Shown here: positions 1-64,000 of the stretch, piece by piece | Numbering within the stretch: the first letter of the stretch is position 1 | How the letters are laid out: every line of letters begins with the position of its first letter | DNA from: Candidatus Poribacteria bacterium | Lineage (GTDB): Bacteria > Poribacteria > WGA-4E > WGA-3G | Length of the DNA: 64,000 nt | Assembly (NCBI GenBank): GCA_965220325.1 | Contig: OZ244821.1 | Location: 3,037,924 to 3,101,923 of the forward strand | Direction of reading: 5' to 3' | Notes under the pieces: generated by a model | Told to the model about the DNA's origin: nothing | What the model saw: the letters and a program-made list of their open reading frames with translations, nothing else | Databases searched by the model: none | Position numbers and translations under genes: made by a program

Positions 1-737
1 ATCGCAAGCATGAGGGCAGTGCTTGTCCGGCGAGTCGCCGCTGAAATCAGCATGCCGATTAGGTAGAACAGCGACAGATAGACAAATGATGTAAAAACGA
101 CCCCACCGATGCGCAGAAAATCATCCGTGCTTAGAAATATAGATGCAGATGTCGTTAGCATAATTAGCGCGAGGAGAATACACATCAATAAAGGTATCAG
201 CAGGCATATCATACCACTCATGTATTTGGCAAATAGGATTTGACCGTGGCGAACAGGATGCGTCAGCACAAGCCGTAATGTGCCGCGTTCGCGTTCTCCC
301 GCAAGCGTATCGTAAGCAAAGACGAGTGCCAATAGGCTCAGAATTCCTTGAAAAATAAAAACAAGATCAATCGCAGAGAAGAGATTGAGAAACGGGTTAT
401 CCGATCCATGTTTTCCAGCATCCCAGAGTGTTGGCACGAAGAAGTGATTAACACGGATTGTGTTCCCTAATCGTTTGTCTAAACCGACATTAAAAATGCT
501 CAACGGGTTGGGTGGACGATCAATTGTTAAGTGGGCTGCTGAATAAGTTGTTTGATTCAGCATTTCTTGCTGATGCTTTTTGACTGCAGTATTGTAACTT
601 GCCAGCCGCCGCTCGTAATCTCTGATGAGCACAGCAGTCGTAGCAACAACAAGTAGCAACATAATCAAGACAGCTGCCGCAAATCGGAACGTCATGAGGT
701 TGTCGAGGAGTTCTCGACGGATAAGTATTGTTAGCAT
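1..737 (-). CDS. ABC-2 family transporter permease (C-terminal part lies outside the window)
   Basis: Own minus-strand translation from ATG at 735-737: MLTILIRRELLDNLMTFRFAAAV... It has a GERERGTL motif and several hydrophobic helices, and is a paralog of the next gene. No stop codon before the window edge, so it is absent from the ORF track. Confidence 0.55.
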   Translation of the reverse strand, partial: MLTILIRRELLDNLMTFRFAAAVLIMLLLVVATTAVLIRDYERRLASYNTAVKKHQQEMLNQTTYSAAHLTIDRPPNPLSIFNVGLDKRLGNTIRVNHFFVPTLWDAGKHGSDNPFLNLFSAIDLVFIFQGILSLLALVFAYDTLAGERERGTLRLVLTHPVRHGQILFAKYMSGMICLLIPLLMCILLALIMLTTSASIFLSTDDFLRIGGVVFTSFVYLSLFYLIGMLISAATRRTSTALMLA

Positions 738-806
738 AATATTTCCCCTATGAAAACGCCAGTGAATGGAATTCGCTCACAGTTCCGATCCCTTGACCTT
801 TCCCTT

Positions 807-2213
807 TTAAATATCAACGCTGAAGAATTTTAGGAACGCTACGGTCGTCAACACAACTGCTAAGAAACAGAGCAGCAGTAAATCTACTATAGAGTGACGG
901 ACGGTTTCTGATAAGCGCGTTTTTGTCATATCTGGCGGCGGGGAAATTTTCTTTGGTTTTGGTTGATCTTGTCGCATGAACCTCGCAAATTGATCGTCTG
1001 AAATTTCATGGAAATATTCCGCCTCAAGTTGGTTATAATAACGCGCGCCCGTTTCAAAATAGGTGTCCCTTTTTATTTTGCCGGTCTCGGTTAAATTCAT
1101 GGCGACATAAATGAGTGAAGCTGTCGGTGTGATTCGGGAAAGGGTTTCTCCGACCGATTCTTGCCGCTTTTTTTCACGTTGATAGGCTCGTTCTATTTCG
1201 CCGACTTGCTCCTGAAATTTCTGTCGATATTCGGCATCAATCGGTTCCCTGAGTGCCCTGATTTTTTCCTGATCCCTGCTGAGGTTAAGCTCCCCTAAAG
1301 TGCTCATTTTTTTTAGAATCACCTGGTCCTTTTCTGTAGTGAGGTTATTATGAATCGCTGTTTTTTCCATATAGACGCTCTGAATCGCGCGTGTCGGTGC
1401 AATAAATTTAGCCGTGAGAAACCCAACGCGTGGGGCAATCAACACCGCAAGCACCCAGACAGTGAAGGCGACGATGAGTGCCGTCTTGGAATTGTCTAAA
1501 TAGGTGGAAATTAAGGTCCCTATTGCAAAAAATACGCCGATGTAGAGCAACGAGACGACGGTCAAACTGAGCACGCGTCCGAAGATGTCAGATTCACCCA
1601 GAGGAAACCCTTGCGAAACAAGCAAGAGCAAACCTAACAGGAATGACACCAAAAACGGGACAACAAACACGATATACCCACCCATTAGCTTGCTCCACAA
1701 GAACAAATCTCGTGGGAGTGCATTTGCCAAAGTTATCCGCAGCGTTCCGGCTTCTCTTTCCCCCGCAACGGCATCAAACGTGAACAATAGTGCCAGTAGA
1801 CTGAAAACGGTGCTGACAACAAATAGGAAATCAAGATTCCCTAAAGCAGAGGAGAGCGAGCCTTCCCCAAGCGATGTTGATCCGTGTTTTACACCGTTGC
1901 GGGTCATCCCAAGGTAACTCGGAAGGGATTCCCCTAAACCTTTTGCAAACACACTTAAAGGTGTCGGTTCAAGAAAAAGTTTAGAGAATTCTGTATCTGG
2001 AGCGGGCGGATCTCGAAGCCAATGAAGCGCATCATCGATTTCTGCAGCCGAGAGTTCGATAGCTGCCTGATAATTGACCTGATTTTGGAGGTAATTGCGG
2101 TAATTGATGTGCAAGGTCAGCGGTACGAGCAGAAGACACATCACGAGGAGCGCGACGAACCGGACGCTGAGGATATGATGCATCATCTCCTTTTGGATCA
2201 ATGTCAATAACAT
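807..2213 (-). CDS. ABC-2 family transporter permease with a large extracytoplasmic coiled-coil loop
   Basis: 468 aa. N-terminal TM helix, about 250 aa charged coiled-coil loop, then 5 TM helices with a GEREAGTL motif typical of ABC-2/NosY-like permeases. Its N-terminus resembles that of the upstream paralog. Confidence 0.6.
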   Translation of the reverse strand: MLLTLIQKEMMHHILSVRFVALLVMCLLLVPLTLHINYRNYLQNQVNYQAAIELSAAEIDDALHWLRDPPAPDTEFSKLFLEPTPLSVFAKGLGESLPSYLGMTRNGVKHGSTSLGEGSLSSALGNLDFLFVVSTVFSLLALLFTFDAVAGEREAGTLRITLANALPRDLFLWSKLMGGYIVFVVPFLVSFLLGLLLLVSQGFPLGESDIFGRVLSLTVVSLLYIGVFFAIGTLISTYLDNSKTALIVAFTVWVLAVLIAPRVGFLTAKFIAPTRAIQSVYMEKTAIHNNLTTEKDQVILKKMSTLGELNLSRDQEKIRALREPIDAEYRQKFQEQVGEIERAYQREKKRQESVGETLSRITPTASLIYVAMNLTETGKIKRDTYFETGARYYNQLEAEYFHEISDDQFARFMRQDQPKPKKISPPPDMTKTRLSETVRHSIVDLLLLCFLAVVLTTVAFLKFFSVDI

Positions 2214-2260
2214 GTTAAATTCCCCTTATTTTTTATGGATAGGACTTACGCATTTCCTCT

Positions 2261-2401
2261 TAAAGTCCCCCTGATAAGGGGGATTTAGGGGGTTAAATAC
2301 ATCGAATTAAAGTCCCCCTGATAAGGGGGATTTAGGGGGTTAAATACATCGAATTAAAGTCCCCCTGATAAGGGGGATTTAGGGGGTTAAATACATCGAA
2401 A
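2261..2401. repeat. Three perfect tandem copies of a 47-bp unit TAAAGTCCCCCTGATAAGGGGGATTTAGGGGGTTAAATACATCGAAT
   Basis: Read directly from the sequence, period 47 bp. Each unit holds a C5-TGATAA-G5 hairpin plus a second G5 run. It lies between the stop of the ECF-sigma gene and the start of the ABC permease gene. Confidence 0.9.
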
Positions 2402-2408
2402 TTACGGA

Positions 2409-5213
2409 TTAACGTTCCAAACGAAGCACACCACGATGCTCAGTGCCAACGTAAAAGGCATCTCTATCAACAACGAGAGACGTTATGGCACTTGGAATTT
2501 CAGGCACAATTTGTTCCCAAGTCCTTGTTTCCTTTGCTAAGTGATAGATGCCGTCGTCATTCGCGCCATAAACAGTGTCCTCTGTTGTTGCTAACGCCTT
2601 AATGATGGTGCTTTCTCCCGCGTTATCGGTGATTGCATTCCAAACAACGCCATCTTTTGAACTGAAAACGCCTTTGTCGGTTGCGACCTGAACCGTTGCG
2701 TCAGCAAAGACAATTTGATTGAAGCGTTCAACAGACAACGACAGATGTGGTGTAATGTCGTTCCAACTATCCCCACCATCAAGCGATTGGAAGAGCTGTC
2801 CGTCCCGTTTACCGACATAGACGGTCTCTCCTGAAACCGCAATTTTAAAACGTTGTGCCATGTTTTCACGTGTGAGTTCACAAGTCTCTTCAACGCCTGT
2901 ATCCGACCATCTTACGTCACCCGGATTCCATCGGAAGAGTTTATAGTTGTACTCCATGTAATACGTTTCGCCACTGATGGCGAAGCTGCCGTATAAACCC
3001 TCCAACATCAATGCGTAAGTGAGTTGACCATCGCCTTGTTCTCGACCCAACAATTTTAGAAAGCATTCTGCACCAAATCTCGGATTCTCGCGTATTGTCT
3101 GGGTTGATAAAGACTCAGAATTAACGTCTGGATCATCTGTAGAGCGGGTAAAGGTCATTTGGCCCTCTTGTCTCGGTAGCCGATAAGAATCAAAGGGGAA
3201 TGTCACTCCCTTGAACACCGTCCACATGAGACTTCCTGAATCTCGCGGAGGTGGTGTCTTTCCCTCTTCAAAAATATAACCCTCAACAGGCTCTAAACAA
3301 TTTTTATCTGGTACGAGATGATAATAAGCCGTCTCACAATTACGTCGAATTCCTTTTGCATACAGAACACCGTCGGCTTCGGAAATCTGTACAATTAGCG
3401 GCGTGTCTTCCCTATCTTTGAGTTTCGCATTGAACTTTGGTATTTCAAGCGTATACCTTGGTCGTAGGATGTCAACAGCAGTCCACGAGCTGCCTGCGTC
3501 TGTTGATTTGACGACACCCCCCGCAACCGTCGCGTACAAAGCCTTAGCTGCTTCTGAATTTGGACGCGTCTCTTCTAAACTGATTAAGTTATCCACGTGG
3601 CACTCAAACCTTGTATTGAATCGGTGCCAGGTTTCACCGCCGTCCCTTGAGCGATGGATGCCAGTGATGCCCCCTGTATAAAAGGTGTTTTCGTCTAAAG
3701 CGACAGCAGCGTTCACACTAAAAATCATGGGTGTAATGCCGGAGGATTCTGTGGAACGCCAAGTGTCTCCACAGTCTGTTGAGCGAGCCACAACGCCTTC
3801 CTCTCCACCTATCAGTAAGACGGTTTTTCCAGAGGCGACCAGTTTAATCGGCGGCAACGTTTTCATTAGAAGATTCCGGGCATCCGTGGGCGTTACATCT
3901 GTCCAAGAGTCGCCGCCATCGGTTGATCGGAAGACCCACCACGAATCCTTACGCATATCACACAAATTGTGGTAATTTTCACTTGGCGTTCCGTCCCCTT
4001 CAAATATATTTACTTCTACGGCGACATAGATAGTGTCTTCAGATACCACCAAAGAACGCACGACCACAGTATTGTCCACCGGCAACTGTAGGTGTTCCCA
4101 CGTTCCCGCGTTAAGACGGTAGATTCCGAGAGAGGTTCCGGCAAATAGCGTATCTCCGCTCAATTGTAGTGTATAAATTCCCGATTTCTGTGTGAAGCGG
4201 CTGTCTAAACCGTCATTCATGTTTTGCCATGAATTTCCTGCGTCATCAGATCGGAAAATACCTTTATTAAGGGTAACGTAAAAAGCATCTTCGGTAATCA
4301 GCAATTCCCTCACGTGTCCGTTTGGACAAGGACCGATAGCATTCCAAGTTTTGCCGTCATCGGTTGATGCGAACAACGTATCGGATGGAATTATATAAAG
4401 CGTGCCATCGTGTTCAGCAATAGGGATATCGCCTGCGGTCCCTTGACGCAAAAAATCGGTGTTGACAAGTTGCCATTCATTTTCACGCGCAGGCAATTTG
4501 TAAATGTTCTCATAACCCATCACTGCGTAGAGTGACCCATCCGAAGTTTTCGTTAGTGTCCCGACTGGTGCCGCCACGCCGGGTTCATTCATCTGAATCC
4601 ATTTCATAACATCCTCCATGATATCATCTGATACTTGGGAACTGCCCAAAGCTTCGCGAACGACAGGGGTCTCTTTTTGCAATCGTTTCCGGGCGCGGTG
4701 GAGTCGGCTCTTGATCGTGTTCGGCGACATCTCCAGAAAATCACCGATTTCTTCGCAACTCATCTCACTGAGATAGTGAAGTGCTACGACTGTCCGTTCG
4801 CGCTCCGTTAGTTTTTGCAGGAGGTATTCAACGATCTCGCGTTGCTTATCTGTTGCCGAGTTTTCGGTCTGTTCTGTCAGATATTGGGTGTAGAACAGTG
4901 CCTCTATCTCTGCTGTATCCATCGCCTCCAAAGATTGCATCGGGATTCTTTTCTCCGCAAGCCATGCGAGGGAACAGCGGGTAGCAATCATATAAAGCCA
5001 CCCTGAAAACCGGTTTGGGTCTCTCAGCGTTCCGAGTTTTTGGTAGGCTTTAAGGAAAGCGTCCTGCGTAATTTCTTCAGCGATTTGGTAATCTCTTACC
5101 CGGCGCCATAGGAATGCGTGTATCTGCTTCTCGTATTTTCTCACGAGTGCGGTGAAGGCACTTTCATCGCCTGCTAAGATACGTTCAACCCATTTCGCGT
5201 CGTCGTTTTTCAT
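2409..5213 (-). CDS. ECF (sigma-70 family) sigma factor fused to a C-terminal BNR/Asp-box beta-propeller domain
   Basis: 934 aa. The N-terminal 190 aa carry sigma70 region 2 (DAFLKAYQKLGTLRDPNRFSGWLYMIA) and region 4 (ERERTVVALHYLSEMSCEEIGDFLEMSPNTIKSRLHRARKRL). The remainder carries at least 8 S/T-x-D-x-G-x-T/S-W Asp-box motifs (STDDGKTW, SDDAGNSW, STDGGDSW, STDCGDTW, SRDGGETW, STDAGSSW, SLDGGDSW). No TM segment is apparent. The RBS GGAGGA precedes the ATG. Confidence 0.8.
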   Translation of the reverse strand: MKNDDAKWVERILAGDESAFTALVRKYEKQIHAFLWRRVRDYQIAEEITQDAFLKAYQKLGTLRDPNRFSGWLYMIATRCSLAWLAEKRIPMQSLEAMDTAEIEALFYTQYLTEQTENSATDKQREIVEYLLQKLTERERTVVALHYLSEMSCEEIGDFLEMSPNTIKSRLHRARKRLQKETPVVREALGSSQVSDDIMEDVMKWIQMNEPGVAAPVGTLTKTSDGSLYAVMGYENIYKLPARENEWQLVNTDFLRQGTAGDIPIAEHDGTLYIIPSDTLFASTDDGKTWNAIGPCPNGHVRELLITEDAFYVTLNKGIFRSDDAGNSWQNMNDGLDSRFTQKSGIYTLQLSGDTLFAGTSLGIYRLNAGTWEHLQLPVDNTVVVRSLVVSEDTIYVAVEVNIFEGDGTPSENYHNLCDMRKDSWWVFRSTDGGDSWTDVTPTDARNLLMKTLPPIKLVASGKTVLLIGGEEGVVARSTDCGDTWRSTESSGITPMIFSVNAAVALDENTFYTGGITGIHRSRDGGETWHRFNTRFECHVDNLISLEETRPNSEAAKALYATVAGGVVKSTDAGSSWTAVDILRPRYTLEIPKFNAKLKDREDTPLIVQISEADGVLYAKGIRRNCETAYYHLVPDKNCLEPVEGYIFEEGKTPPPRDSGSLMWTVFKGVTFPFDSYRLPRQEGQMTFTRSTDDPDVNSESLSTQTIRENPRFGAECFLKLLGREQGDGQLTYALMLEGLYGSFAISGETYYMEYNYKLFRWNPGDVRWSDTGVEETCELTRENMAQRFKIAVSGETVYVGKRDGQLFQSLDGGDSWNDITPHLSLSVERFNQIVFADATVQVATDKGVFSSKDGVVWNAITDNAGESTIIKALATTEDTVYGANDDGIYHLAKETRTWEQIVPEIPSAITSLVVDRDAFYVGTEHRGVLRLER

Positions 5214-5675
5214 GCGGATCCTCCAATCAACAATATTGACTTGTGATATGTGACAGGTATTATAGGGTGGTCGGTTGCAAATTCGTAATTTTGCGTCTAA
5301 ATACTCGATATTTGCGCAATTTGCGTCCGTCCTGATTAAATTATTTGCTTTTTTTCTAAAAATATCTTATAATATCAGTCAGATACAGTCTTTAATAATT
5401 TAATTATTGAAATTAAAAATTAAATTGACCGATTGTAACCCATTGGCGTGCCCGTTTGAAAAAGCGTCGCACAGTCAGTTTTTTCAACCCCAAAACCGAA
5501 TGTCTGAGAATAAAAATGCCAAGTAGATGCCTCAATACTAATATTACCAGATTGACTTTCCCCGCGCCCCGACTTGACAGTGTGTGTGGTGAGAGTGTGC
5601 ACTGCTGCTCAGGATATTCGTTGCTTCTGTGTATTATTAACTCAGAGTTAACTGTGTCATCTGCACGGTTAACAG

Positions 5676-5687
5676 CCCCCCCCCCCC
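5676..5687. repeat. Homopolymeric C12 tract in the divergent intergenic region, about 195 bp upstream of the giant adhesin gene
   Basis: 12 consecutive C residues counted in the sequence. Confidence 0.9.
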
Positions 5688-5747
5688 GCTTAACAATTAA
5701 TAAGTATTGTATTTTACAAAATAGTACAGCCTTCAAGGATGTCCTCT

Positions 5748-5800
5748 CTTTAGTCATGCCCGCGCGCGTTTCGTCTTGCACGGAACGTTTCGTCGCGGGC
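5748..5800 (+). promoter_or_regulatory. GC-rich hairpin (GCCCGCG...CGCGGGC, with an internal CGTTTCGTC direct repeat) followed by TGTTTTTATT. It is a terminator- or attenuator-like element in the leader of the giant gene.
   Basis: The inverted repeat and T-run were read from the sequence. It lies about 80 bp upstream of the TTG start at 5881. Confidence 0.35.
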
Positions 5801-5880
5801 TGTTTTTATTGCATTCGGCTTTTCTGAATGCGTCTTATCGCTACCACTTTCTATTGAATACCGATAAAGGAGTTTAGACC

Positions 5881-8800
5881 TTGCTATTGACAAACAAAAA
5901 ATGTATCGTATCAATTTTCCTAACCACTTTTATAGTTTTTTTAACACATATATCCGGTTACGCAGATATAACCCCTGTCCAGGATCGCACACCACAGATC
6001 CGGGATGCGATTGTTGCCGCAGTGCCAGGTGTTAACAGTGCCAACGATGTCACCGCAGCACACCTCGCAGCCATTGCAACCCTGGAGGCTTCCAATAAGT
6101 CAATCAGTGCTTTGAAAGCTGGAGATTTCGATGGCCTCACCGCGCTGACAACGCTCGATCTGTCTCGCAATACCATCAGCGATATATCTCTGCTTGGGAG
6201 CTTGACTGCACTGACGGCACTCGAACTGTCTCAGAATGCCATCACTGATATATCTGTTCTTAAGAAATTGACGAAACTCAGATGGCTCTTTCTATCTCAT
6301 AATGCCATCAGCGATATATCTCCGCTTAAGAACTTGACTGCACTGAAACATCTCTGGCTCGGTGGCAATGCCATCAAAGATATATCTGCGCTTGAGAAAT
6401 TGACGAAATTGAAAAAACTCTGGTTGTCTCGCAATGCTATCAGTGATATATCTGTGCTTGAGAAATTGACACCACTGACAGCACTCTGGCTGGATGGTAA
6501 TGCTATCAGCGATGTATCTGCGCTTGAAGGTCTAATCTCGTTAGTGAGTTTAAATCTCAGTGGCAATCCGATTTCGGATTACGGTCCGCTGCGTAGACTC
6601 AAAACCGCCAATCCGGATATAACCATTGATATTGATATTGATGAGAATGATAATAGCGCGCCTGTATTCACCGCTGGCAGTAGCACGACGCGGTCTGTTG
6701 CGGAGAACACGGCTTCCGGCACAAACATCGGCAGTGCGGTATCCGCGACAGATACCGATAATGATACCTTAACCTATACGCTGGGGGGTACGGATGCGGC
6801 TTCGTTTCGTATTGTTTCGACCTCGGGACAACTCCGAACCAATGCTGCACTGGATTATGAAACGAAATCGTCCTACTCCGTGACTGTCTCCGTTTCTGAT
6901 AGTAATGGTGGCAGCGATAGCATTCCTGTCACGATCAGTGTGACGAACGTCAACGAAGCACCTAACTTCGCCAGCAGCACCGCGACGCGTTCGATAGCAG
7001 AGAACACGGCATCTGGTACAAATATCGGGACTGCTATTACTGCGACAGATGTGGATACCGGCGATACACCAACCTATACACTGGGTGGCACGGATGCGAG
7101 TTCGTTTAGCATCGTCAGCACATCCGGTCAACTCCGAACCAACGCTGCATTGAATTATGAAACGAAATCGTCCTATTCCGTGACGGTCACTGCCAGGGAT
7201 GCGGGTAACCTCTCGGATACGATCAGTGTCACAATCAGCATCACAGATGTCAACGAGGCACCCAACTTCGCAAGCAGCACAGCGACGCGTTCGATAGCAG
7301 AGAACACGGCATCGGGACAAAACATCGGAGCTGCTGTGGCAGCGACAGATGTTGATGGCGACACCCTCTCCTATACGCTCGGTGGCACGGATGCGAGTTC
7401 GTTCAGTATCGTCAGCACATCCGGTCAACTCCGAACGAGTGCGGCTTTGGACCGTGAAACAAAAGCCTCCTACTCCGTGACAGTCACTGCCTCCGATGGG
7501 AGTCTATCGGATACGACCACCGTCACGATCAGTGTGACCAACGTCAACGAAGCACCTAACTTCGCAAGCAGCACAGCAACACGGTCCATAGCAGAAAACA
7601 CCGCCTCCGGTCAAAACATCGGCACCGCTCTCACTGCGACAGACCCAGATGGCGATACACTCTCCTATACGCTGGGTGGCACGGATGCGAGTTCGTTTAG
7701 CATTGTGTCCAATTCCGGTCAACTCCGAACGAGTGCGGCTTTGGACCGTGAAACAAAAGCCTCCTATTCCGTGACAGTCACTGCCTCCGATGGGAGTCTG
7801 TCGGATACGACCACTGTCACGATCAATGTGACGAACGTCAACGAAGCACCTGTATTCACAGAAGGTAGCACAGCGACGCGTTCGATAGCGGAGAACACGA
7901 CTTCCGGCACAAACATCGGAGCTGCTGTGGCAGCGACAGATGTCGATGGTGATACCCTCTCCTATACACTCGGTGGCACGGATGCGAGTTCGTTTAGCAT
8001 CGTCAGCACGTCTGGTCAACTCCGAACCAGTGCGGCTTTGGACCGTGAAACAAAAGCCTCCTACTCTGTGACAGTCACTGCCTCCGATGGGAGTCTGTCG
8101 GATACGACCACTGTCACGATCAATGTGACGAACGTCAACGAGGCACCCACTTTCGCAACTACCACAGCAACGCGCTCGGTCGCAGAGAACACGGCAGCCA
8201 ATCAAAACATCGGCGCAGCTTTCACCGCAACGGATGTCGATAGTGGGACTACGCTCACCTATTCGATCCCTACAACCGGGGATGCCGCAGCCTTCAGCAT
8301 CGTCAGCAATACAGGGCAACTGAAAACAAAGAATACCCTGAACTATGAAGTTAAAAACGCCTATACGGTTGTTGTGACGGCTTCCGATGGAAGTTTGACC
8401 GATACGATCACCGTCACGATCAGTGTCACAAACGTCAATGAGACACCGACGTTTGCTACCGGAACAACCATCAGTAGTATTTCTGCCACCAAAGGAACGG
8501 CAATCACCTCCGTGACCTTGCCAGCAGCAACGGACCCTGACGCGAACACTACTATCACATACACGGTGACACCGACACTCCCCGCCGGGTTGACATTTAC
8601 GCCTTCAACGCGTATCCTCTCAGGCACACCTACGGCTGTGTCGGCTTCAGCGACTTATACCTATACGGCGAGTGATAGCAACCTTTCAGACACTTTGACG
8701 TTCACAATTCAAGTGAACGCGCCTGCTAACAACGCACCGACGTTCACGGATGGCACCAGCACGACGCGCTCGGTCGCAGAGAACACCGCTTCAGGGCAAA

Positions 8801-11800
8801 ACATCGGCAGTGCCGTCGGCGCAACCGATACGGATAACGACACGCTCAGCTATACCCTCGGTGGCACCGATGCCGCATCTTTCAGTATCGTCAGCACGAC
8901 AGGACAACTCCAAACCAACACTGCCCTAAATTACGAAAGCAAGTCGTCTTATTCTGTGTCAGTGTCTGTCTCTGATAACAACGGCGGCAGCGATAGTATC
9001 GCTGTCACGATCAATGTGACGAACGTCAATGAGGCACCAAGTTTCGCAAGCACCACTGCGACACGTTCGATAGCAGAGAACACCGCAGCCAACACAAATA
9101 TCGGCGCGGCTGTTGCTGCGACAGATGTCGATGGCAACACCCTCTCCTATACACTGGGTGGCACGGACGCAAGCTCATTTAGCATCGTCAGCACGTCTGG
9201 TCAACTCCGAACCAGTGCAGCCCTGGACCGTGAAACAAAAGCCTCCTATTCCGTGACGGTCACTGCCTCCGATGGCAGCCTGTCGGATACGACCACCGTC
9301 ACAATCAATGTGACGAACGTCAACGAAGCACCTAACTTCGCGAGCAGCACCGCAACACGCTCCATAGCAGAGAACACCGCCTCCGGTCAAAACATCGGCA
9401 CTGCCGTTGCGGCGACAGACCCAGATGGCAACACCCTCTCCTATACACTGGGTGGCACGGATGCGAGTTCATTTAGCATCGTCAGCACGTCTGGTCAACT
9501 CCGAACCAGTGCTGCTTTGGACCGTGAAACAAAAGCCTCCTATTCTGTGACAGTCACTGCCTCCGATGGGAGTCTATCGGATACGATCACCGTCACGATC
9601 AATGTGACGAACGTCAACGAGGCACCTAACTTCGCAAGCACCACAGCAACACGCTCTATAGCGGAGAACACGGTTTCCGGTCGAAACATCGGGACTGCCG
9701 TCGCCGCAACGGATGTTGACCATACTTCACTTACCTATACGCTGGGTGGCACGGATGCGAGTTCGTTTAGCATCGTCAGCACGTCCGGTCAACTCCGAAC
9801 CAGTGCAGCCCTGGACCGTGAAACAAAAGCCTCCTATTCTGTGACAGTCACTGCCAGGGATGCGGGTAACCTCTCAGATACGATCACCGTCACGATCAAT
9901 GTGACGAACGTCAACGAGGCACCAAGTTTCGCAAGCACCACAGCAACACGCTCCATAGCGGAGAACACGGTTTCCGGTCGAAACATCGGGACTGCCGTCG
10001 CCGCAACGGATGTTGACCATACTTCACTCACCTATACTTTGGGTGGTACGGATGCGAGTTCGTTTAGCATCGTCAGCACGTCTGGTCAACTGCGAACCAG
10101 TGCGGCTTTGGACCGTGAAACAAAAGCCTCCTACTCTGTGACAGTCACTGCCAGGGATGCGGGTAACCTCTCGGATACGATCACTGTCACGATCAATGTG
10201 ACGAACGTCAACGAGGCACCAAGTTTCGCAAGCACCACTGCGACGCGCTCTATAGCAGAGAACACGGTTTCTGGTCGAAACATCGGGACTGCCGTCGCCG
10301 CAACGGATGTTGACCATACTTCACTCACCTATAGTCTTGGTGGCACGGATGCGAGTTCATTTAGCATCGTCAGCACGTCTGGTCAACTGCGAACCAGTGC
10401 TGCTTTGGACCGTGAAACAAAAGCCTCCTACTCTGTGACAGTCACTGCCAGGGATGCGGGTAACCTCTCGGATACGATCACCGTCACAATCAATGTGACG
10501 AACGTCAACGAGGCACCGAGTTTCGCAAGCACCACAGCAACACGCTCCATAGCGGAGAACACGGTTTCCGGTCGAAACATCGGCACTGCTGTATCTGCGA
10601 CAGATGTTGATGGCAACACGCTCACCTATAGTCTCGGTGGCACGGATGCGAGTTCGTTCAGTATCGTCAGCACATCGGGTCAACTCCGAACGAGTGCAGC
10701 TTTGGACCGTGAAACAAAAGCCTCATATTCTGTGACAGTCACTGCCAGGGATGCGGGTAACCTCTCGGATACGATCACCGTCACGATCAATGTGACAAAC
10801 GTCAATGAGGCACCAAGTTTCGCAACTACCACCGCGACGCGCTCGGTCGCAGAGAACACGGCAACCAATCAAAACATCGGCACAGCTCTCACCGCAACGG
10901 ATGTCGATAGTGGCACCACGCTCACCTATTCGATAGCGACAACCGGGGATGCCGCAGCCTTCAGCATCGTCAGCAATACAGGGCAACTGAAAACAAAGAA
11001 TACCCTGAACTATGAAGTTAAAAACGCCTATACGGTCGTTGTGACGGCTTCCGATGGAAGTTTGACCGATACGATCACCGTCACAATCAGTGTGACAAAC
11101 GTCAATGAGGCACCCACTTTCGCAACTACCACCGCGACGCGCTCGGTCGCAGAGAACACGGCAACCAATCAAAACATTGGCACGGCTCTCACCGCAACGG
11201 ATGTTGATAGTGGCACCACGCTCACCTATTCGATCCCGACAACCGGGGATGCCGCAGCCTTCAGCATCGTCAGCAATACAGGGCAACTGAAAACAAAGAA
11301 TGCCTTGAACCATGAAACAAAAGCCTCCTATACGGTCATTGTGACGGCTTCCGACGGAACTTTGTCAGATACCATCACCGTCACGATCAGTGTCACAAAC
11401 GTCAACGAAGCACCGAGTTTCAGCACTTCGGGGAGGGTCACGCTCTCCGTCGCAGAGAACACGGCAGCCAACACCAACATCGGCACCCCCTTCCAGGCAA
11501 CAGACCCCGATAGTGGGGATACAGTGACCTATTCGCTGCAGCGAGCCGATAAGACCTCGTTCCGTATTGACGCAAATACGGGGCAGCTGAAAACCCACGC
11601 GGCACTTGACTATGAAACGAAAAATTCTTACAGCAATCTCGCCGTCCGCGCGGCTGATAGCGGGGGTCTCGTCAGTAGCGTCCTTGTCACTGTCAACGTT
11701 ACAAATGTCAATGATAATTCCCCCGTGTTCACGGAGGGTGCCAGCACGACGCGGTCTATCGCAGAGAACACGGATTTCGGCACAAACATCGGAACTCCGG

Positions 11801-14778
11801 TCGCTGCGACGGATGCCGATAATGATACCCTCAGCTATACACTGGGCGGCACGAATGCATCCTCATTTTACATTATTGGCACATCCGGGCAGCTGAGAAC
11901 AGGCTCCGTCGCCTTGGATTATGAAACGAAATCGTCCTATTCGGTCACGGTCAACGTTTCTGATGGCAACGGTGGGAGTGATAGTATCGCTGTCACCATC
12001 AACGTTACAGATGTTGATGAATCGCCTGCAAACAGCGCACCGACCTTCACGGATGGCACCAGTACCACACGCACTGTTGCGGAGAACACCGCTTTAGGCA
12101 CCTACGTCGGAAGTGCGGTTGCTGCGACCGTTGCGAATAACGCCACACTCACCTATACGCTGAGTGGCGCGGATGCGGCCTCGTTTAGCATTGGCAGTGC
12201 CTCCGGGCAGATCCAAACAAATGCTGCCATGGATTATGAAGTCAAGAATTCCTACACCGTCACGGTTGACGTTTCTGGTAGCAATGGCGGGAGTGACAGT
12301 ATCACCGTCACCATCAATGTTACAGATGAAGCCGAATCCCCGATAGCACCGCCGCTCAGTGACCGCACGCCACAAGTGCGCGCTGCGATTGTTGCTGCAG
12401 CACCAGGCGTTAGCAATGTTGCTGATGTGACCGTAGCACACCTCGCAGCGATTGCCTCCCTGAATTTGTCGAATAGGTCAATCCGTTCTCTAAAAACTGG
12501 GGATTTCAATGGACTCACCGGAATGGGAGCACTCGATCTGCATCTCAACTCGATCAGTGATATATCTGCCCTGAGTGGATTGACCCAACTGAGACATCTT
12601 GATCTGGGCTTCAATTCGATCAGTGATATATCTGCCCTGAGTGGCATGACCTCAATGGTCAATCTCAGTCTGCTTAACAATTCGATCAGTGATATATCTG
12701 CCCTGAGTGGCATGACTTTGATGACAAGTCTCGGTCTGTCTAACAATTCGATCAGTGATATATCTGCCCTGAGTGGCATGACCTTGATAGACACTCTCAA
12801 TCTAACGAACAATAACGTTACGGATGTATCTGCCCTGAGTGGCATGACCTCGCTATTCATCTTATCTGTCGCAGGGAATCCGATTTCGGATTATGGTCCC
12901 CTCCGGACCCTCAAGGCAGCAAATCCGAATGCCCGCCTTGATATTAGCCTTAATAACAACCCACCCGTCTTCACTGAAGGCACCAGTGCCACGCGGTCTA
13001 TTGCAGAGAATACGGCATCTGGCACAAACATAGGCACTGCGGTTGCTGCGACCGATGCGGATAACCATACCCTTAGATATAGTTTGGGTGGCACGGATGC
13101 GGCTTCGTTCAGCATTGTCAGCACATCAGGACAGCTCCGCACAAATGCTGCCCTGGATTATGAAACGAAGTCCTCTTATGCTGTAACAATCACCGTTTCT
13201 GATGGAAATAACGGGGGTGATAGTATCAGCGTCACCATCAATGTTACAGATGTAGTTGAGCATGACCCCGTGTTCACGGATGGCGACACCACGACGCGGT
13301 CTGTTGCGGAGAACTCCGGTAGAGGCACCAACGTCGGAACTCCGGTGGCTGCGACCGATGCGAATACCGGCGACACACTCACCTATACGCTCGGTGGCAC
13401 CGATGCCGCATCGTTTAGCATTGTCTCCACATCCGGGCAGCTCCGAACCAATGCTACTCTGGATTATGAAACCAAGAGCTCCTACACTGTCACGGTTGAC
13501 GTTTCTGACGGTACTGGCGGGAGTGACAGTATCACCGTCACCATCAATGTTACAGATGTCGAGGAATCCACGATAACACCTGTAAAGGATCGCACGACGC
13601 AGGTACGGGATGCGATTGTTGCTGCGGTGTCAGGCGTTAGCAATGCTGACGATGTGACCGAAGCACACCTCGCAGCGATTACAGAATTGAATCTCGGATC
13701 AAAGTCAATCACTACGCTGAAGGCTGGCGATTTCAGTGGACTCACCGGACTCGAAACGCTCTATCTGGACAGCGAGTCGCCCAGTGATACACATAAAAAT
13801 TCGATCAGTGATATATCACCCCTTGAAGGCTTGACTACCCTGACAAGGCTCAATCTGCTTTACAATTCGGTCAGCGATATATCTGCGCTGAGTGGCATGA
13901 CTTCAATGAGCCAGCTTAATCTGGATAACAATTCGGTCAGTGATATATCTGCCTTGAGTGGCATGACTTCAATGACCATTCTCAGTATGAAGAACAATAA
14001 CGTTACGGATGTATCTCCCCTGAGTGGCATGACCACGATGTTCATCTTATCTGTCGCAGGGAATCCGATTTCAGATTACGCTACCCTCCGGACACTCCAG
14101 GCACATTCGCTTTGGGTACTTGATATTAGTCTTAATAACAACCCACCGACGTTCACCGATGGTGCCACCACCACGCGCTCGGTCGCCGAGAACACGGCAG
14201 CGGGACAAAACATCGGCAGTGCAGTCTCTGCGACGGATGCGAATAACCATACGCTCACCTATAGTCTCGGTGGCACGGATGCGGATTCGTTTAGCATCGT
14301 TTCCACCTCCGGGCAGCTCCAAACCAAAGCAGCACTCGACTATGAAACGAAGAACAGCTATACGGTAACAGTGACTGCTTATGACGGCAATAACGGTGGG
14401 GACAGAATCACCGTCACGATCAATGTCACCGACGTAGCAGCTGCTGCACCGGTTGTGCTAACACCGCCAGCACCCGTGCTGCCGAACACAACCGAGTTGC
14501 TGACAAACTTCCCGAACCCGTTCAACCCGGAGACGTGGATACCGTATCAGCTCGCCAAACCGGCAGATGTGACGCTAACCATCTACGATATCCGCGGTCG
14601 TATCGTGCGGACGTTGCGATTAGGGCACCAACCTGCAGGTTTCTACCAGAATCGGAGCAAGGCAGCGCATTGGGATGGACGAAATCATCTCGGTGAAAAG
14701 GTCGCCACAGGCGTGTATTTCTACACCCTCAAAGCCGGCGATTACATGGCAACCCGCAAGCTCTTGATACGGAAATAG
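5881..14778 (+). CDS. Giant secreted surface protein (2965 aa): signal peptide, 3 leucine-rich-repeat modules, about 25 cadherin-like repeats, C-terminal T9SS-type (Por_Secre_tail-like) sorting domain
   Basis: TTG start 8 nt after AAGGAG. The N-terminus is hydrophobic. LxxLxLxxNxISDIS 22-residue LRRs occur at aa 70-230 and again near nt 12360-12960 and 13560-14130. Each LRR module opens with DRTPQIRDAIVAAxPGV. There are about 100-aa repeats ending in NVTNVNEAP with TDVDGD calcium-binding-like motifs. The C-terminus GVYFYTLKAGDYMATRKLLIRK matches the T9SS C-terminal domain pattern. Confidence 0.9.
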   Translation: MLLTNKKCIVSIFLTTFIVFLTHISGYADITPVQDRTPQIRDAIVAAVPGVNSANDVTAAHLAAIATLEASNKSISALKAGDFDGLTALTTLDLSRNTISDISLLGSLTALTALELSQNAITDISVLKKLTKLRWLFLSHNAISDISPLKNLTALKHLWLGGNAIKDISALEKLTKLKKLWLSRNAISDISVLEKLTPLTALWLDGNAISDVSALEGLISLVSLNLSGNPISDYGPLRRLKTANPDITIDIDIDENDNSAPVFTAGSSTTRSVAENTASGTNIGSAVSATDTDNDTLTYTLGGTDAASFRIVSTSGQLRTNAALDYETKSSYSVTVSVSDSNGGSDSIPVTISVTNVNEAPNFASSTATRSIAENTASGTNIGTAITATDVDTGDTPTYTLGGTDASSFSIVSTSGQLRTNAALNYETKSSYSVTVTARDAGNLSDTISVTISITDVNEAPNFASSTATRSIAENTASGQNIGAAVAATDVDGDTLSYTLGGTDASSFSIVSTSGQLRTSAALDRETKASYSVTVTASDGSLSDTTTVTISVTNVNEAPNFASSTATRSIAENTASGQNIGTALTATDPDGDTLSYTLGGTDASSFSIVSNSGQLRTSAALDRETKASYSVTVTASDGSLSDTTTVTINVTNVNEAPVFTEGSTATRSIAENTTSGTNIGAAVAATDVDGDTLSYTLGGTDASSFSIVSTSGQLRTSAALDRETKASYSVTVTASDGSLSDTTTVTINVTNVNEAPTFATTTATRSVAENTAANQNIGAAFTATDVDSGTTLTYSIPTTGDAAAFSIVSNTGQLKTKNTLNYEVKNAYTVVVTASDGSLTDTITVTISVTNVNETPTFATGTTISSISATKGTAITSVTLPAATDPDANTTITYTVTPTLPAGLTFTPSTRILSGTPTAVSASATYTYTASDSNLSDTLTFTIQVNAPANNAPTFTDGTSTTRSVAENTASGQNIGSAVGATDTDNDTLSYTLGGTDAASFSIVSTTGQLQTNTALNYESKSSYSVSVSVSDNNGGSDSIAVTINVTNVNEAPSFASTTATRSIAENTAANTNIGAAVAATDVDGNTLSYTLGGTDASSFSIVSTSGQLRTSAALDRETKASYSVTVTASDGSLSDTTTVTINVTNVNEAPNFASSTATRSIAENTASGQNIGTAVAATDPDGNTLSYTLGGTDASSFSIVSTSGQLRTSAALDRETKASYSVTVTASDGSLSDTITVTINVTNVNEAPNFASTTATRSIAENTVSGRNIGTAVAATDVDHTSLTYTLGGTDASSFSIVSTSGQLRTSAALDRETKASYSVTVTARDAGNLSDTITVTINVTNVNEAPSFASTTATRSIAENTVSGRNIGTAVAATDVDHTSLTYTLGGTDASSFSIVSTSGQLRTSAALDRETKASYSVTVTARDAGNLSDTITVTINVTNVNEAPSFASTTATRSIAENTVSGRNIGTAVAATDVDHTSLTYSLGGTDASSFSIVSTSGQLRTSAALDRETKASYSVTVTARDAGNLSDTITVTINVTNVNEAPSFASTTATRSIAENTVSGRNIGTAVSATDVDGNTLTYSLGGTDASSFSIVSTSGQLRTSAALDRETKASYSVTVTARDAGNLSDTITVTINVTNVNEAPSFATTTATRSVAENTATNQNIGTALTATDVDSGTTLTYSIATTGDAAAFSIVSNTGQLKTKNTLNYEVKNAYTVVVTASDGSLTDTITVTISVTNVNEAPTFATTTATRSVAENTATNQNIGTALTATDVDSGTTLTYSIPTTGDAAAFSIVSNTGQLKTKNALNHETKASYTVIVTASDGTLSDTITVTISVTNVNEAPSFSTSGRVTLSVAENTAANTNIGTPFQATDPDSGDTVTYSLQRADKTSFRIDANTGQLKTHAALDYETKNSYSNLAVRAADSGGLVSSVLVTVNVTNVNDNSPVFTEGASTTRSIAENTDFGTNIGTPVAATDADNDTLSYTLGGTNASSFYIIGTSGQLRTGSVALDYETKSSYSVTVNVSDGNGGSDSIAVTINVTDVDESPANSAPTFTDGTSTTRTVAENTALGTYVGSAVAATVANNATLTYTLSGADAASFSIGSASGQIQTNAAMDYEVKNSYTVTVDVSGSNGGSDSITVTINVTDEAESPIAPPLSDRTPQVRAAIVAAAPGVSNVADVTVAHLAAIASLNLSNRSIRSLKTGDFNGLTGMGALDLHLNSISDISALSGLTQLRHLDLGFNSISDISALSGMTSMVNLSLLNNSISDISALSGMTLMTSLGLSNNSISDISALSGMTLIDTLNLTNNNVTDVSALSGMTSLFILSVAGNPISDYGPLRTLKAANPNARLDISLNNNPPVFTEGTSATRSIAENTASGTNIGTAVAATDADNHTLRYSLGGTDAASFSIVSTSGQLRTNAALDYETKSSYAVTITVSDGNNGGDSISVTINVTDVVEHDPVFTDGDTTTRSVAENSGRGTNVGTPVAATDANTGDTLTYTLGGTDAASFSIVSTSGQLRTNATLDYETKSSYTVTVDVSDGTGGSDSITVTINVTDVEESTITPVKDRTTQVRDAIVAAVSGVSNADDVTEAHLAAITELNLGSKSITTLKAGDFSGLTGLETLYLDSESPSDTHKNSISDISPLEGLTTLTRLNLLYNSVSDISALSGMTSMSQLNLDNNSVSDISALSGMTSMTILSMKNNNVTDVSPLSGMTTMFILSVAGNPISDYATLRTLQAHSLWVLDISLNNNPPTFTDGATTTRSVAENTAAGQNIGSAVSATDANNHTLTYSLGGTDADSFSIVSTSGQLQTKAALDYETKNSYTVTVTAYDGNNGGDRITVTINVTDVAAAAPVVLTPPAPVLPNTTELLTNFPNPFNPETWIPYQLAKPADVTLTIYDIRGRIVRTLRLGHQPAGFYQNRSKAAHWDGRNHLGEKVATGVYFYTLKAGDYMATRKLLIRK

Positions 14779-14788
14779 TTGTCAGTTA

Positions 14789-15084
14789 TTGTAAAGCCCG
14801 AAAATAGGTTGACATTTACCAAATCTCCAGATTCCCCCCTGATAAGGGGGGTTAGGGGGGTTCTACCGATTAAGGTGTCCAATTAATTATGGATTTCACT
14901 ATAAGAGGGAAACTTATCAATTACATTTCCCTCTTATTGTAAAGCCCGAAAATAGGTTGACCTTTACCGAATCTCCAGATTCCCCCCTGATAAGGGGGGT
15001 TAGGGGGGTTCTACCGATTAAGGTGTCCAATTAATTATGGATTTCACTATAAGAGGGAAACTTATCAGTCACATTTCCCTCTTA
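14789..15084. repeat. Two tandem copies of a 156-bp unit. Each contains CCCCCCTGATAAGGGGGGTTAGGGGGG and a 10-bp-stem hairpin AAGAGGGAAA-N16-TTTCCCTCTT.
   Basis: Read from the sequence immediately 3' of the giant gene stop. The copies differ at about 4 positions. They are related to the repeat at 2261-2401 by the C5-TGATAA-G5-TTAGGGGG core. Confidence 0.85.
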
Positions 15085-15375
15085 ACCGAAATGAAGATTA
15101 ATTTATTGCAGGCGGGGTGTTTTGCTGGGGTGTTTCTTCCAGTATCCCCGCCGAATTTTTGTGCTGTCCTTTTCACAACTCCTAAAACTTAATATATATT
15201 ACCTAAAATATGTATATAATTAAAACAATTCTCTAAAATTTTCGCAGCATTTCGCTAGATTTCGCAGCATTTCGCTACCAGAACGCTATGTTTTCCGAGA
15301 AATCTCATCTAACAGAACAGGCTACATTTACAACGGTAGAAAGGACAGTTTTTCTCGGAAAGCAAAAATAGATGA

Positions 15376-15404
15376 TTGACAAAATGGCGATGGTGTGTGA
15401 TAAT
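15376..15404 (+). promoter_or_regulatory. Sigma70-type promoter with extended -10: TTGACA-17 bp-(TGt)GATAAT
   Basis: -35 TTGACA at 15376-15381, 17-nt spacer, TG at 15396-15397, GATAAT at 15399-15404. It lies about 65 nt upstream of the ATG at 15472. Confidence 0.6.
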
Positions 15405-15471
15405 GCTATTGCTGAAAAGGATTTATATGCTGTGTGTACCTGAGAATCGGACATATAACAGGGGGGAACAG

Positions 15472-17214
15472 ATGGCTAACGAACTGATGACGAACGAAGA
15501 GAATTACGCTTTTGATGTGGCGGGCTACCTACACATTCCGGGCGTTCTCAGTCAGGAAGAGGTAGCAGCACTCAACGAGGCATTAGACGCATTTGGTGAG
15601 AGTGAAACGCTGTTAGGCGGCGACAGTCCACACCGCGAATTGTTCCGCGATTTACTGGTACATCCGACATTGGTGTGGTATTTGAACCAGATCATCGGAC
15701 ACGGCTTCCGACTCGATCAGGCACCCCGATTGTTGGGACAGCGAGAAGGTGAAACCGGTCTAACACTCACTGGCGGCGATGAACCGAGAAACCCGTCCTT
15801 AGCATACCGCATACAAAAGGATAGGAGAAGCTGCCAAGGCGTGAAAGCGGTCTGGGCGTTGGACGACATCACAGAAGACGATGGTGGACTCGTCGTTGTT
15901 CAGGCGAGCCATAAGAGTAATGTCGAGACACCGAACGACTTGGCAACCGGCGTTGACGATATGGACGTAGTCGTGCATCCGGAACTCAAGGCAGGTGATC
16001 TATTCTTGGTTGCGGTACCTACGCTCCAAGGCGTTCGTCCGTGGAAAGACGAGCCGAAAAGGTTGTTGAGCTACTGGTACGCCGCGCGTGCAGCAATCCA
16101 ATCGAATCCAGTTGGACCTTACTCGGAAACCGCATCTCTGCCGGGATGGGCAGATGAAGCGACACCTGCGCAAAGGGCGGTCCTGTATGTCCCCGGTTAT
16201 AAGGGTTCAAGTCCACCACCGGTGATAGATACAGACGGCGAAGAGACATGGGTGGAAGAAGATTCGTCTGTTGTTCATCCGTCAATTTATATGCGCGACC
16301 CGAATTCAGGCATCGATGAGAAAGAGTTTTACTTTTGGGATCTAAATGGGTATCTCGTGGTGCGCGGTGTGATGGATGAGCAGTGGTTGGCAGAGGCAAA
16401 TGAAGCGGTGGATAAATTCCAAGATCGCATCGTTGTCGGCAGTGAACTGGCGGGTGGATCGGTCAGCCAAGCCGGTACAGGTCGTCCCCTCCTATCGGGG
16501 CTGTTAAGCCTACCCGACCCTTATAACGAACCCTTCCGACGCATGATTGCGCACCCTACTGTGGTGCAGCGACTCAACTGGATGGGCGGTAGCGGCTATC
16601 GCACGGGTGGCGCGACTGTATTCTGTGCGGTTGAAGGCACGTCAGGGCACTCACTCCACGACGGCAATGAACCGATGAGTCCATCACGGGGTTATGATTT
16701 CAAAAATGGACGCAGCTATGCTGAGACCGTCACGATTACCTGGCAATTGCGCGATGTCGAACCTGGGCTCGGCGGTTTCGCCTGTGTACCCGGTTCCCAC
16801 AAGACGCAGTACTCGATGCCACGCGGCATTCGGACGTGTGATGATACGATGGGGTTAGTGGTACAACCGGTTATGAAAGCCGGGGACGTGCTTTTCTTTA
16901 TGGACGGCGGTTGCACACACGGTGCCTTGGCGTGGAAGAATCCGATCCCCAGACGTGGGGTCCTGATTAAGTATCAGTCGAAAAATGTCAATTGGGGCGG
17001 CGGTGTGATTGATCCTCAGGACCGGTGGGGCGATATGGTCGAAGATATGACCGAGGAACAATTCGCTGTCATGCGTGGACCCGAACGCGACGGTCGCCAC
17101 CGGACTGTACCGAGACTGGTTGTGGAAGACGGAGAGGTGTTCGTTTCCTACGATCCTGAAGGCGATAGTTATGCCTCAAAGCATCGCCGCAAACCGGGTG
17201 AAAAACGAGGGTAA
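15472..17214 (+). CDS. Tandem-domain phytanoyl-CoA dioxygenase (PhyH) family protein (two PhyH-like halves)
   Basis: ATG at 15472 is preceded by GGGGGGAACAG. The N-terminal half starts MANELMTNEENYAFDVAGYLHIPGVLSQEEV. The second half restarts with EKEFYFWDLNGYLVVRGVMDEQW and has a conserved His (CVPGSHK). The ORF track's longer start at 15376 overlaps the promoter and was not used. Confidence 0.65.
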   Translation: MANELMTNEENYAFDVAGYLHIPGVLSQEEVAALNEALDAFGESETLLGGDSPHRELFRDLLVHPTLVWYLNQIIGHGFRLDQAPRLLGQREGETGLTLTGGDEPRNPSLAYRIQKDRRSCQGVKAVWALDDITEDDGGLVVVQASHKSNVETPNDLATGVDDMDVVVHPELKAGDLFLVAVPTLQGVRPWKDEPKRLLSYWYAARAAIQSNPVGPYSETASLPGWADEATPAQRAVLYVPGYKGSSPPPVIDTDGEETWVEEDSSVVHPSIYMRDPNSGIDEKEFYFWDLNGYLVVRGVMDEQWLAEANEAVDKFQDRIVVGSELAGGSVSQAGTGRPLLSGLLSLPDPYNEPFRRMIAHPTVVQRLNWMGGSGYRTGGATVFCAVEGTSGHSLHDGNEPMSPSRGYDFKNGRSYAETVTITWQLRDVEPGLGGFACVPGSHKTQYSMPRGIRTCDDTMGLVVQPVMKAGDVLFFMDGGCTHGALAWKNPIPRRGVLIKYQSKNVNWGGGVIDPQDRWGDMVEDMTEEQFAVMRGPERDGRHRTVPRLVVEDGEVFVSYDPEGDSYASKHRRKPGEKRG

Positions 17215-17235
17215 CGAATCGGTCCACGGTTTTGA

Positions 17236-17265
17236 TCTTCGGATGGGTTGGAAGATTGGAAAGGG
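17236..17265 (+). promoter_or_regulatory. 29-bp element TCTTCGGATGGGTTGGAAGATTGGAAAGGG containing the direct heptad repeat TTGGAAG-A-TTGGAAA. A near-identical copy lies upstream of clpP.
   Basis: Matches 55646-55674 at 28 of 29 positions. Confidence 0.5.
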
Positions 17266-17271
17266 CATCGT

Positions 17272-17633
17272 ATGAAACATAATAAAGTGCAATGGGAACG
17301 GATGTTTCCTGACGAATTAGAAGCGGCGTTGGAGGCGTGTCCGATGGTGTATCTACCTTCAACGCGTCCTCCAGCCGCCGCGTCGGGGAACAGATGGTGG
17401 CAGATATTGTGGCGCATTTCGGGGAAAAGACGAAAGAATTGCTATCGGCATACAAAACGGAGGTGACGAATCATACGCCACTGACGTTTGACGATGTAGA
17501 AGGGATTTGGGAAGCCGAGATCCGACCGAAGTTGGCTGAATTCGCTTCCTTGCAACCCCCCGAACCGGCACCGCCATCCGATTCTCGATGGTATCCGAAC
17601 TCGCAAGTCCCTAAGAAAGGGCGGATACTTTAA
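17272..17633 (+). pseudogene. Two short overlapping ORFs in different frames (17272-17466 and 17337-17633). They may be a frameshifted gene remnant or non-coding.
   Basis: No single frame gives a convincing protein. The ORFs have atypical composition, and the region is flanked by repeat elements. Confidence 0.2.
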
Positions 17634-17660
17634 CAACATTAGGATTCACGTCTTCTATCT

Positions 17661-17765
17661 TAAAGTCCCCCTGATAAGGGGGATTTAGGGGGTTTAGATA
17701 AGGGGATTTAGAGAGTTTAGATAAGGGGATTTAGGGGGTTTAGATAAGGGGATTTAGAGGGTTTA
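17661..17765. repeat. Palindromic repeat family copy: TAAAGTCCCCCTGATAAGGGGGATTTAGGGGG followed by three degenerate 22-bp units TTTAGATAAGGGGATTTAGRGRG
   Basis: Read from the sequence. The core is shared with 2261-2401. Confidence 0.85.
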
Positions 17766-17780
17766 TCGGAGTCTATCAAT

Positions 17781-19157
17781 ATGCAATTTAAACATCTTGG
17801 GCAATCAGAACTTGCAAGGAAGATAGCCATTTGGGCACTATCCATCTTGCTCCTATTTTTCGGGTTCTTCTCTAACACATGGCGCGTTGCTGAACAGAAT
17901 TGGTTTGACACGCATCAGAAAGACACCGAAAGCCATATTATGGGAAGGATGGTCAAATCTCGCCAAGACGGTATCTTCTCAGCGGGGGGTCTGAATGGTT
18001 GGGGGACAGCGAAAAGTACGGATGCGGAGTGGATACCTCCAACGGAAAGGACCCCTCAATATACAGCCTATCTCCATAATCTCTCCTTTGAAAAGTTTTC
18101 AACGTACAATTCACAACCTGGCGGTCAAGGCATGATTTTTAGTCTATTGGATAGGTTTATTCCATTTTCGCCTCAAACCAAATTAAGGTTGTTCTATGTC
18201 CTAACAGCTTTACTTTCCGCAATCGCATTGACTACGATTATAGGTTGGCTCTACGAAGAATTTGGCGGATGGGTCGCGATATTTGTCATAGTTTCGGCGG
18301 TGCTTTCTCAATGGTTGACAGTCTTCGGTAAGAACCTTTGGTGGAGTCTATGGGCGTTCTACTTGCCGATGATTGTCGTCATGTACTTCCTTAAACGCTA
18401 CAGGGAAAGATTGGACCGACAACTCATCAGGTTTGGAATTGTTATCTTCATCGCGGTTTCCATTAAGTGTTTCATCAACGGCTTCGAGTATATCACAACT
18501 ACGCTGGTCATGATGATGGTGCCGTTCGTCTATTATGTTATCCTTGATAAGTGGAGCCGCCGCCAATTAGTAAAATGGACACTTGCAACCGGACTCGGCT
18601 CAGGCGTAGCAATTTTTTTGAGTCTCATCATGTTATGTTTCCAGATCGGTGCTGCGAAGGATGGGTTCATGGACGGCGTTGAACATGTGATCTGGTCTTT
18701 CGGTAAGCGCACGTATGGAGAAGCGGCAGACTTTCCACCGGTATATGCTGCCAGCCTGAACGCGGGTACGTTAAGTGTGGTCATGACTTACATGAACGGT
18801 GTTTTCTTTGACTTCAACAACTATCTATCCGTCACAAACGAGTTCGTCTCTAAGTTCCTCTTGAAAATCCGCTACTATTATCTGATCGTTCTCTTTATCG
18901 CGATGTCTGCCCTGCTGTTATGGCGTAGTCATGCAGACCGACGACACCATTATATCGCCTTAATCTGCGCGACATGGTTCTCAATCTTAGCACCGTTATC
19001 GTGGTTCGTTATCTTCAAGGCGCACTCATACATCCATACGCACATGAGTTTTCTGCTCTGGCAGATGCCGTTTACGCTCTTCGGCTTCGCCGTGTTCGGT
19101 GTTGCCGTTATCGCATGGACGAAAAACGGAAGAAAAATCGAATTACAGCAAGGTTAG
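17781..19157 (+). CDS. Polytopic integral membrane protein (about 10 TM helices), function unknown
   Basis: 458 aa, highly hydrophobic. No recognisable catalytic motif. Possibly glycosyltransferase-39/ArnT-like by topology only. Confidence 0.45.
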   Translation: MQFKHLGQSELARKIAIWALSILLLFFGFFSNTWRVAEQNWFDTHQKDTESHIMGRMVKSRQDGIFSAGGLNGWGTAKSTDAEWIPPTERTPQYTAYLHNLSFEKFSTYNSQPGGQGMIFSLLDRFIPFSPQTKLRLFYVLTALLSAIALTTIIGWLYEEFGGWVAIFVIVSAVLSQWLTVFGKNLWWSLWAFYLPMIVVMYFLKRYRERLDRQLIRFGIVIFIAVSIKCFINGFEYITTTLVMMMVPFVYYVILDKWSRRQLVKWTLATGLGSGVAIFLSLIMLCFQIGAAKDGFMDGVEHVIWSFGKRTYGEAADFPPVYAASLNAGTLSVVMTYMNGVFFDFNNYLSVTNEFVSKFLLKIRYYYLIVLFIAMSALLLWRSHADRRHHYIALICATWFSILAPLSWFVIFKAHSYIHTHMSFLLWQMPFTLFGFAVFGVAVIAWTKNGRKIELQQG

Positions 19158-19165
19158 ATTGAACC

Positions 19166-19978
19166 TTACCTCAAAACCTTTATCTCTCCCCAAGCGATAG
19201 CGAGCTTCTTTTGTGGACTAACAGCGAGTCCCTTCGCATTGAAGTTCCGTTCGACTTCATCCTCTGTCAGGGCACGATCGTAGATACCCACCTCGTCTAT
19301 AAGTCCTTCAAAATATCTTCGGGTGGCTTCGCCGATTCGGACCGAGGCACCGATATACATGCGAGATTCTGTGGTAATATCTGTTCCTTTAGTCTCGCCG
19401 CCTTCAGCGTCCAATTTACCATCAATATAGATGCGAGTCGTATCTGATCTATCTGCCACAAAGAGGACATGATGCCATTTTCCATCGACCACTTCCTTGG
19501 CTGAAGCAAGAACGAGTTTCGGACCGGCACCGGCTTCGTTCGCAATCGTTACATTCAGTTGCGTCGTCATAATTTTCCAGAGGATCCTGGCATTGTTACC
19601 ACCATCTCCCTTGCTAATAATTGTAGACTGTGCTCCGTCTAATTCTGGGGGTTTGTCAACTTTGATCCATGCCATCATAGAAAAATCTGTGTCTTCACCA
19701 AAATCGAGACTACCGTTATTAGGGGAACCGATATCAATGGCATCAGGATTTCCATTAAATTGGAACGCTCTACCGAATTTGCCGGCGACCTGTTTAGGTG
19801 CCCCTAAAATCGTTCCGTCATTACTTCCGACAAGATCTATAACGGTATTGCCTTTAACATCTGCAGCATCAAAACTCCAGTAACTAACTAAACCGTTTCT
19901 AACAACTTGGCTTTCAAGGGGATTCGTCTGCAAAACCAAAATCGCTAAAATTAATATCAAACCCGTTTTCGCGTTCAT
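19166..19978 (-). CDS. Secreted LamG-like (concanavalin A-like lectin/glucanase, LamG_3) domain protein
   Basis: The N-terminus is a signal peptide. Motifs FDGSNDxI, WIK, GKWHHVLFVADR, IYIDGKL and EGLIDEVGIYDRALTEDEV match the LamG_3 pattern. Confidence 0.65.
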   Translation of the reverse strand: MNAKTGLILILAILVLQTNPLESQVVRNGLVSYWSFDAADVKGNTVIDLVGSNDGTILGAPKQVAGKFGRAFQFNGNPDAIDIGSPNNGSLDFGEDTDFSMMAWIKVDKPPELDGAQSTIISKGDGGNNARILWKIMTTQLNVTIANEAGAGPKLVLASAKEVVDGKWHHVLFVADRSDTTRIYIDGKLDAEGGETKGTDITTESRMYIGASVRIGEATRRYFEGLIDEVGIYDRALTEDEVERNFNAKGLAVSPQKKLAIAWGEIKVLR

Positions 19979-20187
19979 TTGACTTCTCCTCTTTTGTGTT
20001 GAGCGATGTTATAAAACCGTTTGACCGCATGAGCGGCTCAAATCCCTTCCTACAACAACCATCAATGACACGATTTCTCCAAATTATAGCATACATAAGA
20101 AAAGATTGTAAAAAGGAAATAGTCGTGATAACATAATCCAAGGATTAACCATGCACGGAACAAATAAAATAGTATCATGGAGATTAT

Positions 20188-22005
20188 ATGAACGTTAATC
20201 GATTGGATCAATGGATTGGCGGAAACGGATTGAGTGCCAACGAAATAGAGGATAACCGCTTCTTAAAAGCTGCGAGTCTCTTTGCGGGGACAGCCATAGA
20301 ATATGGGAGAGATCGATACAGTGGCAGAGATATGCCGCTCTTTGCCGATTGTCTCCATACCGACCCCTTGAAGGCACCCCGATCTATGACATCGCACCGC
20401 ACAGGTACCGAGCCGAAACCAGCGGTCTGGAGTTTCTTCCAAAATCAGCAGAACCTGATGCGGTTACTTGCCGCTTTAAGCCAGTTCACGGGGGATGGTA
20501 GGTATGTCCATGCTGCGGGAGAAGCCGCCGAATACATGTTCAACCACTACTGGTATCCGGAAAGCGGTGTTTTGCATTGGGGGGGACACGGCTATGTGGA
20601 CTTGGTTACCGGGAACAGATACGGCATGAAGGGTGTTGTCCACGAAATAGAGGACGTATATCCGTATTGGGAATTGCTGAGAGCTGTAAACCCCGACCGT
20701 GGCGAGATGCTGATGAAAGGTATCTGGGAAACGAATATCAAGGATTGGGATGCCTTACACTACAACCGACACGGTGATTTCAAGAAGCGGGTTGATCATG
20801 CCAATACCTGGAACAGGCCTTGGAATGGATACAAAGAGCCGAAAATCAGTGGCGATCTCTCGTTCATTAGTGTCGCACTGGATCTGGCTTATGCTGCTTA
20901 CAGCTTGGGTTACCAAAAGCAGGAAGAGGCACCGCGGATGTGGGCGGAACGCCTCCTAAATTTGATTATAAAGCAGCGAGACCGAGAGACCGGCATCTGG
21001 CCCAATCTGGTGCATCCGCAAAGCGGCAAACGCGGGCTGAACGTCTTCGGCAGAAAGTATCCGCAGGCGACTGAACCGAGAGTCTACGTCGGCAACCAGT
21101 TGAACCACACCATTACGCAGATGATGGGGATGCTGACAATCGTAGAAAATGCCGAAAAATATGGTCGCATCGGCGAAATCGCGCATATCAAGGAAGCGGT
21201 TGAACAACACATCATCGGTTTCCTGAATGCCGCCTACGACCGAAAAAATAACACGTTGAAAAGCATCGTTATTGACGGGACGGACCTCACAGGTTTTCGG
21301 ATACAGGGACCTTTCAGAGATGCGAAGTTATACTTTGGTGCAAAAGAAGGTGGCGCATTCCTACCGCAAAACATTACGCCGCTCTTTACGTCCGTCTGTG
21401 CCCGTGGGTATCGCGTTTCTGGTGGAAAAAGCGAGTTCAGAGACTATCTACGCATCATGTTTAAAGCCTTCGGGATCGGAGACATCGGGACCGATAAAAA
21501 CGCTCCACCGTCGTTGAATTTTGACACACCTGCCTTGGAACCTGCTTACATCTTCGCGTTGGTGGACCTATGCCGAGTAGAGCCGAAAGCAGAATTTCTG
21601 GCGATGGCGGAACGGATAGGGGACAACCTGCTGCAAGGTAGACAACACGCCGATAGTGGTCTTTTCACGCTTGAAGATGACTTTATACTCCACAGCAAGG
21701 TCATGGATAAACCCGAACTACAAGAAGGACACGAAGGGAAAAGCGTGGCTGAACTTCTGCAGGACACCCATAGAACCGCGAACCTTGATGCGATGGAGCC
21801 GCTGGCACTGCTCAGTATCTACGCCGCACAAACCGGACGATACAACATCATGCCCGAATGGACAGCAGGTGGTCTTTACCTTAAGGTAAGCAGTGTCGGT
21901 CATATTGTTGGCAAAGAGATGCAGCTATGGTTCGATAAGCCAGCACTCAAGCAATTTTACAAGGATGCTAATATCAACTGCACCTGGGAAATTGACGAAG
22001 ATTGA
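20188..22005 (+). CDS. Hypothetical 605-aa protein, possibly an (alpha/alpha)6-barrel polysaccharide lyase/hydrolase-like enzyme
   Basis: Long ORF preceded by the RBS GGAG. It is aromatic-rich (W/Y/H repeats). No motif was recognised with certainty. Confidence 0.4.
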   Translation: MNVNRLDQWIGGNGLSANEIEDNRFLKAASLFAGTAIEYGRDRYSGRDMPLFADCLHTDPLKAPRSMTSHRTGTEPKPAVWSFFQNQQNLMRLLAALSQFTGDGRYVHAAGEAAEYMFNHYWYPESGVLHWGGHGYVDLVTGNRYGMKGVVHEIEDVYPYWELLRAVNPDRGEMLMKGIWETNIKDWDALHYNRHGDFKKRVDHANTWNRPWNGYKEPKISGDLSFISVALDLAYAAYSLGYQKQEEAPRMWAERLLNLIIKQRDRETGIWPNLVHPQSGKRGLNVFGRKYPQATEPRVYVGNQLNHTITQMMGMLTIVENAEKYGRIGEIAHIKEAVEQHIIGFLNAAYDRKNNTLKSIVIDGTDLTGFRIQGPFRDAKLYFGAKEGGAFLPQNITPLFTSVCARGYRVSGGKSEFRDYLRIMFKAFGIGDIGTDKNAPPSLNFDTPALEPAYIFALVDLCRVEPKAEFLAMAERIGDNLLQGRQHADSGLFTLEDDFILHSKVMDKPELQEGHEGKSVAELLQDTHRTANLDAMEPLALLSIYAAQTGRYNIMPEWTAGGLYLKVSSVGHIVGKEMQLWFDKPALKQFYKDANINCTWEIDED

Positions 22006-22026
22006 TGGAACATCCAACAAGGCACT

Positions 22027-22078
22027 AAAAAACTTGTAGGGCAAGCACTACGCCTTAACCCTACAAGTTTTATTTTAT
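22027..22078. terminator. Bidirectional intrinsic terminator with a 13-bp perfect inverted repeat AAAACTTGTAGGG-N17-CCCTACAAGTTTT plus ATTTTAT
   Basis: It lies between convergent genes ending at 22005 (+) and 22109 (-). A/T runs occur on both sides. Confidence 0.7.
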
Positions 22079-22108
22079 CAGGTATTGCGTCTTGAACGGA
22101 ATTTATTT

Positions 22109-22519
22109 TCACTGTGAATAATCGTTCCGTTTTGCTGGGTCATCCGTGAAGTATTCGACGAACTCCCATTCAAAACCATCCGCATCAATGAAATAGATGC
22201 GTTTTCGGTGGGGGTGCGGTCCAACTTTATAACCTTCCTTATATCCAGCAGCGAGTAAGCGTTCTCTGATACCTTCAGCGTCATCAACAGCAAAACCGAG
22301 ATGGTTCACACGCCTCCCCTTACGGTCTCCTGTGAAAGGATGCTCGCGGTCTGATAAGGCGATGTAAAAATCGTCAGTCCCAAGATGACACCATTTCGTT
22401 CCGTTGGCGTTATTGCCACCACCTCTGACTCGAAAATCTGGAAAGGCAGTTGTTAGAAAATCTATCGCTTTTTCAAGGTTGTTCACGGTCATGTTGGCGT
22501 GTTCAAGATAACGGCTCAT
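22109..22519 (-). CDS. VOC (glyoxalase/bleomycin-resistance/dioxygenase) family protein
   Basis: 136 aa, MSRYLEHANMTVNNLEKAIDFLTTAFPDF...HLGFAVDDAEGIRERL...IYFIDADGFEWEFVE. This is the typical beta-alpha-beta-beta-beta VOC pattern. Confidence 0.7.
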   Translation of the reverse strand: MSRYLEHANMTVNNLEKAIDFLTTAFPDFRVRGGGNNANGTKWCHLGTDDFYIALSDREHPFTGDRKGRRVNHLGFAVDDAEGIRERLLAAGYKEGYKVGPHPHRKRIYFIDADGFEWEFVEYFTDDPAKRNDYSQ

Positions 22520-22756
22520 TTTAGATCCTCCTGAAATTTAGATTTTCTGTAGACATAGCACCCCTACAGGATGTAAAGCGGAAATTTTCCTCGAAAAATC
22601 TATGTTTAAATGTTTAAGACCTATTAGATAGCAATTTGGGTTATTTTATTAGACGAATGCTTTATGAATATAGTATAATTGGATTATAAACGGTACATTT
22701 GTATGGAAATCATGACAGTCTTTTGTGTGAAACTCTACGGCAAAGGAGCACCGAAA

Positions 22757-23560
22757 ATGACGAAAGAACTATCACTTGTGGCACACGACGATTTAGAAAG
22801 CCAAGTTGAGGCACTTGAAAGAGATGGTTATGTCTATTTCCCGAGTGTGCTTGATGCTGAGGAGGTCGCCGAATTGCGAGCCACTATGGAGCGGTTAGAG
22901 GCGATTCCAGAGTGTTTGGATCGGCACCAAGTGCCTCAAAATGGCGACGGATTTCTCAACAAAATCATCAATAATTCGTTTAATCGCGATCCCCTGTATC
23001 TCCAATTCCTTGACAAACCACCTGTTATTGAAGTCGCTGAGGCAACGCACGGTGAGGATTGCCATTGCATCGGTATGCAATCTTGGCTGACAGGACCGGG
23101 TCGTCCGGATCAGGGGTTACACACGGATTGGCTACCAATTAGTTTACCAGCAGACATTCGTTCCGATCCGAGAGTCAAAATTCCGATCTTCATCACGACT
23201 GCTCATTACTACCTCAATGATGTGTACGAGGAATTGGGGCCGACGAAGTTTGTGCCGGGTAGCCATTTCTCTGGCCGTTCTCCAAACGGTGCAACCGAGT
23301 GGAATAACCGCGGAGAAGAGAGTATCTTGTGCAATGCGGGGGACGTGGTGCTTTTCCGCAGTGAAGTCTGGCATCGGGGTTCTGCCAATACGAGTGACGA
23401 AGTCCGTTATCTTTTGCAAGTCCATTATGCGCAACGGATGATTACTCAGAAATACCCGCCCTATCTGAATAAATTTCAGTTTGATGCATCGATTCTCGCT
23501 CAAGCGAGCCCGCGACAGAGGCGGCTCCTCGGCGACCATCGACCAAGCAATTATGATTGA
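22757..23560 (+). CDS. Phytanoyl-CoA dioxygenase (PhyH) family protein
   Basis: ATG 8 nt after AAGGAG. MTKELSLVAHDDLESQVEALERDGYVYFPSVL... The HTDW...H motifs fit the 2OG-Fe(II) oxygenase facial triad. Confidence 0.7.
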   Translation: MTKELSLVAHDDLESQVEALERDGYVYFPSVLDAEEVAELRATMERLEAIPECLDRHQVPQNGDGFLNKIINNSFNRDPLYLQFLDKPPVIEVAEATHGEDCHCIGMQSWLTGPGRPDQGLHTDWLPISLPADIRSDPRVKIPIFITTAHYYLNDVYEELGPTKFVPGSHFSGRSPNGATEWNNRGEESILCNAGDVVLFRSEVWHRGSANTSDEVRYLLQVHYAQRMITQKYPPYLNKFQFDASILAQASPRQRRLLGDHRPSNYD

Positions 23561-23606
23561 AGGCACATATTCCGAATCACCTAAACCAAATATCAGGAGT
23601 TTTCTC

Positions 23607-24014
23607 ATGTTGAGCAGAAATGTAAATGGAAAAATCAGCGTGTTGATTCTATCAATGCTATTATTTTTGACCGCTTGCGGTGGTGATGATATCGATGTCG
23701 ATTATCTTGGGGATTTCTATACGCCTACTTCGCACGTGGATGTTTACTTTTCGGAGGATGATGTAACCGAAGGCTATCTGGTGATGGGACACGCGACAGC
23801 AGACGGCGGTGACACAGAGGCGTTACAAGAAACGTTAATAGAGAAGGCACGCGACAGCGGTGCTGATGGAATCATATTTGAAGGCTTCGATCGGGTAGAG
23901 ACCGGAGAACAAAGCATCGTCAGTGACATAGGTGACACAAGTATCGTTAGCACAGACACCACAAGCGTATTACAGGTTAAAGCGATTTTTATCAAGTACA
24001 ATAAGAATCTATAA
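23607..24014 (+). CDS. Small lipoprotein, function unknown
   Basis: ATG after AGGAG. Signal peptide with lipobox LTAC (MLSRNVNGKISVLILSMLLFLTACGGDD). The ORF track's earlier start overlaps the upstream gene. Confidence 0.5.
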   Translation: MLSRNVNGKISVLILSMLLFLTACGGDDIDVDYLGDFYTPTSHVDVYFSEDDVTEGYLVMGHATADGGDTEALQETLIEKARDSGADGIIFEGFDRVETGEQSIVSDIGDTSIVSTDTTSVLQVKAIFIKYNKNL

Positions 24015-25034
24015 GGCGTTTCGGACGACAGGTGGCGTGTTTTTCGTGTTATTTTCGCTGTTAGAAGGTTCGGTGAGATACGGGGCGCGCCAGTCAATGT
24101 TTGAAATATAGCGTTTCCAGAATAGGATAACACAGGGGATGCTGATGAGGAGTGTCAGCAGTCCCCACCACCAAGATTCTTGGAATGCTGTAATAGTTTT
24201 GGGTGAAGTAAGGATGTCAAAGCGCGTTTCAAGTAGCGCGAGGAGCCACGCGATGAGATTGTTGACAAAATGGATGCTAATAGGAATGAAAAGCGACTTG
24301 GTTCGGATATAGAAAACAGCCAGCACAAAACCGACACAGAACATCCCTATGATATTAATAATGTGTGGGAAGGCAAAAGCTACCGCTGACACAATAACAG
24401 CCGGAATTACACTCCATTTCACAGACCATCGTGTCAACAAAATGCCGCGTACATAGAATTCCTCAAATATCGGAGCGATTATCACAATCATGAGGAAGTT
24501 CAACAAATTTGCCAGAACATATTTATCGCCGTTTGTCCAAACCAGAGTCGGATAGAGATCAATGAGCCACGATTTGACAAGTGCGGGAAAAATAAAAGAT
24601 AACGGAAGAAATAGAAGGTAGAGGGATGCAATGGAGAGGATAAGGAGTGGGACTGCCCATAGGCTATATCGCACTAACTTATCCCACCCTGGAAACGGCC
24701 CCAACAATCTACTATAAGATAAACCTGAACGAGACAGCATTCTGAATGTAAATAAAAAAAAGAAAACGTACAGCAGGCACCCTGATAGAGCCTCTGGGAG
24801 TGGTGCGGGCTTGAGAGCCTCTGGGAGTGGTGCGGGTTTGCTTATAAACCATGCTGGTAGAAAATTTCTGAGAATGATGAGACTAACTATAGTCGCGATA
24901 TACGCCAAGATAGCGTAAACCACTAACATTCTCGCTCGAATTTTTTCAAAAGGGGATAGATTAGCCGTCATACTGATATTTACAACCTCCAATTTTCTGT
25001 TTGTGTGGTCAGTCAACAAAATCTTCACTTTCAC
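24009..25034 (-). CDS. CPBP family intramembrane metalloprotease (CAAX protease / Abi domain) with an N-terminal membrane extension
   Basis: EEFYVRGILLTRW, FAFPHI and HFVNNL motifs (EExxxR, FxxxH, HxxxN). It contains a direct 27-bp coding repeat (KPAPLPEAL x2) at about 24781-24840. Confidence 0.65.
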   Translation of the reverse strand: MKVKILLTDHTNRKLEVVNISMTANLSPFEKIRARMLVVYAILAYIATIVSLIILRNFLPAWFISKPAPLPEALKPAPLPEALSGCLLYVFFFLFTFRMLSRSGLSYSRLLGPFPGWDKLVRYSLWAVPLLILSIASLYLLFLPLSFIFPALVKSWLIDLYPTLVWTNGDKYVLANLLNFLMIVIIAPIFEEFYVRGILLTRWSVKWSVIPAVIVSAVAFAFPHIINIIGMFCVGFVLAVFYIRTKSLFIPISIHFVNNLIAWLLALLETRFDILTSPKTITAFQESWWWGLLTLLISIPCVILFWKRYISNIDWRAPYLTEPSNSENNTKNTPPVVRNAL

Positions 25035-25905
25035 TATTAGAAGAAAGTTCGGTGAGGTACGGAACGCGCCAGTCGGTCATTAGAAGATAATACCTACAGA
25101 ACAGGATAACGCACGGGATGCTAATAACGAGTGCTATCAACCCTATCCACCAAGATTCTTGAAATTCAGCAATCGTTTGGTATGAAGCAGGTGTGTCAAG
25201 GTCCATTGTAAAGTACACCGCGATCCACGCCGTTAGGTTATTTAGAATGTGCAGGAAAATCGGAACGAAAAGCGACTTCGTTCGGATGTAGAAGATAGCC
25301 ATTACACAGGCGAAACAGAACCCGCCAATCACATTCGTATGCAGAAGTCCAAAGACGATTGAGGAAGCGAGGATCGCCCGCGTCACACCCCACTTGACAG
25401 TCCATCGCGTTAGCAAAATGCCACGTACGAAAAACTCCTCCATCACAGGCGCAACCAACACAATCGTTAAATAGTTGACAGCGTTGGCAAGAATGTAATT
25501 ATCACCGTCCCTCCAAATCATTGGGGTAGAGTCCTCAAGGTGCCACAACTCGACAAATTCTGGAAAAACAAACGATAGTGGAAGGTACAAAACATAGATA
25601 GATGCAATGGCACTAATGACAAGCGGCACCACCCATAGCGCACATCGTCCAAGCGTGCGCCATGTCGGAAATGTTCCAAACAGCCGGCTATAAGACAAAC
25701 CTGCACGGGAGAATCCCCTAAAGTTAAACAGAAAGAAGAACCCGAATAAAAATAAACTGGACAGTGCTTTAGGAAGTGGAGAATCTCTACTGTATTTAAA
25801 GAAGATGAAAAAAGTAACAGCAGTGACAACAGCAGTGAGAATGCCCACCATTAACAGCGATCTACCCCGAAGATCACGACTCGTTTCAAATGGATTGTCT
25901 TGCAT
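25009..25905 (-). CDS. CPBP family intramembrane metalloprotease (paralog of the preceding gene)
   Basis: EEFFVRGILLTRW, FGLLHT and HILNNL motifs. Same architecture as 24009-25034. Confidence 0.65.
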   Translation of the reverse strand: MQDNPFETSRDLRGRSLLMVGILTAVVTAVTFFIFFKYSRDSPLPKALSSLFLFGFFFLFNFRGFSRAGLSYSRLFGTFPTWRTLGRCALWVVPLVISAIASIYVLYLPLSFVFPEFVELWHLEDSTPMIWRDGDNYILANAVNYLTIVLVAPVMEEFFVRGILLTRWTVKWGVTRAILASSIVFGLLHTNVIGGFCFACVMAIFYIRTKSLFVPIFLHILNNLTAWIAVYFTMDLDTPASYQTIAEFQESWWIGLIALVISIPCVILFCRYYLLMTDWRVPYLTELSSNSESEDFVD

Positions 25906-26107
25906 GCCGATATTTACCTTTGTGTTTTCGTAGGGTATCCAGGAAGTTTGAATATCTCAAACACAGAGGATTATACCAGGTTCTAACTAATTTGTATATC
26001 CATTTAACCGCTGTGGTTCTCTGAAAGAGGCTTCAGAGGCTTTATCGTTCCTTGAATCAAATGGCCGGATATGATACAATGCCTAAAACGCAAGGGAGGA
26101 CATTCAG

Positions 26108-26950
26108 ATGACTGAGAACCAGATTAAAATCGCGGCGTGTCAATTGCTCACCAGTGAGGATGTTTCTGCTAACACTGCGAAAGTACTACAGCAAATTGCG
26201 GCATGTGCGGAGATGGGGATCCAGATTGCGGCGTTCCCGGAAGGGTGTCTGTTCGGTTACTGTTGTCGGACAGATTATTGGGAACGCATCTCGCCACAGG
26301 TCTTCAAAGAGGCTGAGGCGAAAATTGCCGAGGCTGCACGTCGGCACGAGATGGCGGTTGTCGTCGGCTCCGCGCATCACGATGGAGAGAACTGGCACAA
26401 CGACTTAGCGATTTTCGACCAACAAGGAAGCCTCAAATATCGTTACGGTAAGACTTTTCTCGCTGGAGAGAAATGGTGTACCAACAATCGCGGTAAACTG
26501 CCGATTGTGAAATTGGCAGGCGTTGACTGCTGTTTTATTATCTGCCACGACGTACGCTATCCGGAATTGGTCAAACTGCCGGCGGCGATGGGTGCGCAAC
26601 TCTGTATCTTCTGCTCGTGTGAATCGGGGTTGCTATCGGAGTATAAACTTTCAGCGTATCGTGCGATGCCGATCTCGCGTGCAACGGAAAACGGGATTTA
26701 CCTCTTGATGGCGAATACACCCGCGAACCCTGATGACCTCCGCTCGCCGGGTTCATCACACGGAAACTCGAAGGTCGTACATCCAGATGGAAACGTCATC
26801 ACAGAAGCAGGATTTTTCGGGGACAAAATCGTTTCGGCAACAATAGACCTCTCGCGAGCGTCAGGTTCACAGGCGAAACGGACTTGCAACGAAGATACGA
26901 TCCTTCGAGAATGGTTCCAACAGGGTTGTGAGTTTGTTGTAAAAGTCTAA
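26108..26950 (+). CDS. Carbon-nitrogen hydrolase (nitrilase/amidase superfamily) protein
   Basis: RBS GGGAGGA. IAACQL...FPEG (Glu), K in YGKTFL, CFIICHDVRYPE (catalytic Cys region). Confidence 0.8.
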   Translation: MTENQIKIAACQLLTSEDVSANTAKVLQQIAACAEMGIQIAAFPEGCLFGYCCRTDYWERISPQVFKEAEAKIAEAARRHEMAVVVGSAHHDGENWHNDLAIFDQQGSLKYRYGKTFLAGEKWCTNNRGKLPIVKLAGVDCCFIICHDVRYPELVKLPAAMGAQLCIFCSCESGLLSEYKLSAYRAMPISRATENGIYLLMANTPANPDDLRSPGSSHGNSKVVHPDGNVITEAGFFGDKIVSATIDLSRASGSQAKRTCNEDTILREWFQQGCEFVVKV

Positions 26951-26970
26951 AGCAATTAGGAGTTGGATTT

Positions 26971-28224
26971 ATGCCAAGTCAAACCGTTCAAATCCGTGCC
27001 GATCGGCTCGTTGACGGAATCAGCACAACCGTTAAAACCGATCAGGCGATTCTTGTGACCAACGGACGAATTGATGCTGTCGGACATCAAGAAGATATTG
27101 CGAAGCAGACACCACCTGACGCGCAGGTTATTGACCTCGGGGATGTCTGTATCACACCGGGTCTCATTGACGGGCATACGCACCTGAGTCTCGCCGGAGA
27201 TGGACGGAGCTACGTTCAGATGTTCTCCGAGACCGATGAGATGATGGTACTGACGGGTGCGATGAATCTGCAACGGCATCTCGCCGCTGGAATTACAACA
27301 ATCCGAGAACACGGTGCAAGAAACAGAGTCGGATTTACGCTCAAGGAAGGACTTGAACGCGGTTATATTCCGGGACCTCGTACCTTAGTCAGCGGACGAC
27401 CGATTACTTGTACAGGTGGGCATTTCCACATGTGTAACGAGACCGCGGATGGTGAGGCTGAGATGCGCCGCTCGGTACGTCGATTGGTTCACGAAGGGGC
27501 AGATTACATCAAGATCATGGCATCAGGGGGTGGTACTGTCGGAACGATTCCGGGGCGTGCAAGTTACTCTGTCGCCGAGTTGCACGCCGCTGTCCACGAG
27601 GCGCACCACTTCCATCGGCTCACGGTGGCACATTGTAGGGCAAAGGAATCAATGGTACGCGCCGTTGAGGCAGGCATCGATTTGATGGAGCATGCCGAGT
27701 TTCTTGATCCGGATGGAGAACTCCGTTTTGATCCGAAAATTGCCGAGATGATGGCGGAATCCGGCATCTGGATTAGTCCAACCCTCCAAGCGTGGACGGG
27801 GTATCCACGCATCGTTGAACTCCGGGCAAAACGCGATAGTAATACGATTTCTGCTGATGAAATAACCGAATTGCAACGGCTTGAGGCACGGGCAGAGGTG
27901 CGCTTAGATGTGATGAGGCGTATGCTCGACTATGACCTTCGGGACCGGATTGTTCCCGGCACCGATTCAGGCGTTGGCAACCTTGCCTTCGGTCATCTCG
28001 ACTACGATTTGCAACTGCTTGTCCAAGTCGGATTTACACCTGCGGAGGCACTTATCTCCGCGACTCGTATCTCCGCTGAAGCGGTCGGCATGGCGAATGA
28101 CATCGGGACCATCGCCCCCGGTAAGATCGCCGATCTCGTTGCTTTCGAGACTGATCCAACGAGCGATGTAGATGCCTTTAGCCGAGTGATCGCGGTATTT
28201 CAAGCAGGACAACGGGTGAAATAA
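26971..28224 (+). CDS. Metal-dependent amidohydrolase family protein
   Basis: ITPGLIDGHTHL metal-binding HxH motif, HAEF, and D near the C-terminus. It is 20 bp downstream of the CN-hydrolase gene, so likely an operon. Confidence 0.8.
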   Translation: MPSQTVQIRADRLVDGISTTVKTDQAILVTNGRIDAVGHQEDIAKQTPPDAQVIDLGDVCITPGLIDGHTHLSLAGDGRSYVQMFSETDEMMVLTGAMNLQRHLAAGITTIREHGARNRVGFTLKEGLERGYIPGPRTLVSGRPITCTGGHFHMCNETADGEAEMRRSVRRLVHEGADYIKIMASGGGTVGTIPGRASYSVAELHAAVHEAHHFHRLTVAHCRAKESMVRAVEAGIDLMEHAEFLDPDGELRFDPKIAEMMAESGIWISPTLQAWTGYPRIVELRAKRDSNTISADEITELQRLEARAEVRLDVMRRMLDYDLRDRIVPGTDSGVGNLAFGHLDYDLQLLVQVGFTPAEALISATRISAEAVGMANDIGTIAPGKIADLVAFETDPTSDVDAFSRVIAVFQAGQRVK

Positions 28225-28240
28225 TCACGTATAACCTGAC

Positions 28241-28993
28241 TCAAAATTCGTAGATATCTGCACGCTGTTTCGCCACCTTGTGCCGGACGAGTGCCTGCAG
28301 ATCTTCTGGCATTCGCGCGAACGTCTCTGGAAAAACGGGTTGGTGTCCGCCTTCGCGCATCAGATTCCACCACGCAGGATAATAAGCGATATTCAACGCC
28401 ATACGATGTTGGTCGTTGGTTGTGTTTGCGCCTTGTCCGTGCCATGTGCCACCGTGCCATAATAGCACAGAACCCCGCTGTCCGCAGACAGACACCGGAT
28501 GACTCTCTGCAATATCGGATTGTGTAGGTCTACGCCGTGCGCGATGACTAAACGGCACAACGAGCGTCGCGCCGTTCTCAACAGTAAAGTCCGTTATCAT
28601 CCAGATTGAATTAATCATCCACGGTGTTTCGGGTAAGCGTGCGGGTAAATCATGCGTTGAATCAGAATGGATACCGCCCTGCGGCGCACGCGGTTTGACC
28701 CATTTCGTGCACGCCTCACCCAACCGTGCGCTGTCGCCGAGAAAATGGCGGACGACCTGTAGCACCTGTGGATGTGCAATACATTCCCAACACATCTCAT
28801 CGAGGTTGACCACACCGAAAAGCGTTTGATACAGTTCGGCATCTGGATCCTGAAAAGTCTGTCGATTCGCTGGGTCTTGGTGGAGTTGGAAGTATTTCTC
28901 CGCCATTGCGTCTGCTTGTGTCGCAGGGATTGCGTCCTCAATCAAGCAGTAACCGAATGTTTCGAGATGCTCTATTGCGTCTTGTTGTAGCAT
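28241..28993 (-). CDS. Phytanoyl-CoA dioxygenase (PhyH) family protein
   Basis: MLQQDAIEHLETFGYCLIEDAIP...HSDSTHD...WHGQGAN pattern. Confidence 0.7.
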   Translation of the reverse strand: MLQQDAIEHLETFGYCLIEDAIPATQADAMAEKYFQLHQDPANRQTFQDPDAELYQTLFGVVNLDEMCWECIAHPQVLQVVRHFLGDSARLGEACTKWVKPRAPQGGIHSDSTHDLPARLPETPWMINSIWMITDFTVENGATLVVPFSHRARRRPTQSDIAESHPVSVCGQRGSVLLWHGGTWHGQGANTTNDQHRMALNIAYYPAWWNLMREGGHQPVFPETFARMPEDLQALVRHKVAKQRADIYEF

Positions 28994-29007
28994 TCGCTGA
29001 ACTCCGT

Positions 29008-29712
29008 TTACGATTTATTACAGAATACCAACATAAATCTATTTTCTTCTATCTGTTCGACTTGTTCTAAAGGAAGATGTTTCTCAACAATGTACTTGGC
29101 AAAGGCGACTGTCCAAAAGTACCATGGAGCCGCGTACGTACCTTTGTCAGGAATTGTACGACTTCCTTCTATTAAACCTGTCTGGATGTCGTATCGCTCT
29201 GGAAGGGTTTCCTCTCCTGCTCTTTTGACCAATTCATCGTGTATAATGACAATAAAGATGCCATTGTCCGATAGAATCTCTTTAAGCTGAACTGTTAAGC
29301 TCTCCAGCGTCTGATACGATAAGTAGCCATTATTTTGAGGAAGCAACGCAAGATCGAAAGAATTCTGTTTGTAGGGTAGCGCAGCTATGTTCCCGATGTT
29401 GAATTGACAGCGGCTCTTTCTTCTTTGTGCTACCTCTTTTGCGTGGCGGAGTGGAATCTCTGCGAAGTCAATACCTGTTGCTATCGCACCCATGTCTTCC
29501 ATAGCAAAAGTGAACCGTCCTGCATTGCATCCTAAATCTAATGCGCGCATACCGGGTTTTATGAGTTTAGATAGGTGGTTTTCATATCTGTCAACGGCAA
29601 ATTGCGATCTTGGATCATCGGGATCGGTAGTCGGGTGAACACCCGCCGCGTTGTAATGTTTCTGAGTCGCATCAAATATGCTCATCTGTTTTCCTTCAAA
29701 TATGGCTTGCAT
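29008..29712 (-). CDS. Class I SAM-dependent methyltransferase
   Basis: ALDLGCNAGRFTFAM (motif I GxGxG-like) followed by an acidic residue in GIDFAE. Confidence 0.75.
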   Translation of the reverse strand: MQAIFEGKQMSIFDATQKHYNAAGVHPTTDPDDPRSQFAVDRYENHLSKLIKPGMRALDLGCNAGRFTFAMEDMGAIATGIDFAEIPLRHAKEVAQRRKSRCQFNIGNIAALPYKQNSFDLALLPQNNGYLSYQTLESLTVQLKEILSDNGIFIVIIHDELVKRAGEETLPERYDIQTGLIEGSRTIPDKGTYAAPWYFWTVAFAKYIVEKHLPLEQVEQIEENRFMLVFCNKS

Positions 29713-29816
29713 TGTCCAAAACTATCGTGTAAATTAACAGGATAGAATGTATCATATATTTTGCCATAATTCATCATGTTAGACAAGGTAAAATGACTAT
29801 ATAGGGGATCCAACCA

Positions 29817-30881
29817 ATGTTATCAACTGAAGATATGGGCGGCGTTGTCGTTACTCCAAGCCAATTGAGCGATATGCAAGCGGGTGATTATATTCTCCAT
29901 GCCCGTGATGGCATACTAAACAAGGTTCCAGTGGAGAAAATCCGCATGCCTTTAGATCCGCAGGCGCATTATCAAGGGTTGAACCTCGTTTTGACCCTTG
30001 ATGGGACTATCTATGCCGTGCAGCAGACGATCATCTCCAAGTCCACGGATGGTGGTAAGACTTGGGGACACCTGAATAGAAATCCGTCCGCGTTCGGTTT
30101 CAACGGATGGCTGCTGCAAGCCAATCGGCATGGACAGCTGATTAACATAAGTCAACCGGGTGAAGAACAACCGACCACTGTCTGGCTATCCGATGATGAG
30201 GGTGAAACGTGGGAACAGACGAGCGAGATAGATGTTGCACCGTTTCAGAAAACCGTTGCTGGTTCAAGCCTGACGCGTCTCAGTGATGGGACGCTCCTCC
30301 TACCCATTAAAAGGTGTGATGATCCGTTTTATGAGGGCGCCAATCCAACTTATGTCTTCGTTTCGGACGATGATGGATACACCTTCTCAACCCGCTTCTT
30401 CTTGTCAGACTACGGTAATGAGGTCAATATTGCAGAACTTTTCCCCGGACAGCTGCTTGCGGTCATTCGTTACCAACCCGGACCACCAGACCAACCTCAT
30501 ACGAACAAAACCGTCTTCCTCGCAGACTCAGTAGACAACGGTGCGACATGGACGGATCTGCGTCAACTGACAAGTGTGCATGGGCAGTGCCACGGTGCTG
30601 CGGTTGGGCTTTCTAATAATTGTGCTGTTGTGGCTTATGACCACCGTTATCCACGCGAACTCGGCAGCGGTCGTGCGATGGTCAGCGACGACAACGGCAA
30701 AACTTGGTCCGATGAAGTCTACTATCTCTGTCATGGGCACGTTGCAGGCTTCCCGCGACACGTTAGTTTAGATGGTGAAGAGATATTGACTTTTATTGGT
30801 TCCTGCTACGGTGATGTCAGTAAATGGGAGAACGCTACAGGAAACTCACACTTCTGTATCATCCGGTGGCGACCGGTTTAG
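29817..30881 (+). CDS. BNR/Asp-box repeat protein (sialidase-like beta-propeller)
   Basis: Asp-box motifs STDGGKTW, SDDEGETW, SDDDGYTF, SVDNGATW and SDDNGKTW. Confidence 0.65.
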   Translation: MLSTEDMGGVVVTPSQLSDMQAGDYILHARDGILNKVPVEKIRMPLDPQAHYQGLNLVLTLDGTIYAVQQTIISKSTDGGKTWGHLNRNPSAFGFNGWLLQANRHGQLINISQPGEEQPTTVWLSDDEGETWEQTSEIDVAPFQKTVAGSSLTRLSDGTLLLPIKRCDDPFYEGANPTYVFVSDDDGYTFSTRFFLSDYGNEVNIAELFPGQLLAVIRYQPGPPDQPHTNKTVFLADSVDNGATWTDLRQLTSVHGQCHGAAVGLSNNCAVVAYDHRYPRELGSGRAMVSDDNGKTWSDEVYYLCHGHVAGFPRHVSLDGEEILTFIGSCYGDVSKWENATGNSHFCIIRWRPV

Positions 30882-30891
30882 GACAGCAACT

Positions 30892-32016
30892 ATGAAAATT
30901 ACTGGATTTGAGACAATACCCATTCAAGGGCGTGCAATGGTTCTAAAAATGTTTACCGACGAAGGGATTATCGGCTACGGTGAACCGATGAATTACGAGC
31001 ATTGGCGCGTCGTTGCGCAAGCCGTGGACGACATGGCGGAATACCTTGTTGGTAAAGATCCACTACAGATAGAAGACCACTGGCAAGCGATGTACCGGTC
31101 AAGTTATAGTCGGAGTATGCCTGTATTGGTTGGCGCGCTGAGTGGTATTGAGATGGCGATGTGGGATGTCTTCGGCAAAGTCGTCGGGATGCCAGTATGG
31201 AAACTCTTAGGAGGTTCGGTACGAAAGCGGATCCGTGTTTATACGGGTATCGGCGGCACAACACCTGAGGCGTGTGCAGAGAGTGCGAAAAAAGCGGTTG
31301 CAGCCGGATTCCGGGCAGTGAAGATGGGTGCTTCGTCACAGCCTGTACGATTTGTGGATACGCCGAAGGCAATTGACGTAATGGTGGCGAGAGTCGCGGC
31401 AGTGCGCGAAGCTGTGGGAAATGAGGTAGATATTGCGGTTGATCTGCATCGGCGGTTAAGCCCAACAATGGCAATAATTCTTGTGAAGGAATTAGAACCC
31501 TTTCGGCTCCTGTTCGCTGAAGAACCGTGCCATCCAGAAAATAATGAACCGCTGTTAGCACTATCCAGATCAACGACAGTGCCGATCGCAACTGGTGAGC
31601 GGCACTTGACAAGATGGGGTTTCCGAGAGGTAATCGAACGTGAGATGTGCGCGATTTTGCAACCCGACATCCGGCACTGCGGCGGGATATTAGAACTGAA
31701 AAAGATCTCAGCAATGGCGGAAATTCACAATATGGCGATTGCTCCGCACAACGCCGCCGGTCCTATCGGGGTCGCAGCATCTGTTCACGTCATGGCAACC
31801 GTACCGAATTTACTGGTATGTGAGGGTGGACACCGGCGCGGAGAAGGACTGTTCTCAACACCTCTGGTACTCAAGGACGGATTTATTGAACTACCGACAG
31901 CACCGGGACTCGGTGTGGATATGGACGATTCGGCTATCGAAGCCGTGCGAGATGAGACGTTTCGGTTACGTGGGATGTTTTGGCACTCGGACGACGGGGC
32001 TTTTGCAGACTTCTAA
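30892..32016 (+). CDS. dgoD: D-galactonate dehydratase family enzyme (enolase superfamily, MR/MLE)
   Basis: MKITGFETIPIQGRAMVLKMFTDEGIIGYGEP, KELEPFRLLFAEEP and ILQPDIRHCGGILE...APHNAAGPIG all align closely with E. coli DgoD. Start chosen at the ATG after the preceding gene's stop. Confidence 0.75.
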   Translation: MKITGFETIPIQGRAMVLKMFTDEGIIGYGEPMNYEHWRVVAQAVDDMAEYLVGKDPLQIEDHWQAMYRSSYSRSMPVLVGALSGIEMAMWDVFGKVVGMPVWKLLGGSVRKRIRVYTGIGGTTPEACAESAKKAVAAGFRAVKMGASSQPVRFVDTPKAIDVMVARVAAVREAVGNEVDIAVDLHRRLSPTMAIILVKELEPFRLLFAEEPCHPENNEPLLALSRSTTVPIATGERHLTRWGFREVIEREMCAILQPDIRHCGGILELKKISAMAEIHNMAIAPHNAAGPIGVAASVHVMATVPNLLVCEGGHRRGEGLFSTPLVLKDGFIELPTAPGLGVDMDDSAIEAVRDETFRLRGMFWHSDDGAFADF

Positions 32017-32026
32017 CAGCAATTCT

Positions 32027-32317
32027 TCACATCGTCTTATCTTGATCAGTCGGGCGTGTAGAAAGATTCGTTTTTGGTGGAATATCATAAGAGATGTAGC
32101 CGCAGCGCGGGCAGCGCATCTCAAGTTCAACGAGGTTTCTGACCTCACCTGTTTTCTCAGGCTTCCGTCGCGTTTGGCACTGCGGACACCGAACTGCCCG
32201 GAATTCATCAATATCGCTTCTGCCAAAATATGCCCCAATCTTAAACAGGACAAACAACAGCGCGACGAGGAGAAGGCACACACAAGTAAAAATGAGAAAA
32301 GGCAAGAATGTTGGCAT
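32027..32317 (-). CDS. Small membrane-anchored zinc-ribbon protein
   Basis: An N-terminal TM helix, then CPQC...CPRCG. Confidence 0.4.
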   Translation of the reverse strand: MPTFLPFLIFTCVCLLLVALLFVLFKIGAYFGRSDIDEFRAVRCPQCQTRRKPEKTGEVRNLVELEMRCPRCGYISYDIPPKTNLSTRPTDQDKTM

Positions 32318-32353
32318 GTCGCTTTCCTCAAAATAGGTAGGTGGGGATTAACG

Positions 32354-32713
32354 TTAATTTTCCAGGAGTATTAGCGGTTTAACCGAATCCTGATGATAGG
32401 TCGCTTCTGTAACCGTATCCGTAAAGAAAGGTGCAAAAAACGCATCAGCGGTGTCCAGAAATTCCGGAAGATTGAGTCCCATATACTTCCCGTCAGCATT
32501 TTCGCATTCAGTGACGACCTGCCGTAATTTATCACGTCCGGCCGTAGAAAGCGTACGCAAGGGGCGCAACATCCGCATATGGTACTTGATTAAAGACGCT
32601 GATACCTGAATTAACCCTTGAAGGTAGAGGCGATAGGTATCTTCTGCTTGGTGCCATATCCCTTCCCACGCCTCGTGTGCTTCCCACCAATAAGCGAAAT
32701 TGTAAAGGTCCAC
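32354..32713 (-). CDS. DUF309 domain protein
   Basis: LYNFAYWWEAHEAWEGIW matches the DUF309 signature. Apparent GTG start. The upstream 60 in-frame codons lack a canonical start codon. Confidence 0.5.
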   Translation of the reverse strand: MDLYNFAYWWEAHEAWEGIWHQAEDTYRLYLQGLIQVSASLIKYHMRMLRPLRTLSTAGRDKLRQVVTECENADGKYMGLNLPEFLDTADAFFAPFFTDTVTEATYHQDSVKPLILLEN

Positions 32714-33015
32714 ACCGTAAAGATAGGCCTCGTTCTGGTGCCAAAGTTCGGGGGGTATCGGTTCAGCGTCGTGTTCCTCTTCCGTCCCGTAACTATGTCC
32801 TAGCGGGTCTCGAATCGGATGCGGTGTTACACCTGGTATATGCCGATACGGCGGAAACGGCTTTTGTGGACAATACCGATGCCAAGCTTCATCAAAAGGT
32901 TCAGGCTGTTTTTTAATTTTTCCTTGCGGTTAAACAACGTGCGTTTGGGGTATCACGTACGTTCCTTAGACCCGCCCTCCACTACGTTTCGGGCTAACGT
33001 TTTTGGTGTTTAGTA

Positions 33016-34395
33016 TTACGTTCTGCCGATGCCGATGTAGTGGAACCCTGCAGCGCGTGCTTCTTCTGGCGAATAGACGTTACGTCCATCAATGAGGATC
33101 GGTGTCTTCATCTGTTTCGCGAGCCTGCGGAGCTCCAACCTATGGTAGAGGTCCCATTCGGTAACGAGAACGAGTGCGTCCGCATCGTACGGAAGTTCGT
33201 ATACATCTTCAGTGAAGTGCAATCTACTGTCGTGGGTATTGTCTCTTTGGCTTAGAGCCTGACGTGCATTTGTAATAGCGATCGGATCGTGTGCTCGGAC
33301 AGCGGCACCTTCGGCGAGGAGTTCTCGGATGATGTCAAGTGCGGGTGCCTCTCGAATGTCGTCAGTGTTCGGTTTAAAGGCGAGACCAAGAATACCGACG
33401 GTTTTGCCTTCAAGTGTGGACAGCGCCTCCCGCAATTTTTCGACGATACGTTTCCGTTGTCGGAAGTTGACTGTGCGTGCAGCTTCCGTAATCGGCATCT
33501 TGTAGCCGGATTGTGCCGCGACCCCTAAGAGTGCAGCGGTGTCTTTCGGATAGCAGCTCCCGCCCCAACCGAGGCCTGCACGGAGAAATCGGTGTCCGAT
33601 CCGCGCGTCGAGTCCAATACCACGGGCGACTTCTGTTACATCTGCCGCCACTTCTTCACAGAGTCCAGCGATTTCGTTAATAAAACTAATCTTGAGAGCG
33701 AGGAAGGTGTTGGCGGCATATTTAATCATCTCGGCACTGTTCGGGTCGGTCGTCATCATCGGTGGAAGATGATAAGAAGGCGGACGTGGAAACTCGCTCG
33801 GCGGGTCAAAAGTTTGTTCGAGGATCGGTTTATAGAGACGACGCAAGGTATCAACAGCTTCTTCGCTGTTTGCACCGACGACGATCCGATCGGGGTAGAA
33901 TGCGCCTTGTAGTGCCAATCCTTCTTGTAGGAACTCTGGATTCGAGGCGACAGAGATGTTCCCTCGGATCCCGCGCGCTGAAAAGACGTTTTCTACAACC
34001 TCAGCAACACGTTGGTTGGTGCCGATAGGGACAGTGGATTTGACGACGAGCGTATAGTGTTTATTCGGTAGGCAGACCTGCGCGACTTCTCTCGCGGCTT
34101 GTTCAACGTGCCGTGTATCCGCTTCACCGTTCTTCTTTGGTGGTGTGCCGACAGCAATCAGAATCAGTTCCGCGCCCGGAACGGCTTCAGCCACATTCGG
34201 CGTGAAACGGATCGTGTGCCATACTTCTTCAAGGAGGTTTTGGATGCCGGGTTCATGGATCGGACTTTGCCCTTCGTGTAAAAGGGAGAGTTTGCTTTCG
34301 TCTTTATCCACTGCGGTAACATCATGGTGCAGATAAGAGAGGACAACCGCTGTGGTCAAACCGACGTATCCTGTTCCTATAATGGCGATCTTCAT
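33016..34395 (-). CDS. ugd: UDP-glucose/GDP-mannose dehydrogenase family enzyme (UDP-glucose 6-dehydrogenase-like)
   Basis: MKIAIIGTGYVGLTTAVVL NAD-binding fold. GGSCYPKD catalytic Cys motif. Confidence 0.85.
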   Translation of the reverse strand: MKIAIIGTGYVGLTTAVVLSYLHHDVTAVDKDESKLSLLHEGQSPIHEPGIQNLLEEVWHTIRFTPNVAEAVPGAELILIAVGTPPKKNGEADTRHVEQAAREVAQVCLPNKHYTLVVKSTVPIGTNQRVAEVVENVFSARGIRGNISVASNPEFLQEGLALQGAFYPDRIVVGANSEEAVDTLRRLYKPILEQTFDPPSEFPRPPSYHLPPMMTTDPNSAEMIKYAANTFLALKISFINEIAGLCEEVAADVTEVARGIGLDARIGHRFLRAGLGWGGSCYPKDTAALLGVAAQSGYKMPITEAARTVNFRQRKRIVEKLREALSTLEGKTVGILGLAFKPNTDDIREAPALDIIRELLAEGAAVRAHDPIAITNARQALSQRDNTHDSRLHFTEDVYELPYDADALVLVTEWDLYHRLELRRLAKQMKTPILIDGRNVYSPEEARAAGFHYIGIGRT

Positions 34396-34619
34396 TTATC
34401 GTATCTCGGTGTGAGTTCATCAATTTCAAGAACTCTTTGAAGTCGTTCGGTAGCCGGGTCGTAGCCATAGTGAAGCTGCCGCATCAATTCAAGGGCTGCC
34501 ATACGTTCTTGTGGTGTTTTAGAATGCCAATAGACTTTATCAGCTTCAGCAGCTTCTTCAAAAGAGGATAGCACAGAAAGCGTTTTTCGATCTACTTTAA
34601 AGGTATCCATTGGACGCAT
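34392..34619 (-). CDS. Small hypothetical protein (75 aa)
   Basis: ATG at 34619 after GGAG. MRPMDTFKVDRKTLSVLSSFEEAAEADKVYWHSKTPQERMAALELMRQ. The start was trimmed from the ORF track to avoid overlapping the MoxR gene. Confidence 0.35.
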   Translation of the reverse strand: MRPMDTFKVDRKTLSVLSSFEEAAEADKVYWHSKTPQERMAALELMRQLHYGYDPATERLQRVLEIDELTPRYDK

Positions 34620-34638
34620 TGCTTTTATCTCCGTCCGT

Positions 34639-35664
34639 TTATTGGACAGCTGGCGGTTCGACCTGTTCCAGCAGTTTATTGATAATATCCAGACTCGTGA
34701 TTCCATCCGCTTCGGCGTTGAAATTCGTCAAAATTCGGTGACGTAGCACCGGTGCTGCGACCGCCTTGATATCGTCATAGGCGACGTGATAACGTCCGTG
34801 AAGGATCGCACGGGCTTTCGCACCGAGGACAAGGTATTGCGATGCCCGTGGTCCCGCCCCCCACTGCACCCAATCCTTAATGAAATCGAGGGCATCTGGA
34901 GTCGGGCGTGTCTGCCTGCTCAATTCTACAGCGTAGTCCACAATCGCTTCCGCGATCGGAACTTTTCGGACGATCTGTTGGATTTGCAGTACTTCTTCGC
35001 CGGTGATAACGGCTTTTATCTCTGGTTCATAGGCGGCGGTGGTCGTCATCACGATCTCTTTTTCGGCATCTTTATCTGGATAATCAATTGTGATGTGGAA
35101 CATGAACCGATCGAGTTGCGCTTCTGGTAGTGGATAAGTGCCTTCTTGCTCAATCGGGTTCTGTGTTGCTAAGACGAAAAATGGGCGTTCTAATGCATAA
35201 GTTCTACCGCCTGCTGTAACCTTGTATTCCTGCATCGCTTGTAAAAGTGCTGCTTGTGTTTTAGGCGGTGTTCGGTTGATTTCATCGGCGAGAACGATAT
35301 TAGCAAATACCGGTCCTTTGATGAAGCGGAATGCTCGTTTCCCTGCCTCGCCTTCCTCAATAATGTCAGTGCCGATAATGTCAGATGGCATCAGGTCTGG
35401 CGTAAATTGGATACGATTGAAGGGGAGCTCAAGGATCTGGGCGAACGTGCTAATTAGCAGCGTCTTCGCTAACCCGGGCACACCGACCAACAAGCAGTGC
35501 CCCTGTGAAAAGAGCGCGATGAGAAGTTGCTCAATGACCTCGTTCTGCCCGATAATTCGCTTTTTGAGTTCTGTTAAAATGTTTTCTCGTGCCGTTTTTA
35601 AAGTTTCGGCGGCTGCCATGTCGGTCAGCGGTTGTCCGATTTGTGTTTGTGTGTCGTTTTTCAT
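34639..35664 (-). CDS. MoxR-family AAA+ ATPase
   Basis: IIGQNEVIEQLLIALFSQGHCLLVGVPGLAKTLL Walker A. DEINR Walker B. Typical MoxR length and C-terminus. Confidence 0.85.
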   Translation of the reverse strand: MKNDTQTQIGQPLTDMAAAETLKTARENILTELKKRIIGQNEVIEQLLIALFSQGHCLLVGVPGLAKTLLISTFAQILELPFNRIQFTPDLMPSDIIGTDIIEEGEAGKRAFRFIKGPVFANIVLADEINRTPPKTQAALLQAMQEYKVTAGGRTYALERPFFVLATQNPIEQEGTYPLPEAQLDRFMFHITIDYPDKDAEKEIVMTTTAAYEPEIKAVITGEEVLQIQQIVRKVPIAEAIVDYAVELSRQTRPTPDALDFIKDWVQWGAGPRASQYLVLGAKARAILHGRYHVAYDDIKAVAAPVLRHRILTNFNAEADGITSLDIINKLLEQVEPPAVQ

Positions 35665-35676
35665 ATTTTTTTTGGG

Positions 35677-36765
35677 TTAGTCATCCGAAACTTTCCACAT
35701 TTGAAGTCCATCGAAATCAAAGTTAGCATCAATGACGTGTGCCCCTGCCTCTTCAAGTTTTTGGCGGACGCGATGTTCACGTGTCGGTTCACAATAAAAC
35801 AGAAGGCACCCGCCACCGCCAGCACCGCAAACTTTGCCCCCGATTGCGCCGTGTGCCATTGCGATTTTAAAGAGAGATTCAATCTGTTCATTTGTAACAG
35901 AGGCGTGTAACTTTTTTTGATTATTCCAGTTTTCGGTGAGAAGTTCGCCAAATTCCGTTAATCGCCCTCGCATGAGTGCTGTTTTCGTTGCTTCGGCAAT
36001 GGCTTTGAGGGTTTCTAAAGCTTCGCGAACACTGGGTTGACTGCTTTTATAGGCATCCGTTACATTTTGATGTATATTACCAGAGAGACGGGACTTTCCG
36101 GTATAACAGAGGACAAGGTTCTTTTCGAGTTCATAACGGATGTGGGGGGGGAACCGCAATGCGGAAGTTTTAACATCTTCGCCTTGGAACTCCATGAAGT
36201 GGATACCACCGAGCGCGCTCGCGTAGTGGTCCTGTTTTCCGCCGAGTATCCCGAGTTCGTGGCGTTCAATAGTGCTGGCGAGATCCGCGTATTCATAAGG
36301 GAGATAGGTTACGTCCTTAAGCGCGCCGAGGGCACCGACGAGTGCTACACCCATTGATGCCGAGGTGCCTAATCCGCTACCGGGCGGTGCAGTTGACTGC
36401 GTAATAAGATCAAACCCACCGATCTGTATAGACATCCGACGTACAGCGGCTTTCACCAAATCAACATTACCGTCATATTCGAGTTGACGTATGTCATCTG
36501 CTTCAATGAAAGTATCAAAATCCGCGGAATAGATACGAATACTTTTGTCCAAAACCCGCTGCAGTTCAACGGAATCGTCCTGTGTCGTTTGGCGTTCACA
36601 GCGGAGGGTAGCATAAGCGTATCGGTTGATAGCCCCATTGACGACGAACCCTCTTGAATTTTCGGTGAAGAGGGCGACATCGCTCCACCCGCCAGCAAAA
36701 TCAATGCGGACTGGGGCTCTCGTTCGGATTAGCATGGCGAGTCTCCTGACATCAGTTTTTGGCAA
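35677..36765 (-). CDS. GHMP-family sugar kinase (HddA/fucokinase-like subgroup)
   Basis: RAPVRIDFAGGWSD N-terminal motif and PPGSGLGTSASMGVALVGAL (GHMP motif II). It contains a C8 run in coding sequence at about 36141-36148. Confidence 0.7.
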   Translation of the reverse strand: MPKTDVRRLAMLIRTRAPVRIDFAGGWSDVALFTENSRGFVVNGAINRYAYATLRCERQTTQDDSVELQRVLDKSIRIYSADFDTFIEADDIRQLEYDGNVDLVKAAVRRMSIQIGGFDLITQSTAPPGSGLGTSASMGVALVGALGALKDVTYLPYEYADLASTIERHELGILGGKQDHYASALGGIHFMEFQGEDVKTSALRFPPHIRYELEKNLVLCYTGKSRLSGNIHQNVTDAYKSSQPSVREALETLKAIAEATKTALMRGRLTEFGELLTENWNNQKKLHASVTNEQIESLFKIAMAHGAIGGKVCGAGGGGCLLFYCEPTREHRVRQKLEEAGAHVIDANFDFDGLQMWKVSDD

Positions 36766-36920
36766 GCGCGCGAAACCTGTTAAAAATGATGCGGATCAAA
36801 ATCGGAAAGTTTAGTTACAGCCGAGTCGGAATTGCGCCGTTGATTGTCGTTGATATTATTCGTGTATATTGCAAGGGCATTCGTTAGAGAACACCGGAGC
36901 CACTTCTTTTTTAAGAAGCG

Positions 36921-36976
36921 TCCGAAAAAGCCGCGGCTATCCCTCGTTAAACGGGAATAGTTTCAGCGGCTTTTCC
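36921..36976 (-). terminator. Intrinsic terminator downstream of the HU gene
   Basis: On the minus strand: GGAAAAGCCGC-loop-GCGGCTTTTTC (9-bp stem) followed by a T-run. It lies 30 nt after the HU stop. Confidence 0.5.
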
Positions 36977-37004
36977 GAGAAACTGAGCGAAAGAACCGCT
37001 AATT

Positions 37005-37286
37005 TTAGGCGGCGGCATCGCGAAGTTTCTTGCCAGCTTTGAAAACAGGAACCGTTTTCGCCGCAATTTCAAGCGGTGCCCCAGTCTGTGGGTTGCGACC
37101 TGTCCGGGCCGGGCGATGTTTGGTATCAAACGTTCCAAACCCAATGAGACCAACAGAATCACCATTGCTCAAAGCTTCGCAAATAGTCGCAGCGAATGCG
37201 TCAACAGCGGCATTCGCATCTTTTTTGCTAAGCCCCGTCTGTTCGACGATACTGTCAACGACATTATTCTTCGTTAATTTTGCCAT
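37005..37286 (-). CDS. hup: HU family DNA-binding protein
   Basis: MAKLTKNNVVDSIVEQTGLSKKDANAAVDAFAATICEALSNGDSVGLIGFGTFDTKHRPARTGRNPQTGAPLEI. This is the classic HU/IHF fold signature. Confidence 0.85.
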   Translation of the reverse strand: MAKLTKNNVVDSIVEQTGLSKKDANAAVDAFAATICEALSNGDSVGLIGFGTFDTKHRPARTGRNPQTGAPLEIAAKTVPVFKAGKKLRDAAA

Positions 37287-38201
37287 GTCAAATGTTCCTC
37301 TAATTTTTAGTCTGAACAAGAAAACGTTGTTTTTTCCAGATAATTCCAGAACCGCGGTTCCCTCGCTTCAGACGTAAAATGAATTTAACAAAAACTAACA
37401 GTCATTATATTATACTACACAGATATAGATATGTCAAGAAAAAATTTAGCTTATGCTAAAATTAGGGCGGAATTGCTCGAGGATATACCTACAACTCATA
37501 TCATTTCATTATTCGTGTAAACCCTAATATCACTTGGCATAATCTATCTTGTGATGCCACCCACACCGTAAAGGGTGGGCTTCGGTTTCGTAGCGACTGC
37601 GGTTTTCCGAAAGGGTCGGTTTACCGTCTTATTATCGCTCCACCAGCAGGCTATTATTCCGTCTCCGCCGCACTCGCGAAGTTGCGATCGGACGGTTTTA
37701 TCAGGCATTCTTGTCCTGGGCACCCCAGCCTGCAAAATGAATAAGATGATAGCGATACAAGACGCGGGGTCATTACGCCTCAGCGATTTACATGAACGCC
37801 ATCCAATAATGATGTTTTACAAGGTCTCACTTGCAACTTGCCACATACCATACGACTGGTAAGGAATGGATAGGACTCTACCAGAGGGGTAGAGGTCGTA
37901 TTCCTATCCAGCAAGTTACATATAGGATACCACATTTTTTCAACAAAGTCAAGTTTTTCGATCAGAAGTTTAGCTGTCTACATTCCGCAACCTAAAGGAT
38001 CGGATTTGACAGAAGAGTATTAATATTAATACCACAAATCATAGAATTTGTCAAGTATTTACTTTAAAAACAGTGAATTTTCCTTCCAAATGCTGGACTT
38101 TAGCAAAATATTTGCTTTAAGGGACGTGTTTGTGGTAAAATTATAGATTACAATGGTGCCAAAACCTTGTTTAAATAATATAACAAAGGAAGATATTAGA
38201 A

Positions 38202-39200
38202 ATGCGTGAGAGTTATCGTGTAGCGGTCGTCGGCGCGACAGGTGCCGTCGGAAATACAATGTTACAACTTCTGGCGGAGCGATCTTTCCCGATCACTTCC
38301 CTGAAACTTCTGGCATCACATCGTTCCGCTGGTGAAATCCTATCGTTTAAAAATGACCCCATCGTCGTTGAGGAGTTAACACACGACTCGTTTGCGGATG
38401 TGGATGTGGTGTTTTCATCCGCTGGTGCGTCTGTGAGCCGCGAATTTATCCCGACAGCTGTGGACAAAGGTGCGCTCGTCATTGATAATACCAGTGCGTT
38501 CCGTATGGACGAAGGCACACCCCTCGTGGTTCCGGAAGTCAATATGGATGCTGCGCATACCCACAACGGGCTTATCGCAAATCCAAACTGTTCTACTATC
38601 CAAATGATGGTAGCCCTCAAACCGATTTACGATGCTGCTGGCATCAAACGCATCGTCGTCTCAACCTATCAGAGCGTCTCCGGTAAGAGTGGGCGCGCCG
38701 TCTTGGAACTGGTGCAACAGACGACTGAAGCCCTTGAAGGCAAACCGATCACACTGGATAAATTCCCGCACCAGATGGCGTTCAATGTTGCATTTGACTG
38801 GCCCTTCTTAGACACCGGCGATAACGAAGAAGAAGTTAAAATGATTAACGAGACTCGGAAAATACTCAATGACGATACAATTGGTGTCTCGGCGACAACT
38901 GTCCGAGTCCCGGTCTTCTTCGCACATTCCGAGTCGATAAACGTTGAAACACATAAGAAACTGACCGTCGCTGAAGTAAAAACAATCCTCAACGCCGCGC
39001 CGGGCGTGAAACTTGTGGACAACCCGAGCAATCAGGAATATCCACTCGCTGTTGATGTCGCGGGTAAAGATGAAGTCTATGTCGGTAGAATTCGGGAAGA
39101 TACCTCTATAGAGAACGGTTTGAACCTTTGGGTGGTTGCCGATAACCTCCGAAAAGGTGCCGCCTTGAATGCTATCCAGATAGCTGAAAACCTGCTGTAA
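38202..39200 (+). CDS. asd: Aspartate-semialdehyde dehydrogenase
   Basis: VAVVGATGAVGNTML N-terminal NAD(P) motif and NPNCSTI active-site Cys. RBS AAGGAAG. Confidence 0.9.
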   Translation: MRESYRVAVVGATGAVGNTMLQLLAERSFPITSLKLLASHRSAGEILSFKNDPIVVEELTHDSFADVDVVFSSAGASVSREFIPTAVDKGALVIDNTSAFRMDEGTPLVVPEVNMDAAHTHNGLIANPNCSTIQMMVALKPIYDAAGIKRIVVSTYQSVSGKSGRAVLELVQQTTEALEGKPITLDKFPHQMAFNVAFDWPFLDTGDNEEEVKMINETRKILNDDTIGVSATTVRVPVFFAHSESINVETHKKLTVAEVKTILNAAPGVKLVDNPSNQEYPLAVDVAGKDEVYVGRIREDTSIENGLNLWVVADNLRKGAALNAIQIAENLL

Positions 39201-39215
39201 ATCCGCGAAAACATT

Positions 39216-40352
39216 ATGGAAATTACCCTTGCCACGCTACCGAATTATCTGCGTCAGCGACCTGCAATGACACGTTCGTTTGAACCGGGCGCGACGTTCC
39301 GTATAGAAGAAATTGGCGACGGTAATCTCAACACGGTCTATCGCGTTTCGGATGTGAGGCACACCGAGTGTTCGATTGTCTTAAAACACGCGCCACCCTA
39401 CATTAAGATATTGGGGCCCGACTATCCATTGTCCATTGAGCGTCTGACTTTTGAAGCTCGAGCACTTGAACTTTATGATCACTTCGCAAGCGGCACGGTG
39501 CCTGCACAATACGATTTCGATCCAAAAGCAGCAGTCATCGCTATGGAAGACCTCCGAGATGCACACGTCCTACGTGATGATCTGATTAATGGAACAGTGG
39601 ACACCGCAATCGCTGAACAGATCGGACGGTTTATGGGGATTGCGCATAGTCGGACGCATGTTAATAACGTCGGCAACACAACCGCAGCGCACTATAAACA
39701 GCAATTCGCGAACACCACTATGCAGTCGATCACTGCTGATTACGTGTTCTCTTTCCCATTTACTGAACACGAAACGAACTTCTGGACACCGGGATTAGAA
39801 CCAGAGATTCAGCGATTGAAGGCAGACACGGATTTCTTGGAGCAAACGGAGCATCTTAAGCGGATTTTCCTAACCGCACAGCAAGGCGTAACCCACGGCG
39901 ACCTACATACGGGCAGCGTTCTCGTTCAAGGCGATACCGCCAAAGTGATTGATGCTGAATTCGCTTTCTACGGTCCTGTAGGGTTCGACCTCGGATTATT
40001 TTGGGCGAATTATCTTTTAGCTTATTTTTCACACCAAGATAATCCGCGTGTACGATCCGCACTCAAAACTGCGATCTGGCAAACATGGCAGACCTACACA
40101 ACCGAATTCGAGATGACCGATACCGAACTGAAGGCACAGACGTTGGAAAATATTTTCCGTGAGGCTATCGGGTTTTCTGGGTTGGAAATACTGCGACGGC
40201 TCATCGGTGCCGCACACGTTAAGGATATAGAAAACATCCTTGATATACCGCAAAAGTTACGCGCAGAAAACGCAGCACTTCAATTCGGAACAACACTCGT
40301 CAAACAACACAACGCTTTCAGTGATGTCGCAGTGGTGATCGCGATGCTCTAA
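39216..40352 (+). CDS. mtnK: S-methyl-5-thioribose kinase-like (aminoglycoside phosphotransferase fold)
   Basis: EIGDGNLNTVYRV, HGDLHTGSV and VIDAEFAFYGPVGFDLG motifs as in MtnK. It is 15 bp after asd. Confidence 0.6.
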   Translation: MEITLATLPNYLRQRPAMTRSFEPGATFRIEEIGDGNLNTVYRVSDVRHTECSIVLKHAPPYIKILGPDYPLSIERLTFEARALELYDHFASGTVPAQYDFDPKAAVIAMEDLRDAHVLRDDLINGTVDTAIAEQIGRFMGIAHSRTHVNNVGNTTAAHYKQQFANTTMQSITADYVFSFPFTEHETNFWTPGLEPEIQRLKADTDFLEQTEHLKRIFLTAQQGVTHGDLHTGSVLVQGDTAKVIDAEFAFYGPVGFDLGLFWANYLLAYFSHQDNPRVRSALKTAIWQTWQTYTTEFEMTDTELKAQTLENIFREAIGFSGLEILRRLIGAAHVKDIENILDIPQKLRAENAALQFGTTLVKQHNAFSDVAVVIAML

Positions 40353-40387
40353 CTGATATGGATACACCCATCGCATTCTAAAATATT

Positions 40388-41263
40388 ATGAGAGACTATT
40401 ACGAAATCCTCGGCGTAGATCGAGGTGCTACTCCAGAAGAAATCAAAAAAGCCTATCGCAAACTCGCGGTCCGGTACCATCCAGACAAAAATCCTGGCGA
40501 CAAAGCGGCAGAAGAGAAATTCAAAGAGGCATCGAACGCGTATTCAGTGCTCTCTGACCCGGAAAAGCGACGCGTCTACGATACACGCGGGCACGCTGGC
40601 GTTCACGGGATGGGATTTGAAGGCTACCAGAATATGAACGACATCTTCACGCATATAAACTTGGACGATCTGCTCGGTCGCGGGTTCGGTGGCTTCGGCG
40701 GGTTCGGTAGATTCGACGACGCGTTCGGTGATGCCTTCGGACAGCGGCGCGCAACGACGCCGACTCGTGGACGCGACATCCGTATGAACCTAAGCGTTCC
40801 ATTCACAGATGCCGTATTAGGTGGAAAGAAAGAGGTAAACGTGCAAGGAAAACGGATCACGCTCACGATTCCGCCCGGGATACAGGACGGGAAAACGCTA
40901 CGTATCCGCGGACACGGAGAGACACATCGCAGCGGTGTCGCTGGGGACCTGTTGGTGACGGTCGCTGTCCAGCCGCACCCGACACTGATACGTGATGGCG
41001 CGGACCTCTTGACGGATGCAAAGATATCCATGACAACGGCAGCATTAGGTGGTTCCGTCCGGGTGAAGACGTTAACGGGTGATGTGGATTTAAAGGTGCC
41101 GGCGGGTGCGCAACCCGGGCAACAACTCCGTCTACGTGGACAGGGTGCAACAGATGCCTCCGGACGAAAAGGCGATCTGCGGGTCCGGTTGGTCGTGGAG
41201 ATTCCGAAATCGCTGTCCCGTAAACAGCGAAACCTCCTGAAAGAGCTCGACAAGACGCTATGA
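40388..41263 (+). CDS. DnaJ-class J-domain chaperone without a zinc-finger domain (CbpA-like type II)
   Basis: J domain DYYEILGV...YHPDKN. A G/F-rich linker [13 protein letters not shown]-terminal DnaJ_C beta domains. No CxxCxGxG repeats. Confidence 0.8.
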
Positions 41264-42219
41264 GAACAACATCTTCTGAATCCGATGCTCCACAATCATC
41301 AAGTGGACAATTTGATACTGTATCAAAACGCATTATTCAACAAGATCCGGAGGACTGGGTCCGGTTTGTGCTCGGCATACCCGAGGCTAAGGTTATTGAG
41401 ATTTTAGATACGGAGCAGCCGACTGTTAGAGGACATCGTGCCGACAGTTTTATACGTGTGGATATCCTCGGTCAAGAGGCTATCATGCATTTTGAGTTTC
41501 AGACGCGCGATAGTACGCTGATCCCGATGCCATACCGTGTGGTAGGCTACGCTGGTAGAGGTATTGAAACTTTTCAAATACCTGTCTATTCGCATGTTAT
41601 CTATCTGCATCCGGATGCTGGACGCAATGATCCAGGGGAATACATCCAAGACATGCCGGGGCATGAAATTACGATCAAATATAAGGTGATTAGACTCTGC
41701 AAAATTAAAGGACAAGACGTTTTGGATGCGAAATTGAAGGGGTTAATTCCTTTCGCACCGCTGATGAAGTCACCAGAGGCAATGGATTCTAATGAATGGT
41801 TGCGAGAGTGTATCCGGGTCGCTGATACTTTACCTATGGATGAACCGGATAAACCTGATTATCTTGCAAGTTTGGCGATTTTGGGTGGTTTAATATTGGA
41901 CTATCAAACCATTCGTGGAATTATATCGGAGGAAACTATGTACGAATCATCTGTTATTCAACACTTCACGGAACAAGGCATTGAACAAGGCATTGAACAA
42001 GGCATTGAACAAGGCATTGAACAAGGCGAAAGAAAGGGTGTTCTTGAATCTCTGCTGGATATATTAGAAAGTCAGTTTCAGCATAGTGAGGTGCAAACAC
42101 TAAAGCCGACACTCGAGCGTATTGAGGAATTACAGGACCTCAGGCAATTGCTGCGTGAGGCACTTCAAGTGAAAAGCCTTGATGAATTCAAAACCCTTTT
42201 GGCATCAAATGGAAGTTGA
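41260..42219 (+). CDS. Rpn-family recombination-promoting nuclease / putative transposase (PD-(D/E)XK, YhgA-like) with a C-terminal DUF4351-like region
   Basis: HFEFQTRD ... [11 protein letters not shown]-terminal pattern of the Transposase_31/Rpn family. The C-terminal (EQGI)n plus helical tail resembles DUF4351. Confidence 0.55.
41971..42027 (+). repeat. Perfect 12-bp tandem repeat (GAACAAGGCATT) x4.75 inside the Rpn-family gene, encoding (EQGI)n
   Basis: Read from the sequence. Confidence 0.9.
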
Positions 42220-42680
42220 ACCTGCGTCGGAGAAGTATGTATCCGTCCTTGTAAGGAACCCTCTCTATTCTCTACAAGCAGATGTAAAAATTCGACCTCT
42301 CTTTGTAGAATAGGCTGTTAGCCTGTTCTACCTTACGTCTTTTCTGCAAGTTCGCCACTGCTCAAAACTCGTAGAAAAATAGAAACAACCTTAAAAATAA
42401 AGACTATACGGAACAAAAACTGTCCAAACTTTAGTATTAATAAATCGTTGATTTTATTCCAGCAGGGGCGACCCCTCAAAATTTAATAGACTTTGTCTGT
42501 CCGAAGCTGCGAAGACGCGTATTGCAGATCTCATCCACTGCGAAAAGACAACCGGACTTAGCTCTGCAGAAACGGCAGAACTCAATCATTGTTTACAACT
42601 TGAACACCTGATGCGTCTCGCGAAATCTCGCGCCCGATGCTATTTGAAAAATGAATAAGACTTAAAAATAAGGAGTACAA

Positions 42681-43868
42681 ATGATCTCATTATCACAACG
42701 GAGTCAAAACGTTACACCGTCGTCCACTTTGGCGATCACCGCGAAGATTAACGCGCTGATCGCTGATGGCGTGGATGTTGTCAAATTCGGGGCAGGTGAA
42801 CCCGATTTCGACACACCTGATTATATCAAAGCAGCCGCAATCGCCGCACTTGACGCAGGCTTTACAAAATACACACCCGTCCCCGGTACCCCTGAACTCC
42901 GAGAGGCGGTCACGGAGAAATTCAAACGCGATAACGGATTAGATTATAAACTGTCCGAGGTTATCGTCTCCTGCGGTGCCAAGCATACTATCTATAACAT
43001 CTTCCAAGCGATCTGCGATCCGGGTGACGAAGTCATCCTCGCCGCACCGTATTGGGTTAGTTACCCAGAGCAGATTAAACTTGCAGGCGCAGTGCCGAGC
43101 GTCATTGAAACGACACCGGCACAGAACTTCTGCATGACCCCCGATCAGGTTGCAGCAGCGATCACTTCAAAAACGAAAGCGATCCTTGTTAACAGTCCGA
43201 GCAACCCGACCGGCACCACCTACGATGTGGACACGCTCAAGGCGATCGCTGACCTCGCCGTTAAGCATCAGGTCTACCTCATCTCCGATGAAATTTATGA
43301 GGCACTGCTCTACGAGGGTGCGTCGCACCAGAGTCCTGCCTCTTTCAACGAGGAGACGAAAGCGATTACCTTCGTTGTCAATGGTGTTTCTAAAGCTTAC
43401 TCGATGACAGGATGGCGGATCGGGTATACAGCGGGTCCCGAAGATGTGGTCTCGGCGATGTCGCGTATCCAATCGCACAGCACTTCAAACCCGACATCTA
43501 TTGCACAGAAAGCCGCTGTCGTTGCTTTGAATGAACCGCAGGATGCTGTTGAAGAGATGCGAAAAGCGTTTGAGGAACGCCGTGATGTGATCTGTCAACG
43601 CTTCGACGAGATCAATGGGGTCAGTTATGTCAAGCCACAGGGTGCGTTCTACATCTTCCCCGATTTCTCTGAACATTACGGCAGAACGATTAATGGACAA
43701 AAGATAGAGGGTTCAATGGATATTACCGACTATCTGCTCAGTTCGGCGGGTGTCGGCGTTGTGCCGGGCAACGGGTTCGGTGCGGATAACCATTTGCGTC
43801 TCTCATTTGCTACATCGTTGACAGAGATTAACCGTGGATTAGATCGGATTAAGAAAGCGTTGGCATAA
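42681..43868 (+). CDS. aspC: Class I pyridoxal-phosphate-dependent aminotransferase (aspartate aminotransferase family)
   Basis: RBS AAGGAG. SKAYSMTGWRIGY PLP-lysine motif. Typical length of 395 aa. Confidence 0.8.
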   Translation: MISLSQRSQNVTPSSTLAITAKINALIADGVDVVKFGAGEPDFDTPDYIKAAAIAALDAGFTKYTPVPGTPELREAVTEKFKRDNGLDYKLSEVIVSCGAKHTIYNIFQAICDPGDEVILAAPYWVSYPEQIKLAGAVPSVIETTPAQNFCMTPDQVAAAITSKTKAILVNSPSNPTGTTYDVDTLKAIADLAVKHQVYLISDEIYEALLYEGASHQSPASFNEETKAITFVVNGVSKAYSMTGWRIGYTAGPEDVVSAMSRIQSHSTSNPTSIAQKAAVVALNEPQDAVEEMRKAFEERRDVICQRFDEINGVSYVKPQGAFYIFPDFSEHYGRTINGQKIEGSMDITDYLLSSAGVGVVPGNGFGADNHLRLSFATSLTEINRGLDRIKKALA

Positions 43869-43885
43869 CGTTACTTTTTCTTGTA

Positions 43886-43915
43886 GGGCGGGGTTTCTGT
43901 GCCCCGCCATTGTCT
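43886..43915 (+). terminator. Putative intrinsic terminator after aspC (GGGCGGGG-loop-CCCCGCC, weak U-tract)
   Basis: GC hairpin 18 nt after the aspC stop. The tail ATTGTCTG is T-poor. Confidence 0.4.
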
Positions 43916-43978
43916 GAATGCTCGTCGCATTTGGGCGAGTACGCCGCAAATCTCGGATTTGCGCGGATTACACTGAGC

Positions 43979-45346
43979 ATGAACGTCAAAAACCGAACCA
44001 TCTTCTCAAACGACAACCTACCCGTCCTGCGCGGCATCGACACTGAATCCGTCGATCTGATCTATCTTGACCCGCCGTTCAATTCCAATCGGAACTACGC
44101 AGCACCCATCGGCAGCGAGGCAGCAGGCGCAGCCTTCAAAGATACATGGATGCTGTCCGATGTAGACAACGCATGGCACGGCGAAATAGCTGATCGTGAA
44201 CCCGCTTTGTATCAGGCGATACACGCAGCCGAGCTCACACACGGTAAGGGCATGAAGTCTTACCTTATCATGATGGCCGTGCGGTTATTAGAGATGCAGC
44301 GCGTCTTGAAAAAGACAGGGAATATCTATCTGCATTGCGACCCGACTGCAAGCCATTATCTCAAAACGCTTATGGATAGTGTGTTTGGAAAGAACAACTT
44401 TAAGAATGAGATTGTGTGGAATTCGGCAACGGGCGCTAAAAATAATGTCAAAACTCGTTTTGGTAGAGGACATGACATTATATTCTTCTACGGAATGCCC
44501 AAATCTAAATTCAATGTTCAATATGAGCCGCTGAGCGAAGAGTATCTGAAATCGCATTATACTTATACAGACGGAGATGGGCGACGTTTTCGTGCGGATA
44601 ACTTGAATGCGCCAAGCACTGATGGGCATCGCTATGAATTTCTGGGCGTTACAAGAAATTGGAGAATGACAGAAGAACAAGCACACCGATGGTTAGCCGA
44701 GGGGCGTATCGTACATCAAAGCATCACGCCAGGGTCTCGTGTCAGGATTCCGAGTTATAAACGCTACGCGGATGAATCTCTGGGTCGTCCTGCCTTGGAT
44801 AATTGGACAGATATAGGTGCCCTCAATTCTCAAGCAAAAGAATCCATCGGTTACCCCACCCAAAAACCTGTTGCTTTATTGGAGCGCATCATCAAAGCAA
44901 GCAGTAATAAAGATGACATCGTATTAGATCCGTTCTGTGGGTGTGCTACAACGTGCGTCGCAGCGGAACGGCTACAACGACAATGGATCGGTATTGACAT
45001 ATCACCCAAAGCCGTTAACCTTGTCTGTGTGAGGTTAGAAGCTGAGGTCGGAATCTTCGGAGAAGTCATCCACCTCACGGACATCCCCAAACGGAGTGAG
45101 AAACTACCCAATTACCGCACCCATAAACATACGTTATACGGTCAGCAGGAAGGCTTATGTAACGGGTGTAGAACACAATTTCCGTTTAGAAACATGACAG
45201 TTGATCACATCGTGCCACAATCGCAAGGCGGCACCGACTACGAGGATAACCTACAACTCCTTTGCGGTGCTTGCAACTCTACGAAGGAACGAGGCACACA
45301 AGCCGAGCTGATTTCACGACTAAAAGCCCAAGGCGTTTTACACTAA
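43979..45346 (+). CDS. Beta-class DNA amino-methyltransferase (DPPF motif IV before DPFCGCATT motif I) fused to a C-terminal HNH endonuclease domain
   Basis: IYLDPPFNSNRNY (N6-adenine/N4-cytosine MTase motif IV), DPFCGCATTCVAA (motif I), C-terminal CNGC...DHIVPQSQGG...NLQLLCGACN (HNH). ATG chosen after the aspC terminator. The ORF track's longer start overlaps the terminator. Confidence 0.75.
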   Translation: MNVKNRTIFSNDNLPVLRGIDTESVDLIYLDPPFNSNRNYAAPIGSEAAGAAFKDTWMLSDVDNAWHGEIADREPALYQAIHAAELTHGKGMKSYLIMMAVRLLEMQRVLKKTGNIYLHCDPTASHYLKTLMDSVFGKNNFKNEIVWNSATGAKNNVKTRFGRGHDIIFFYGMPKSKFNVQYEPLSEEYLKSHYTYTDGDGRRFRADNLNAPSTDGHRYEFLGVTRNWRMTEEQAHRWLAEGRIVHQSITPGSRVRIPSYKRYADESLGRPALDNWTDIGALNSQAKESIGYPTQKPVALLERIIKASSNKDDIVLDPFCGCATTCVAAERLQRQWIGIDISPKAVNLVCVRLEAEVGIFGEVIHLTDIPKRSEKLPNYRTHKHTLYGQQEGLCNGCRTQFPFRNMTVDHIVPQSQGGTDYEDNLQLLCGACNSTKERGTQAELISRLKAQGVLH

Positions 45347-45371
45347 TTGCCTTATAAAAGGAGACACTATC

Positions 45372-47102
45372 ATGCCAGAGCAGAATACACCGAACCTCGT
45401 TTTCGTGATCACTGACGACCAAGGCTACGGCGATTTGGGGTGTACCGGAAATCCGGTTATCAATACACCGAATCTCGACGCGCTCGCGGGACAGAGCGTG
45501 CAACTACAGAATCTGCACGTCGGTCCCACTTGTTCGCCGACACGCGCCGGAATTATGACGGGACACTATTGTAACTCTACAGGCGTGTGGCACACCATCG
45601 GTGGACGCTCACTCCTCCGTAGTGACGAGGTCACAATGGCAGATATTTTCCGGCGCAACGGTTATAAGACTGGTATGTTCGGTAAGTGGCACCTCGGCGA
45701 CAACTACCCGTTCCGTCCACACGACAGAGGCTTTGACGAAGCACTCTATCACGGCGGTGGCGGTATCAGTCAGACCCCGGATTATTGGGGCAACGACTAT
45801 TTCGATGACACCTATTTCCGAAACGGCTCTGAACAACCCTTCGATGGTTACTGCACGGATGTCTGGTTCCAAGAGGCGATGGCGTTTATTGAGCGGCAGG
45901 TTGACGGCGATCAGAACCGTCCGTTCTTCTGTTATCTCTCTACAAATGCCCCACACGGTCCGTTCCGTGTTCCTGACGCTTACAGCGAAGTCTATCGTAG
46001 GAAAGAGGTACCGAGGGACCGCTCGAATTTCTACGGTATGATTACTAATATTGACGACAATATGGCGCGATTGCGGCACCATCTTCGGGTCTTGGGAATT
46101 GAGGAAAACACAATCCTCATCTTCATGACCGATAACGGTACCGCGGCGGGATGCGATCTCGGTGAAGGACAATTCGTCAAGTCCGGATATAACGCCGGTA
46201 TGCGCGGCAAGAAAGGATCGCCTTATGAAGGTGGACACCGCGTACCGCTCTTTATGCATTGGCCCGGCGGAGGGTTCACCGAAAAGCAAGAGGTCCACGA
46301 ATTGACCGCAAATATCGATCTCCTTCCGACATTGATAGACCTCTGCGACCTTGAGATTTCCGAAAACACGACTTTTCACGGTACAAGCCTGGCTCCGCTG
46401 TTGAGAAACGAGACAGAGACCTGGGAAGAACGGGTTATTGTGACCGATTCGCAGCGCGTCGAAAACCCAATTAAGTGGAAAGATAGCGCGACGATGTCGC
46501 AACGGTGGCGACTTATTAACGGGAAAGAACTCTACGATATTCAGGCAGATCCCGGACAAGAACGCGACATCGCCAACGAACATCTAGAGGTTGTCGCAGA
46601 ACTCCGAGAGCATTACGAAACGTGGTGGAAATTGGTCTCAAGACGTTTTGATGAGGACTGTCCGATTGTCGTCGGCACGCAAAGCGAACCCGTTACCTGT
46701 ATCACAACACACGATTGGCACGGTGAGAGACACGCGTGGAATCAGGGGAGTATCCGTCGCGGTATGGAGTGTAACGGCTATTGGGCTATTGAGATACCTG
46801 AAGATGGGGCGTATAGTTTTGAATTGCGCCGCTGGCCCTACGCCGAAGATAGAGCAATAACGGACGGTATTCCGGGTGAGCCTATTGACCTCTACAACGG
46901 TGGGAAGGCGTTGGCACTCACAACAGCACAAATCCGCGTCGGAGATCAGGCAGCAACACAAGCCATTGCACCGGATGCAAAAGGCGTGACGTTTACGTTC
47001 AACCTCACTGCTGGTCAGACACGTCTTCACACGGAATTGACCGATGAAACGGGTGAATTGGCAGTTGGCGCGTATTATGTGTATGCAAAACGGGTGATCT
47101 AA
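45372..47102 (+). CDS. Sulfatase (arylsulfatase family, formylglycine-dependent)
   Basis: CSPTRAGIMTGHY (C-x-P-x-R FGly motif), GKWHLG, and the N-terminal VFVITDDQG metal-binding motif. RBS AAAGGAG. Confidence 0.85.
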   Translation: MPEQNTPNLVFVITDDQGYGDLGCTGNPVINTPNLDALAGQSVQLQNLHVGPTCSPTRAGIMTGHYCNSTGVWHTIGGRSLLRSDEVTMADIFRRNGYKTGMFGKWHLGDNYPFRPHDRGFDEALYHGGGGISQTPDYWGNDYFDDTYFRNGSEQPFDGYCTDVWFQEAMAFIERQVDGDQNRPFFCYLSTNAPHGPFRVPDAYSEVYRRKEVPRDRSNFYGMITNIDDNMARLRHHLRVLGIEENTILIFMTDNGTAAGCDLGEGQFVKSGYNAGMRGKKGSPYEGGHRVPLFMHWPGGGFTEKQEVHELTANIDLLPTLIDLCDLEISENTTFHGTSLAPLLRNETETWEERVIVTDSQRVENPIKWKDSATMSQRWRLINGKELYDIQADPGQERDIANEHLEVVAELREHYETWWKLVSRRFDEDCPIVVGTQSEPVTCITTHDWHGERHAWNQGSIRRGMECNGYWAIEIPEDGAYSFELRRWPYAEDRAITDGIPGEPIDLYNGGKALALTTAQIRVGDQAATQAIAPDAKGVTFTFNLTAGQTRLHTELTDETGELAVGAYYVYAKRVI

Positions 47103-47115
47103 TCGGTGGGATCTA

Positions 47116-47601
47116 TTAATAGGTAATGCTGGTCGCCACACGAGAGAATAGGCGTTCTAATTCACCGATTGACTCGCCGAGAATCTGTTCAACGTCTGTC
47201 TGTGTTAGCCCCAGCTGTTGAACACCGAGGCTCTCTTCAAAGTCATCTTGTGTTAACCCGAAATCCTTGTATCCCTGAATAACGATTTTTAGATACCACG
47301 ATGCGGGCGGTGCCAAATTTCCGGACGCTTCTTTCATCCGATAAAACATGACATCGTCTCGGTAATATTTGCCGTAATATTCCGGGTAGCCTTCGTATTT
47401 ATCAAGAGCGTTTTCGTGGTCTGCTGTAATTTGCCAAAGTCCGCCGTGAACCCTACATCCCTCCTCGGGGATAATATCGGCGTGGTAGTTAAAGACCAGG
47501 CGGAAACCATTGAGTTGGGATTTCCCAATACGAGTGATACCCGGACACCGTTGTTGTGTCTGGGAAACATTCATGTTGGATCCGTATGCAAAGTATTGCA
47601 T
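47116..47601 (-). CDS. Gamma-glutamyl cyclotransferase (GGCT/AIG2-like) family protein
   Basis: YFAYGSNM hallmark motif at the N-terminus. The start is placed at the internal Met immediately before it. Confidence 0.6.
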   Translation of the reverse strand: MQYFAYGSNMNVSQTQQRCPGITRIGKSQLNGFRLVFNYHADIIPEEGCRVHGGLWQITADHENALDKYEGYPEYYGKYYRDDVMFYRMKEASGNLAPPASWYLKIVIQGYKDFGLTQDDFEESLGVQQLGLTQTDVEQILGESIGELERLFSRVATSITY

Positions 47602-47656
47602 CAGTCGGCTCCATTTGTGAGGGGTCCCCATGCGGAGCATAGGGCCCCCAAGATCG

Positions 47657-48403
47657 TTACTGTGATTTCAGTTTCCCCCAGAGTAGAGGAAGTTTGTCCG
47701 ATGGTTCCACAGCAAAAGCGGTGTGGAAAATACCATCGTTCATAATCCGCTGAATTTCATCTTTGGTGAGTCCATCGTTGAAGAGACCGACCTCGTCCAT
47801 AATAACGGCAGAGAAGAAGTTGGCACCTTTATCAGTAGCGAGCCACGCCGTCTGCTCCTGATCCTGGAGTTGGAACTTCGGTACCTTTTGAGAAACTTCC
47901 GCTTTGCCATTAATGTAGATACTACAAGTTTCTCCGTCATACACATTGGCGACGTGATACCATTTGTCTGCCTTGACAGTCACACCACTGCTAACATTCC
48001 AAATATTCGTCCAACTTCGGAGGATATTTGGCCCTTCTTTGTAGGGGACGTATCGGTTGTTGCTCTGATCCCATATAGAGAAATAGTTTTGCTGACCTGC
48101 GATGTCAGTAAAGTTTAACCACAGGACGAAGCTCACTTTATCTTGGATAATTCCTTTACCAAGCGGGATGGTAACAGTTCCACCCTTTTTGATTTCGAGG
48201 GCACCATCAAACTTGCCGTTTTCCCAGTTACTTTGCGTAATTGTGCCTTTACGTCCGTTTTCGGACGCATCTTCAGCAACATCACCCTTACCTTCGTCCA
48301 ATAACCAGATACCGACAATCTTATCTGGGTCAATCTCTGCTTGGCTATAACCGACGACGAGGCCTAACGCGAGCATCGCGCAGACAAATATTCTTATACT
48401 CAT
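47657..48403 (-). CDS. Secreted LamG-like (LamG_3) domain protein
   Basis: ATG at 48403 after AGGAG. Signal peptide MSIRIFVCAMLALGLVVGYSQA. WYHVANVYDG ... IMDEVGLFNDGLTKDEI LamG_3 pattern. Confidence 0.65.
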   Translation of the reverse strand: MSIRIFVCAMLALGLVVGYSQAEIDPDKIVGIWLLDEGKGDVAEDASENGRKGTITQSNWENGKFDGALEIKKGGTVTIPLGKGIIQDKVSFVLWLNFTDIAGQQNYFSIWDQSNNRYVPYKEGPNILRSWTNIWNVSSGVTVKADKWYHVANVYDGETCSIYINGKAEVSQKVPKFQLQDQEQTAWLATDKGANFFSAVIMDEVGLFNDGLTKDEIQRIMNDGIFHTAFAVEPSDKLPLLWGKLKSQ

Positions 48404-48563
48404 AAAGTTTGTGCTCCTCTTTTGATGTTCGGAGTGTCCCGACCACAAATCGCCCATTAGCGAAAATGTGATTGATGTATTAATTGCATTAGACTTATCA
48501 GGGGCATTACAAGTTTAATCCGATTTCCGAACTACGGGTAAGTTGTGTAAGTCTTATTTAATT

Positions 48564-48592
48564 TGACAAAGGATCAAGATTAGGATATACTA
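48564..48592 (+). promoter_or_regulatory. Sigma70-type promoter for tRNA-Leu: TTGACA-17 bp-TATACT (an overlapping TATAAT follows)
   Basis: -35 TTGACA at 48564-48569 and -10 TATACT at 48587-48592. The tRNA starts at 48603. Confidence 0.55.
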
Positions 48593-48602
48593 TAATTGCT
48601 TG

Positions 48603-48687
48603 CCGGGATGCTGAAATTGGTAGACAGGCTAGGTTCAGGGTCTAGTGTGCATTATGCGCGTAAGGGTTCGAGTCCCTTTCCCGGCAT
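48603..48687 (+). tRNA. tRNA-Leu (anticodon CAG), class II with long variable arm
   Basis: Acceptor GCCGGGA/TCCCGGC, anticodon stem CTAGG/TCTAG with loop TTCAGGG, T-loop GGTTCGAGTCC. 85 nt. Confidence 0.85.
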
Positions 48688-48700
48688 TTTATATAAACCG

Positions 48701-49876
48701 TCATTCTCTTTGCAACGTCTCCGGTACCAACCATAGAAAGATCGCGACCGCGAGATAACCGATACCTCCTAATGCGAAACCTGAGTAACTTAATCCGAAC
48801 AAATCGGCAATATTTCCGACGACAACCGGGCCCGCCGAACCGCCGAAATCACCAGTAAGTCTCCACAAACCTAAGAACTCACCCGTCCCTTCTTGTGGTG
48901 CTAAATCAGCGCCCAGCGTCATCATTGTCCCCGAAGCGACACCGTTGCCGAGACGCATTAGAACCGCCGCAAGCAATAACCACGTGAATGTGCCTGTAAA
49001 CGGCATCAACGCCATGCCAGTGGCGAAGATGCATATCCCAGGAATCGTCGCATATCTTCTACCGAAACGATCCATCATAAGCCCTGCGATCGGAAACATT
49101 GACATATCTACTGCTGAGGATACCATAACGACCGAGCGAACCTGTTGCGTTGTTAATCCGACGACCTCGTCGGCATAGAGCGGAATGATGATATGACACC
49201 CACGGCGCAGCGTCTGGACGCATACTTGCCCTATCCCAGCGGTAGCGAGGATCTGCACGTGCTGACGCGAGACTTGGAGCAGGTTTCTTAGATACGGTTG
49301 TTTCTGATCGTTGGTTTGACCGGGAGGACGGGTTTCGGGAATGAAGAGGAAACAGAGAACAAAGTTAAGCGCTACGATTCCGGTATAGACAAAAAATGGC
49401 AAACGTAGGTTAACACCCAAGAAGATAGAACAGAACTGTCCGGCGAAGGTCCCCATCCGATTAACACCGCCGAACAGCGCGATCGCTCTACCACGATTTG
49501 CTATCGGGATGACATCAGTCATATAGGCGTGTCGGGCGAGCATCCACAACGCATTTCCGATCCCACCAACCAACTGCGCACCGATGAGTTGAAAAAGATT
49601 CGTCGCCATACCCATGCCGAGGGTTGACATGCCTATCATCACTAGACCGAGCAGCATCGACAGTTTACGACCAAGCCGCTCCACCAAAATACCGGCAGGG
49701 ACATTCCCCAACACACCGACAGCAAGAACAACCGTCGTTAACGTATAGGATAACTCAAACGATTTGACGTAGATCGAAAGTGTCGGTGAAACGATACCTA
49801 TCCCAGTTGACAGTAAGAACGCCGGTATATAGAGCGGTAGAATCAACGAGACACGGCTAAACTTGGGGTTATTCAA
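48701..49876 (-). CDS. MFS transporter
   Basis: 12 predicted TM helices. Motif G-x-L-x-E-R-L-G-R-K after TM2 (VERLGRK), typical of the MFS. Confidence 0.8.
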   Translation of the reverse strand: MNNPKFSRVSLILPLYIPAFLLSTGIGIVSPTLSIYVKSFELSYTLTTVVLAVGVLGNVPAGILVERLGRKLSMLLGLVMIGMSTLGMGMATNLFQLIGAQLVGGIGNALWMLARHAYMTDVIPIANRGRAIALFGGVNRMGTFAGQFCSIFLGVNLRLPFFVYTGIVALNFVLCFLFIPETRPPGQTNDQKQPYLRNLLQVSRQHVQILATAGIGQVCVQTLRRGCHIIIPLYADEVVGLTTQQVRSVVMVSSAVDMSMFPIAGLMMDRFGRRYATIPGICIFATGMALMPFTGTFTWLLLAAVLMRLGNGVASGTMMTLGADLAPQEGTGEFLGLWRLTGDFGGSAGPVVVGNIADLFGLSYSGFALGGIGYLAVAIFLWLVPETLQRE

Positions 49877-49913
49877 TTTTGGACAACTTTCAGCACAGGT
49901 TGTTTAGCACGCC

Positions 49914-50474
49914 TTATTTTGAGAAAACGGTCCACAAAGCGTCCACATAACAGTTATTGGTAACCACATCAAATAGGATAAACTGAATAGTTCCTGGAGC
50001 CGCGTTGTTTTGCATCACAAAGTCTCTCACTGTAGTCAGCGCAACGATTGCTGCTTTCTCCGTTGGGTATCCATAGATACCGGTGCTAATAGATGGAAAG
50101 GCGACACTCTGAATGTCCCCTTGACGGTAGTCTACAGTGAGTCGGAGGCTCTCCTGATAACAACTTGCAAGCAGTTCCGCCTCACCTGAGTTGCCACCTT
50201 GCCACACCGGTCCAACTGTGTGGATCACATAGTTCGCGTGAAGGTCGCCGCCGGGGGTGATAACGGCTTTACCGGTAGGGCAGCCCCCCTCGCGTCTCCG
50301 GATCTCTGCGCAGGCTTGTTCGATTTCATCACCACCGGCGCGCCGTATCGCACCGTCAACACCGCCGCCGCCGATGAGTTCGCTATTCGCTGCATTCACG
50401 ATAGCATCAACTTCCGCCTTGGTTATATCGCCTTGAATCAGTTCCAAGGTCGTCTCTTTAATCTGTTGGTTCAT
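49914..50474 (-). CDS. Macro-domain protein (O-acetyl-ADP-ribose deacetylase, YmdB-like)
   Basis: [34 protein letters not shown] ... VIHTVGPVW ... ISTGIYGYP. Canonical macro-domain motifs. Confidence 0.85.
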
Positions 50475-50492
50475 GAAATCCTCTCCTTATCT

Positions 50493-51398
50493 TTAGCGAT
50501 TCCTCCGAATGAAACCTGCTCTGTGTAGTTCCTGTAAGATAAGCGATTCTATCGGTATATCGCTCTTGAGTTGTATATAACCGACTCCTCGATCCGCACA
50601 GAAACGTTGCAGCTTCTCACAAAATGCCTGCTGTTGATTTCTATATTGTGCTAATGTTTCTGCGTTGATTGTTACGGCTTTCGTTTCACCTGTCTCGGCA
50701 TCTTCCACCAACCAATCACCGTCAGTAGATGTGTTTTCTAAGTGTATTTGCGGGTCTGTCTCTTCGGGACTTACAACATGGATCGCCGTGATAGTGAAGC
50801 CGTGTCCGGAGAGTAATTTGAGTCCGTCGGCGTAACCGCTCGGATCTAAGAAATCTGAAAGTATGACGACCCTACCGGCGTGTCGTTGGTACATCGGAAA
50901 TTGTTTGAGACATTCCGTTAAACGTGTTTGTCCGGCTCCTGTAATTGCCTCAAGAACTTTTGTCAAACGCGGGAATTGCGATTTACTTGATATGAACGGT
51001 AGGACAGGAAAGAGCCGTTCTGCGCAAGTGTAGACCGTCACACTGTCGGCATGTGCCAAGGCGATATAGCCTAATGCCGCTGCGACCTGTTTGACGCACA
51101 TCAATTTAGTCGGTGCTCCGAAGTCCATAGAGTTGCTATTGTCGATAAGCAGTGTGAGGGGTAGTGCTTCGTCTGTATGGAAAAGTTTGATGAAGAGTCT
51201 ATCTAAACGTGCGTAGATATTCCAATCGACATGTCGTAGATCATCCCCGGGTTCATAGGCTCTATAATCGGCAAATTCCATGCCTATACCGCGATTGGGG
51301 CTTCGCCGCTCGCCTCTAAATTTCGAGCGAAATGAACGGTTCGCGGGAATATAAAACGGATCAAGTTGTTTCAAAAATTCGGACGTTAGCAGCATCAT
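50493..51398 (-). CDS. DUF58 domain protein (VWA-like partner normally associated with MoxR ATPases)
   Basis: GMEFADYRAYEPGDDLRHVDWNIYARLDRLFIKLF is the DUF58 signature. The start is taken at the internal Met preceding LTSEFLKQL (the ORF track extends to 51476). Confidence 0.65.
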   Translation of the reverse strand: MMLLTSEFLKQLDPFYIPANRSFRSKFRGERRSPNRGIGMEFADYRAYEPGDDLRHVDWNIYARLDRLFIKLFHTDEALPLTLLIDNSNSMDFGAPTKLMCVKQVAAALGYIALAHADSVTVYTCAERLFPVLPFISSKSQFPRLTKVLEAITGAGQTRLTECLKQFPMYQRHAGRVVILSDFLDPSGYADGLKLLSGHGFTITAIHVVSPEETDPQIHLENTSTDGDWLVEDAETGETKAVTINAETLAQYRNQQQAFCEKLQRFCADRGVGYIQLKSDIPIESLILQELHRAGFIRRNR

Positions 51399-51571
51399 AA
51401 AGAGGTATAATGGTGGAAAACATGAATACACAGTATGGAAAACCCACACTACAATTGTGCCAACAGTATAACGCACCTTAGGAAAAAAGACAAGAATTAT
51501 TTGTTAACGCTTAGACAATCGTCTTTTTATTTTTTTATCTTATCAACGGCAAGCAATTATTTCTATTTAAT

Positions 51572-51600
51572 TTGACATACGGGAAAAAATAGTGTATAAT
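51572..51600 (+). promoter_or_regulatory. Consensus sigma70 promoter TTGACA-17 bp-TATAAT driving the tRNA cluster
   Basis: -35 at 51572-51577, -10 at 51595-51600. A leader of about 95 nt precedes tRNA-Pro. Confidence 0.6.
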
Positions 51601-51698
51601 TTAGGTGATTGGAAAAGCGTGTGAGGGCGACTTGCTGATGTCTGTTCCGTCCCTCGTTAGGGTGGTATCGCTTGTAAATGGATGCCCTTTATGCTTTT

Positions 51699-51774
<76 letters not shown>

Positions 51775-51797
51775 TCAAAATGGAACATTTAACACGA

Positions 51798-51871
<74 letters not shown>

Positions 51872-51904
51872 GTTTTCATATTGTTGATGGCAGCATTAAA
51901 ATAT

Positions 51905-51978
51905 GGTGGATGTAGCTCAGGGGTAGAGCACTTGACTGTGGATCAAGTGGTCGTGGGTTCAAATCCCATCATCCACCC
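51905..51978 (+). tRNA. tRNA-His (anticodon GTG)
   Basis: Acceptor GGTGGAT/ATCCACC. Anticodon stem CTTGA/TCAAG with loop CTGTGGA. T-loop GGTTCAAATCC. Confidence 0.85.
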
Positions 51979-51984
51979 TCATGA

Positions 51985-52057
51985 GCGTCCGTAGTTCAAT
52001 GGATAGAGCAATAGTCTTCGGAACTATAAGTTGGGGGTTCGAATCCCTCCGGACGCG
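51985..52057 (+). tRNA. tRNA-Arg (anticodon TCG)
   Basis: Acceptor GCGTCCG/CGGACGC. Anticodon stem ATAGT/ACTAT with loop CTTCGGA. T-loop GGTTCGAATCC. Confidence 0.75.
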
Positions 52058-52113
52058 AATACTTATGGATGCCGAGCGGGCACTTCAAAAGCAGTATAGC
52101 AGAATGAGCAAGT

Positions 52114-52186
52114 GCGCCGTTAGCTCAATTGGCAGAGCATCTGACTCTTAATCAGGCGGTTGAAGGTTCGATTCCTTCACGGCGCA
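52114..52186 (+). tRNA. tRNA-Lys (anticodon CTT)
   Basis: Acceptor GCGCCGT/ACGGCGC. Anticodon stem TCTGA/TCAGG with loop CTCTTAA. T-loop GGTTCGATTCC. Confidence 0.75.
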
Positions 52187-52210
52187 TCGTCGATAACGCG
52201 GACAGAATTC

Positions 52211-52296
52211 GGGCGGGTGCTGGAATTTGGTAGACAGGATAGACTTAGGATCTATTGGGGTTACGCCTCGTGAGGGTTCAAGTCCCTCCTCGCCCA
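52211..52296 (+). tRNA. tRNA-Leu (anticodon TAG), class II with long variable arm
   Basis: Acceptor GGGCGGG/CTCGCCC (one G-U pair). Anticodon stem ATAGA/TCTAT with loop CTTAGGA. T-loop GGTTCAAGTCC. 86 nt. Confidence 0.8.
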
Positions 52297-52527
52297 TAGT
52301 TGCATTTGATTAAAGGGGCACGCAGAACAACACGGTTAAACACCGCCAAATAAATGGGATTGCCAAATTTTAATCGAGAGTGAAACCACACTCGCTACAG
52401 AAGTGTGTCGGTTTGATCAATAACCGGATTGTGCTGTCAAAGCATAGTTCGTCTTTTTTTAACTTTTTGACGAGGCGACACTTCAAAGGGTATCCCGGAT
52501 TTGGATGCCCAGCGTGAGGACAAAAGT

Positions 52528-53832
52528 TTGAGAGTTCAAGTTGAAAGATTAGACACCACGCAAGTCCGTCTGGACATAGAGGTTCCCGTTGAAGACGTTA
52601 ACGCAGCGTTGAAGGAAGCTTATGAGGCACTCCGCACACAAGTTTCTATCCCCGGTTTCCGGAAAGGACGCGTGCCGGTAGCAATCCTGAAATCTCGATT
52701 CCCTGATTATATCAGCAATGAAGCCGTCCGGTACCTCATCGCTCCTGCTTACGAAGATGCTATTCAACGCGAAAACCTGAATCCACTCTCTCAACCGACG
52801 TTCACACCGTCTCTTGACGAATTGCAAGTTAAGGAAAACGAACCGCTGGCATTCTCCGCCACGGTAGATATTCGCCCCGATATAGATATCCCGCCCTACG
52901 AAGAGCTCGTAACCGATAAAAACCCTGTCAATGTACCCCGTGAAGATGTTGATGCCTATATCACGCGCCTGCAAACGCAATCTGCGACTTACGAACCGCT
53001 TGACGTTGAACGTCCAGTTCAAGAGGAGGACTGCGTCCGAATAGATTGGGAATGCCTCATTAATGGGGAACGGATTGATGCCGAATCAAGAACAGATGTC
53101 GATATAGAACTCGGTATCGGCGGCATACACGAAAAACTTGAGCAAGCAATCCTCGGCATGCAGATCGCGGAGACGAAATCCGTAGACATCGATTTTCCGC
53201 AAGAACATACAAACCCTGATCTCGCTGGCGAAACCGCTCAATATGAGATTACGCTGCACGCTATCACAGAGAAGCATCTGCCGCTCTTGGATGATGAATT
53301 TGCGAAGGACCTCGGCTATGAAAACTATTCTCAACTTTACGGTGTGATATGGAACAATATGGTTGAAGAAGAGACGAGTTTACATGTTGATAAACAGAAA
53401 GCAGAATTGCTGGCGCAACTTATTGAAAAAATTGATATTACGATCCCGGAACCGTTAGTGGATCAGTACGTCCAACAGACGCTTCAAAATGTGAAACAGC
53501 AACTTGCACGCGAACAGAGGACACCTGAGGATGCTGGTATTAATATGGAGACACTGCCTGATGAACTTCGGCGGGATGTCATCCAACAAACAAAGCAGTC
53601 CTGGATATTCAGCACAATCGCTGAAGAAGAGGGTATTTACGTATCCGACGATGAATTGGAATACGAGATCCGTCGTGTCGCTGAACAACAGAACCGAGAT
53701 GCTCAAAAGTATGCTGACATGTTGAAATCAAGTAATCGCTTGGAAGATTTTCGCGGGCAACTCCAACATGAGAAAATCTATCAGTTCCTTATTCATCGAG
53801 CGTCCGCGAAACAGTCGCTCATAATTACCTGA
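52528..53832 (+). CDS. tig: Trigger factor (ribosome-associated peptidyl-prolyl isomerase chaperone)
   Basis: N-terminus RVQVERLDTTQVRLDIEVP...SIPGFRKGRVP (ribosome-binding GFRxGxxP signature). A central FKBP-like region and a C-terminal helical arm. Probable TTG start 7 nt after GAGGA. Confidence 0.85.
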   Translation: MRVQVERLDTTQVRLDIEVPVEDVNAALKEAYEALRTQVSIPGFRKGRVPVAILKSRFPDYISNEAVRYLIAPAYEDAIQRENLNPLSQPTFTPSLDELQVKENEPLAFSATVDIRPDIDIPPYEELVTDKNPVNVPREDVDAYITRLQTQSATYEPLDVERPVQEEDCVRIDWECLINGERIDAESRTDVDIELGIGGIHEKLEQAILGMQIAETKSVDIDFPQEHTNPDLAGETAQYEITLHAITEKHLPLLDDEFAKDLGYENYSQLYGVIWNNMVEEETSLHVDKQKAELLAQLIEKIDITIPEPLVDQYVQQTLQNVKQQLAREQRTPEDAGINMETLPDELRRDVIQQTKQSWIFSTIAEEEGIYVSDDELEYEIRRVAEQQNRDAQKYADMLKSSNRLEDFRGQLQHEKIYQFLIHRASAKQSLIIT

Positions 53833-53865
53833 TCTGCTCTGTGTCAATAGATACACGTAAGTTAT

Positions 53866-54144
53866 GGGTGTGTAAATATTTTGTCAATTGTCGTCTGAAT
53901 ACAAGTCGCTTATGGTATTTCTGCGGATTTCTTCAAGTCCGCCGCAAATCTCGGATTTTCACAAATTGGGAAATACTTGGCGATCGAGCTCGTTAGGGCG
54001 CAAGCTAACAGCATACGCTACAAAAGAGCAGTTCTTATCGAAGAGAGACTCTTAGGTTGTTGGGTTCGTTAGGGCGCAAGCTAACAGCGGACGCTACAAA
54101 AGATGATATGCTACAAAATCGCGCACCAAAAACTTTACACACTC
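53866..54144. mobile_element. MITE-like internally deleted derivative of the adjacent ISKra4-family IS (IS-end-like inverted repeats, no transposase)
   Basis: Left end GGGTGTGTAAATATTTTG resembles the IS left IR GGGTGTGTAAAGTTTTTGG. Right end CCAAAAACTTTACACAC equals the IS right IR. The interior contains two copies of CGTTAGGGCGCAAGCTAACAGC. Confidence 0.4.
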
Positions 54145-54153
54145 CTGCGATAC

Positions 54154-55594
54154 AGGGTGTGTAAAGTTTTTGGCAGCGTATTTTTGAAGATATGAGTTGA
54201 AGTTTGTCAATAAAAATGGTATCCTCTCGCAAAGATGATAAAGTTGAGTATCGTAAGGAGAAGATACCATGTCTAACATTGTAGCAGAAATTCAGCAAGA
54301 AATGGAAGATATTTTTCAAGAGTTAAGTGATACCGAGGACGTTTCGGTTTCGACCGTAGAGGCGCGTGTGTCTAAGGCTGCCGATTCTTGGGCACAAAGG
54401 TTATCCGAGTCGGTTCTATCAGAGACAGCGAGTTGTAAGGAGACATCGCCTGTGAGTGTTGCGTGTCCATCTTGTCAAGGGCATAGTCATAGGTATCGGT
54501 GCCGGGCGCGCAACTTCACGACGGTTTGTGGTGTTCTGCGTATCTCAAGATGGGCGTATAAATGTCAATGTGGTTATATTCATGTGCCTTGGGAGGCTAA
54601 GCAAGGGTTGAAAGGACGGTATACACAGGCGGTTGCCAAAGCGATGATGCGTGTCGCTGCACAGTTGAACTATCGTGCGGCGGCGGCGGAGTTGAAGCAT
54701 CAAGGCATTGAAGTGAGTCATACGACGCTGCATCAGAAGGTTCAGGAGTGGTCAGCAGGCGAAGTTATCTCTGATTATGTGGCATCGGAATGCTTGGAGT
54801 CTGATGCGCGTTGGTATGTCAGTTTTGATGGGTGCCACACGAACTCACCTGTCGGTTGGCAGGAGGTGAAAGTCGGGTGCATCGGTAAAGATTATCCGCA
54901 CCAGAACGCGACCTCGGTGATGAAAATCCGTCCACCGAGTCTCCGTTATATCGCTTCTCGGAGTTGTGCGTCGGATTTCGGAGAGCAGTTGTCTGCGTTA
55001 GCGACACAGACCGGTATTTATCAAGACGAAAAAACGATAGACACCGAAGAAGTCGTTGTTATCGGTGATGGGGCAGTGTGGATATGGAACTTGGCAGATG
55101 AACACTTCCCGGGTGCCACCGAAATCGTTGACTTTATGCATGCCAAGAAACATTTACATGATGTTGCCAAACTTGCTTTCGGCGAAGATGACTCAGACCG
55201 TGTAGAGACTTGGGTGCGGACAACCGAGACCCCCCTTTACAATGGAGAGACATCGCAAGTCGTCGCACGCATACGAGAGTTGGCAACAGAAAACCCAGCG
55301 ATAGGAGATGTCCTCGAAAAAGAAGTCCGCTATTTTCAAAAAAATGCTCATCGCATGCAATATCGGACGTTCAACGAAAAAGGCTATCAGATCGGCAGTG
55401 GTGTCATTGAGAGTGCTTGTAAACACGTCGTCGCTGAACGCTGTAAACAAGCAGGCATGCGATGGAGCACACCCGGGATAAATGCCATACTCTTTTGGCG
55501 ATGTTTGCTAAAGAATGACGCAGCAGATACTTATTGGGATACACAAACTATGCCAAACGCAGCATAAATACGCTGCCAAAAACTTTACACACCC
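54154..55594 (+). mobile_element. Insertion sequence of the ISKra4 family with about 28-bp terminal inverted repeats, inserted in the tig-clpP intergenic region
   Basis: Left IR GGGTGTGTAAAGTTTTTGGCAGCGTAT at 54154-54180 is the reverse complement of the right IR ATACGCTGCCAAAAACTTTACACACCC at 55568-55594. A single transposase ORF lies between. No clear target-site duplication. Confidence 0.75.
54269..55567 (+). CDS. ISKra4-family DDE transposase
   Basis: RBS AAGGAG. N-terminal Cys cluster (CPSCQGHSHRYRC). GDGAVWIWN ... DFMHAKKHLHD ... YQIGSGVIESACKHVVAERCKQAGMRWS motifs typical of ISKra4-type transposases. Confidence 0.7.
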   Translation: MSNIVAEIQQEMEDIFQELSDTEDVSVSTVEARVSKAADSWAQRLSESVLSETASCKETSPVSVACPSCQGHSHRYRCRARNFTTVCGVLRISRWAYKCQCGYIHVPWEAKQGLKGRYTQAVAKAMMRVAAQLNYRAAAAELKHQGIEVSHTTLHQKVQEWSAGEVISDYVASECLESDARWYVSFDGCHTNSPVGWQEVKVGCIGKDYPHQNATSVMKIRPPSLRYIASRSCASDFGEQLSALATQTGIYQDEKTIDTEEVVVIGDGAVWIWNLADEHFPGATEIVDFMHAKKHLHDVAKLAFGEDDSDRVETWVRTTETPLYNGETSQVVARIRELATENPAIGDVLEKEVRYFQKNAHRMQYRTFNEKGYQIGSGVIESACKHVVAERCKQAGMRWSTPGINAILFWRCLLKNDAADTYWDTQTMPNAA

Positions 55595-55645
55595 TAAGTT
55601 ATAAGTTATAAGTTAAGCAAGTTTCAATATTAAATAGATGTTTGC

Positions 55646-55674
55646 TCTTCGGATGGATTGGAAGATTGGAAGGG
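55646..55674 (+). promoter_or_regulatory. 29-bp element TCTTCGGATGGATTGGAAGATTGGAAGGG (direct heptad repeat TTGGAAG-A-TTGGAAG) about 105 bp upstream of clpP
   Basis: Near-identical to 17236-17265. Flanked by the palindromes GGATGG/CCATCC and GGAAGG/CCTTCC. Confidence 0.5.
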
Positions 55675-55778
55675 TTCCATCCTTCGCCCCTTCCATTTTT
55701 CCTGTTTGCCATCCTTCCTCAAAAGTTGAAATTTGTTCCTTAATATTGCTTAAACTTTAATTCGGATTGGAAATAAAG

Positions 55779-56381
55779 ATGAATCTTGTACCTGTCGTCG
55801 TCGAACAAACCGGTCGAGGGGAGCGCTCTTATGATATTTATTCTCGGCTACTTGAAGACCGGATTATCATGATTGGAACATCCATTGATGATGATGTTGT
55901 CGCGAGTCTTGTAACAGCACAAATGCTTTTCTTGGAGGGCAAGGACCCCGATGCGGATATCGTTCTCTACATTAACACCCCCGGCGGTTCCGTCTCCGCA
56001 GGATTGGCAATTTACGATACAATGCAGTACATCAAAGCAGATGTCCAAACTTGGTGTTTAGGTAGAGCTTATAGCATGGGTGCGGTTCTGCTTGCCGCGG
56101 GAGCACCGGGTAAACGCTACGCACTCCCTCACGCGAAAGCTCTCATTCATCAGCCGATGGCAACCGGTATCGCAGGACAAGCCTCTGATATTAGTATTCA
56201 CGCGAAAGAAATTTTACACGAACGAGATCGACTTTATGCTATTTTAGCCGAACATACCGGTCAAAATGTTGAGAAGATCTCTGTCGATGCTGATCGAGAT
56301 TTTTATATGACTGCGGATCAGGCGCTCGAATATGGACTCGTTGACCACGTTGTCGCGCAACGTGCCACACAGAGTGAATAG
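55779..56381 (+). CDS. clpP: ATP-dependent Clp protease proteolytic subunit
   Basis: Ser in [11 protein letters not shown], His in HQPM and Asp in DRDFYM form the catalytic triad. ATG at 55779. Confidence 0.9.
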
Positions 56382-56423
56382 CCATCGGAAACCATCGGCA
56401 GTCGGGAAAGAAAGGAGAACTCT

Positions 56424-57968
56424 ATGTCACAATCCGCCCATCGTGAAGTGTCCTGCTCTTTCTGTCAACAAGACAGCACACAAGTACGGTTACGACTCCT
56501 TCAGGGTAGGGGTGCCAACATCTGCGTTGAATGTATTGTCCGCCTATCAGCATCCACAGTGGAAAACGCTTCCTGTACGTTCTGTAGGCGAGATAATACG
56601 CACGTCGAACGGCTCTTTAATGGACTTGAGGCGAACATCTGTGAGAGATGCCTTGCCGAATGTATCGACTTGTGTAGCGACCTTCTCGTGCGAAACCGCG
56701 ATGGCAGCTTTGATATCTCTATTGACGGTTTCAAAAAGGCAGACGCAGACACAGCAAACGGGCAACACGGACCCGAAGACAGACAACAAAAATCTGGGCT
56801 CACACAAGAACACGGCGGTCACAAACCATCGAAAACTGAGACTGCACGCGCAACGAACTCTGGAACAAAAGGCGGGCAGGTGACACTTGCAGAACCGCCT
56901 TCACCTGAAGAAATTAAAACCAAACTTGATGAATACGTTATCGGTCAAGAACACGCTAAAAAGACGTTATCCGTCGCTGTTTACACGCATTACAAACGTT
57001 TGCACCACGATGATACTGATGATGATGTTGAATTAGATAAGAGCAACATCTTACTTATCGGTCCGACAGGCACGGGGAAAACGCTACTCGCCCAAACCCT
57101 CGCCAAAGTTTTAGATGTGCCTTTCGCTCTTACTGATGCAACAACATTGACCGAGGCGGGATACGTCGGCGAGGATGTCGAAAATATCATCTTAAAACTT
57201 GTGCAAGCGGCAGACGGTGATATTGCTCGCGCCGAAACAGGAATCATTTATATTGATGAAATTGATAAGATTACGCGGAAATCCGAGAACCCGTCAATTA
57301 CGCGTGATGTATCCGGGGAAGGCGTTCAGCAAGCATTACTGAAGATTTTGGAAGGCACAACGGCAGGTGTCCCGCCGCGCGGCGGCCGGAAGCACCCACA
57401 CCAAGAGATGATAGAGGTGAATACAAGGAAAGTCCTGTTTATCTGCGGCGGGACCTTTATCGGCGTAGAGAAGGCAATTAAGGACAGACTCGGCAAGCAG
57501 AGCATCGGTTTCGGATCACCCATCCAACCGAAAACAGAGACGAAAATTCATGAACTCCTTGCCCGGGTAACACCTAAAGATCTCATTAAATACGGCTTCA
57601 TACCGGAGTTGATCGGACGGCTTCCAGTTGTCACGACGCTTCATGACTTAGACGCATCTGCTTTGATTCGTATACTTACGGAGCCGAAGAACGCACTCGT
57701 TAAACAATACCGGCGGCTTTTGGCTTACGAAGGTGTGCAATTCGATATAGATGATGGAGCACTTGCAGCCATCGCAGATGAAGTGATTGAACGCGAAACT
57801 GGTGCGCGCGGATTAAGAGCGGTTTTTGAAAAGATTATGCTTGATACGCTCTATCGTCTCCCTTCGCTCAATGATGTCGAAGCGTGTCATATTACTGAAG
57901 ACACTGTGCGGAACGCTGAACCGCCGCAACTTATCTACAAAAAGTCCGAAGAACTGAAAACTGCATAA
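56424..57968 (+). CDS. clpX: ATP-dependent Clp protease ATP-binding subunit ClpX, with a duplicated N-terminal C4 zinc-binding domain and a long low-complexity linker
   Basis: Two tandem CxxC...CxxC modules (CSFCQQDS...ICVECIVRL and CTFCRRDN...ICERCLAEC). Then an AAA+ module with [11 protein letters not shown] Walker [10 protein letters not shown] Walker B and the GYVG pore loop. RBS AAAGGAG. Confidence 0.9.
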
Positions 57969-57970
57969 TA

Positions 57971-58140
57971 GTTAACAGTTAACAGTTGACAGTTAACAGT
58001 TACAAGAGATTTTTGATAATCACAAGTCTCTTTCTGAAAATAGTTTTCAGTTACAAGAAGTTTTAGAGAGTCGCAAAGTCTCTTTCTGATAACTGAAAGA
58101 TTTTTTTTGGAGAAAAAAATCGTACTGAAAACTGACAACT
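57971..58140. repeat. Repeat-rich clpX-lon spacer: (CAGTTAA)-like heptamer x5, then two copies of an approximately 55-bp direct repeat containing CAAAGTCTCTTTCTGA, each forming a hairpin
   Basis: Read from the sequence. The second hairpin (TCTTTC-N8-GAAAGA) is followed by TTTTTTTT, so it is a likely clpX terminator. Confidence 0.6.
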
Positions 58141-58159
58141 ATTAAAAAGGATTAAAAAC

Positions 58160-60601
58160 ATGAATTCGACAGCAACGCAAGAATACGAACCGGTAAATTT
58201 ACCCATTATCTATTTACCTCCGGATTTCAATACGGTTTTCCCGAGGACGAAATCTCTCCTAAACGCCACTCGCAAAATGGGAATCCAGGCCGTCCATACT
58301 GCCCTTCGTTCAGATAGGCGGGTGCTTCTCCTCCATCAGAAAGTGGAGTTGGAAGAAGCGGAAGAGGTCACGCCTGAACATCTCCACACTATTGGTGCTG
58401 TCGCTAATATCATCGAATCTTATGAACCTGGAGACGGTACCATCCGTATCGCTGTTGCTGCGGAACAGCGCGCGATTGTCCTTCGCTATACGAAAACCAA
58501 GGATTTCTTGGAGGCGGATGTGAAAGTTGTTCATGAAGAGATCGGGTTAGCAAACGCTGCCGCTGCACTCGTTAAAAAGACGAAGCAGCTTTTCAGTGAG
58601 TACGCGAAGACCCGACAGAAGGAACAACGCCGCGACTCACAGTCTCAGAACCTGACGTCCGAAGAAGTCAAACGCACGATTAAAGACCAAGAAGAACCCG
58701 GACACCTTGCAGATACCATCGCTGGATCCCTCGGTCTCACAGCATCCGAACGCCAAGAAGCCATTGAAGAACTCAATCCGATTAAGCGACTACAACTTAT
58801 CATTCGGTTTTTGAAAGAGGCGTTGGAACGGAACGAACTCTGGGACGATATCCACAATCAGGTACGTGAATCTGTCCAGAAAACACACCGAGAATTCTAC
58901 CTTCAGGAACAGATGAAGGTGATACAGAAGGAGCTCGGAAGAGATGACATCGCTGAAGTTGATGAACTCCGCGAACAGGTAAAAAACGCTGGCATGTCCG
59001 AGGAAGCGGAGGAAAAGGCGCTCAAGGAATTGGATCGGCTCGCGCAGATACCGCCGCAATCCGCAGAATCTGGAGTCATTCGTACTTATGTTGATTGGAT
59101 ACTTGCCCTTCCTTGGAAAGAGAGCACTGAACACCAACTTCAACTTCCGGAAGCACAACGCATACTTGACGAAGATCATTACGGGTTGGAGAAGCCGAAA
59201 GAGAATGTGCTCGAATATCTCGCTGTCTTACAACTCGTGAAACATCTAAAAGGTCCTATTATTTGTCTCGTTGGTCCCCCGGGAGTTGGAAAAACATCGC
59301 TTGGTAAGTCAGTTGCCCGTGCAACTGGTCGGAAATTCGTGAGGATGTCGCTCGGTGGTGTTCGCGATGAAGCGGAGATCCGTGGACACAGGCGCACCTA
59401 TATCGGCGCGATCCCCGGACGCATTATCCAAGGACTGCGAGATGTGAAGTCGAAAAATCCGCTCTTTCTTCTTGATGAAATTGATAAGCTGAGTTCCGAT
59501 TTTCGAGGTGACCCGGCATCTGCACTCCTAGAAGTTTTAGATCCGGAGCAGAATTCTACGTTCCGAGATCATTACATGGATATCGCCTTCGATCTCTCCG
59601 ATGTCATGTTCATCACGACGGCTAACACCCGTGTTACGATACCCGCACCGCTTCAAGATCGGATGGAAATCATTGAATTGCCGGGCTATACCGATTTTGA
59701 GAAGCATAACATTACGACTTTTACACCGAATGGGCTCATCCCGAAGCAACTCGAACGACATGGACTCTCAGGGGATAATATCACTTTCACAGATGATGCC
59801 ATCTATGAAATGATCCATAAATATACTCGCGAAGCCGGTGTCCGAAGCCTCGAACGTACTATTACTACCGTCATGCGGAAAGTCGCCAGAGAGATTGTCA
59901 CCGAAGATACCCCAGATCTCAACGTCGAAATAACGCCAGACAACTTGAGCGACTATCTCGGGCCTGCTAAGTGGACCCGCACGAAAGCCGAGGAACACGA
60001 CGAAATTGGTGTTGCTACCGGAATGGTGTGGACGCAAATTGGTGGTGATATTGTCTCGGTTGAAGCGACGACGATGCCGGGGGAAGGCAAACTCAGTATG
60101 ACCGGTCAACTTCAGGAAGTCATGCGTGAGTCTGTGCAGACTGCTGTCGCCTATATCCGTTCGCGCTCTGAATCCTTCGGGCTATCTGACAAGCAATTCG
60201 AGCAAGAAGATATTCATATCCACATCCCTGAAGGCGCGGTTCCGAAGGACGGTCCCTCGGCAGGAATCACCGTTGCTGCAGCGATCCTTTCCGCTGTAAC
60301 AGGTAAGTCCGTCCGAAAAGACATCGCTATGACGGGTGAAATCACACTTCGTGGTAGAGTACTCCCCATCGGTGGTCTAAAAGAGAAGGCACTCGCCGCT
60401 TACCGAAACGGTATCTTTGACATCATTATCCCTGTGGACAACGAGAAAGATGAAGTGGACATTCCAACAGAGATTCGTGAAGGGATCCGTTTCCACAAAG
60501 TCAACGATATGATGGAGGTACTCGAATTGGCACTGACAGAACCTATTGTTGAACCTGAAGTCCCTATAGAAATGCCAGTCGCCTCTCAACCGCCAGTATA
60601 G
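58160..60601 (+). CDS. lon: ATP-dependent Lon protease
   Basis: Lon N-terminal domain, AAA+ module (GPPGVGKTS Walker A) and a C-terminal protease domain with DGPSAGIT (catalytic Ser) and a downstream Lys. Confidence 0.9.
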
Positions 60602-60741
60602 GATGGTTATAAGTTATAGGTGGTAGGTTAAGAAGTCCGTAAAGTGTTCTAAGGTGTTTCTCCTAGTAAAGTTATCAACTTCGCAACTTTAGCACATTTT
60701 GAAACTTTAGCGCACTTTCTTATAACTTATAACCTTAAAAT

Positions 60742-61005
60742 ATGCGATTAGATAAATTCCTACAAGTCAGCCGTCTCGTAAAACGGCGCACGATTGCGAA
60801 TACGCTCTGTAGCAAAGGCGCAGTGCGTGTCAATGGACATGTCGCAAAAGCCGGGAAAACGCTCTCTGTAGGCGATGTAATTTGTATGCCGCATCCGACA
60901 GATATAGAGGATACGCCTGACCCGGAATACGAAGTCGTTGAACTCCCCACCGGAAACGTCTCACGCGCGCGCGCTGAGACACTCTATCGTCAGTTAAAGC
61001 CGTAG
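60742..61005 (+). CDS. S4-domain RNA-binding protein (Hsp15/YlmH-like small protein)
   Basis: MRLDKFLQVSRLVKRRTIANTLCSKGAVRVNGHVAKAGKTLSVGDVI is the S4 alpha-L motif. Confidence 0.6.
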   Translation: MRLDKFLQVSRLVKRRTIANTLCSKGAVRVNGHVAKAGKTLSVGDVICMPHPTDIEDTPDPEYEVVELPTGNVSRARAETLYRQLKP

Positions 61006-61090
61006 CCGTTGTTGTAATGCCATTGAGCACCCTCAAGCTAGCTGAAGGTTTCCGGTTCCTGATAGTCTATAGCCATTAGAGAAAGTCGCA

Positions 61091-62257
61091 ATGATTCCCA
61101 CAGAACGTCCTATCCAATCCAAAACTATTGCGTTCAAGGCGCGCACGTCACATACCATAAACAGGCCGAGGATTGGGATCACGATGGGGGATGCAGCCGG
61201 TATCGGTCCCGAAATTATCGCCAAGGCACTCACACGCCAAGACGTATATTCAATGTGCGAGCCAATTGTGATCGGGAGTCCCGCTATCCTTGAAAAAGCG
61301 TGTCACCTGATACCATCCGTTAGTGAAGTTCGTACCGACCGTTCGGAACGGACAGTGCCAGGATTAAAAATTAACAGTATCAACACCGCAAAACAAGCAT
61401 TGGCATTGTATGGGACGATTGATGTGCTTGATGTCTCCTCAATATCTCCTGAAGAAATTTGCCATGGTACGATAGATGCTCGTGCCGGTGCTGCAGCTGT
61501 CAAATCCCTTGAAGTTGCAACACATCTTGCGATGCTCGGAGAACTTGACGCTATCACGACTGCGCCAATATCCAAAGCATCCATAAACCGTGCCGGATAC
61601 CCCTATCCTGGACACACCGAAATGCTTGCCGCATTCACGAATACACCTGACGTAGTGATGATGCTCTGTACGCCTGAAGCGTTGACAGCGAATGCTGGTA
61701 GCAGCGTTGGAAATAAACAAGTCGGTTTCGCTGTCTCTTTCGTTACAAACCATATCCCGCTTGCCGATGTGCCGAAGTCTCTCTCTATCGAAAAAGTGGT
61801 GAAGGTTATTCGTATCACGCGACAAGCACTAATTCGCTGTGGTATTCGTGAACCGCGACTTGCTGTTGCCGGGCTGAATCCGCATGCCGGTGAAAACGGT
61901 ATTTTCGGAGACGAGGAAGAACGTTTTATCCGTCCCGCTATTTTACGGGTCCAGACATCACATACCACAATAGACGGTCCACTCCCTGCCGATGTGCTTT
62001 TCGTGAAAGCGAAGCAAGGACACTGGCACGCCGTTATCGCGATGTATCACGATCAAGGCAATATACCGATAAAACTTCTCGGGTTCGGCGAACTGGTAAA
62101 TGTGACCTTGGGTTTGCCGATAATCCGTACTAGTGTGGACCACGGAACAGCGTTCGACATAGCCGGTAAAGGTGTTGCAAGCGAGACGAGTCTTGTAGCA
62201 GCACTCAACTGTGCCGCGCAACTTGCAATGAGCCATCAGGAAAAAGATGATTGGTAA
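61091..62257 (+). CDS. pdxA: 4-hydroxythreonine-4-phosphate dehydrogenase
   Basis: RIGITMGDAAGIGPEII N-terminal signature, HTEML and HDQGNIP metal-binding His motifs. The true start may be downstream of the first ATG (about 30-aa N-terminal extension). Confidence 0.8.
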   Translation: MIPTERPIQSKTIAFKARTSHTINRPRIGITMGDAAGIGPEIIAKALTRQDVYSMCEPIVIGSPAILEKACHLIPSVSEVRTDRSERTVPGLKINSINTAKQALALYGTIDVLDVSSISPEEICHGTIDARAGAAAVKSLEVATHLAMLGELDAITTAPISKASINRAGYPYPGHTEMLAAFTNTPDVVMMLCTPEALTANAGSSVGNKQVGFAVSFVTNHIPLADVPKSLSIEKVVKVIRITRQALIRCGIREPRLAVAGLNPHAGENGIFGDEEERFIRPAILRVQTSHTTIDGPLPADVLFVKAKQGHWHAVIAMYHDQGNIPIKLLGFGELVNVTLGLPIIRTSVDHGTAFDIAGKGVASETSLVAALNCAAQLAMSHQEKDDW

Positions 62258-62303
62258 GAGAAGATATATCAAACTTTTCTTACAGATTTTAGAATTAAAA
62301 AAC

Positions 62304-64000
62304 ATGAAAAAGACTGTTATTTTTTTCGCCACACTCTTTACGTTTGCTACCGTCCCGATGCTGGTTGCTATCGGTCAAATACATTCGGAACCACCGTTAC
62401 AAGCACTGACAATGACAGCGGACGCTTTTACCGCCCGCTTCGTCCTCCCGGAACTCAAGATAAAAACACAATCTCCGTCTACTGGTGGTAACTCCGAAGC
62501 TGGATTAACTGAGATACATTTTGCGGGTGCCGATTGGACACTCGACGTAGGCAAACCACGTCTACCGATTTATACCCAACGCATTGGAATTCCGACGACC
62601 GGAACACCGGTTGTTACAGTTATTCAAGCGCGTTCAGAAATTAGAACTGTTGAAAATGTGCGTATCACACCTGACGATGCGATTTTCCCGACACTGGATT
62701 CCATAGACTCCGCTCAAGTTTTGTCAGGGTTCTATCCTGCCCAGCTCGTAGAAGTCATCCCGGGCGGCTTCGTGCGAGATCAACGTATCGGCAGCTTACA
62801 AATCAACCCTGTCCAATACAATCCGGCAACGAAACAGTTAAAAATCTTTGCTGCTGTGACGTTTCGGGTAAATTTTCCGACCTCTCCGATAACTGGTGCT
62901 ATCGGTAATGCTGCGTCTATTCTGAATGCCCCCGCTTCTTTCCGCGAATCATCAGGCGTTTTTGAGACCTTATTTCAGGGTACATTGTGGAACTATGAAC
63001 AGGCGAAGCCGTGGCGAAAACAGCGCCGAACATCTTATGGTGCCGCAAACGAACCCTACGCCCCCGGCGCGCCGCCGTTAATAACTGCCAGCACACGCCG
63101 TTTTAAAATCCCTGTTACCCGGACAGACCTATATAAGATCACCTATAACAATATTAAAGCTTACGCTCGAATTGACCCAGAAACTATTAATCTTGACACA
63201 GTTCGATTGGAAAGCGGCGGTCAAAAGCAAGGTGTCCATATCTTTGATGAGAACGGGAACAATACACTCGATCCTGGCGATCAACTTGTCTTCTATGGAC
63301 GCGCCTTAGCGGACAACAAATTCACCGATGAAAATGTTTACTGGCTCCGATTTGGTCTGCGGGGTGAGCCTGCTGCTGGTTTTGAAACATCGCGCGTTGA
63401 GGTCCGCGACGCGGCACCGCAAGGGCGCAACCTGCCGTCACCGAAAGCCTTTTTATCGCGCATCCGGTTTGAAAAGGACAGGCACCATGATACTTTAGAG
63501 GCACACGATATTAAATCTGAGCTCGCGGATCACTATTTTGATGTCGCCTTCCGTGGTGGTGATCTCAGTACGAGCCGAAAAGATTTCTCAATTACGCTGC
63601 CGATGGCAATACCGCGGAATATGATTGACCGTCCCGCTGCGCTGCGTATCAAGTTCCAAGGTGCGTCCTACAAAGCGAATGCGGGGCACAAAGCACGTAT
63701 TATTTTCAACGGTCATCAACTCGGTAGAAACGAGGAATGGAGACGACAAGCATCACAAACGGCAGTCCGTGATATTCGGCATGACCTTGTCCACCACGAT
63801 GCTACGAATTTCATGCGTATTGAGGCACTTGATGACAATGATACGCCGCCAGGTTCTTACGATTTCTACCTCGACTGGTATGAAATTGACTACTGGCGGA
63901 CTTTCCAGGCGGAGGACAACCGCCTCGAATTTAATACCAATACCGAACCCCGTCACCAGGGTCGAGTTCAATACCGGGTCGGAAACATCGCTGACGAAGC
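62304..64000 (+). CDS. Secreted protein with a signal peptide, truncated by the window end; possibly a C25 (gingipain/PorU-like) peptidase-type protein
   Basis: Own translation from ATG at 62304: MKKTVIFFATLFTFATVPMLVAIGQ..., with no stop before the window end. The family assignment is speculative. Confidence 0.4.
   Translation, partial: MKKTVIFFATLFTFATVPMLVAIGQIHSEPPLQALTMTADAFTARFVLPELKIKTQSPSTGGNSEAGLTEIHFAGADWTLDVGKPRLPIYTQRIGIPTTGTPVVTVIQARSEIRTVENVRITPDDAIFPTLDSIDSAQVLSGFYPAQLVEVIPGGFVRDQRIGSLQINPVQYNPATKQLKIFAAVTFRVNFPTSPITGAIGNAASILNAPASFRESSGVFETLFQGTLWNYEQAKPWRKQRRTSYGAANEPYAPGAPPLITASTRRFKIPVTRTDLYKITYNNIKAYARIDPETINLDTVRLESGGQKQGVHIFDENGNNTLDPGDQLVFYGRALADNKFTDENVYWLRFGLRGEPAAGFETSRVEVRDAAPQGRNLPSPKAFLSRIRFEKDRHHDTLEAHDIKSELADHYFDVAFRGGDLSTSRKDFSITLPMAIPRNMIDRPAALRIKFQGASYKANAGHKARIIFNGHQLGRNEEWRRQASQTAVRDIRHDLVHHDATNFMRIEALDDNDTPPGSYDFYLDWYEIDYWRTFQAEDNRLEFNTNTEPRHQGRVQYRVGNIADE

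Follow-up and report, generated by a model that had tools for sequence, protein, structure and literature searches.

The 29-nt sequence that occurs twice in the window (the whole 64-kb stretch of DNA analyzed here) is an internal piece of a non-coding mobile hairpin element (MITE) of Poribacteria, ~140–160 nt in length. We are confident that this element is a non-autonomous MITE circulating in Candidatus Poribacteria, and thus a selfish repeat of an ordinary kind rather than the stress-gene operator that the original prediction had proposed. The family is previously undescribed, and the literature searched did not link Poribacteria and MITEs. The element is a non-coding near-palindrome in which a G-rich arm of 8-nt units pairs with a C/T-rich arm; it inserts at a TA dinucleotide and duplicates it, with the transposase presumably supplied in trans. 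One of the two window copies, complete apart from a shortened apex, landed in the tig–clpP spacer of this lineage. The other is a piece of ~37 nt from the interior of another member of the family, left or captured at a deletion junction where the LamG gene of relatives is missing and the adjoining creatininase gene has itself lost ~532 nt. The features discussed below are collected in Table 1.

Table 1. Features of the window and of related poribacterial loci, with their positions and the evidence or context for each.
Feature	Locus	Position	Strand	Evidence or context
PhyH gene, double-domain	Window	15376-17214		Upstream of fragment; Pfam
Internal fragment of type-1 MITE	Window	17226-17262	+	Profile positions 26-68 only; nhmmer E 8e-8
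29-mer copy 1, TCTTCGGATGGGTTGGAAGATTGGAAAGGG	Window	17236-17265		Sequence search of 64-kb window
Creatininase-family (PF02633) pseudogene	Window	17273-17633	+	Homologues and blastn to intact genes
Composite IS insertion, unrelated	Window	53866-55595	+	18 nt upstream of MITE left TA (20 nt from element start)
Left TA of target-site duplication	Window	55614-55615		Flank comparison; L005/L037 pair
Complete type-1 MITE, internally shortened	Window	55616-55750	+	Profile match 55613-55754, nhmmer E 4e-39; aligned with four other genomes
29-mer copy 2, TCTTCGGATGGATTGGAAGATTGGAAGGG	Window	55646-55674	+	Within G-rich left hairpin arm; 8-nt units GGATGGA/TTGGAAGA/TTGGAAGG; inverted-repeat listing
C/T-rich right arm, CCCTTCCATTTTTCCTGTTTGCCATCCTTCC	Window	55688-55722	+	Pairs with G-rich arm
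Right TA of target-site duplication	Window	55751-55752		Flank comparison; L005/L037 pair
clpP	Window	55779-56381	+	Pfam CLP_protease 5e-77; ATG 28 nt past element end, 26 nt past TA
Type-1 copy	L001			Before PhyH gene, adjoins another repeat; right end missing
Type-1 copy	L002			After glyA-folC
Type-1 copy	L003			Repeat-rich spacer near sulfatase gene
Type-1 copy	L005			Before hisZ-hisG
Type-1 copy	L006			Between Fe/Mn superoxide dismutase gene and divergent gene
Type 2 element	L003	5279-5424	-	215 nt from type-1 copy
Type 2 element	L005	4804-4931	+	Adjoins type-1 copy

The Shared 29-mer

The two near-identical sites on which the original prediction was built were confirmed. A single G/A substitution and one additional A set them apart, which amounts to 2 mismatches over 29 positions in an ungapped comparison. 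With up to three mismatches, the 29-mer matched these two window sites only, compared with 0.00 matches expected from 100 shuffles. The 14-nt core alone (TTGGAAGATTGGAA) also occurs twice in the window, a count that is not significant, as 13 of 100 shuffles reach it. Significance rests on the full 29–36 nt and not on this core, and the likeness of copy 1 reaches upstream beyond the 29-mer, to ~17226 (profile match 17226-17268). The tandem period in the 29-mer region is 8 nt, with the unit ATTGGAAG present 3.1 times in full-length copies. The heptad–N1–heptad arrangement reported earlier is thus real in the sense of two units of this 8-nt tandem, but the spacing is not the 10 nt of an operator of that kind.

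Borders, Anatomy, and Fold of the Element

The element has the consensus TTAAGCAAGTTTCAATATTAAATGGACGTTTTTGATCTTCGGATGGATTGGAAGATTGGAAGGTTGGAAGTGGGGAAGATAG...GGTTCTTCCATCCTTCCTGTTTTCCACCCTTCCTCAAAAGTTGAAATTTATTTCTTAATATTGCTTAAG, with the termini AGCAAG...CTTGCT, and forms an imperfect hairpin from end to end. Its length is 135–157 nt, or 142–161 nt including the TA flanks; full copies in other genomes span 154–161 nt. When copies of different genomes are compared, identity is 75–100% over the 40 nt at each end of the element and 17–35% (random) over the 40 nt outside. The borders are therefore sharp, with identity falling to background exactly at the termini. The terminal inverted repeat is imperfect: the tips AGCAA are perfect, ~13 of the 20 outermost positions agree, and pairing goes on inward, giving an RNAalifold consensus of 46 pairs from tips to apex. 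The left arm consists of a G-rich tandem of 8-nt units (TTGGAAGN), mirrored by NCTTCCAN units in the C/T-rich right arm.

For four of the five full copies, the + strand folds at -40 to -58 kcal/mol (z -3 to -6); the L002 copy is an exception (-34.7 kcal/mol, z -0.8), folding no better than shuffled sequence. RNA of the + strand, in which the G-rich arm comes first, is 7–14 kcal/mol more stable than that of the - strand on account of G–U pairs. No pair in the consensus fold displayed compensatory changes among the five sequences compared, which are similar enough to be uninformative in this respect. A search of the window against Rfam 15 returned only tRNAs at gathering score, and noise alone was obtained at E <= 10 on 55560-55800, which speaks against any known RNA family, 6S-like RNA included. 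The element carries no transposase gene, and its interior lengths (142, 154, 160, and 161) differ by non-multiples of 3. A coding role was considered and rejected: full copies have an ORF of ~40 codons, but its frame differs between copies, and the element is therefore non-coding. By the usual definition, bacterial MITEs are small, encode no transposase, end in inverted repeats, duplicate their target, form a stable hairpin, and occupy sites that are filled in some relatives and empty in others (PMC3184786). The present element shares their small size, terminal inverted repeats, target-site duplication, filled and empty sites, and stable structure.

Insertion at TA and a Second Subfamily

The TA dinucleotide stands on both sides of the complete window copy, of both elements in L005, and of the copies in L003 and L006. 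The locus L005 represents a filled site, ...ACCCT-TA-(type 1)-TA-(type 2)-TA-TGAAGATTAAG..., for which L037 provides the empty counterpart, ...ACCCT-TA-TGAAGATTAAG.... In full, L005 reads ...GGATGTACCCT-TA-(AGCAAG..type 1..TTGCT)-TA-(AGCAAT..type 2, reversed..CTTGCT)-TA-TGAAGATTAAGAATTTAATCGGG, and L037 reads ...GGATGTACCCT-TA-TGAAGATTAAGAATTTAATCGGG, with a single TA. On the hisZ side of this site, the HisZ proteins of L037 and L005 are 96% identical. As the empty site is base-exact, both elements must therefore have inserted at TA and duplicated it. TTAA was considered as the target duplication and rejected, for the empty site reads TTAT and only TA is exactly repeated three times in L005.

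The type 2 element of L005 belongs to a second subfamily, which has the common termini (T)TAAGCAAGTTTCAATATTAAAT ... TTATTTAATATTGCTTAAG and an unrelated interior that holds a GGGCGGGGAAACCCCGCCCC hairpin. TA is duplicated as in type 1.

TA duplication is characteristic of IS630/Tc1-mariner transposition. This likeness suggests that the family may be mobilized in trans by a transposase of that type. A parent IS would have the terminal sequences AGCAAGTTTCAATATT...AATATTGCT, bounded by TA; a fuzzy terminus search of ~0.35–0.4 Mb of Poribacteria DNA gave MITEs only. The window's single IS ends differently (GGGTGTGTAAAG) and encodes a UPF0236/ISKra4-like transposase.

Copies in Other Poribacteria

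An exact search with GGATGGNTTGGAAGATTGGAA across the GTDB set, one genome per species, produced seven hits. Five of these fall in four Candidatus Poribacteria MAGs, each inside the same discrete element, which marks the window itself as poribacterial. The remaining two, L004 and L007, come from a Hyphomicrobiales MAG and a Litoricola MAG; they match by chance within coding sequence and were discarded. Likewise, all eight matches from a metagenome scan for CGGATGGNTTGGAAGATTGG were chance matches in coding sequence of unrelated organisms (DGLEDW-like peptide). Viral contigs yielded no match to the left terminus and eight matches to the core, all by chance. The chromosome OX639973.1 bears two type-1 copies and one type-2 copy by exact-core retrieval; the window bears one full copy and one fragment. 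Foreign copies were retrieved only by exact core match, and the 1–2 exact-core copies found per complete genome are accordingly a lower bound. For the same reason, the invariance of the 29-mer among retrieved copies is an ascertainment artefact of the search pattern and was not used as evidence.

The genes neighboring the copies (Table 1) are unrelated to each other. Five of six copies face a co-directional downstream gene, a bias that is not significant. Some observations sit less comfortably with a plain MITE, namely the lack of an autonomous IS with matching termini in the DNA searched, the low copy number (bearing in mind that it is a lower bound), the imperfect terminal inverted repeat, and the missing compensatory changes in a set of five sequences. 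In addition, the orientation of the copies and the more stable + strand RNA would also fit a role at the RNA level.

The 17.2-kb Fragment and the Creatininase Pseudogene

Termini and a right arm are both missing from the first window copy, which takes up most of the 58-nt spacer separating the stop codon of the PhyH gene (17214) from the ATG of the pseudogene (17273). In sequence, the fragment is nearer to the consensus and to the L001 copy (TTTTGATC, GGAAAG) than to the complete window copy (TTTGCTC, GGAAGG), which indicates that it is a remnant of another family member and not of the clpP copy. The last ~8–10 nt of 29-mer copy 1 (..GGAAAGGG) overlap the native creatininase leader of relatives (GGAGAAGG / GGAAGGA). 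Consequently, the fragment junction is ambiguous over ~8 nt, and the element-derived part covers about 17226–17262.

The region downstream was previously described as containing short, overlapping ORFs (17272-17633), and this description is correct. Searches of Pfam and PDB with the two ORF fragments alone gave no match; the family was found via homologues. In the pseudogene, ~29 N-terminal codons are followed, from ~17359 on, by the final ~90 codons in a different frame, and the joined translation matches poribacterial proteins with PF02633 at 74–97% identity. By blastn, window positions 17255-17359 correspond to L018 5984-6085 and 17358-17632 to L018 6618-6889; similarly, 17271-17359 corresponds to L028 778-866 and the second block to L028 1402-1683. 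Relative to these genes, 532–535 nt have been deleted internally from the window gene and its frame is shifted, which makes it a pseudogene. The related contigs are partly 2–3x long-read assemblies with frameshifts, as seen in the split tig of L008 and the split creatininase genes of L018 and L028. For this reason, only the large deletion in the window was counted as decay, and not the small frameshifts elsewhere.

In L018 and L028, an opposite-strand LamG gene lies directly upstream of the creatininase gene (~1.1 kb, versus 40 nt in the window), and no element sequence is found at the orthologous position in either. Exact-protein look-up with the window PhyH and LamG gave no record and yielded no strain-level relative of the 17-kb region. 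The simplest reading is that a MITE insertion was eroded by deletions that also removed LamG, or that a scrap of the element was captured in repair. The original prediction had suggested a decayed gene or a non-coding RNA under the same control as clpP. A decayed gene is indeed present, but shared control lacks support, since the element is absent upstream of the intact gene in relatives. The 17.2-kb copy is a scar in a decaying region and not a control site.

The clpP Copy and the tig–clpP Spacer

The second window copy lies in the gene order tRNA cluster, tig, clpP, clpX, lon. Six tRNA genes are clustered at 51699-52296 (+), directly upstream of tig. The copy has the termini AGCAAGTTTCAATATTAAAT ... 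TTAATATTGCT, lacks ~20 apical nucleotides, and folds at -39.7 kcal/mol (z -4.3). The composite IS insertion upstream comprises a ~280-nt IS-derived miniature (53866-54145, ends GGGTGTGTAAA...TTTACACAC) and a full IS (54154-55595) with 33-nt terminal inverted repeats and a 432-aa UPF0236/ISKra4-like transposase (54269-55567). It is bracketed by the 7-bp duplication AAGTTAT at 53859-53865 and 55596-55602. In the near-identical strains L008 and L009, which encode an identical ClpP, the unchanged element is present in a 209-nt tig–clpP spacer without the composite IS.

More distant relatives are different. No trace of the element was found in the tig–clpP spacers (118–243 nt) of L021, L023, L026, and L027, and a profile search of ~150 kb around these loci gave nothing at E <= 1. 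The Tig proteins of these four Poribacteria lineages are 92, 87, 85, and 82% identical to that of the window. In L021, the closest, both ends of the spacer align with the window, and the homology on the right starts at the TA beside the element: TA|AACTTTAATTCGGAT versus TA|AACATTAATCGGAT, with the pattern TA|AAC(T/A)TTAAT.CGGAT. L021 has ~80 nt of other sequence in the element's place and hence is not a clean empty site. Judged from these alignments, the comparison fits insertion of the element into the tig–clpP spacer in the window's lineage only, and the element is not a conserved clpP control region. Other long palindromes, with arms built from short tandem units (e.g., CAGTTNT / ACTGANN), occupy the tig–clpP spacers of L026 (11305-11424) and L027 (11305-11487). 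Hairpin repeats that are built alike and unrelated in sequence seem to have landed in this spacer repeatedly.

A promoter and terminator scan of 55400-55900 detected neither a sigma-70-like promoter nor, within the element, a terminator. Given the distance of 28 nt from the element end to the ATG, the clpP transcript would be expected either to start inside the element or to carry its hairpin in the 5' leader. The element may thus incidentally alter clpP expression. A stronger version of this idea is that, despite a mobile origin, the clpP copy, possibly along with others, has come to act in cis: as a hairpin in the 5' leader that affects stability or serves as an RNase site, or as a promoter donor. 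The position of the element in or at the transcript start speaks for such an exaptation, as do its unchanged presence in three strains despite the gain or loss of an IS 18 nt upstream of its left TA, the stability of the + strand RNA, and the five of six copies that face a co-directional gene. Moreover, such roles are documented for bacterial MITEs, e.g., Correia and ERIC (PMC3184786). However, no promoter or covariation was detected in the scan and the alignment described above, the orientation bias is not significant, and the interior has been freely deleted or altered between copies. We consider exaptation unlikely, though it fares best among the alternatives.

Regulatory Readings of the Repeat

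A related proposal treats the G-rich arm, with its TTGGAAGN units, as a portable cis-regulatory module, i.e., a protein-binding array or a leader-RNA hairpin. If true, transposition would wire clpP, sodA, and hisZ into a common response, and the operator idea would be right in spirit; we judge this improbable.

The operator hypothesis itself, in which a repressor binding the direct TTGGAAG repeats would co-regulate clpP and the 17.2-kb locus, is harder still to sustain. Both window copies do lie upstream of, and co-directional with, the next ORF, and one foreign copy is found ~450 nt upstream of a superoxide dismutase gene. The 29-mer is also identical in all retrieved copies, although this identity is forced by the retrieval pattern. 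Against these points, the motif sits inside a mobile hairpin repeat with a TA duplication and an empty site, and its neighbors elsewhere are hisZ, folC, PhyH, and other unrelated genes. In four other Poribacteria lineages, no comparable sequence precedes clpP. The first window copy is followed by a pseudogene, and the motif is missing from relatives in which this gene is intact. Copies had been anticipated upstream of clpC, clpB, groES, or dnaK, and none stands beside these genes among the copies in the four Poribacteria MAGs. The suggested resemblance to CtsR operator architecture also breaks down: the period is 8 nt instead of 10, and the window contains no match to the CtsR box RGTCAAANANRGTCAAA with up to two mismatches, nor to the CIRCE/HrcA inverted repeat TTAGCACTC-N9-GAGTGCTAA with up to three. 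The original prediction named copies scattered inside coding regions as a sign of a repeat element; the copies are scattered and agree with this sign in substance, although they are intergenic and not inside coding regions. Taken together, an operator of a lineage-specific stress regulator is very improbable.

Least probable of all is a small RNA gene that each genome would carry once or twice (e.g., one for a long hairpin RNA resembling 6S), since the long closed hairpin of ~160 nt and the low copy number that would suit it are outweighed by the lack of an Rfam match even at E <= 10, the absence of synteny between genomes, the insertion polymorphism with TA duplication, the variable interior, and a sister family with the same ends and a different interior.

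Other Repeats in the Region

Beyond the MITE family, the region contains several other repeats. Another cross-genome repeat, a AAGTCCCCCTGATAAGGGGGATTTAGGGGG hairpin, has six window copies, including 2240-2388, 14808-15010, and 17640-17775, and is also found in L001 (~7500-7560), where it abuts the MITE copy. After the copy at 17640-17775 comes a 23-nt tandem array (GGGGATTTAGRGRGTTTAGATAA); compared with L028, this copy represents an insertion. A 2965-aa ORF at 5881-14778 combines leucine-rich-repeat blocks, ~20 near-identical cadherin-like repeats of ~99 aa (297 nt), and a Por-secretion-tail-like end; it is a typical 'eukaryote-like' repeat protein of sponge symbionts. Directly after this giant gene, at 14786-15081, a 148-nt unit is duplicated in tandem (97% identical), with each unit holding one CCCCCCTGATAAGGGGGG hairpin repeat. 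Inside the ORF at 41260-42219, a 12-nt in-frame tandem repeat (GGCATTGAACAA) of ~5–6 units extends over 41956-42027. Further small intergenic poribacterial repeat families were observed in L019 (5300-6000), L006 (1400-1800), and L003 (5430-5630). Examples include TATAAACAT(A/G)(C/T)CG(C/T)CCCTACGGG units and GGTGCGGTTAGGAAACCGCACC hairpins. In L019, small repeats replace the 5' half of a creatininase gene, beside DDE transposases.

Significance

The practical benefit is largely one of annotation: recognition of the repeat as a MITE avoids a false regulon call, accounts for two odd intergenic regions, and brings to light a pseudogene and a deletion scar. The analysis also adds an undescribed TA-duplicating MITE family, together with a same-ended sister family, to an uncultivated phylum of sponge symbionts whose genomes are crowded with small repeats. 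A MITE so close to clpP, next to a strain-variable IS, marks the tig–clpP spacer as an insertion hotspot. Strains with and without these insertions provide a natural comparison for clpP expression in Poribacteria symbionts, and the remaining interest lies in possible incidental effects on that expression, together with the small chance that the conserved G-rich arm is a regulatory module carried by a transposon.

Comparison With Known Systems

The CtsR operator, the box of the class III heat-shock repressor of Firmicutes, resembles the element in that a 7-nt word is directly repeated ahead of clpP. The operator has a 10-nt period, whereas the element has an 8-nt period and its motif lies in the arm of a mobile hairpin. 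Furthermore, a CtsR operator would be expected to hold a conserved position upstream of clp or other heat-shock genes across related genomes, and the element is not kept before clpP in sister lineages.

Closer parallels are found among bacterial MITEs. The Correia elements of Neisseria duplicate a TA target. Like the poribacterial element, these repeats (CREE/NEMIS) are non-coding sequences of ~100–160 nt with terminal inverted repeats, TA duplication, and a long hairpin. They often lie just 5' of genes, to which they can donate promoters or processing sites, and the element likewise lies 5' of clpP; the size, promoters, and 5' location of Correia elements have been reviewed (PMC3184786). There is no sequence similarity between the two, and Correia elements reach hundreds of copies, as opposed to the 1–2 exact-core copies per genome detectable here. 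In contrast to Correia, the arms of the element are composed of 8-nt tandem units, and no IHF site or promoter is known for it.

The ERIC and REP-BIME repeats of enterobacteria are, like the element, palindromes of an imperfect kind; they lie in intergenic regions that are transcribed, and they can influence the stability of mRNA. TA stands at the flanks of ERIC-type elements (PMC3184786). REPs are shorter (20–40 nt) and mobilized by RAYT, and the element does not carry their GTAG/CGTC tag.

RUP (the repeat unit of pneumococcus), Nezha of cyanobacteria, and other MITEs mobilized by IS630/Tc1-mariner transposases resemble the element in size (107–170 nt), terminal inverted repeats, and TA duplication. 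RUP and Nezha each have a known parent IS whose terminal repeats match their own; none was encountered for the element in the Poribacteria DNA searched. The mobility of Nezha was recognized from filled/empty-site polymorphism between close relatives (PMC3184786), which is the same kind of evidence as that provided here by L005 and L037.

Follow-up and report, generated by a model that had tools for sequence, protein, structure and literature searches.

A Poribacterial fusion of a beta-class DNA methyltransferase and an HNH nuclease with an exchangeable recognition domain as a candidate single-chain restriction-modification enzyme

A gene from Candidatus Poribacteria encodes, in one chain, a beta-class DNA methyltransferase and a C-terminal HNH nuclease, and alignment with its relatives identifies it as a mosaic in which a conserved framework surrounds a swappable recognition cassette (TRD). 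The gene lies in a 64,000-nt stretch of contig OZ244821.1, the whole of which is referred to here as the window (Table 1). We lean, slightly beyond an even chance, toward a product that acts as a stand-alone single-chain restriction-modification (R-M) enzyme, with one TRD directing both activities. This self-contained reading is the best fit because the active sites are invariant, the HNH segment is under selection, TRDs are swapped, the nuclease is substituted in some relatives, and no partner gene is conserved.

Table 1. Coordinates, in window positions, of the fusion gene, its segments, and its flanking features.
Feature	Position	Strand	Remarks
Methyltransferase-HNH fusion gene, complete	43979..45346	+	ORF; 455 aa plus stop
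5' framework, N-terminal catalytic lobe	43979..44419	+	residues 1-147; holds DPPF; conserved
TRD type T1, swappable cassette	44420..44846	+	about residues 148-289; unalignable to L001/L003/L007/L012
3' framework, methyltransferase part	44847..45073	+	residues 290-365; GYPTQKP motif and DPFCGCATT
Linker and HNH nuclease domain	45074..45343	+	residues 366-455; Pfam HNH nt 45158-45292
Class I/II aminotransferase, upstream syntenic anchor	42681..43868	+	Pfam Aminotran_1_2, E 2.5e-82
Spacer, aminotransferase to fusion gene	43869..43978	+	about 110 nt; strongly structured as RNA
Sulfatase, downstream syntenic anchor	45372..47102	+	Pfam Sulfatase, E 1.4e-56

The reading frame stays open without interruption to its end on the + strand. 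We take the ATG at 43979 to be the true start because orthologous proteins all begin MNV[KQ]NRT and DNA homology with four related loci sets in exactly there; a TTG at 43910, the upstream alternative, is not conserved. Both halves score above their Pfam cutoffs: N6_N4_Mtase (PF01555) at residues 25-348 (152.7 bits, cutoff 26.7, E 1.8e-44) and HNH (PF01844) at residues 394-438 (48.7 bits, cutoff 21.4, E 8e-13), the latter region also matching HNH_5 (residues 394-447, 45.7 bits, cutoff 27.5). An AlphaFold2 model of the fusion protein has a pLDDT of 92.5 and a pTM of 0.88. The motifs follow the beta-class order: DPPF, motif IV (residues 31-34, nt 44069-44080), lies N-terminal to the AdoMet-binding motif I, whose sequence is DPFCGCATT (residues 317-325, nt 44927-44953), and the TRD falls in between. 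The original prediction, of an in-frame fusion with beta-class motif order, was thus correct on both points. The Asp in DPPF, together with matches that are stronger for adenine than for N4C enzymes, suggests that the target base is probably adenine-N6 (m6A).

The nuclease half had also been predicted to be intact, and its residues bear this out. The HNH signature comprises C394-x2-C397, D409-H410, N424, and C429-x2-C432-N433, with the predicted catalytic D409-H410 encoded at nt 45203-45208. In an 80-sequence family alignment, whose identities extend down to 38%, C394, C397, D409, H410, N424, C429, C432, and K436 are invariant; N433, the only catalytic or zinc-binding residue to vary, is conserved in ≥90% of the sequences. 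The same alignment leaves P32, P33, D121, and W147 invariant in the 5' framework and T294, K296, P297, D317, F319, G321, and T324 invariant in the 3' framework. The dN/dS values of the HNH segment (0.03-0.10) are as low as those of the methyltransferase lobes (0.02-0.06 for the 5' framework and 0.06-0.09 for the methyltransferase part of the 3' framework), and by this measure the segment is under strong purifying selection. The invariant D-H and N, together with the dN/dS range, favor catalysis over mere DNA binding. They also count against an account that we consider unlikely while giving it some weight, namely that the protein is a solitary (orphan) methyltransferase whose main task is to mark the host chromosome epigenetically, with an HNH domain in a non-restriction role, for instance nicking strands at marked sites during repair or recombination, or chiefly binding DNA.

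The mosaic structure is evident at the nucleotide level. The 5' framework is 83-87% identical to the syntenic copies L001 and L003 and 79-85% identical to the non-syntenic L007 and L012, and the methyltransferase part of the 3' framework is 83-84% identical to L001 and L003. Between breakpoints at 44419/44420 and 44846/44847, DNA alignment to all four is lost. The T1 TRD shares 14-36% amino acid identity with other TRDs on the same framework versus 83-89% with TRDs in diverged frameworks. The identity pattern is reciprocal, with a framework like that of L001 and a TRD like that of L004/L005, the latter two being 80-87% identical to the window gene in TRD nucleotides and only 52-70% in the framework. 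Ten unrelated TRD types occur on one framework cluster (≥80% identical), and T1 is found in eight framework clusters; copies that carry it in diverged frameworks sit on phage- or plasmid-like contigs. In another phylum, locus L059 holds four tandem genes whose frameworks are 95-100% identical and which carry three TRD types. A phase-variable or shufflon gene was ruled out, as a search in and around the gene found no tandem repeats, simple-sequence repeats, or meaningful inverted repeats.

TRD turnover bears on the orphan account from both sides. Housekeeping orphan methyltransferases of the Dam and CcrM type keep one specificity across a clade; here, in contrast, 10 TRD types share one framework, and the TRD changes at the syntenic locus too. 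However, the phasevarion literature describes TRD allele turnover also in Type III mod genes that are epigenetic regulators with an inactive Res. Variable TRDs are therefore compatible with a regulatory methyltransferase, and swapping alone is no proof of restriction.

The fusion gene lies between aminotransferase and sulfatase genes, as originally stated, and the flanking ORFs include no adjoining restriction, specificity, or Vsr gene, again in line with the original prediction. The aminotransferase gene is 81-82% identical and collinear in L001 and L003, the sulfatase gene is collinear in L001, L003, and L008, and the locus as a whole is syntenic in related Poribacteria (L001, L002, L003, and L008). 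The spacer upstream of the fusion gene has an RNA folding energy of -47 kcal/mol (z = -3.9), and a GC-rich hairpin within it (43886-43908) occurs once in the window. Where the window has only this spacer, L001, L003, and L008 carry a TPR-repeat gene, which may be accompanied by a Gp49/HTH_37 pair; by this comparison, the spacer marks a site at which related genomes have a variable cassette. Within this lineage of Poribacteria, the gene occupies a stable chromosomal locus where only the TRD cassette turns over. This stable position between housekeeping genes is a point for the orphan account, as is the window itself, in which the neighbors are metabolic genes and no defense island surrounds the fusion; these metabolic surroundings also weigh against the R-M reading. 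An ORF at 41260-42219 had been called an Rpn nuclease gene, a label that did not survive: it has no Pfam match, its score of only 20 bits against TIGR01784 (cutoff 52.1) falls on a low-complexity EQGI repeat, and the syntenic locus L001 lacks it. With the family assignment unsupported and the gene missing in L001, a functional link was rejected.

The original prediction had also offered a phage origin, as a prophage remnant or a phage-derived anti-defense enzyme, and both versions now appear highly improbable. Methyltransferase-only relatives are common in phages, and the diverged fusions on phage- or plasmid-like contigs share the T1 TRD. Nevertheless, the locus is syntenic between its two anchors, its GC content is local (0.478 vs 0.487 for the window), and no integrase, phage, or att features were seen in the flanks within the window. 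On synteny, composition, and the lack of phage genes, a prophage remnant or recent insertion was rejected. The phage relatives, moreover, are without HNH: comparing only the best 80 matches of each scan, the HNH region is covered by 73 of 80 genome relatives and by 0 of 80 viral ones, and cultured phages and plasmids match the methyltransferase part only.

Methyltransferase-HNH fusions were described at the outset as uncommon. We find instead that, among the 150 nearest representatives of clusters at 50% identity, at least 113 have the fusion, and that it is spread over many phyla. The top representative, P0145, is a giant protein of 1598 aa, a triple methyltransferase without HNH, and is uninformative for the fusion. 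In several close relatives (P0265, P0269, L124, L151, and the L023 neighbor), Mrr_cat, a PD-(D/E)xK nuclease domain, replaces HNH, a substitution that points to a generic DNA-cutting module and counts against the orphan account. Short HNH ORFs retrieved by querying with HNH alone follow truncated methyltransferase ORFs in insertion-sequence-rich regions; they look like decayed fusions, and naturally split methyltransferase and HNH gene pairs were rejected. Because database records give the family members no name beyond "DNA methyltransferase" or "hypothetical protein", the nuclease half is invisible in annotation, and our literature search found no paper that characterizes the methyltransferase-HNH fusion architecture. 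From sequence comparison, the family appears to be large and uncharacterized, to occur in sponge-associated microbes, and to combine two fixed active sites with a swapped TRD.

Partner genes were sought by all-against-all clustering of the ORFs within 4 kb of the family members at 88 loci. Across these loci, no partner gene was conserved and no helicase family recurred. The commonest neighbors were IS1595 transposases (14/88 loci) and further family methyltransferase genes (11/88); as only these recur, a conserved partner was rejected. Some copies have defense or mobile genes as neighbors, a point for the R-M reading: HEPN_AbiU2, a C5 methyltransferase with a GHKL ATPase, and an integrase at L005, as well as an adjoining HSDR_N/SNase nuclease at L007. 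Family members occur in multiple copies, in tandem, beside insertion sequences, or in decayed form, which is the behavior of mobile defense genes and a further point against an orphan methyltransferase.

The same mobility invites a second alternative, in which the module is selfish and its HNH domain serves as a homing or addiction nuclease that cuts genomes or alleles without the cognate methylation, with gene retention or TRD gene conversion, rather than phage defense, as the outcome. Identities to Chloroflexota, Binatia, and Rhodobacter copies (57-60%) exceed those to some within-phylum paralogues (48-55%), and TRD exchange is rampant. The IS1595 transposases are also consistent with such a module, as are the copies on phage- or plasmid-like contigs, one of which adjoins a GIY-YIG homing endonuclease. 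Yet the gene in the window and its orthologues have been retained by vertical descent at one locus that lacks mobility genes, and neither a target site nor a homing scar was found. Furthermore, this proposal amounts to an R-M system seen as an addiction module and so overlaps the self-contained R-M reading. On balance, we consider a selfish module rather improbable as a separate explanation.

Under the preferred R-M reading, the enzyme would join two parts: a beta-class methyltransferase that resembles Type III Mod and has its TRD in the center, and a zinc-finger HNH nuclease tethered at the C terminus. The TRD would recognize a short DNA sequence, the methyltransferase would use AdoMet to mark host sites, and the tethered HNH domain would nick or cut near unmodified sites on incoming DNA. 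His410 is the predicted general base, with Asp409, Asn424, and Asn433 as likely metal ligands and Cys394, Cys397, Cys429, and Cys432 as likely zinc ligands. A double-strand break could arise through two protomers, or through enzymes at neighboring sites. Since one TRD would direct both activities, recombination in the conserved segments on either side could exchange it while protection and attack stay coupled. A covalently tethered nuclease would have to spare newly replicated host sites, which is a point against the R-M reading.

A broader proposal, which we advance tentatively and with rather less than half of our credence, is that these proteins form a distinct single-chain R-M class, in which a Mod-like beta-class methyltransferase without a Res partner carries at its C terminus a nuclease of the HNH (or Mrr) type. 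Its TRD pool would be interchangeable across phyla, apparently including an archaeon, in sponge microbiomes and mobile elements. The Poribacteria locus would serve as a fixed chromosomal landing pad at which the recognition cassette alone turns over, and mobile elements with the same TRD type as their host could escape restriction via matching methylation.

If active, the enzyme would represent a new combined R-M architecture (beta-class methyltransferase, central TRD, C-terminal HNH) that is re-programmable via one domain, bearing on R-M evolution and offering a possible source of programmable nicking or cutting specificities. Enrichment of R-M genes in sponge symbionts has been reported (PMC9531527, PMC5099237); an active fusion would give that enrichment a concrete basis, and TRD types common to phyla and mobile elements would provide a tractable gene-flow marker in the sponge community. 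Should the nuclease instead serve repair or recombination, site-specific methylation would be tied to strand nicking, a link not described before.

The HNH domain shares the CxxC...DH...N...CxxC(N/H) beta-beta-alpha-metal core of the Gme HNH nicking endonuclease (Gmet_0936, 4h9d; sequence E 2.7e-5, fold E 3.4e-4), McrA, and the Cas9 HNH domain. These nucleases are stand-alone or rely on another targeting module, whereas here the methyltransferase and TRD would do the targeting. As the Gme enzyme, the closest HNH relative with a solved structure, is a nickase, cleavage of both strands cannot be taken for granted, and this kinship is a further point for the orphan account. Membership in the broad McrA/Cas9-type zinc-finger group, with weak sequence matches to McrA (6ghc, E 0.006) and Cas9 HNH, also raises the idea of a modification-dependent (Type IV-like, McrA-style) nuclease that cuts foreign-methylated DNA and is joined to a methyltransferase of other specificity. 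We regard this as very unlikely: the McrA and Cas9 matches are generic to HNH, no SRA, EVE, winged helix, RAMA, or McrA N-terminal domain was detected, and the methyltransferase's own TRD is the sole DNA-reading element. The methyl-directed cleavage raised in the original prediction likewise gains no specific support.

For the methyltransferase core, Foldseek assigns a probability of 1.00 to EcoP15I Mod, M.BceJIV, CcrM, M.MboIIA, and M.RsrI. The solitary enzymes among these (CcrM, M.MboIIA, M.BceJIV, and M.RsrI) are homologous in the core and without a nuclease domain. Phage methyltransferases such as Streptomyces phage Hippo gp48 and Mycobacterium phage Dori gp42 align with residues 8-371, a span that takes in the TRD, at 42-46% identity and likewise have no nuclease domain. 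The best fold matches come from Type III systems, namely the Mod subunits of EcoP15I (4zcf), H. pylori (6k0w), and Mbo45V (7dsu), with Foldseek E values of 3e-18 to 7e-18. The likeness extends to the beta class, a DPPY/F motif IV ahead of motif I, and a central TRD, and, as in Type III mod alleles, conserved ends flank a replaceable center. Unlike those alleles, the window gene has no simple-sequence repeats for phase variation. It also has no adjacent res gene (an SF2 helicase plus nuclease), nor is one conserved in the 88 loci, which ruled out a Type III system; its nuclease is instead a small HNH domain fused to the methyltransferase itself. PADLOC returned nothing beyond generic methyltransferase models of Types II and III, the MTase_III matches (E 1e-37 to 1e-17) ranking below the best of the MTase_II models, and a known defense system was rejected on this result.

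A further parallel is with the Type IIG/IIC/IIL enzymes (such as MmeI, BpuSI, and DrdV), which combine nuclease, methyltransferase, and TRD in one polypeptide. As in these enzymes, the fusion family diversifies via TRD exchange, and with a single TRD in the polypeptide, altering it would redirect methylation and cleavage together. Characterized members combine an N-terminal PD-(D/E)xK nuclease, a gamma-class methyltransferase, and a C-terminal TRD. Here, in contrast, a beta-class methyltransferase (IV...TRD...I) is followed by a C-terminal HNH domain, or by Mrr_cat in some relatives. The original option of a self-contained, type IIG-like restriction enzyme is the one that the comparative evidence favors. 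The difference in layout places the fusion outside the MmeI-like lineage, although it may still work like an MmeI-like enzyme.

The methyltransferase–HNH fusion named in the original prediction is real: one unbroken ORF in the window encodes a 455-aa product in which the Pfam domains N6_N4_Mtase (residues 25-348; 152.7 bits, cutoff 26.7) and HNH (residues 394-438; 48.7 bits, cutoff 21.4) both score above cutoff, as does HNH_5 (45.7 bits, cutoff 27.5). DPPF (residues 31-34) precedes DPFCGCATT (317-325), an order that makes the methyltransferase beta-class. The ATG start was also correct, as MNV[KQ]NRT opens every orthologue and nucleotide homology begins exactly at 43979 against the syntenic loci L001, L003 and L008 and the non-syntenic L007 and L012. 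Among solved structures, the methyltransferase matched M.MboIIA, M.BceJIV, CcrM and the Type III Mod subunits of H. pylori and EcoP15I in sequence, while the C-terminus matched the Geobacter Gme HNH protein and Cas9 HNH domains. An AlphaFold2 model built from an 80-sequence alignment was confident along its whole length (pLDDT 92.5, pTM 0.88), with EcoP15I Mod (E 3e-18) and H. pylori Mod as nearest folds and the Gme HNH nicking endonuclease matching its last domain. The DPPF motif, together with stronger matches to enzymes that act on adenine, makes adenine the probable target base. In PADLOC, only methyltransferase models of a generic kind (Type II and III) matched.

The gene's neighbours are an aminotransferase and a sulfatase, as predicted. 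For the ORF further upstream, the name Rpn nuclease is not supported: it has no Pfam match, its TIGR01784 score is 20 bits (cutoff 52.1) within a low-complexity repeat, and syntenic locus L001 lacks it, carrying a DUF433 gene instead. Same-site relatives in other Poribacteria chromosomes (P0065 at L001/L002, P0090 at L003) are just 67-68% identical overall and share the order aminotransferase, variable cassette, fusion, sulfatase. In L001, L003 and L008, the cassette holds a TPR-repeat gene whose repeats vary in number and whose C-terminus (...QDFQKALSLAQETGD) is conserved, accompanied in L003 by a toxin-antitoxin-like Gp49/HTH_37 pair; about 110 nt are left in the window. This spacer folds as RNA into three hairpins (-47 kcal/mol, z = -3.9), and 19 nt of it recur elsewhere in the window. 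Fusion and window match in GC (0.478 vs 0.487). The conserved locus in other Poribacteria and this matching GC therefore exclude the suggested prophage remnant, or a recent insertion; the fusion is a resident chromosomal gene. A prophage-related or anti-defence role finds little support and is scarcely credible.

Coordinates of the fusion gene, its surroundings and related loci
Feature	Location	Strand	Remark
Fusion gene	window 43979-45346	+	methyltransferase–HNH
319-aa ORF with (EQGI)n repeat	window 41260-42219	+	sub-threshold TIGR01784 match confined to repeat
Aminotransferase	window 42681-43868		upstream neighbour
Sulfatase	window 45372-47102		downstream neighbour
Variable spot	window 43869-43978; L001 6773-7940; L003 5944-7845; L008 upstream of 1577		aminotransferase-fusion gap
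19-nt spacer repeat	window 53940-53958		second occurrence
Small defence island	L005 9444-15477		plasmid- or phage-like contig
Tandem fusion array	L059 5959-11879		Flammeovirgaceae MAG CBDATB010000013.1
Mrr_cat/NA-iREase1 fusion	L023 11018-12712	-	HNH replaced
Mrr_cat/NA-iREase1 fusion	L124 6001-7500		HNH replaced
Mrr_cat/NA-iREase1 fusion	L151 6001-7400		HNH replaced
IS1595 transposase	L081 7721-8800		near fusion
Fragmented copies	L168 3756-5321; L169 3797-5309		separate short ORFs
HSDR_N_2/SNase protein	L007 7056-7967		upstream of fusion copy
Archaeal relative	L082 6001-7440		Nitrosopumilus sp. MAG OZ242041.1

Our main new finding is that this gene is a mosaic whose recognition domain can be swapped. 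For comparison, the protein was split into an N lobe (1-148), the target recognition domain (TRD, 149-288), a C-terminal methyltransferase lobe (289-365) and the HNH segment (366-455), the conserved parts on either side of the TRD being the framework. Segment by segment, matches were similar throughout, or had a framework 82-94% identical but a TRD just 14-36% identical, or had a TRD 83-89% identical but a framework just 58-69% and an HNH 43-68% identical. A single framework cluster (81 sequences at ≥80% identity) carries ten TRD types of 94-164 aa, and the window's type occurs in eight framework clusters. Compared with L001 and L003 at the nucleotide level, the window is 83-87% identical over 43979-44419 and 83-84% over 44847-45347, with no alignment over 44420-44846; the fusion framework equals or betters the flanking aminotransferase (81-82%) and sulfatase (75-79%). 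Two contigs sharing the window's TRD type, L004 and L005, gave the reciprocal pattern (TRD about 80-87%, framework 52-70%). L004 is a phage-like contig that encodes tape-measure-like proteins and a GIY-YIG homing endonuclease; L005 (36,955 bp; its name suffix suggests a circular contig) carries genes for a helicase and a RuvC-like resolvase. Behind the L005 fusion lie HEPN_AbiU2, an integrase, and a C5 methyltransferase paired with a GHKL-ATPase/SduA_C-like protein, so that this mobile element with the window's TRD type bears a small defence island. The design recurs in another phylum: at L059, a Flammeovirgaceae MAG carries four tandem fusion genes about 130 bp apart, with frameworks 95-100% identical and three TRD types (23-35% identical). 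Two of these types are visibly similar to T2 and T4 of Poribacteria, and the third and fourth genes are duplicates at 98% identity. TRD gene conversion would seem to have a ready substrate in this array.

Among 80 aligned sequences with identities as low as 38%, the columns that never varied coincide with the functional ones: P32/P33 (DPPF), D121, W147, T294/K296/P297 and D317/F319/G321/T324 (motif I) in the methyltransferase, and C394, C397, D409, H410, N424, C429, C432 and K436 in the HNH. The catalytic D409, H410 and N424 and all four cysteines, for which an alignment check of the HNH had been proposed, are among the invariant residues. Where dS was unsaturated, dN/dS against five orthologues or paralogues was 0.03-0.10 for the HNH segment, with the N lobe at 0.02-0.06 and the C-terminal methyltransferase lobe at 0.06-0.09, indicating that the nuclease part is under strong purifying selection. 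A Type IV-like nuclease finds little support and is very unlikely. The main rival reading gives the fusion a function outside defence, epigenetic or otherwise, in which the HNH would act in repair or recombination; a stable setting among housekeeping genes and the nickase relative of the HNH speak for it, and we regard it as possible though unlikely.

The architecture, thought uncommon at first, is common. Among the best 120 matches in a 5.8-billion-protein search (64-100% identity; the few named sources being Candidatus Poribacteria), all except one 402-aa protein had both domains. An exhaustive search of 1.84 billion cluster representatives gave 3775 at E ≤ 1e-30, and the complete CxxC...DH...N...CxxC(N/H) motif was present in 107 of the best 150; ten long motif-negative representatives had an HNH above the Pfam cutoff (six), a marginal one (one), Mrr_cat of the PD-(D/E)xK type instead (two) or an unassigned tail (one). 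Species-representative genomes contain at least 591 relatives. The best 80 of these fall in Poribacteria, Chloroflexota (Caldilineaceae, Dehalococcoidia), Acidobacteriota, Latescibacterota, Binatia, Alpha- and Gammaproteobacteria, Spirochaetia, Rhodothermales, Bacteroidota and one Nitrosopumilus, and in 73 the alignment reaches through the HNH region. Because cross-phylum identity (57-60%) exceeds that of several Poribacteria paralogues (48-55%), these comparisons point to horizontal transfer. The archaeal relative (39% identity over query residues 2-436) suggests possible cross-domain transfer. Two genomes hold at least two copies each: OY762444.1 (L010, L078) and OZ244889.1 (L003, L012). Many relatives bear sponge-derived MAG names, and isolate prefixes other than 'jk18x...bins' are presumably sponge MAGs as well. 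The 'jk18x...bins' MAGs come from Caribbean Ircinia, in a study that describes Type II and III restriction-modification components as enriched (PMC9531527).

The nuclease itself can be exchanged. On the same methyltransferase framework, a C-terminal Mrr_cat/NA-iREase1 domain (PD-(D/E)xK) replaces HNH in L023, L124, L151, P0265 and P0269; in L023, a gene of this type and a methyltransferase-HNH gene are separated by 3.5 kb. None of the best 80 IMG/VR relatives has HNH; all are methyltransferase-only bar two on viral contigs, both Mrr_cat type. Matches in cultured phages and plasmids are confined to fusion residues up to about 390. The top match in the cluster-representative search, P0145 (1598 aa), has three N6_N4_Mtase domains and no HNH, apparently a framework-related triple methyltransferase fusion.

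When every ORF lying up to 4 kb from the fusion was clustered across 88 loci, no partner family proved to be conserved. The commonest neighbours were IS1595 transposases (14) and further same-family methyltransferases (11), one of them a methyltransferase-Mrr_cat fusion. The IS1595 (ISXO2-like) genes, mostly upstream and on the same strand, adjoin L015, L024, L033, L034, L037, L045, L049, L053, L057, L066, L068, L073, L074 and L081, and recur beside broken copies in L168 and L169; IS1595 may be a vehicle spreading the family. Methyltransferase and HNH parts lie in separate short ORFs in L168 and L169, and also in L055, L058, L064, L071 and L086, which could be true pseudogenes or MAG assembly frameshifts. 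Natural two-gene systems were rejected, since the HNH-only ORFs retrieved with the HNH segment directly follow truncated methyltransferase ORFs in insertion-sequence-rich regions and look like fusions that have decayed. In L007, from another Poribacteria genome, the fusion copy (TRD type T5, 406 aa) is preceded at a distance of 34 bp by a 303-aa protein bearing HSDR_N_2 and SNase nuclease domains, which may act with it locally or belong to a different system. A selfish or homing element, which overlaps mechanistically with a restriction-modification enzyme, is doubtful, a little more so than a non-defence role.

With moderate confidence, we read the fusion as a putative single-chain restriction-modification enzyme in which one TRD would direct both activities. 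Several features fit this reading together: neither active site varies, the nuclease is strongly selected and belongs to a module that can be replaced (HNH or Mrr-type), there is no partner gene, TRDs are exchanged rampantly, copies occur in tandem, in multiples, in decay or beside insertion sequences, and the best viral and cultured-phage matches are without the nuclease. The predicted protection and attack would share one TRD; free TRD exchange is not known to be tolerable unless one reader serves both, which is the case in the Type I, III and IIG families. Single-chain restriction-modification and TRD swapping are known concepts. Our literature search turned up no publication on this architecture, whether descriptive or experimental, and databases name such proteins 'DNA methyltransferase' or 'hypothetical protein'; REBASE, outside the search, may hold a predicted or characterised entry. 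As far as we found, the specific domain arrangement, how widely it occurs and the common pool of TRDs have no earlier description. In function, the fusion would resemble Type IIG/IIC enzymes, but it does not belong to the MmeI-like lineage, from which it differs in methyltransferase class, in domain order and in nuclease. The methyltransferase part is similar to the Mod subunit of Type III systems, but comes without Res.

Follow-up and report, generated by a model that had tools for sequence, protein, structure and literature searches.

The ClpX unfoldase encoded in this Poribacteria genome carries two zinc-binding domains (ZBDs) in tandem at its N-terminus, followed by an expanded tether and an AAA+ core, and both this architecture and its conservation across the phylum are close to certain. 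In the reading that we favor and consider reasonably probable as a whole, the protein is a Poribacteria ClpX with a tandem-duplicated ZBD, in which the second module (ZBD2) is the canonical one and the first (ZBD1) would serve as an added docking surface, with the functional part of that reading, i.e. the roles assigned to the two modules, being evenly poised. The literature that was searched contains no account of a ClpX with tandem ZBDs, and the paper on the three ClpX proteins of M. xanthus deals solely with whether the N-domain is present.

The clpX coding sequence occupies positions 56424..57968 on the plus strand (514 aa plus stop) of the window, by which the whole 64-kb stretch of analysed DNA is meant. 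Its product is a genuine ClpX, scoring as a full-length ORF product 615.1 bits against the NCBIfam equivalog PRK05342 (cut-off 359) and 578.3 bits against TIGR00382 (cut-off 370.75), with Pfam reporting AAA_2, two copies of zf-C4_ClpX, and ClpB_D2-small; its orthologs in Poribacteria include identical ones and ones up to 64% identical. The gene is part of a conserved tig-clpP-clpX-lon cluster, all on the plus strand, which is opened by the trigger factor gene tig (52501..53832; Pfam Trigger_N, FKBP_C, and Trigger_C; synteny in 61 loci) and continues with clpP (55767..56381; Pfam CLP_protease, 258 bits), located 42 nt upstream of clpX and syntenic in all 63 Poribacteria loci as well as on a metagenome contig (L064), and, downstream of clpX, with lon (58160..60601; Pfam LON_substr_bdg, AAA, Lon_lid, and Lon_C; synteny in 62 loci). 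Three ORFs that overlap the N-terminal region of clpX (56332-56883 on the plus strand, 56501-56803 and 56547-56822 on the minus strand) were taken as spurious, since the selection signal sits in the clpX frame, and scans with Rfam and for promoters and terminators returned nothing relevant within the gene. The search for clpS- or sspB-type adaptor genes, which had been proposed earlier as a check, detected none: with E. coli ClpS and SspB and the ZBD as queries, tblastn of the 64-kb window of this roughly 6-Mb genome gave no match below E 0.1, a result of low power.

The annotated start codon is sound, as it is the first ATG, GTG, or TTG past the upstream in-frame stop, is preceded at a distance of 6 nt by a Shine-Dalgarno-like AGGAG (56413..56417, plus strand, as read from the sequence), and opens a segment with the lowest pN/pS in the gene. 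The only alternative, a GTG at V46, is 40% conserved and lacks a ribosome-binding site (RBS), and there is no other conserved start. By segment, pN/pS amounts to 0.062 for ZBD1, 0.099 for the AAA+ core, 0.18 for ZBD2, 0.31 for the connector between the ZBDs, and 0.65 for the linker, making ZBD1 the slowest-evolving segment of the gene at a high synonymous divergence (pS 0.68). The earlier note had named a start 3' of the first module as one of two findings that would undo its claim; translation does not begin downstream of ZBD1, however, because purifying selection acts on that module more strongly than on any other segment of the gene. Taken together, the pN/pS values, the RBS, and the absence of an upstream start support a ZBD1 that is in all likelihood translated and functional. 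Consistent with that, none of the eight zinc ligands varies among 62 Poribacteria species (100% conservation), in which the columns of ZBD1 are 90-100% conserved.

The N-terminus contains cysteines at aa 11, 14, 34, 37, 51, 54, 73, 76, 80, and 84, the first eight of which form two successive C4 modules. ZBD1 (56451..56543, plus strand; aa 10-40), the extra ClpX-type C4 zinc module, has the pattern C11xxC14-N19-C34xxC37, and ZBD2 (56571..56693, plus strand; aa 50-90), located in the canonical position and equipped with a full C-terminal helix, has the pattern C51xxC54-N18-C73xxC76, such that the tandem modules claimed earlier are indeed present but with spacers of 19 and 18 rather than 19/20 residues. 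They are joined by a short connector (56544..56570, plus strand; aa 41-49), whose first part, 'LSAST' (aa 41-45), is conserved at 100, 98, 83, 95, and 96%, while the remainder is variable (35-54% at aa 46-48). Each module taken alone exceeds the 27-bit gathering threshold of the Pfam family zf-C4_ClpX (PF06689), ZBD1 (aa 1-48) with 31.9 bits and E 1.2e-7 over profile positions 2-32 of 39, and ZBD2 (aa 44-96) with 35.5 bits and E 9.5e-9 over positions 2-36 of 39, both matches being far beyond chance. That the ClpX equivalog PRK05342 aligns only from aa 47 onward identifies ZBD2 as the module in the canonical position and ZBD1 as the extra one, and it is also ZBD2 that aligns with the ZBD chains of N. 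meningitidis and E. coli when aa 1-100 are compared with PDB sequences using phmmer.

The two modules differ in their C-terminal helix, which in ZBD1 is short ('CIVRLSAST') and lacks its distal half, while ZBD2 keeps it, with C80, C84, D86, and L88 being invariant. A full helix bearing the hydrophobic side chains that form the surface for docking and dimerization (the I46/I47 region of E. coli ClpX) was looked for in ZBD1 and is not there. The equivalents of I46/I47 are S44/T45 in that module, whereas ZBD2 has L87/L88 (or L83/C84) at these positions; the equivalent of E. coli F16, in contrast, is invariant in both modules (F13 in ZBD1 and F53 in ZBD2). E. coli residues are numbered as in P0A6H1. 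AlphaFold2 (AF2) models, built for aa 1-100 with 19 sequences and for the full length with 57, place the N-terminus at moderate confidence (pLDDT 60-78, mean 63.9), and at that confidence their secondary structure fits a hairpin plus helix in both modules, as in the zinc-ribbon/treble-clef-like fold of 1OVX and 2DS5. For ZBD1, residues 25-27 and 32-34 are predicted as strands and only 35-39 as a helix, while the helix of ZBD2 spans residues 74-88. In a Foldseek comparison of the N-terminal model with the PDB, the top match was the E. coli ZBD (2ds5/2ds8; target-normalised TM 0.64-0.67, probability 0.91 for 2ds5_A), with a weak E value of 0.15 and without indication of which module was aligned. 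The ZBD of canonical ClpX is represented in the PDB by 1OVX and 2DS5-2DS8, and its ring by 6PO1 and 8E91. The earlier assignment of the second cysteine cluster as a ZBD is borne out by its Pfam score above the gathering threshold and is in keeping with 2ds5 (TM 0.64, E 0.15) being the best fold match of the N-terminal model.

Beyond ZBD2, the expanded tether (56694..56894, plus strand; aa 91-157) begins with a conserved island, 'PDGSxDxS' (aa 92-99), followed by some 58 poorly conserved residues; most of its columns are less than 50% conserved, and its pLDDT in the AF2 model is 26-39 across aa 90-154. In the double-ZBD Poribacteria proteins, the distance from the last zinc-binding cysteine to 'PSPEEIKxKLDEYV', where the AAA+ module starts, has a median of 82 aa (range 57-84), compared with 40 aa by the same measure in the single-ZBD protein of one Poribacteria genome (L063) and 26 aa in E. 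coli ClpX. The composition of the 76-residue linker of this protein (G 10; S, D, and T 7 each; K 6; Q 5) and the 10% of hydrophobic residues in the linker pooled over orthologs show that the term "low-complexity", which had been used for it, overstates the case: the linker is long, as claimed, but is better described as polar, charged, predicted to be disordered, and fast-evolving. Positions 56424-56900, to which the duplication had been assigned, correspond to aa 1-159 and thus cover exactly both ZBDs and the linker.

The AAA+ unfoldase core (56895..57965, plus strand; aa 158-514) aligns with E. coli ClpX structures at E 1e-139 and also with Listeria ClpX chains, and its motifs form invariant columns in the 57-sequence alignment, including Walker A (GPTGTGKT, 213-220), Walker B (IIYIDEID, 274-281), the pore-1 loop (GYVG, 246-249), the RKH loop (322-324), and the ClpP-docking IGF loop (I361-G362-F363). 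With the AAA+ ring, the pore loops, and the IGF loop being canonical, unfolding of substrates and their delivery to ClpP should proceed as in E. coli.

Among GTDB species representatives, 63 loci were found, all of them in Poribacteria, and 62 of these have the double ZBD (61 complete genes and one, L056, that is cut after aa 74). Both modules are kept in 62 Poribacteria species with a readable ClpX N-terminus, L063 having the single form. A single ZBD with a short linker was seen in this one Poribacteria genome (L063, CBDHDL010000021) and in one relative from an ocean metagenome (P0120, TARA). A homolog search with aa 1-95 yielded just eight short fragments, all from these Poribacteria genes, and is uninformative as to distribution. 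When representatives clustered at 50% identity were searched with the same query, no full-length Poribacteria ClpX was returned, so that this set does not bear on whether double-ZBD ClpX occurs in other phyla, Poribacteria ClpX being evidently represented there by a nonmatching cluster member; the sole ATPase with multiplied ZBDs among these representatives (P0185) combines three ZBDs with a divergent short AAA domain.

The most likely origin of the architecture is an intragenic tandem duplication of the ZBD within Poribacteria, as judged from the sequences of the modules. The identity between ZBD1 and ZBD2 is 45%, and that to the E. coli ZBD only 31-38%. Both modules have the Poribacteria-specific 'RL[LF]xGxEANIC' that is also present in the single ZBD of L063 and P0120 (59% and 47% identity), and the leaders of the two forms match (MSESIHRDLFCSFC in the double and MSESIDGNVFCSFC in the single one). 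The duplicated unit would comprise about 39 aa, extending over the leader and the zinc-knuckle/beta-hairpin core and leaving out the C-terminal helix, giving the order leader-core (ZBD1)-leader'-core-helix (ZBD2). As to the direction of the change, the single ZBD is probably ancestral and the second probably gained in the double-ZBD clade, as may be inferred from an outgroup-rooted neighbor-joining tree of the AAA+ core, in which the double-ZBD sequences are monophyletic. The bootstrap value of that grouping is 54/100, and midpoint rooting nests L063 among the double-ZBD sequences, on account of which a secondary loss in the L063/P0120 lineage is possible.

In the model proposed here, the gene encodes a housekeeping-type ClpX whose ZBD was duplicated in tandem within the gene. 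Because of its canonical position and its long C-terminal helix with hydrophobic residues, ZBD2 is expected to act as a canonical ZBD, i.e. it would bind one zinc ion through its four cysteines, dimerize with the ZBD of a neighboring protomer, and use its hydrophobic patch for docking adaptors and N-domain-dependent substrates, much as the F16/I46 patch of the E. coli ZBD binds lambda-O, TF, SspB, and RssB (PMC7804408). ZBD1 would form a second Cys4 zinc module, presumably with its own zinc ion, and provide an extra, lineage-specific docking surface for substrates, for adaptors, or for ZBD2 itself, such that the hexamer would display twelve zinc modules in place of six. The tether, being about 55 aa longer than usual, would act as a longer leash and widen the capture radius of the N-domains. 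The duplicated ZBD, both modules of which are kept by strong selection, may plausibly alter the recognition of clients or adaptors, as suggested earlier.

In an alternative that is unlikely, though less so than the other rival models, ZBD1 and ZBD2 of one chain would pack against each other as a pseudo-dimer, an intramolecular counterpart of the canonical intermolecular dimer. In its favor, the ZBDs of canonical ClpX are obligately dimeric, with three ZBD dimers per hexamer (PMC7804408). The model implies a complete docking platform on each protomer, hence six independent platforms per hexamer as opposed to three shared ones, and the loss of cross-bracing between the N-domains of neighboring subunits. 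The shortness of the connector (13 aa from C37 to C51) and the conservation of its first half are in line with such a pairing, as is the recurrence of closely set ZBD-ZBD didomains among numerous free-standing proteins, much in the manner of a structural unit, and the longer tether would suit bulkier, autonomous N-domains. It has to be noted, however, that ZBD1 is devoid of the distal helix residues that feed the hydrophobic surface in E. coli, and that the AF2 models are monomer models of only moderate confidence. A broader and somewhat more doubtful proposal is that the pairing of ZBDs constitutes a general docking code, by which ClpX-type ZBDs heterodimerize and thereby plug adaptors or anti-adaptors into ClpX, with one such ZBD having become fused onto the unfoldase in Poribacteria. 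The extra ZBD would then belong with the free-standing proteins made of 2-6 ClpX-type ZBDs, some of which are fused to SspB-like or TPR domains. If this were so, the fused ZBD would be either an intramolecular pseudo-dimer with six autonomous platforms or a permanent receptor for symbiosis-specific clients.

It is improbable that the N-terminus instead senses redox state or zinc availability, with oxidative stress in the sponge host switching the selection of ClpXP substrates. Ten invariant cysteines within 84 residues do invite this idea, as does the C76-x3-C80-x3-C84 ladder along one face of the ZBD2 helix, which is absent from the single-ZBD relative, and thiol-reactive compounds inactivate the ZBD of B. 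subtilis ClpX. The idea is purely inferential, though, no redox-related genes are linked to it in the cluster, and E. coli has an equivalent of C80 with no known redox role.

Far less probable still is a single composite two-zinc domain of the RING or LIM type, with a function unrelated to that of ClpX ZBDs, despite the phmmer match of aa 1-100 to the RING of TRIM32 among PDB sequences (aa 5-57, E 7e-5) and the presence of both folds among the weak Foldseek matches. The third and fourth ligands are absent in the TRIM32 alignment, where C-x-H aligns to G-R-G, and the ligands are used sequentially and not interleaved; each module separately passes the zf-C4_ClpX gathering score and forms its own hairpin-helix unit in the AF2 model. 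The Foldseek probability is 0.1-0.35 for the RING and LIM matches versus 0.9 for the ClpX ZBD. In LIM domains, 2 residues lie between the fingers, whereas the modules here are 13 residues apart. The RING reading of the TRIM32 match was rejected on the missing C-x-H ligands, the sequential modules, and the Foldseek probability of at most 0.35. Finally, the notion that ZBD1 is left over from a duplication and is decaying without a function, or that it is the artefact of a mis-called start, which could appeal to the lost C-terminal half of its helix and to the equivalog alignment beginning at aa 47, is effectively refuted by its pN/pS, the lowest in the gene at a pS of 0.68, by the 90-100% conservation of its four cysteines and most of its other positions in 62 species, and by the AGGAG before the ATG, as compared with a poorly conserved GTG at V46 that has none.

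The added docking surface favored here would be of consequence, as the N-domain of ClpX decides which adaptors and N-domain-dependent substrates reach ClpXP, and translocation, too, is influenced by how many N-domains there are and how they are arranged (three dimers per hexamer; PMC7804408). A nearly phylum-wide ClpX which would carry twelve zinc modules per hexamer on long leashes represents a natural experiment on N-domain geometry, with the extra module being better conserved than any other segment, in an uncultivated lineage of sponge and coral symbionts. Residues 1-100 offer a concrete and inexpensive target for recombinant work, and the finding points to a large, unstudied set of tandem-ZBD proteins that may include adaptors or regulators of ClpX. 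Nothing known about ClpX is overturned by the double-ZBD form.

Compared with canonical ClpX (E. coli P0A6H1), the Poribacteria protein shares the AAA+ core with its GYVG, RKH, and IGF loops, the Cys4 ZBD at the position of ZBD2, and the tig-clpP-clpX-lon neighborhood, but differs in the addition of a helix-truncated ZBD1 N-terminal to the canonical ZBD, in a ZBD-to-AAA+ tether of about 82 aa as opposed to about 26 aa, and in the helix of ZBD2, which has an extra invariant cysteine (C84) and possibly a one-turn insertion. The single-ZBD ClpX of L063 and P0120, a divergent Poribacteria lineage, has in common with it the signature 'RL[LF]QGxEANIC', the leader 'MSESI..', an AAA+ core that is 73-82% identical, and the same tig-clpP-clpX-lon synteny, yet it has one ZBD, whose helix ('ICDGCIDYCN') is canonical, a linker of 40 aa, and a total length of 429-430 aa.

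Tandem ClpX-type ZBDs, i.e. zf-C4_ClpX repeats, are also found in free-standing multi-ZBD proteins (e.g. P0155, P0130, P0228, and P0248), which number in the hundreds, contain 2-6 copies, and to our knowledge are functionally uncharacterized. Unlike the protein described here, they are without the ClpX AAA+ module, and fusions to TPR or SspB-like domains occur in some of them; they are no more than 30-45% identical to the N-terminus of the Poribacteria protein. In many of them, a helix-truncated ZBD is followed, after 8-18 aa, by a ZBD with a full 'C..C..LC..I..EE' helix, which is the layout of the ZBD1-ZBD2 unit in Poribacteria with its spacer of 13 aa, and the recurrence of this truncated-then-full architecture in free-standing small proteins argues that the helix-truncated ZBD1 is a viable module.

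The clpX gene of the window occupies positions 56424–57968 (+) and encodes a protein of 514 aa, with an AGGAG (56413–17) separated from its ATG by 6 nt and the stop codon of clpP (55767–56381) located 42 nt upstream. The protein scores 615 bits against the NCBIfam ClpX equivalog PRK05342 (cut-off 359) in an alignment that begins at residue 47 only, and its Pfam matches comprise AAA_2, AAA, ClpB_D2-small, and, in two stretches, zf-C4_ClpX. The AAA+ core is canonical (E 1e-139 against E. coli ClpX chains), with Walker A and B, GYVG, RKH, and IGF all invariant. The N-terminal cysteines (11, 14, 34, 37, 51, 54, 73, 76, 80, and 84) provide two Cys4 zinc-binding domains (ZBDs), C11xxC14-N19-C34xxC37 (ZBD1, the extra first module) and C51xxC54-N18-C73xxC76 (ZBD2, at the canonical position). 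Scanned separately, aa 1–48 and aa 44–96 reach 31.9 and 35.5 bits on zf-C4_ClpX, each above the gathering score of 27, and the earlier note, which had described a ClpX with two tandem ZBDs at 56424–56900, was therefore correct in this observation; of the N19/20 spacers it gave, N19 is borne out for ZBD1, the other being N18. All eight zinc cysteines, along with F13, F53, C80, C84, D86, and L88, are 100% conserved in the ortholog alignment. An invariant cysteine ladder, C76-x3-C80-x3-C84 (aa 76–84, window 56649–56675), runs along one face of the ZBD2 helix, where it is a candidate site for redox chemistry, metal binding, or a disulfide between subunits; neither E. coli nor the single-ZBD Poribacteria ClpX has an equivalent of C84.

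In the full-length AF2 model a hairpin-plus-helix layout is common to both modules (ZBD1: strands 25–27 and 32–34, helix 35–39; ZBD2: strands 64–66 and 71–73, helix 74–88), in keeping with the profile score, by which the second cysteine cluster is a ZBD. The ZBD1 helix is shortened relative to that of ZBD2 in both model and sequence, consistent with the positions matched in the 39-position zf-C4_ClpX profile (2–32 and 2–36, respectively). The top PDB matches to the AF2 model of aa 1–100 (mean pLDDT 63.9) are crystal structures of the E. coli ClpX ZBD, namely 2ds5, 2ds6, and 2ds8 (target-normalised TM 0.64–0.67, rmsd 2.6–2.9 Å, probability ~0.9), with an E value of just 0.15 because the domain is tiny. 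A phmmer search of aa 1–100 against PDB sequences returned no entry containing a tandem ZBD. The same program matched aa 5–57 to the TRIM32 RING (E 7e-5), but a RING or LIM reading is rejected: the match reflects nothing beyond cysteine spacing, the C-x-H ligands of a RING do not occur, and the two modules take their ligands in sequence. The tether between ZBD2 and the AAA+ core has a median length of 82 aa in the double form, compared with 40 in the single-ZBD locus L063 and 26 in E. coli; its residues 90–154 have pLDDT 26–39 in the full-length model, and most columns are <50% conserved. The linker is thus long, as had been noted, but it is better described as polar and disordered than as low-complexity. 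Adjoining the end of the ZBD2 helix is a conserved island, 'PDGSxDxS' (aa 92–99, window 56697–56720), whose six defined positions are 77–95% conserved, the remaining tether being unconserved, and which is a candidate short linear motif.

The 118 nearest clusters in the databases show 64–100% identity, those named being Candidatus Poribacteria ClpX or 'Geodia barretti' (a sponge), and both modules are present in essentially all that include the N-terminus. A search with patterns derived from the N-terminal alignment, run over 185,579 genomes of GTDB species, yielded 63 loci, every one from Poribacteria, and the duplication is found in 62 (61 complete genes and L056, cut after aa 74). The gene order tig-clpP-clpX-lon is kept across the double-ZBD loci. 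The remaining locus, L063 (contig CBDHDL010000021), encodes a ClpX of 429 aa whose lone ZBD is followed by a linker of 40 aa, and a relative of 430 aa (P0120) was recovered from a TARA metagenome. Isolate names of the double form suggest that its hosts are sponges and corals (Aplysina WGA-3G, Porites 'Plut', and Geodia), and the single-ZBD lineage may be the pelagic one. One 630-aa NCBI 'ClpX' (P0119) has several segments repeated internally, one of 29 residues twice, and looks like an assembly or gene-call artefact and not a real architecture. Double-ZBD proteins are labelled simply as ClpX in the databases, and full-text literature searches turned up no account of a ClpX whose ZBD is duplicated. 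The double-ZBD form is a genuine variant in domain architecture, found throughout the lineage, of a thoroughly familiar machine. It does not yet touch a major open question, and a ClpX specialist would find its strongly conserved extra ZBD and long leash noteworthy and easy to test.

Between ZBD1 and ZBD2 the identity is 45%; their identity to the single ZBD of L063 is 59% and 47%, compared with only 31–38% to the E. coli ZBD. All three Poribacteria domains have in common 'RL[LF]xGxEANIC', which is absent from canonical ZBDs ('KLIAGPSVYIC'); moreover, the leaders of the double and single forms match, the ZBD2 helix matches that of the single form, and the modules are offset by 39–40 aa. The simplest history would be an in-frame tandem duplication, in an ancestral Poribacteria clpX, of the leader and core without the helix, with the tether expanding simultaneously or later. 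Judged by sequence, the single form would be favoured as ancestral because its linker is short and the canonical 'ICDxC' is retained. In an NJ tree of the AAA+ core rooted with outgroups, however, double forms are monophyletic in only 54/100 bootstraps, and under midpoint rooting L063 is nested among them; a loss in the L063 lineage is therefore a possible alternative.

In E. coli, the ZBDs of a ClpX hexamer pair into three dimers; lambda-O, trigger factor, SspB, and RssB dock on a hydrophobic ZBD surface near F16 and I46, and delivery to the pore is modulated by the number and freedom of the ZBD dimers (PMC7804408). ZBD2 retains both surface elements, F53 plus either L87/L88 or L83, according to whether 'LAEC' is read as a one-turn insertion; because of this, and of its canonical position, it is the putative dimerising, adaptor-docking domain. 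In ZBD1 the Phe (F13) is kept and S44/T45 stand where the distal hydrophobic pair would be, so its surface must differ, and its extreme conservation argues that it would bind something conserved. Its partner might be a client or adaptor particular to the lineage, or else the ZBD2 in its own chain, although such a pairing into a pseudo-dimer seems to us rather unlikely. The tether, long and fast-evolving, would act as a leash.

Selection was assessed in a codon alignment with 61 orthologs from GTDB species representatives, pooling Nei-Gojobori counts against the window sequence. The pN/pS ratio is 0.062 for ZBD1 (aa 11–40), 0.31 for the connector (aa 41–50), 0.18 for ZBD2 (aa 51–90), 0.65 for the linker (aa 91–160), and 0.099 for the AAA+ core, with pS 0.6–0.7 in each. 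ZBD1 is the part of the protein under most constraint and therefore, at such synonymous divergence, neither an untranslated leader nor a decaying remnant. This constraint also answers the concern that the true start might lie after the first module. Position 56424 is the earliest possible start in frame. At codons 2–10 (window 56427–56453), pS is 0.23, well below the rest of the gene (0.53–0.68), which suggests an mRNA constraint near the start, through initiation-region structure or translational coupling with clpP.

Between tig and clpP sits an IS-like element of ~1.44 kb (54154–55595) with 33-nt terminal inverted repeats (97% complementary) and a 432-aa ORF (54269–55567, +) weakly matching UPF0236, which we take to be transposase-like. 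It is absent from 62/62 orthologous Poribacteria loci and from a metagenome contig (L067) whose ClpX is identical, and the insertion is therefore recent or polymorphic. The tig-IS spacer carries extra solo copies of the terminal repeat motif (GGGTGTGTAAA...) at 53866–53886 and 54126–54142, and two copies of a 38-nt direct repeat, 95% identical and 76 nt apart, at 53990–54027 and 54066–54103; these could have been left behind by earlier insertions or represent MITE-like debris. Six tRNA genes are clustered just 5' of tig (51699–52296, +), and further upstream one ORF (43910–45346, +) encodes an N6/N4 DNA methylase fused with an HNH endonuclease domain, followed by a sulfatase gene (45372–47102, +).

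An HMMER search with aa 1–95 over 1.84 billion representatives gave 217 matches at E up to 1e-3, the four strongest being fragments of Poribacteria ClpX itself and most others small proteins with 2–6 tandem ClpX-type ZBDs. These 50%-identity representatives are blind to double-ZBD ClpX elsewhere, even full Poribacteria proteins not being returned; such proteins evidently lie in clusters whose representative misses the query. The small metagenomic proteins number in the hundreds (P0129–P0274; loci L065 and L066) and thus make tandem ZBDs a recurrent architecture, to our knowledge uncharacterised. Among them are a complete 100-aa ORF with the tandem layout (P0155), an SspB-like domain with two ZBDs (P0248), a TPR protein with six (P0228), and three ZBDs with a divergent short AAA domain (P0185), adjoining a DUF4062-TPR gene in L066. 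They are possibly a class of ClpX adaptors or regulators, and the fusions to SspB-like domains hint at a possible use of ZBD-ZBD pairing in docking. Thirty-two of their inter-module spacers measure 8–18 aa, and in many of these pairs a helix-truncated first ZBD precedes a full-helix second one, a layout like that of the Poribacteria ClpX N-terminus.
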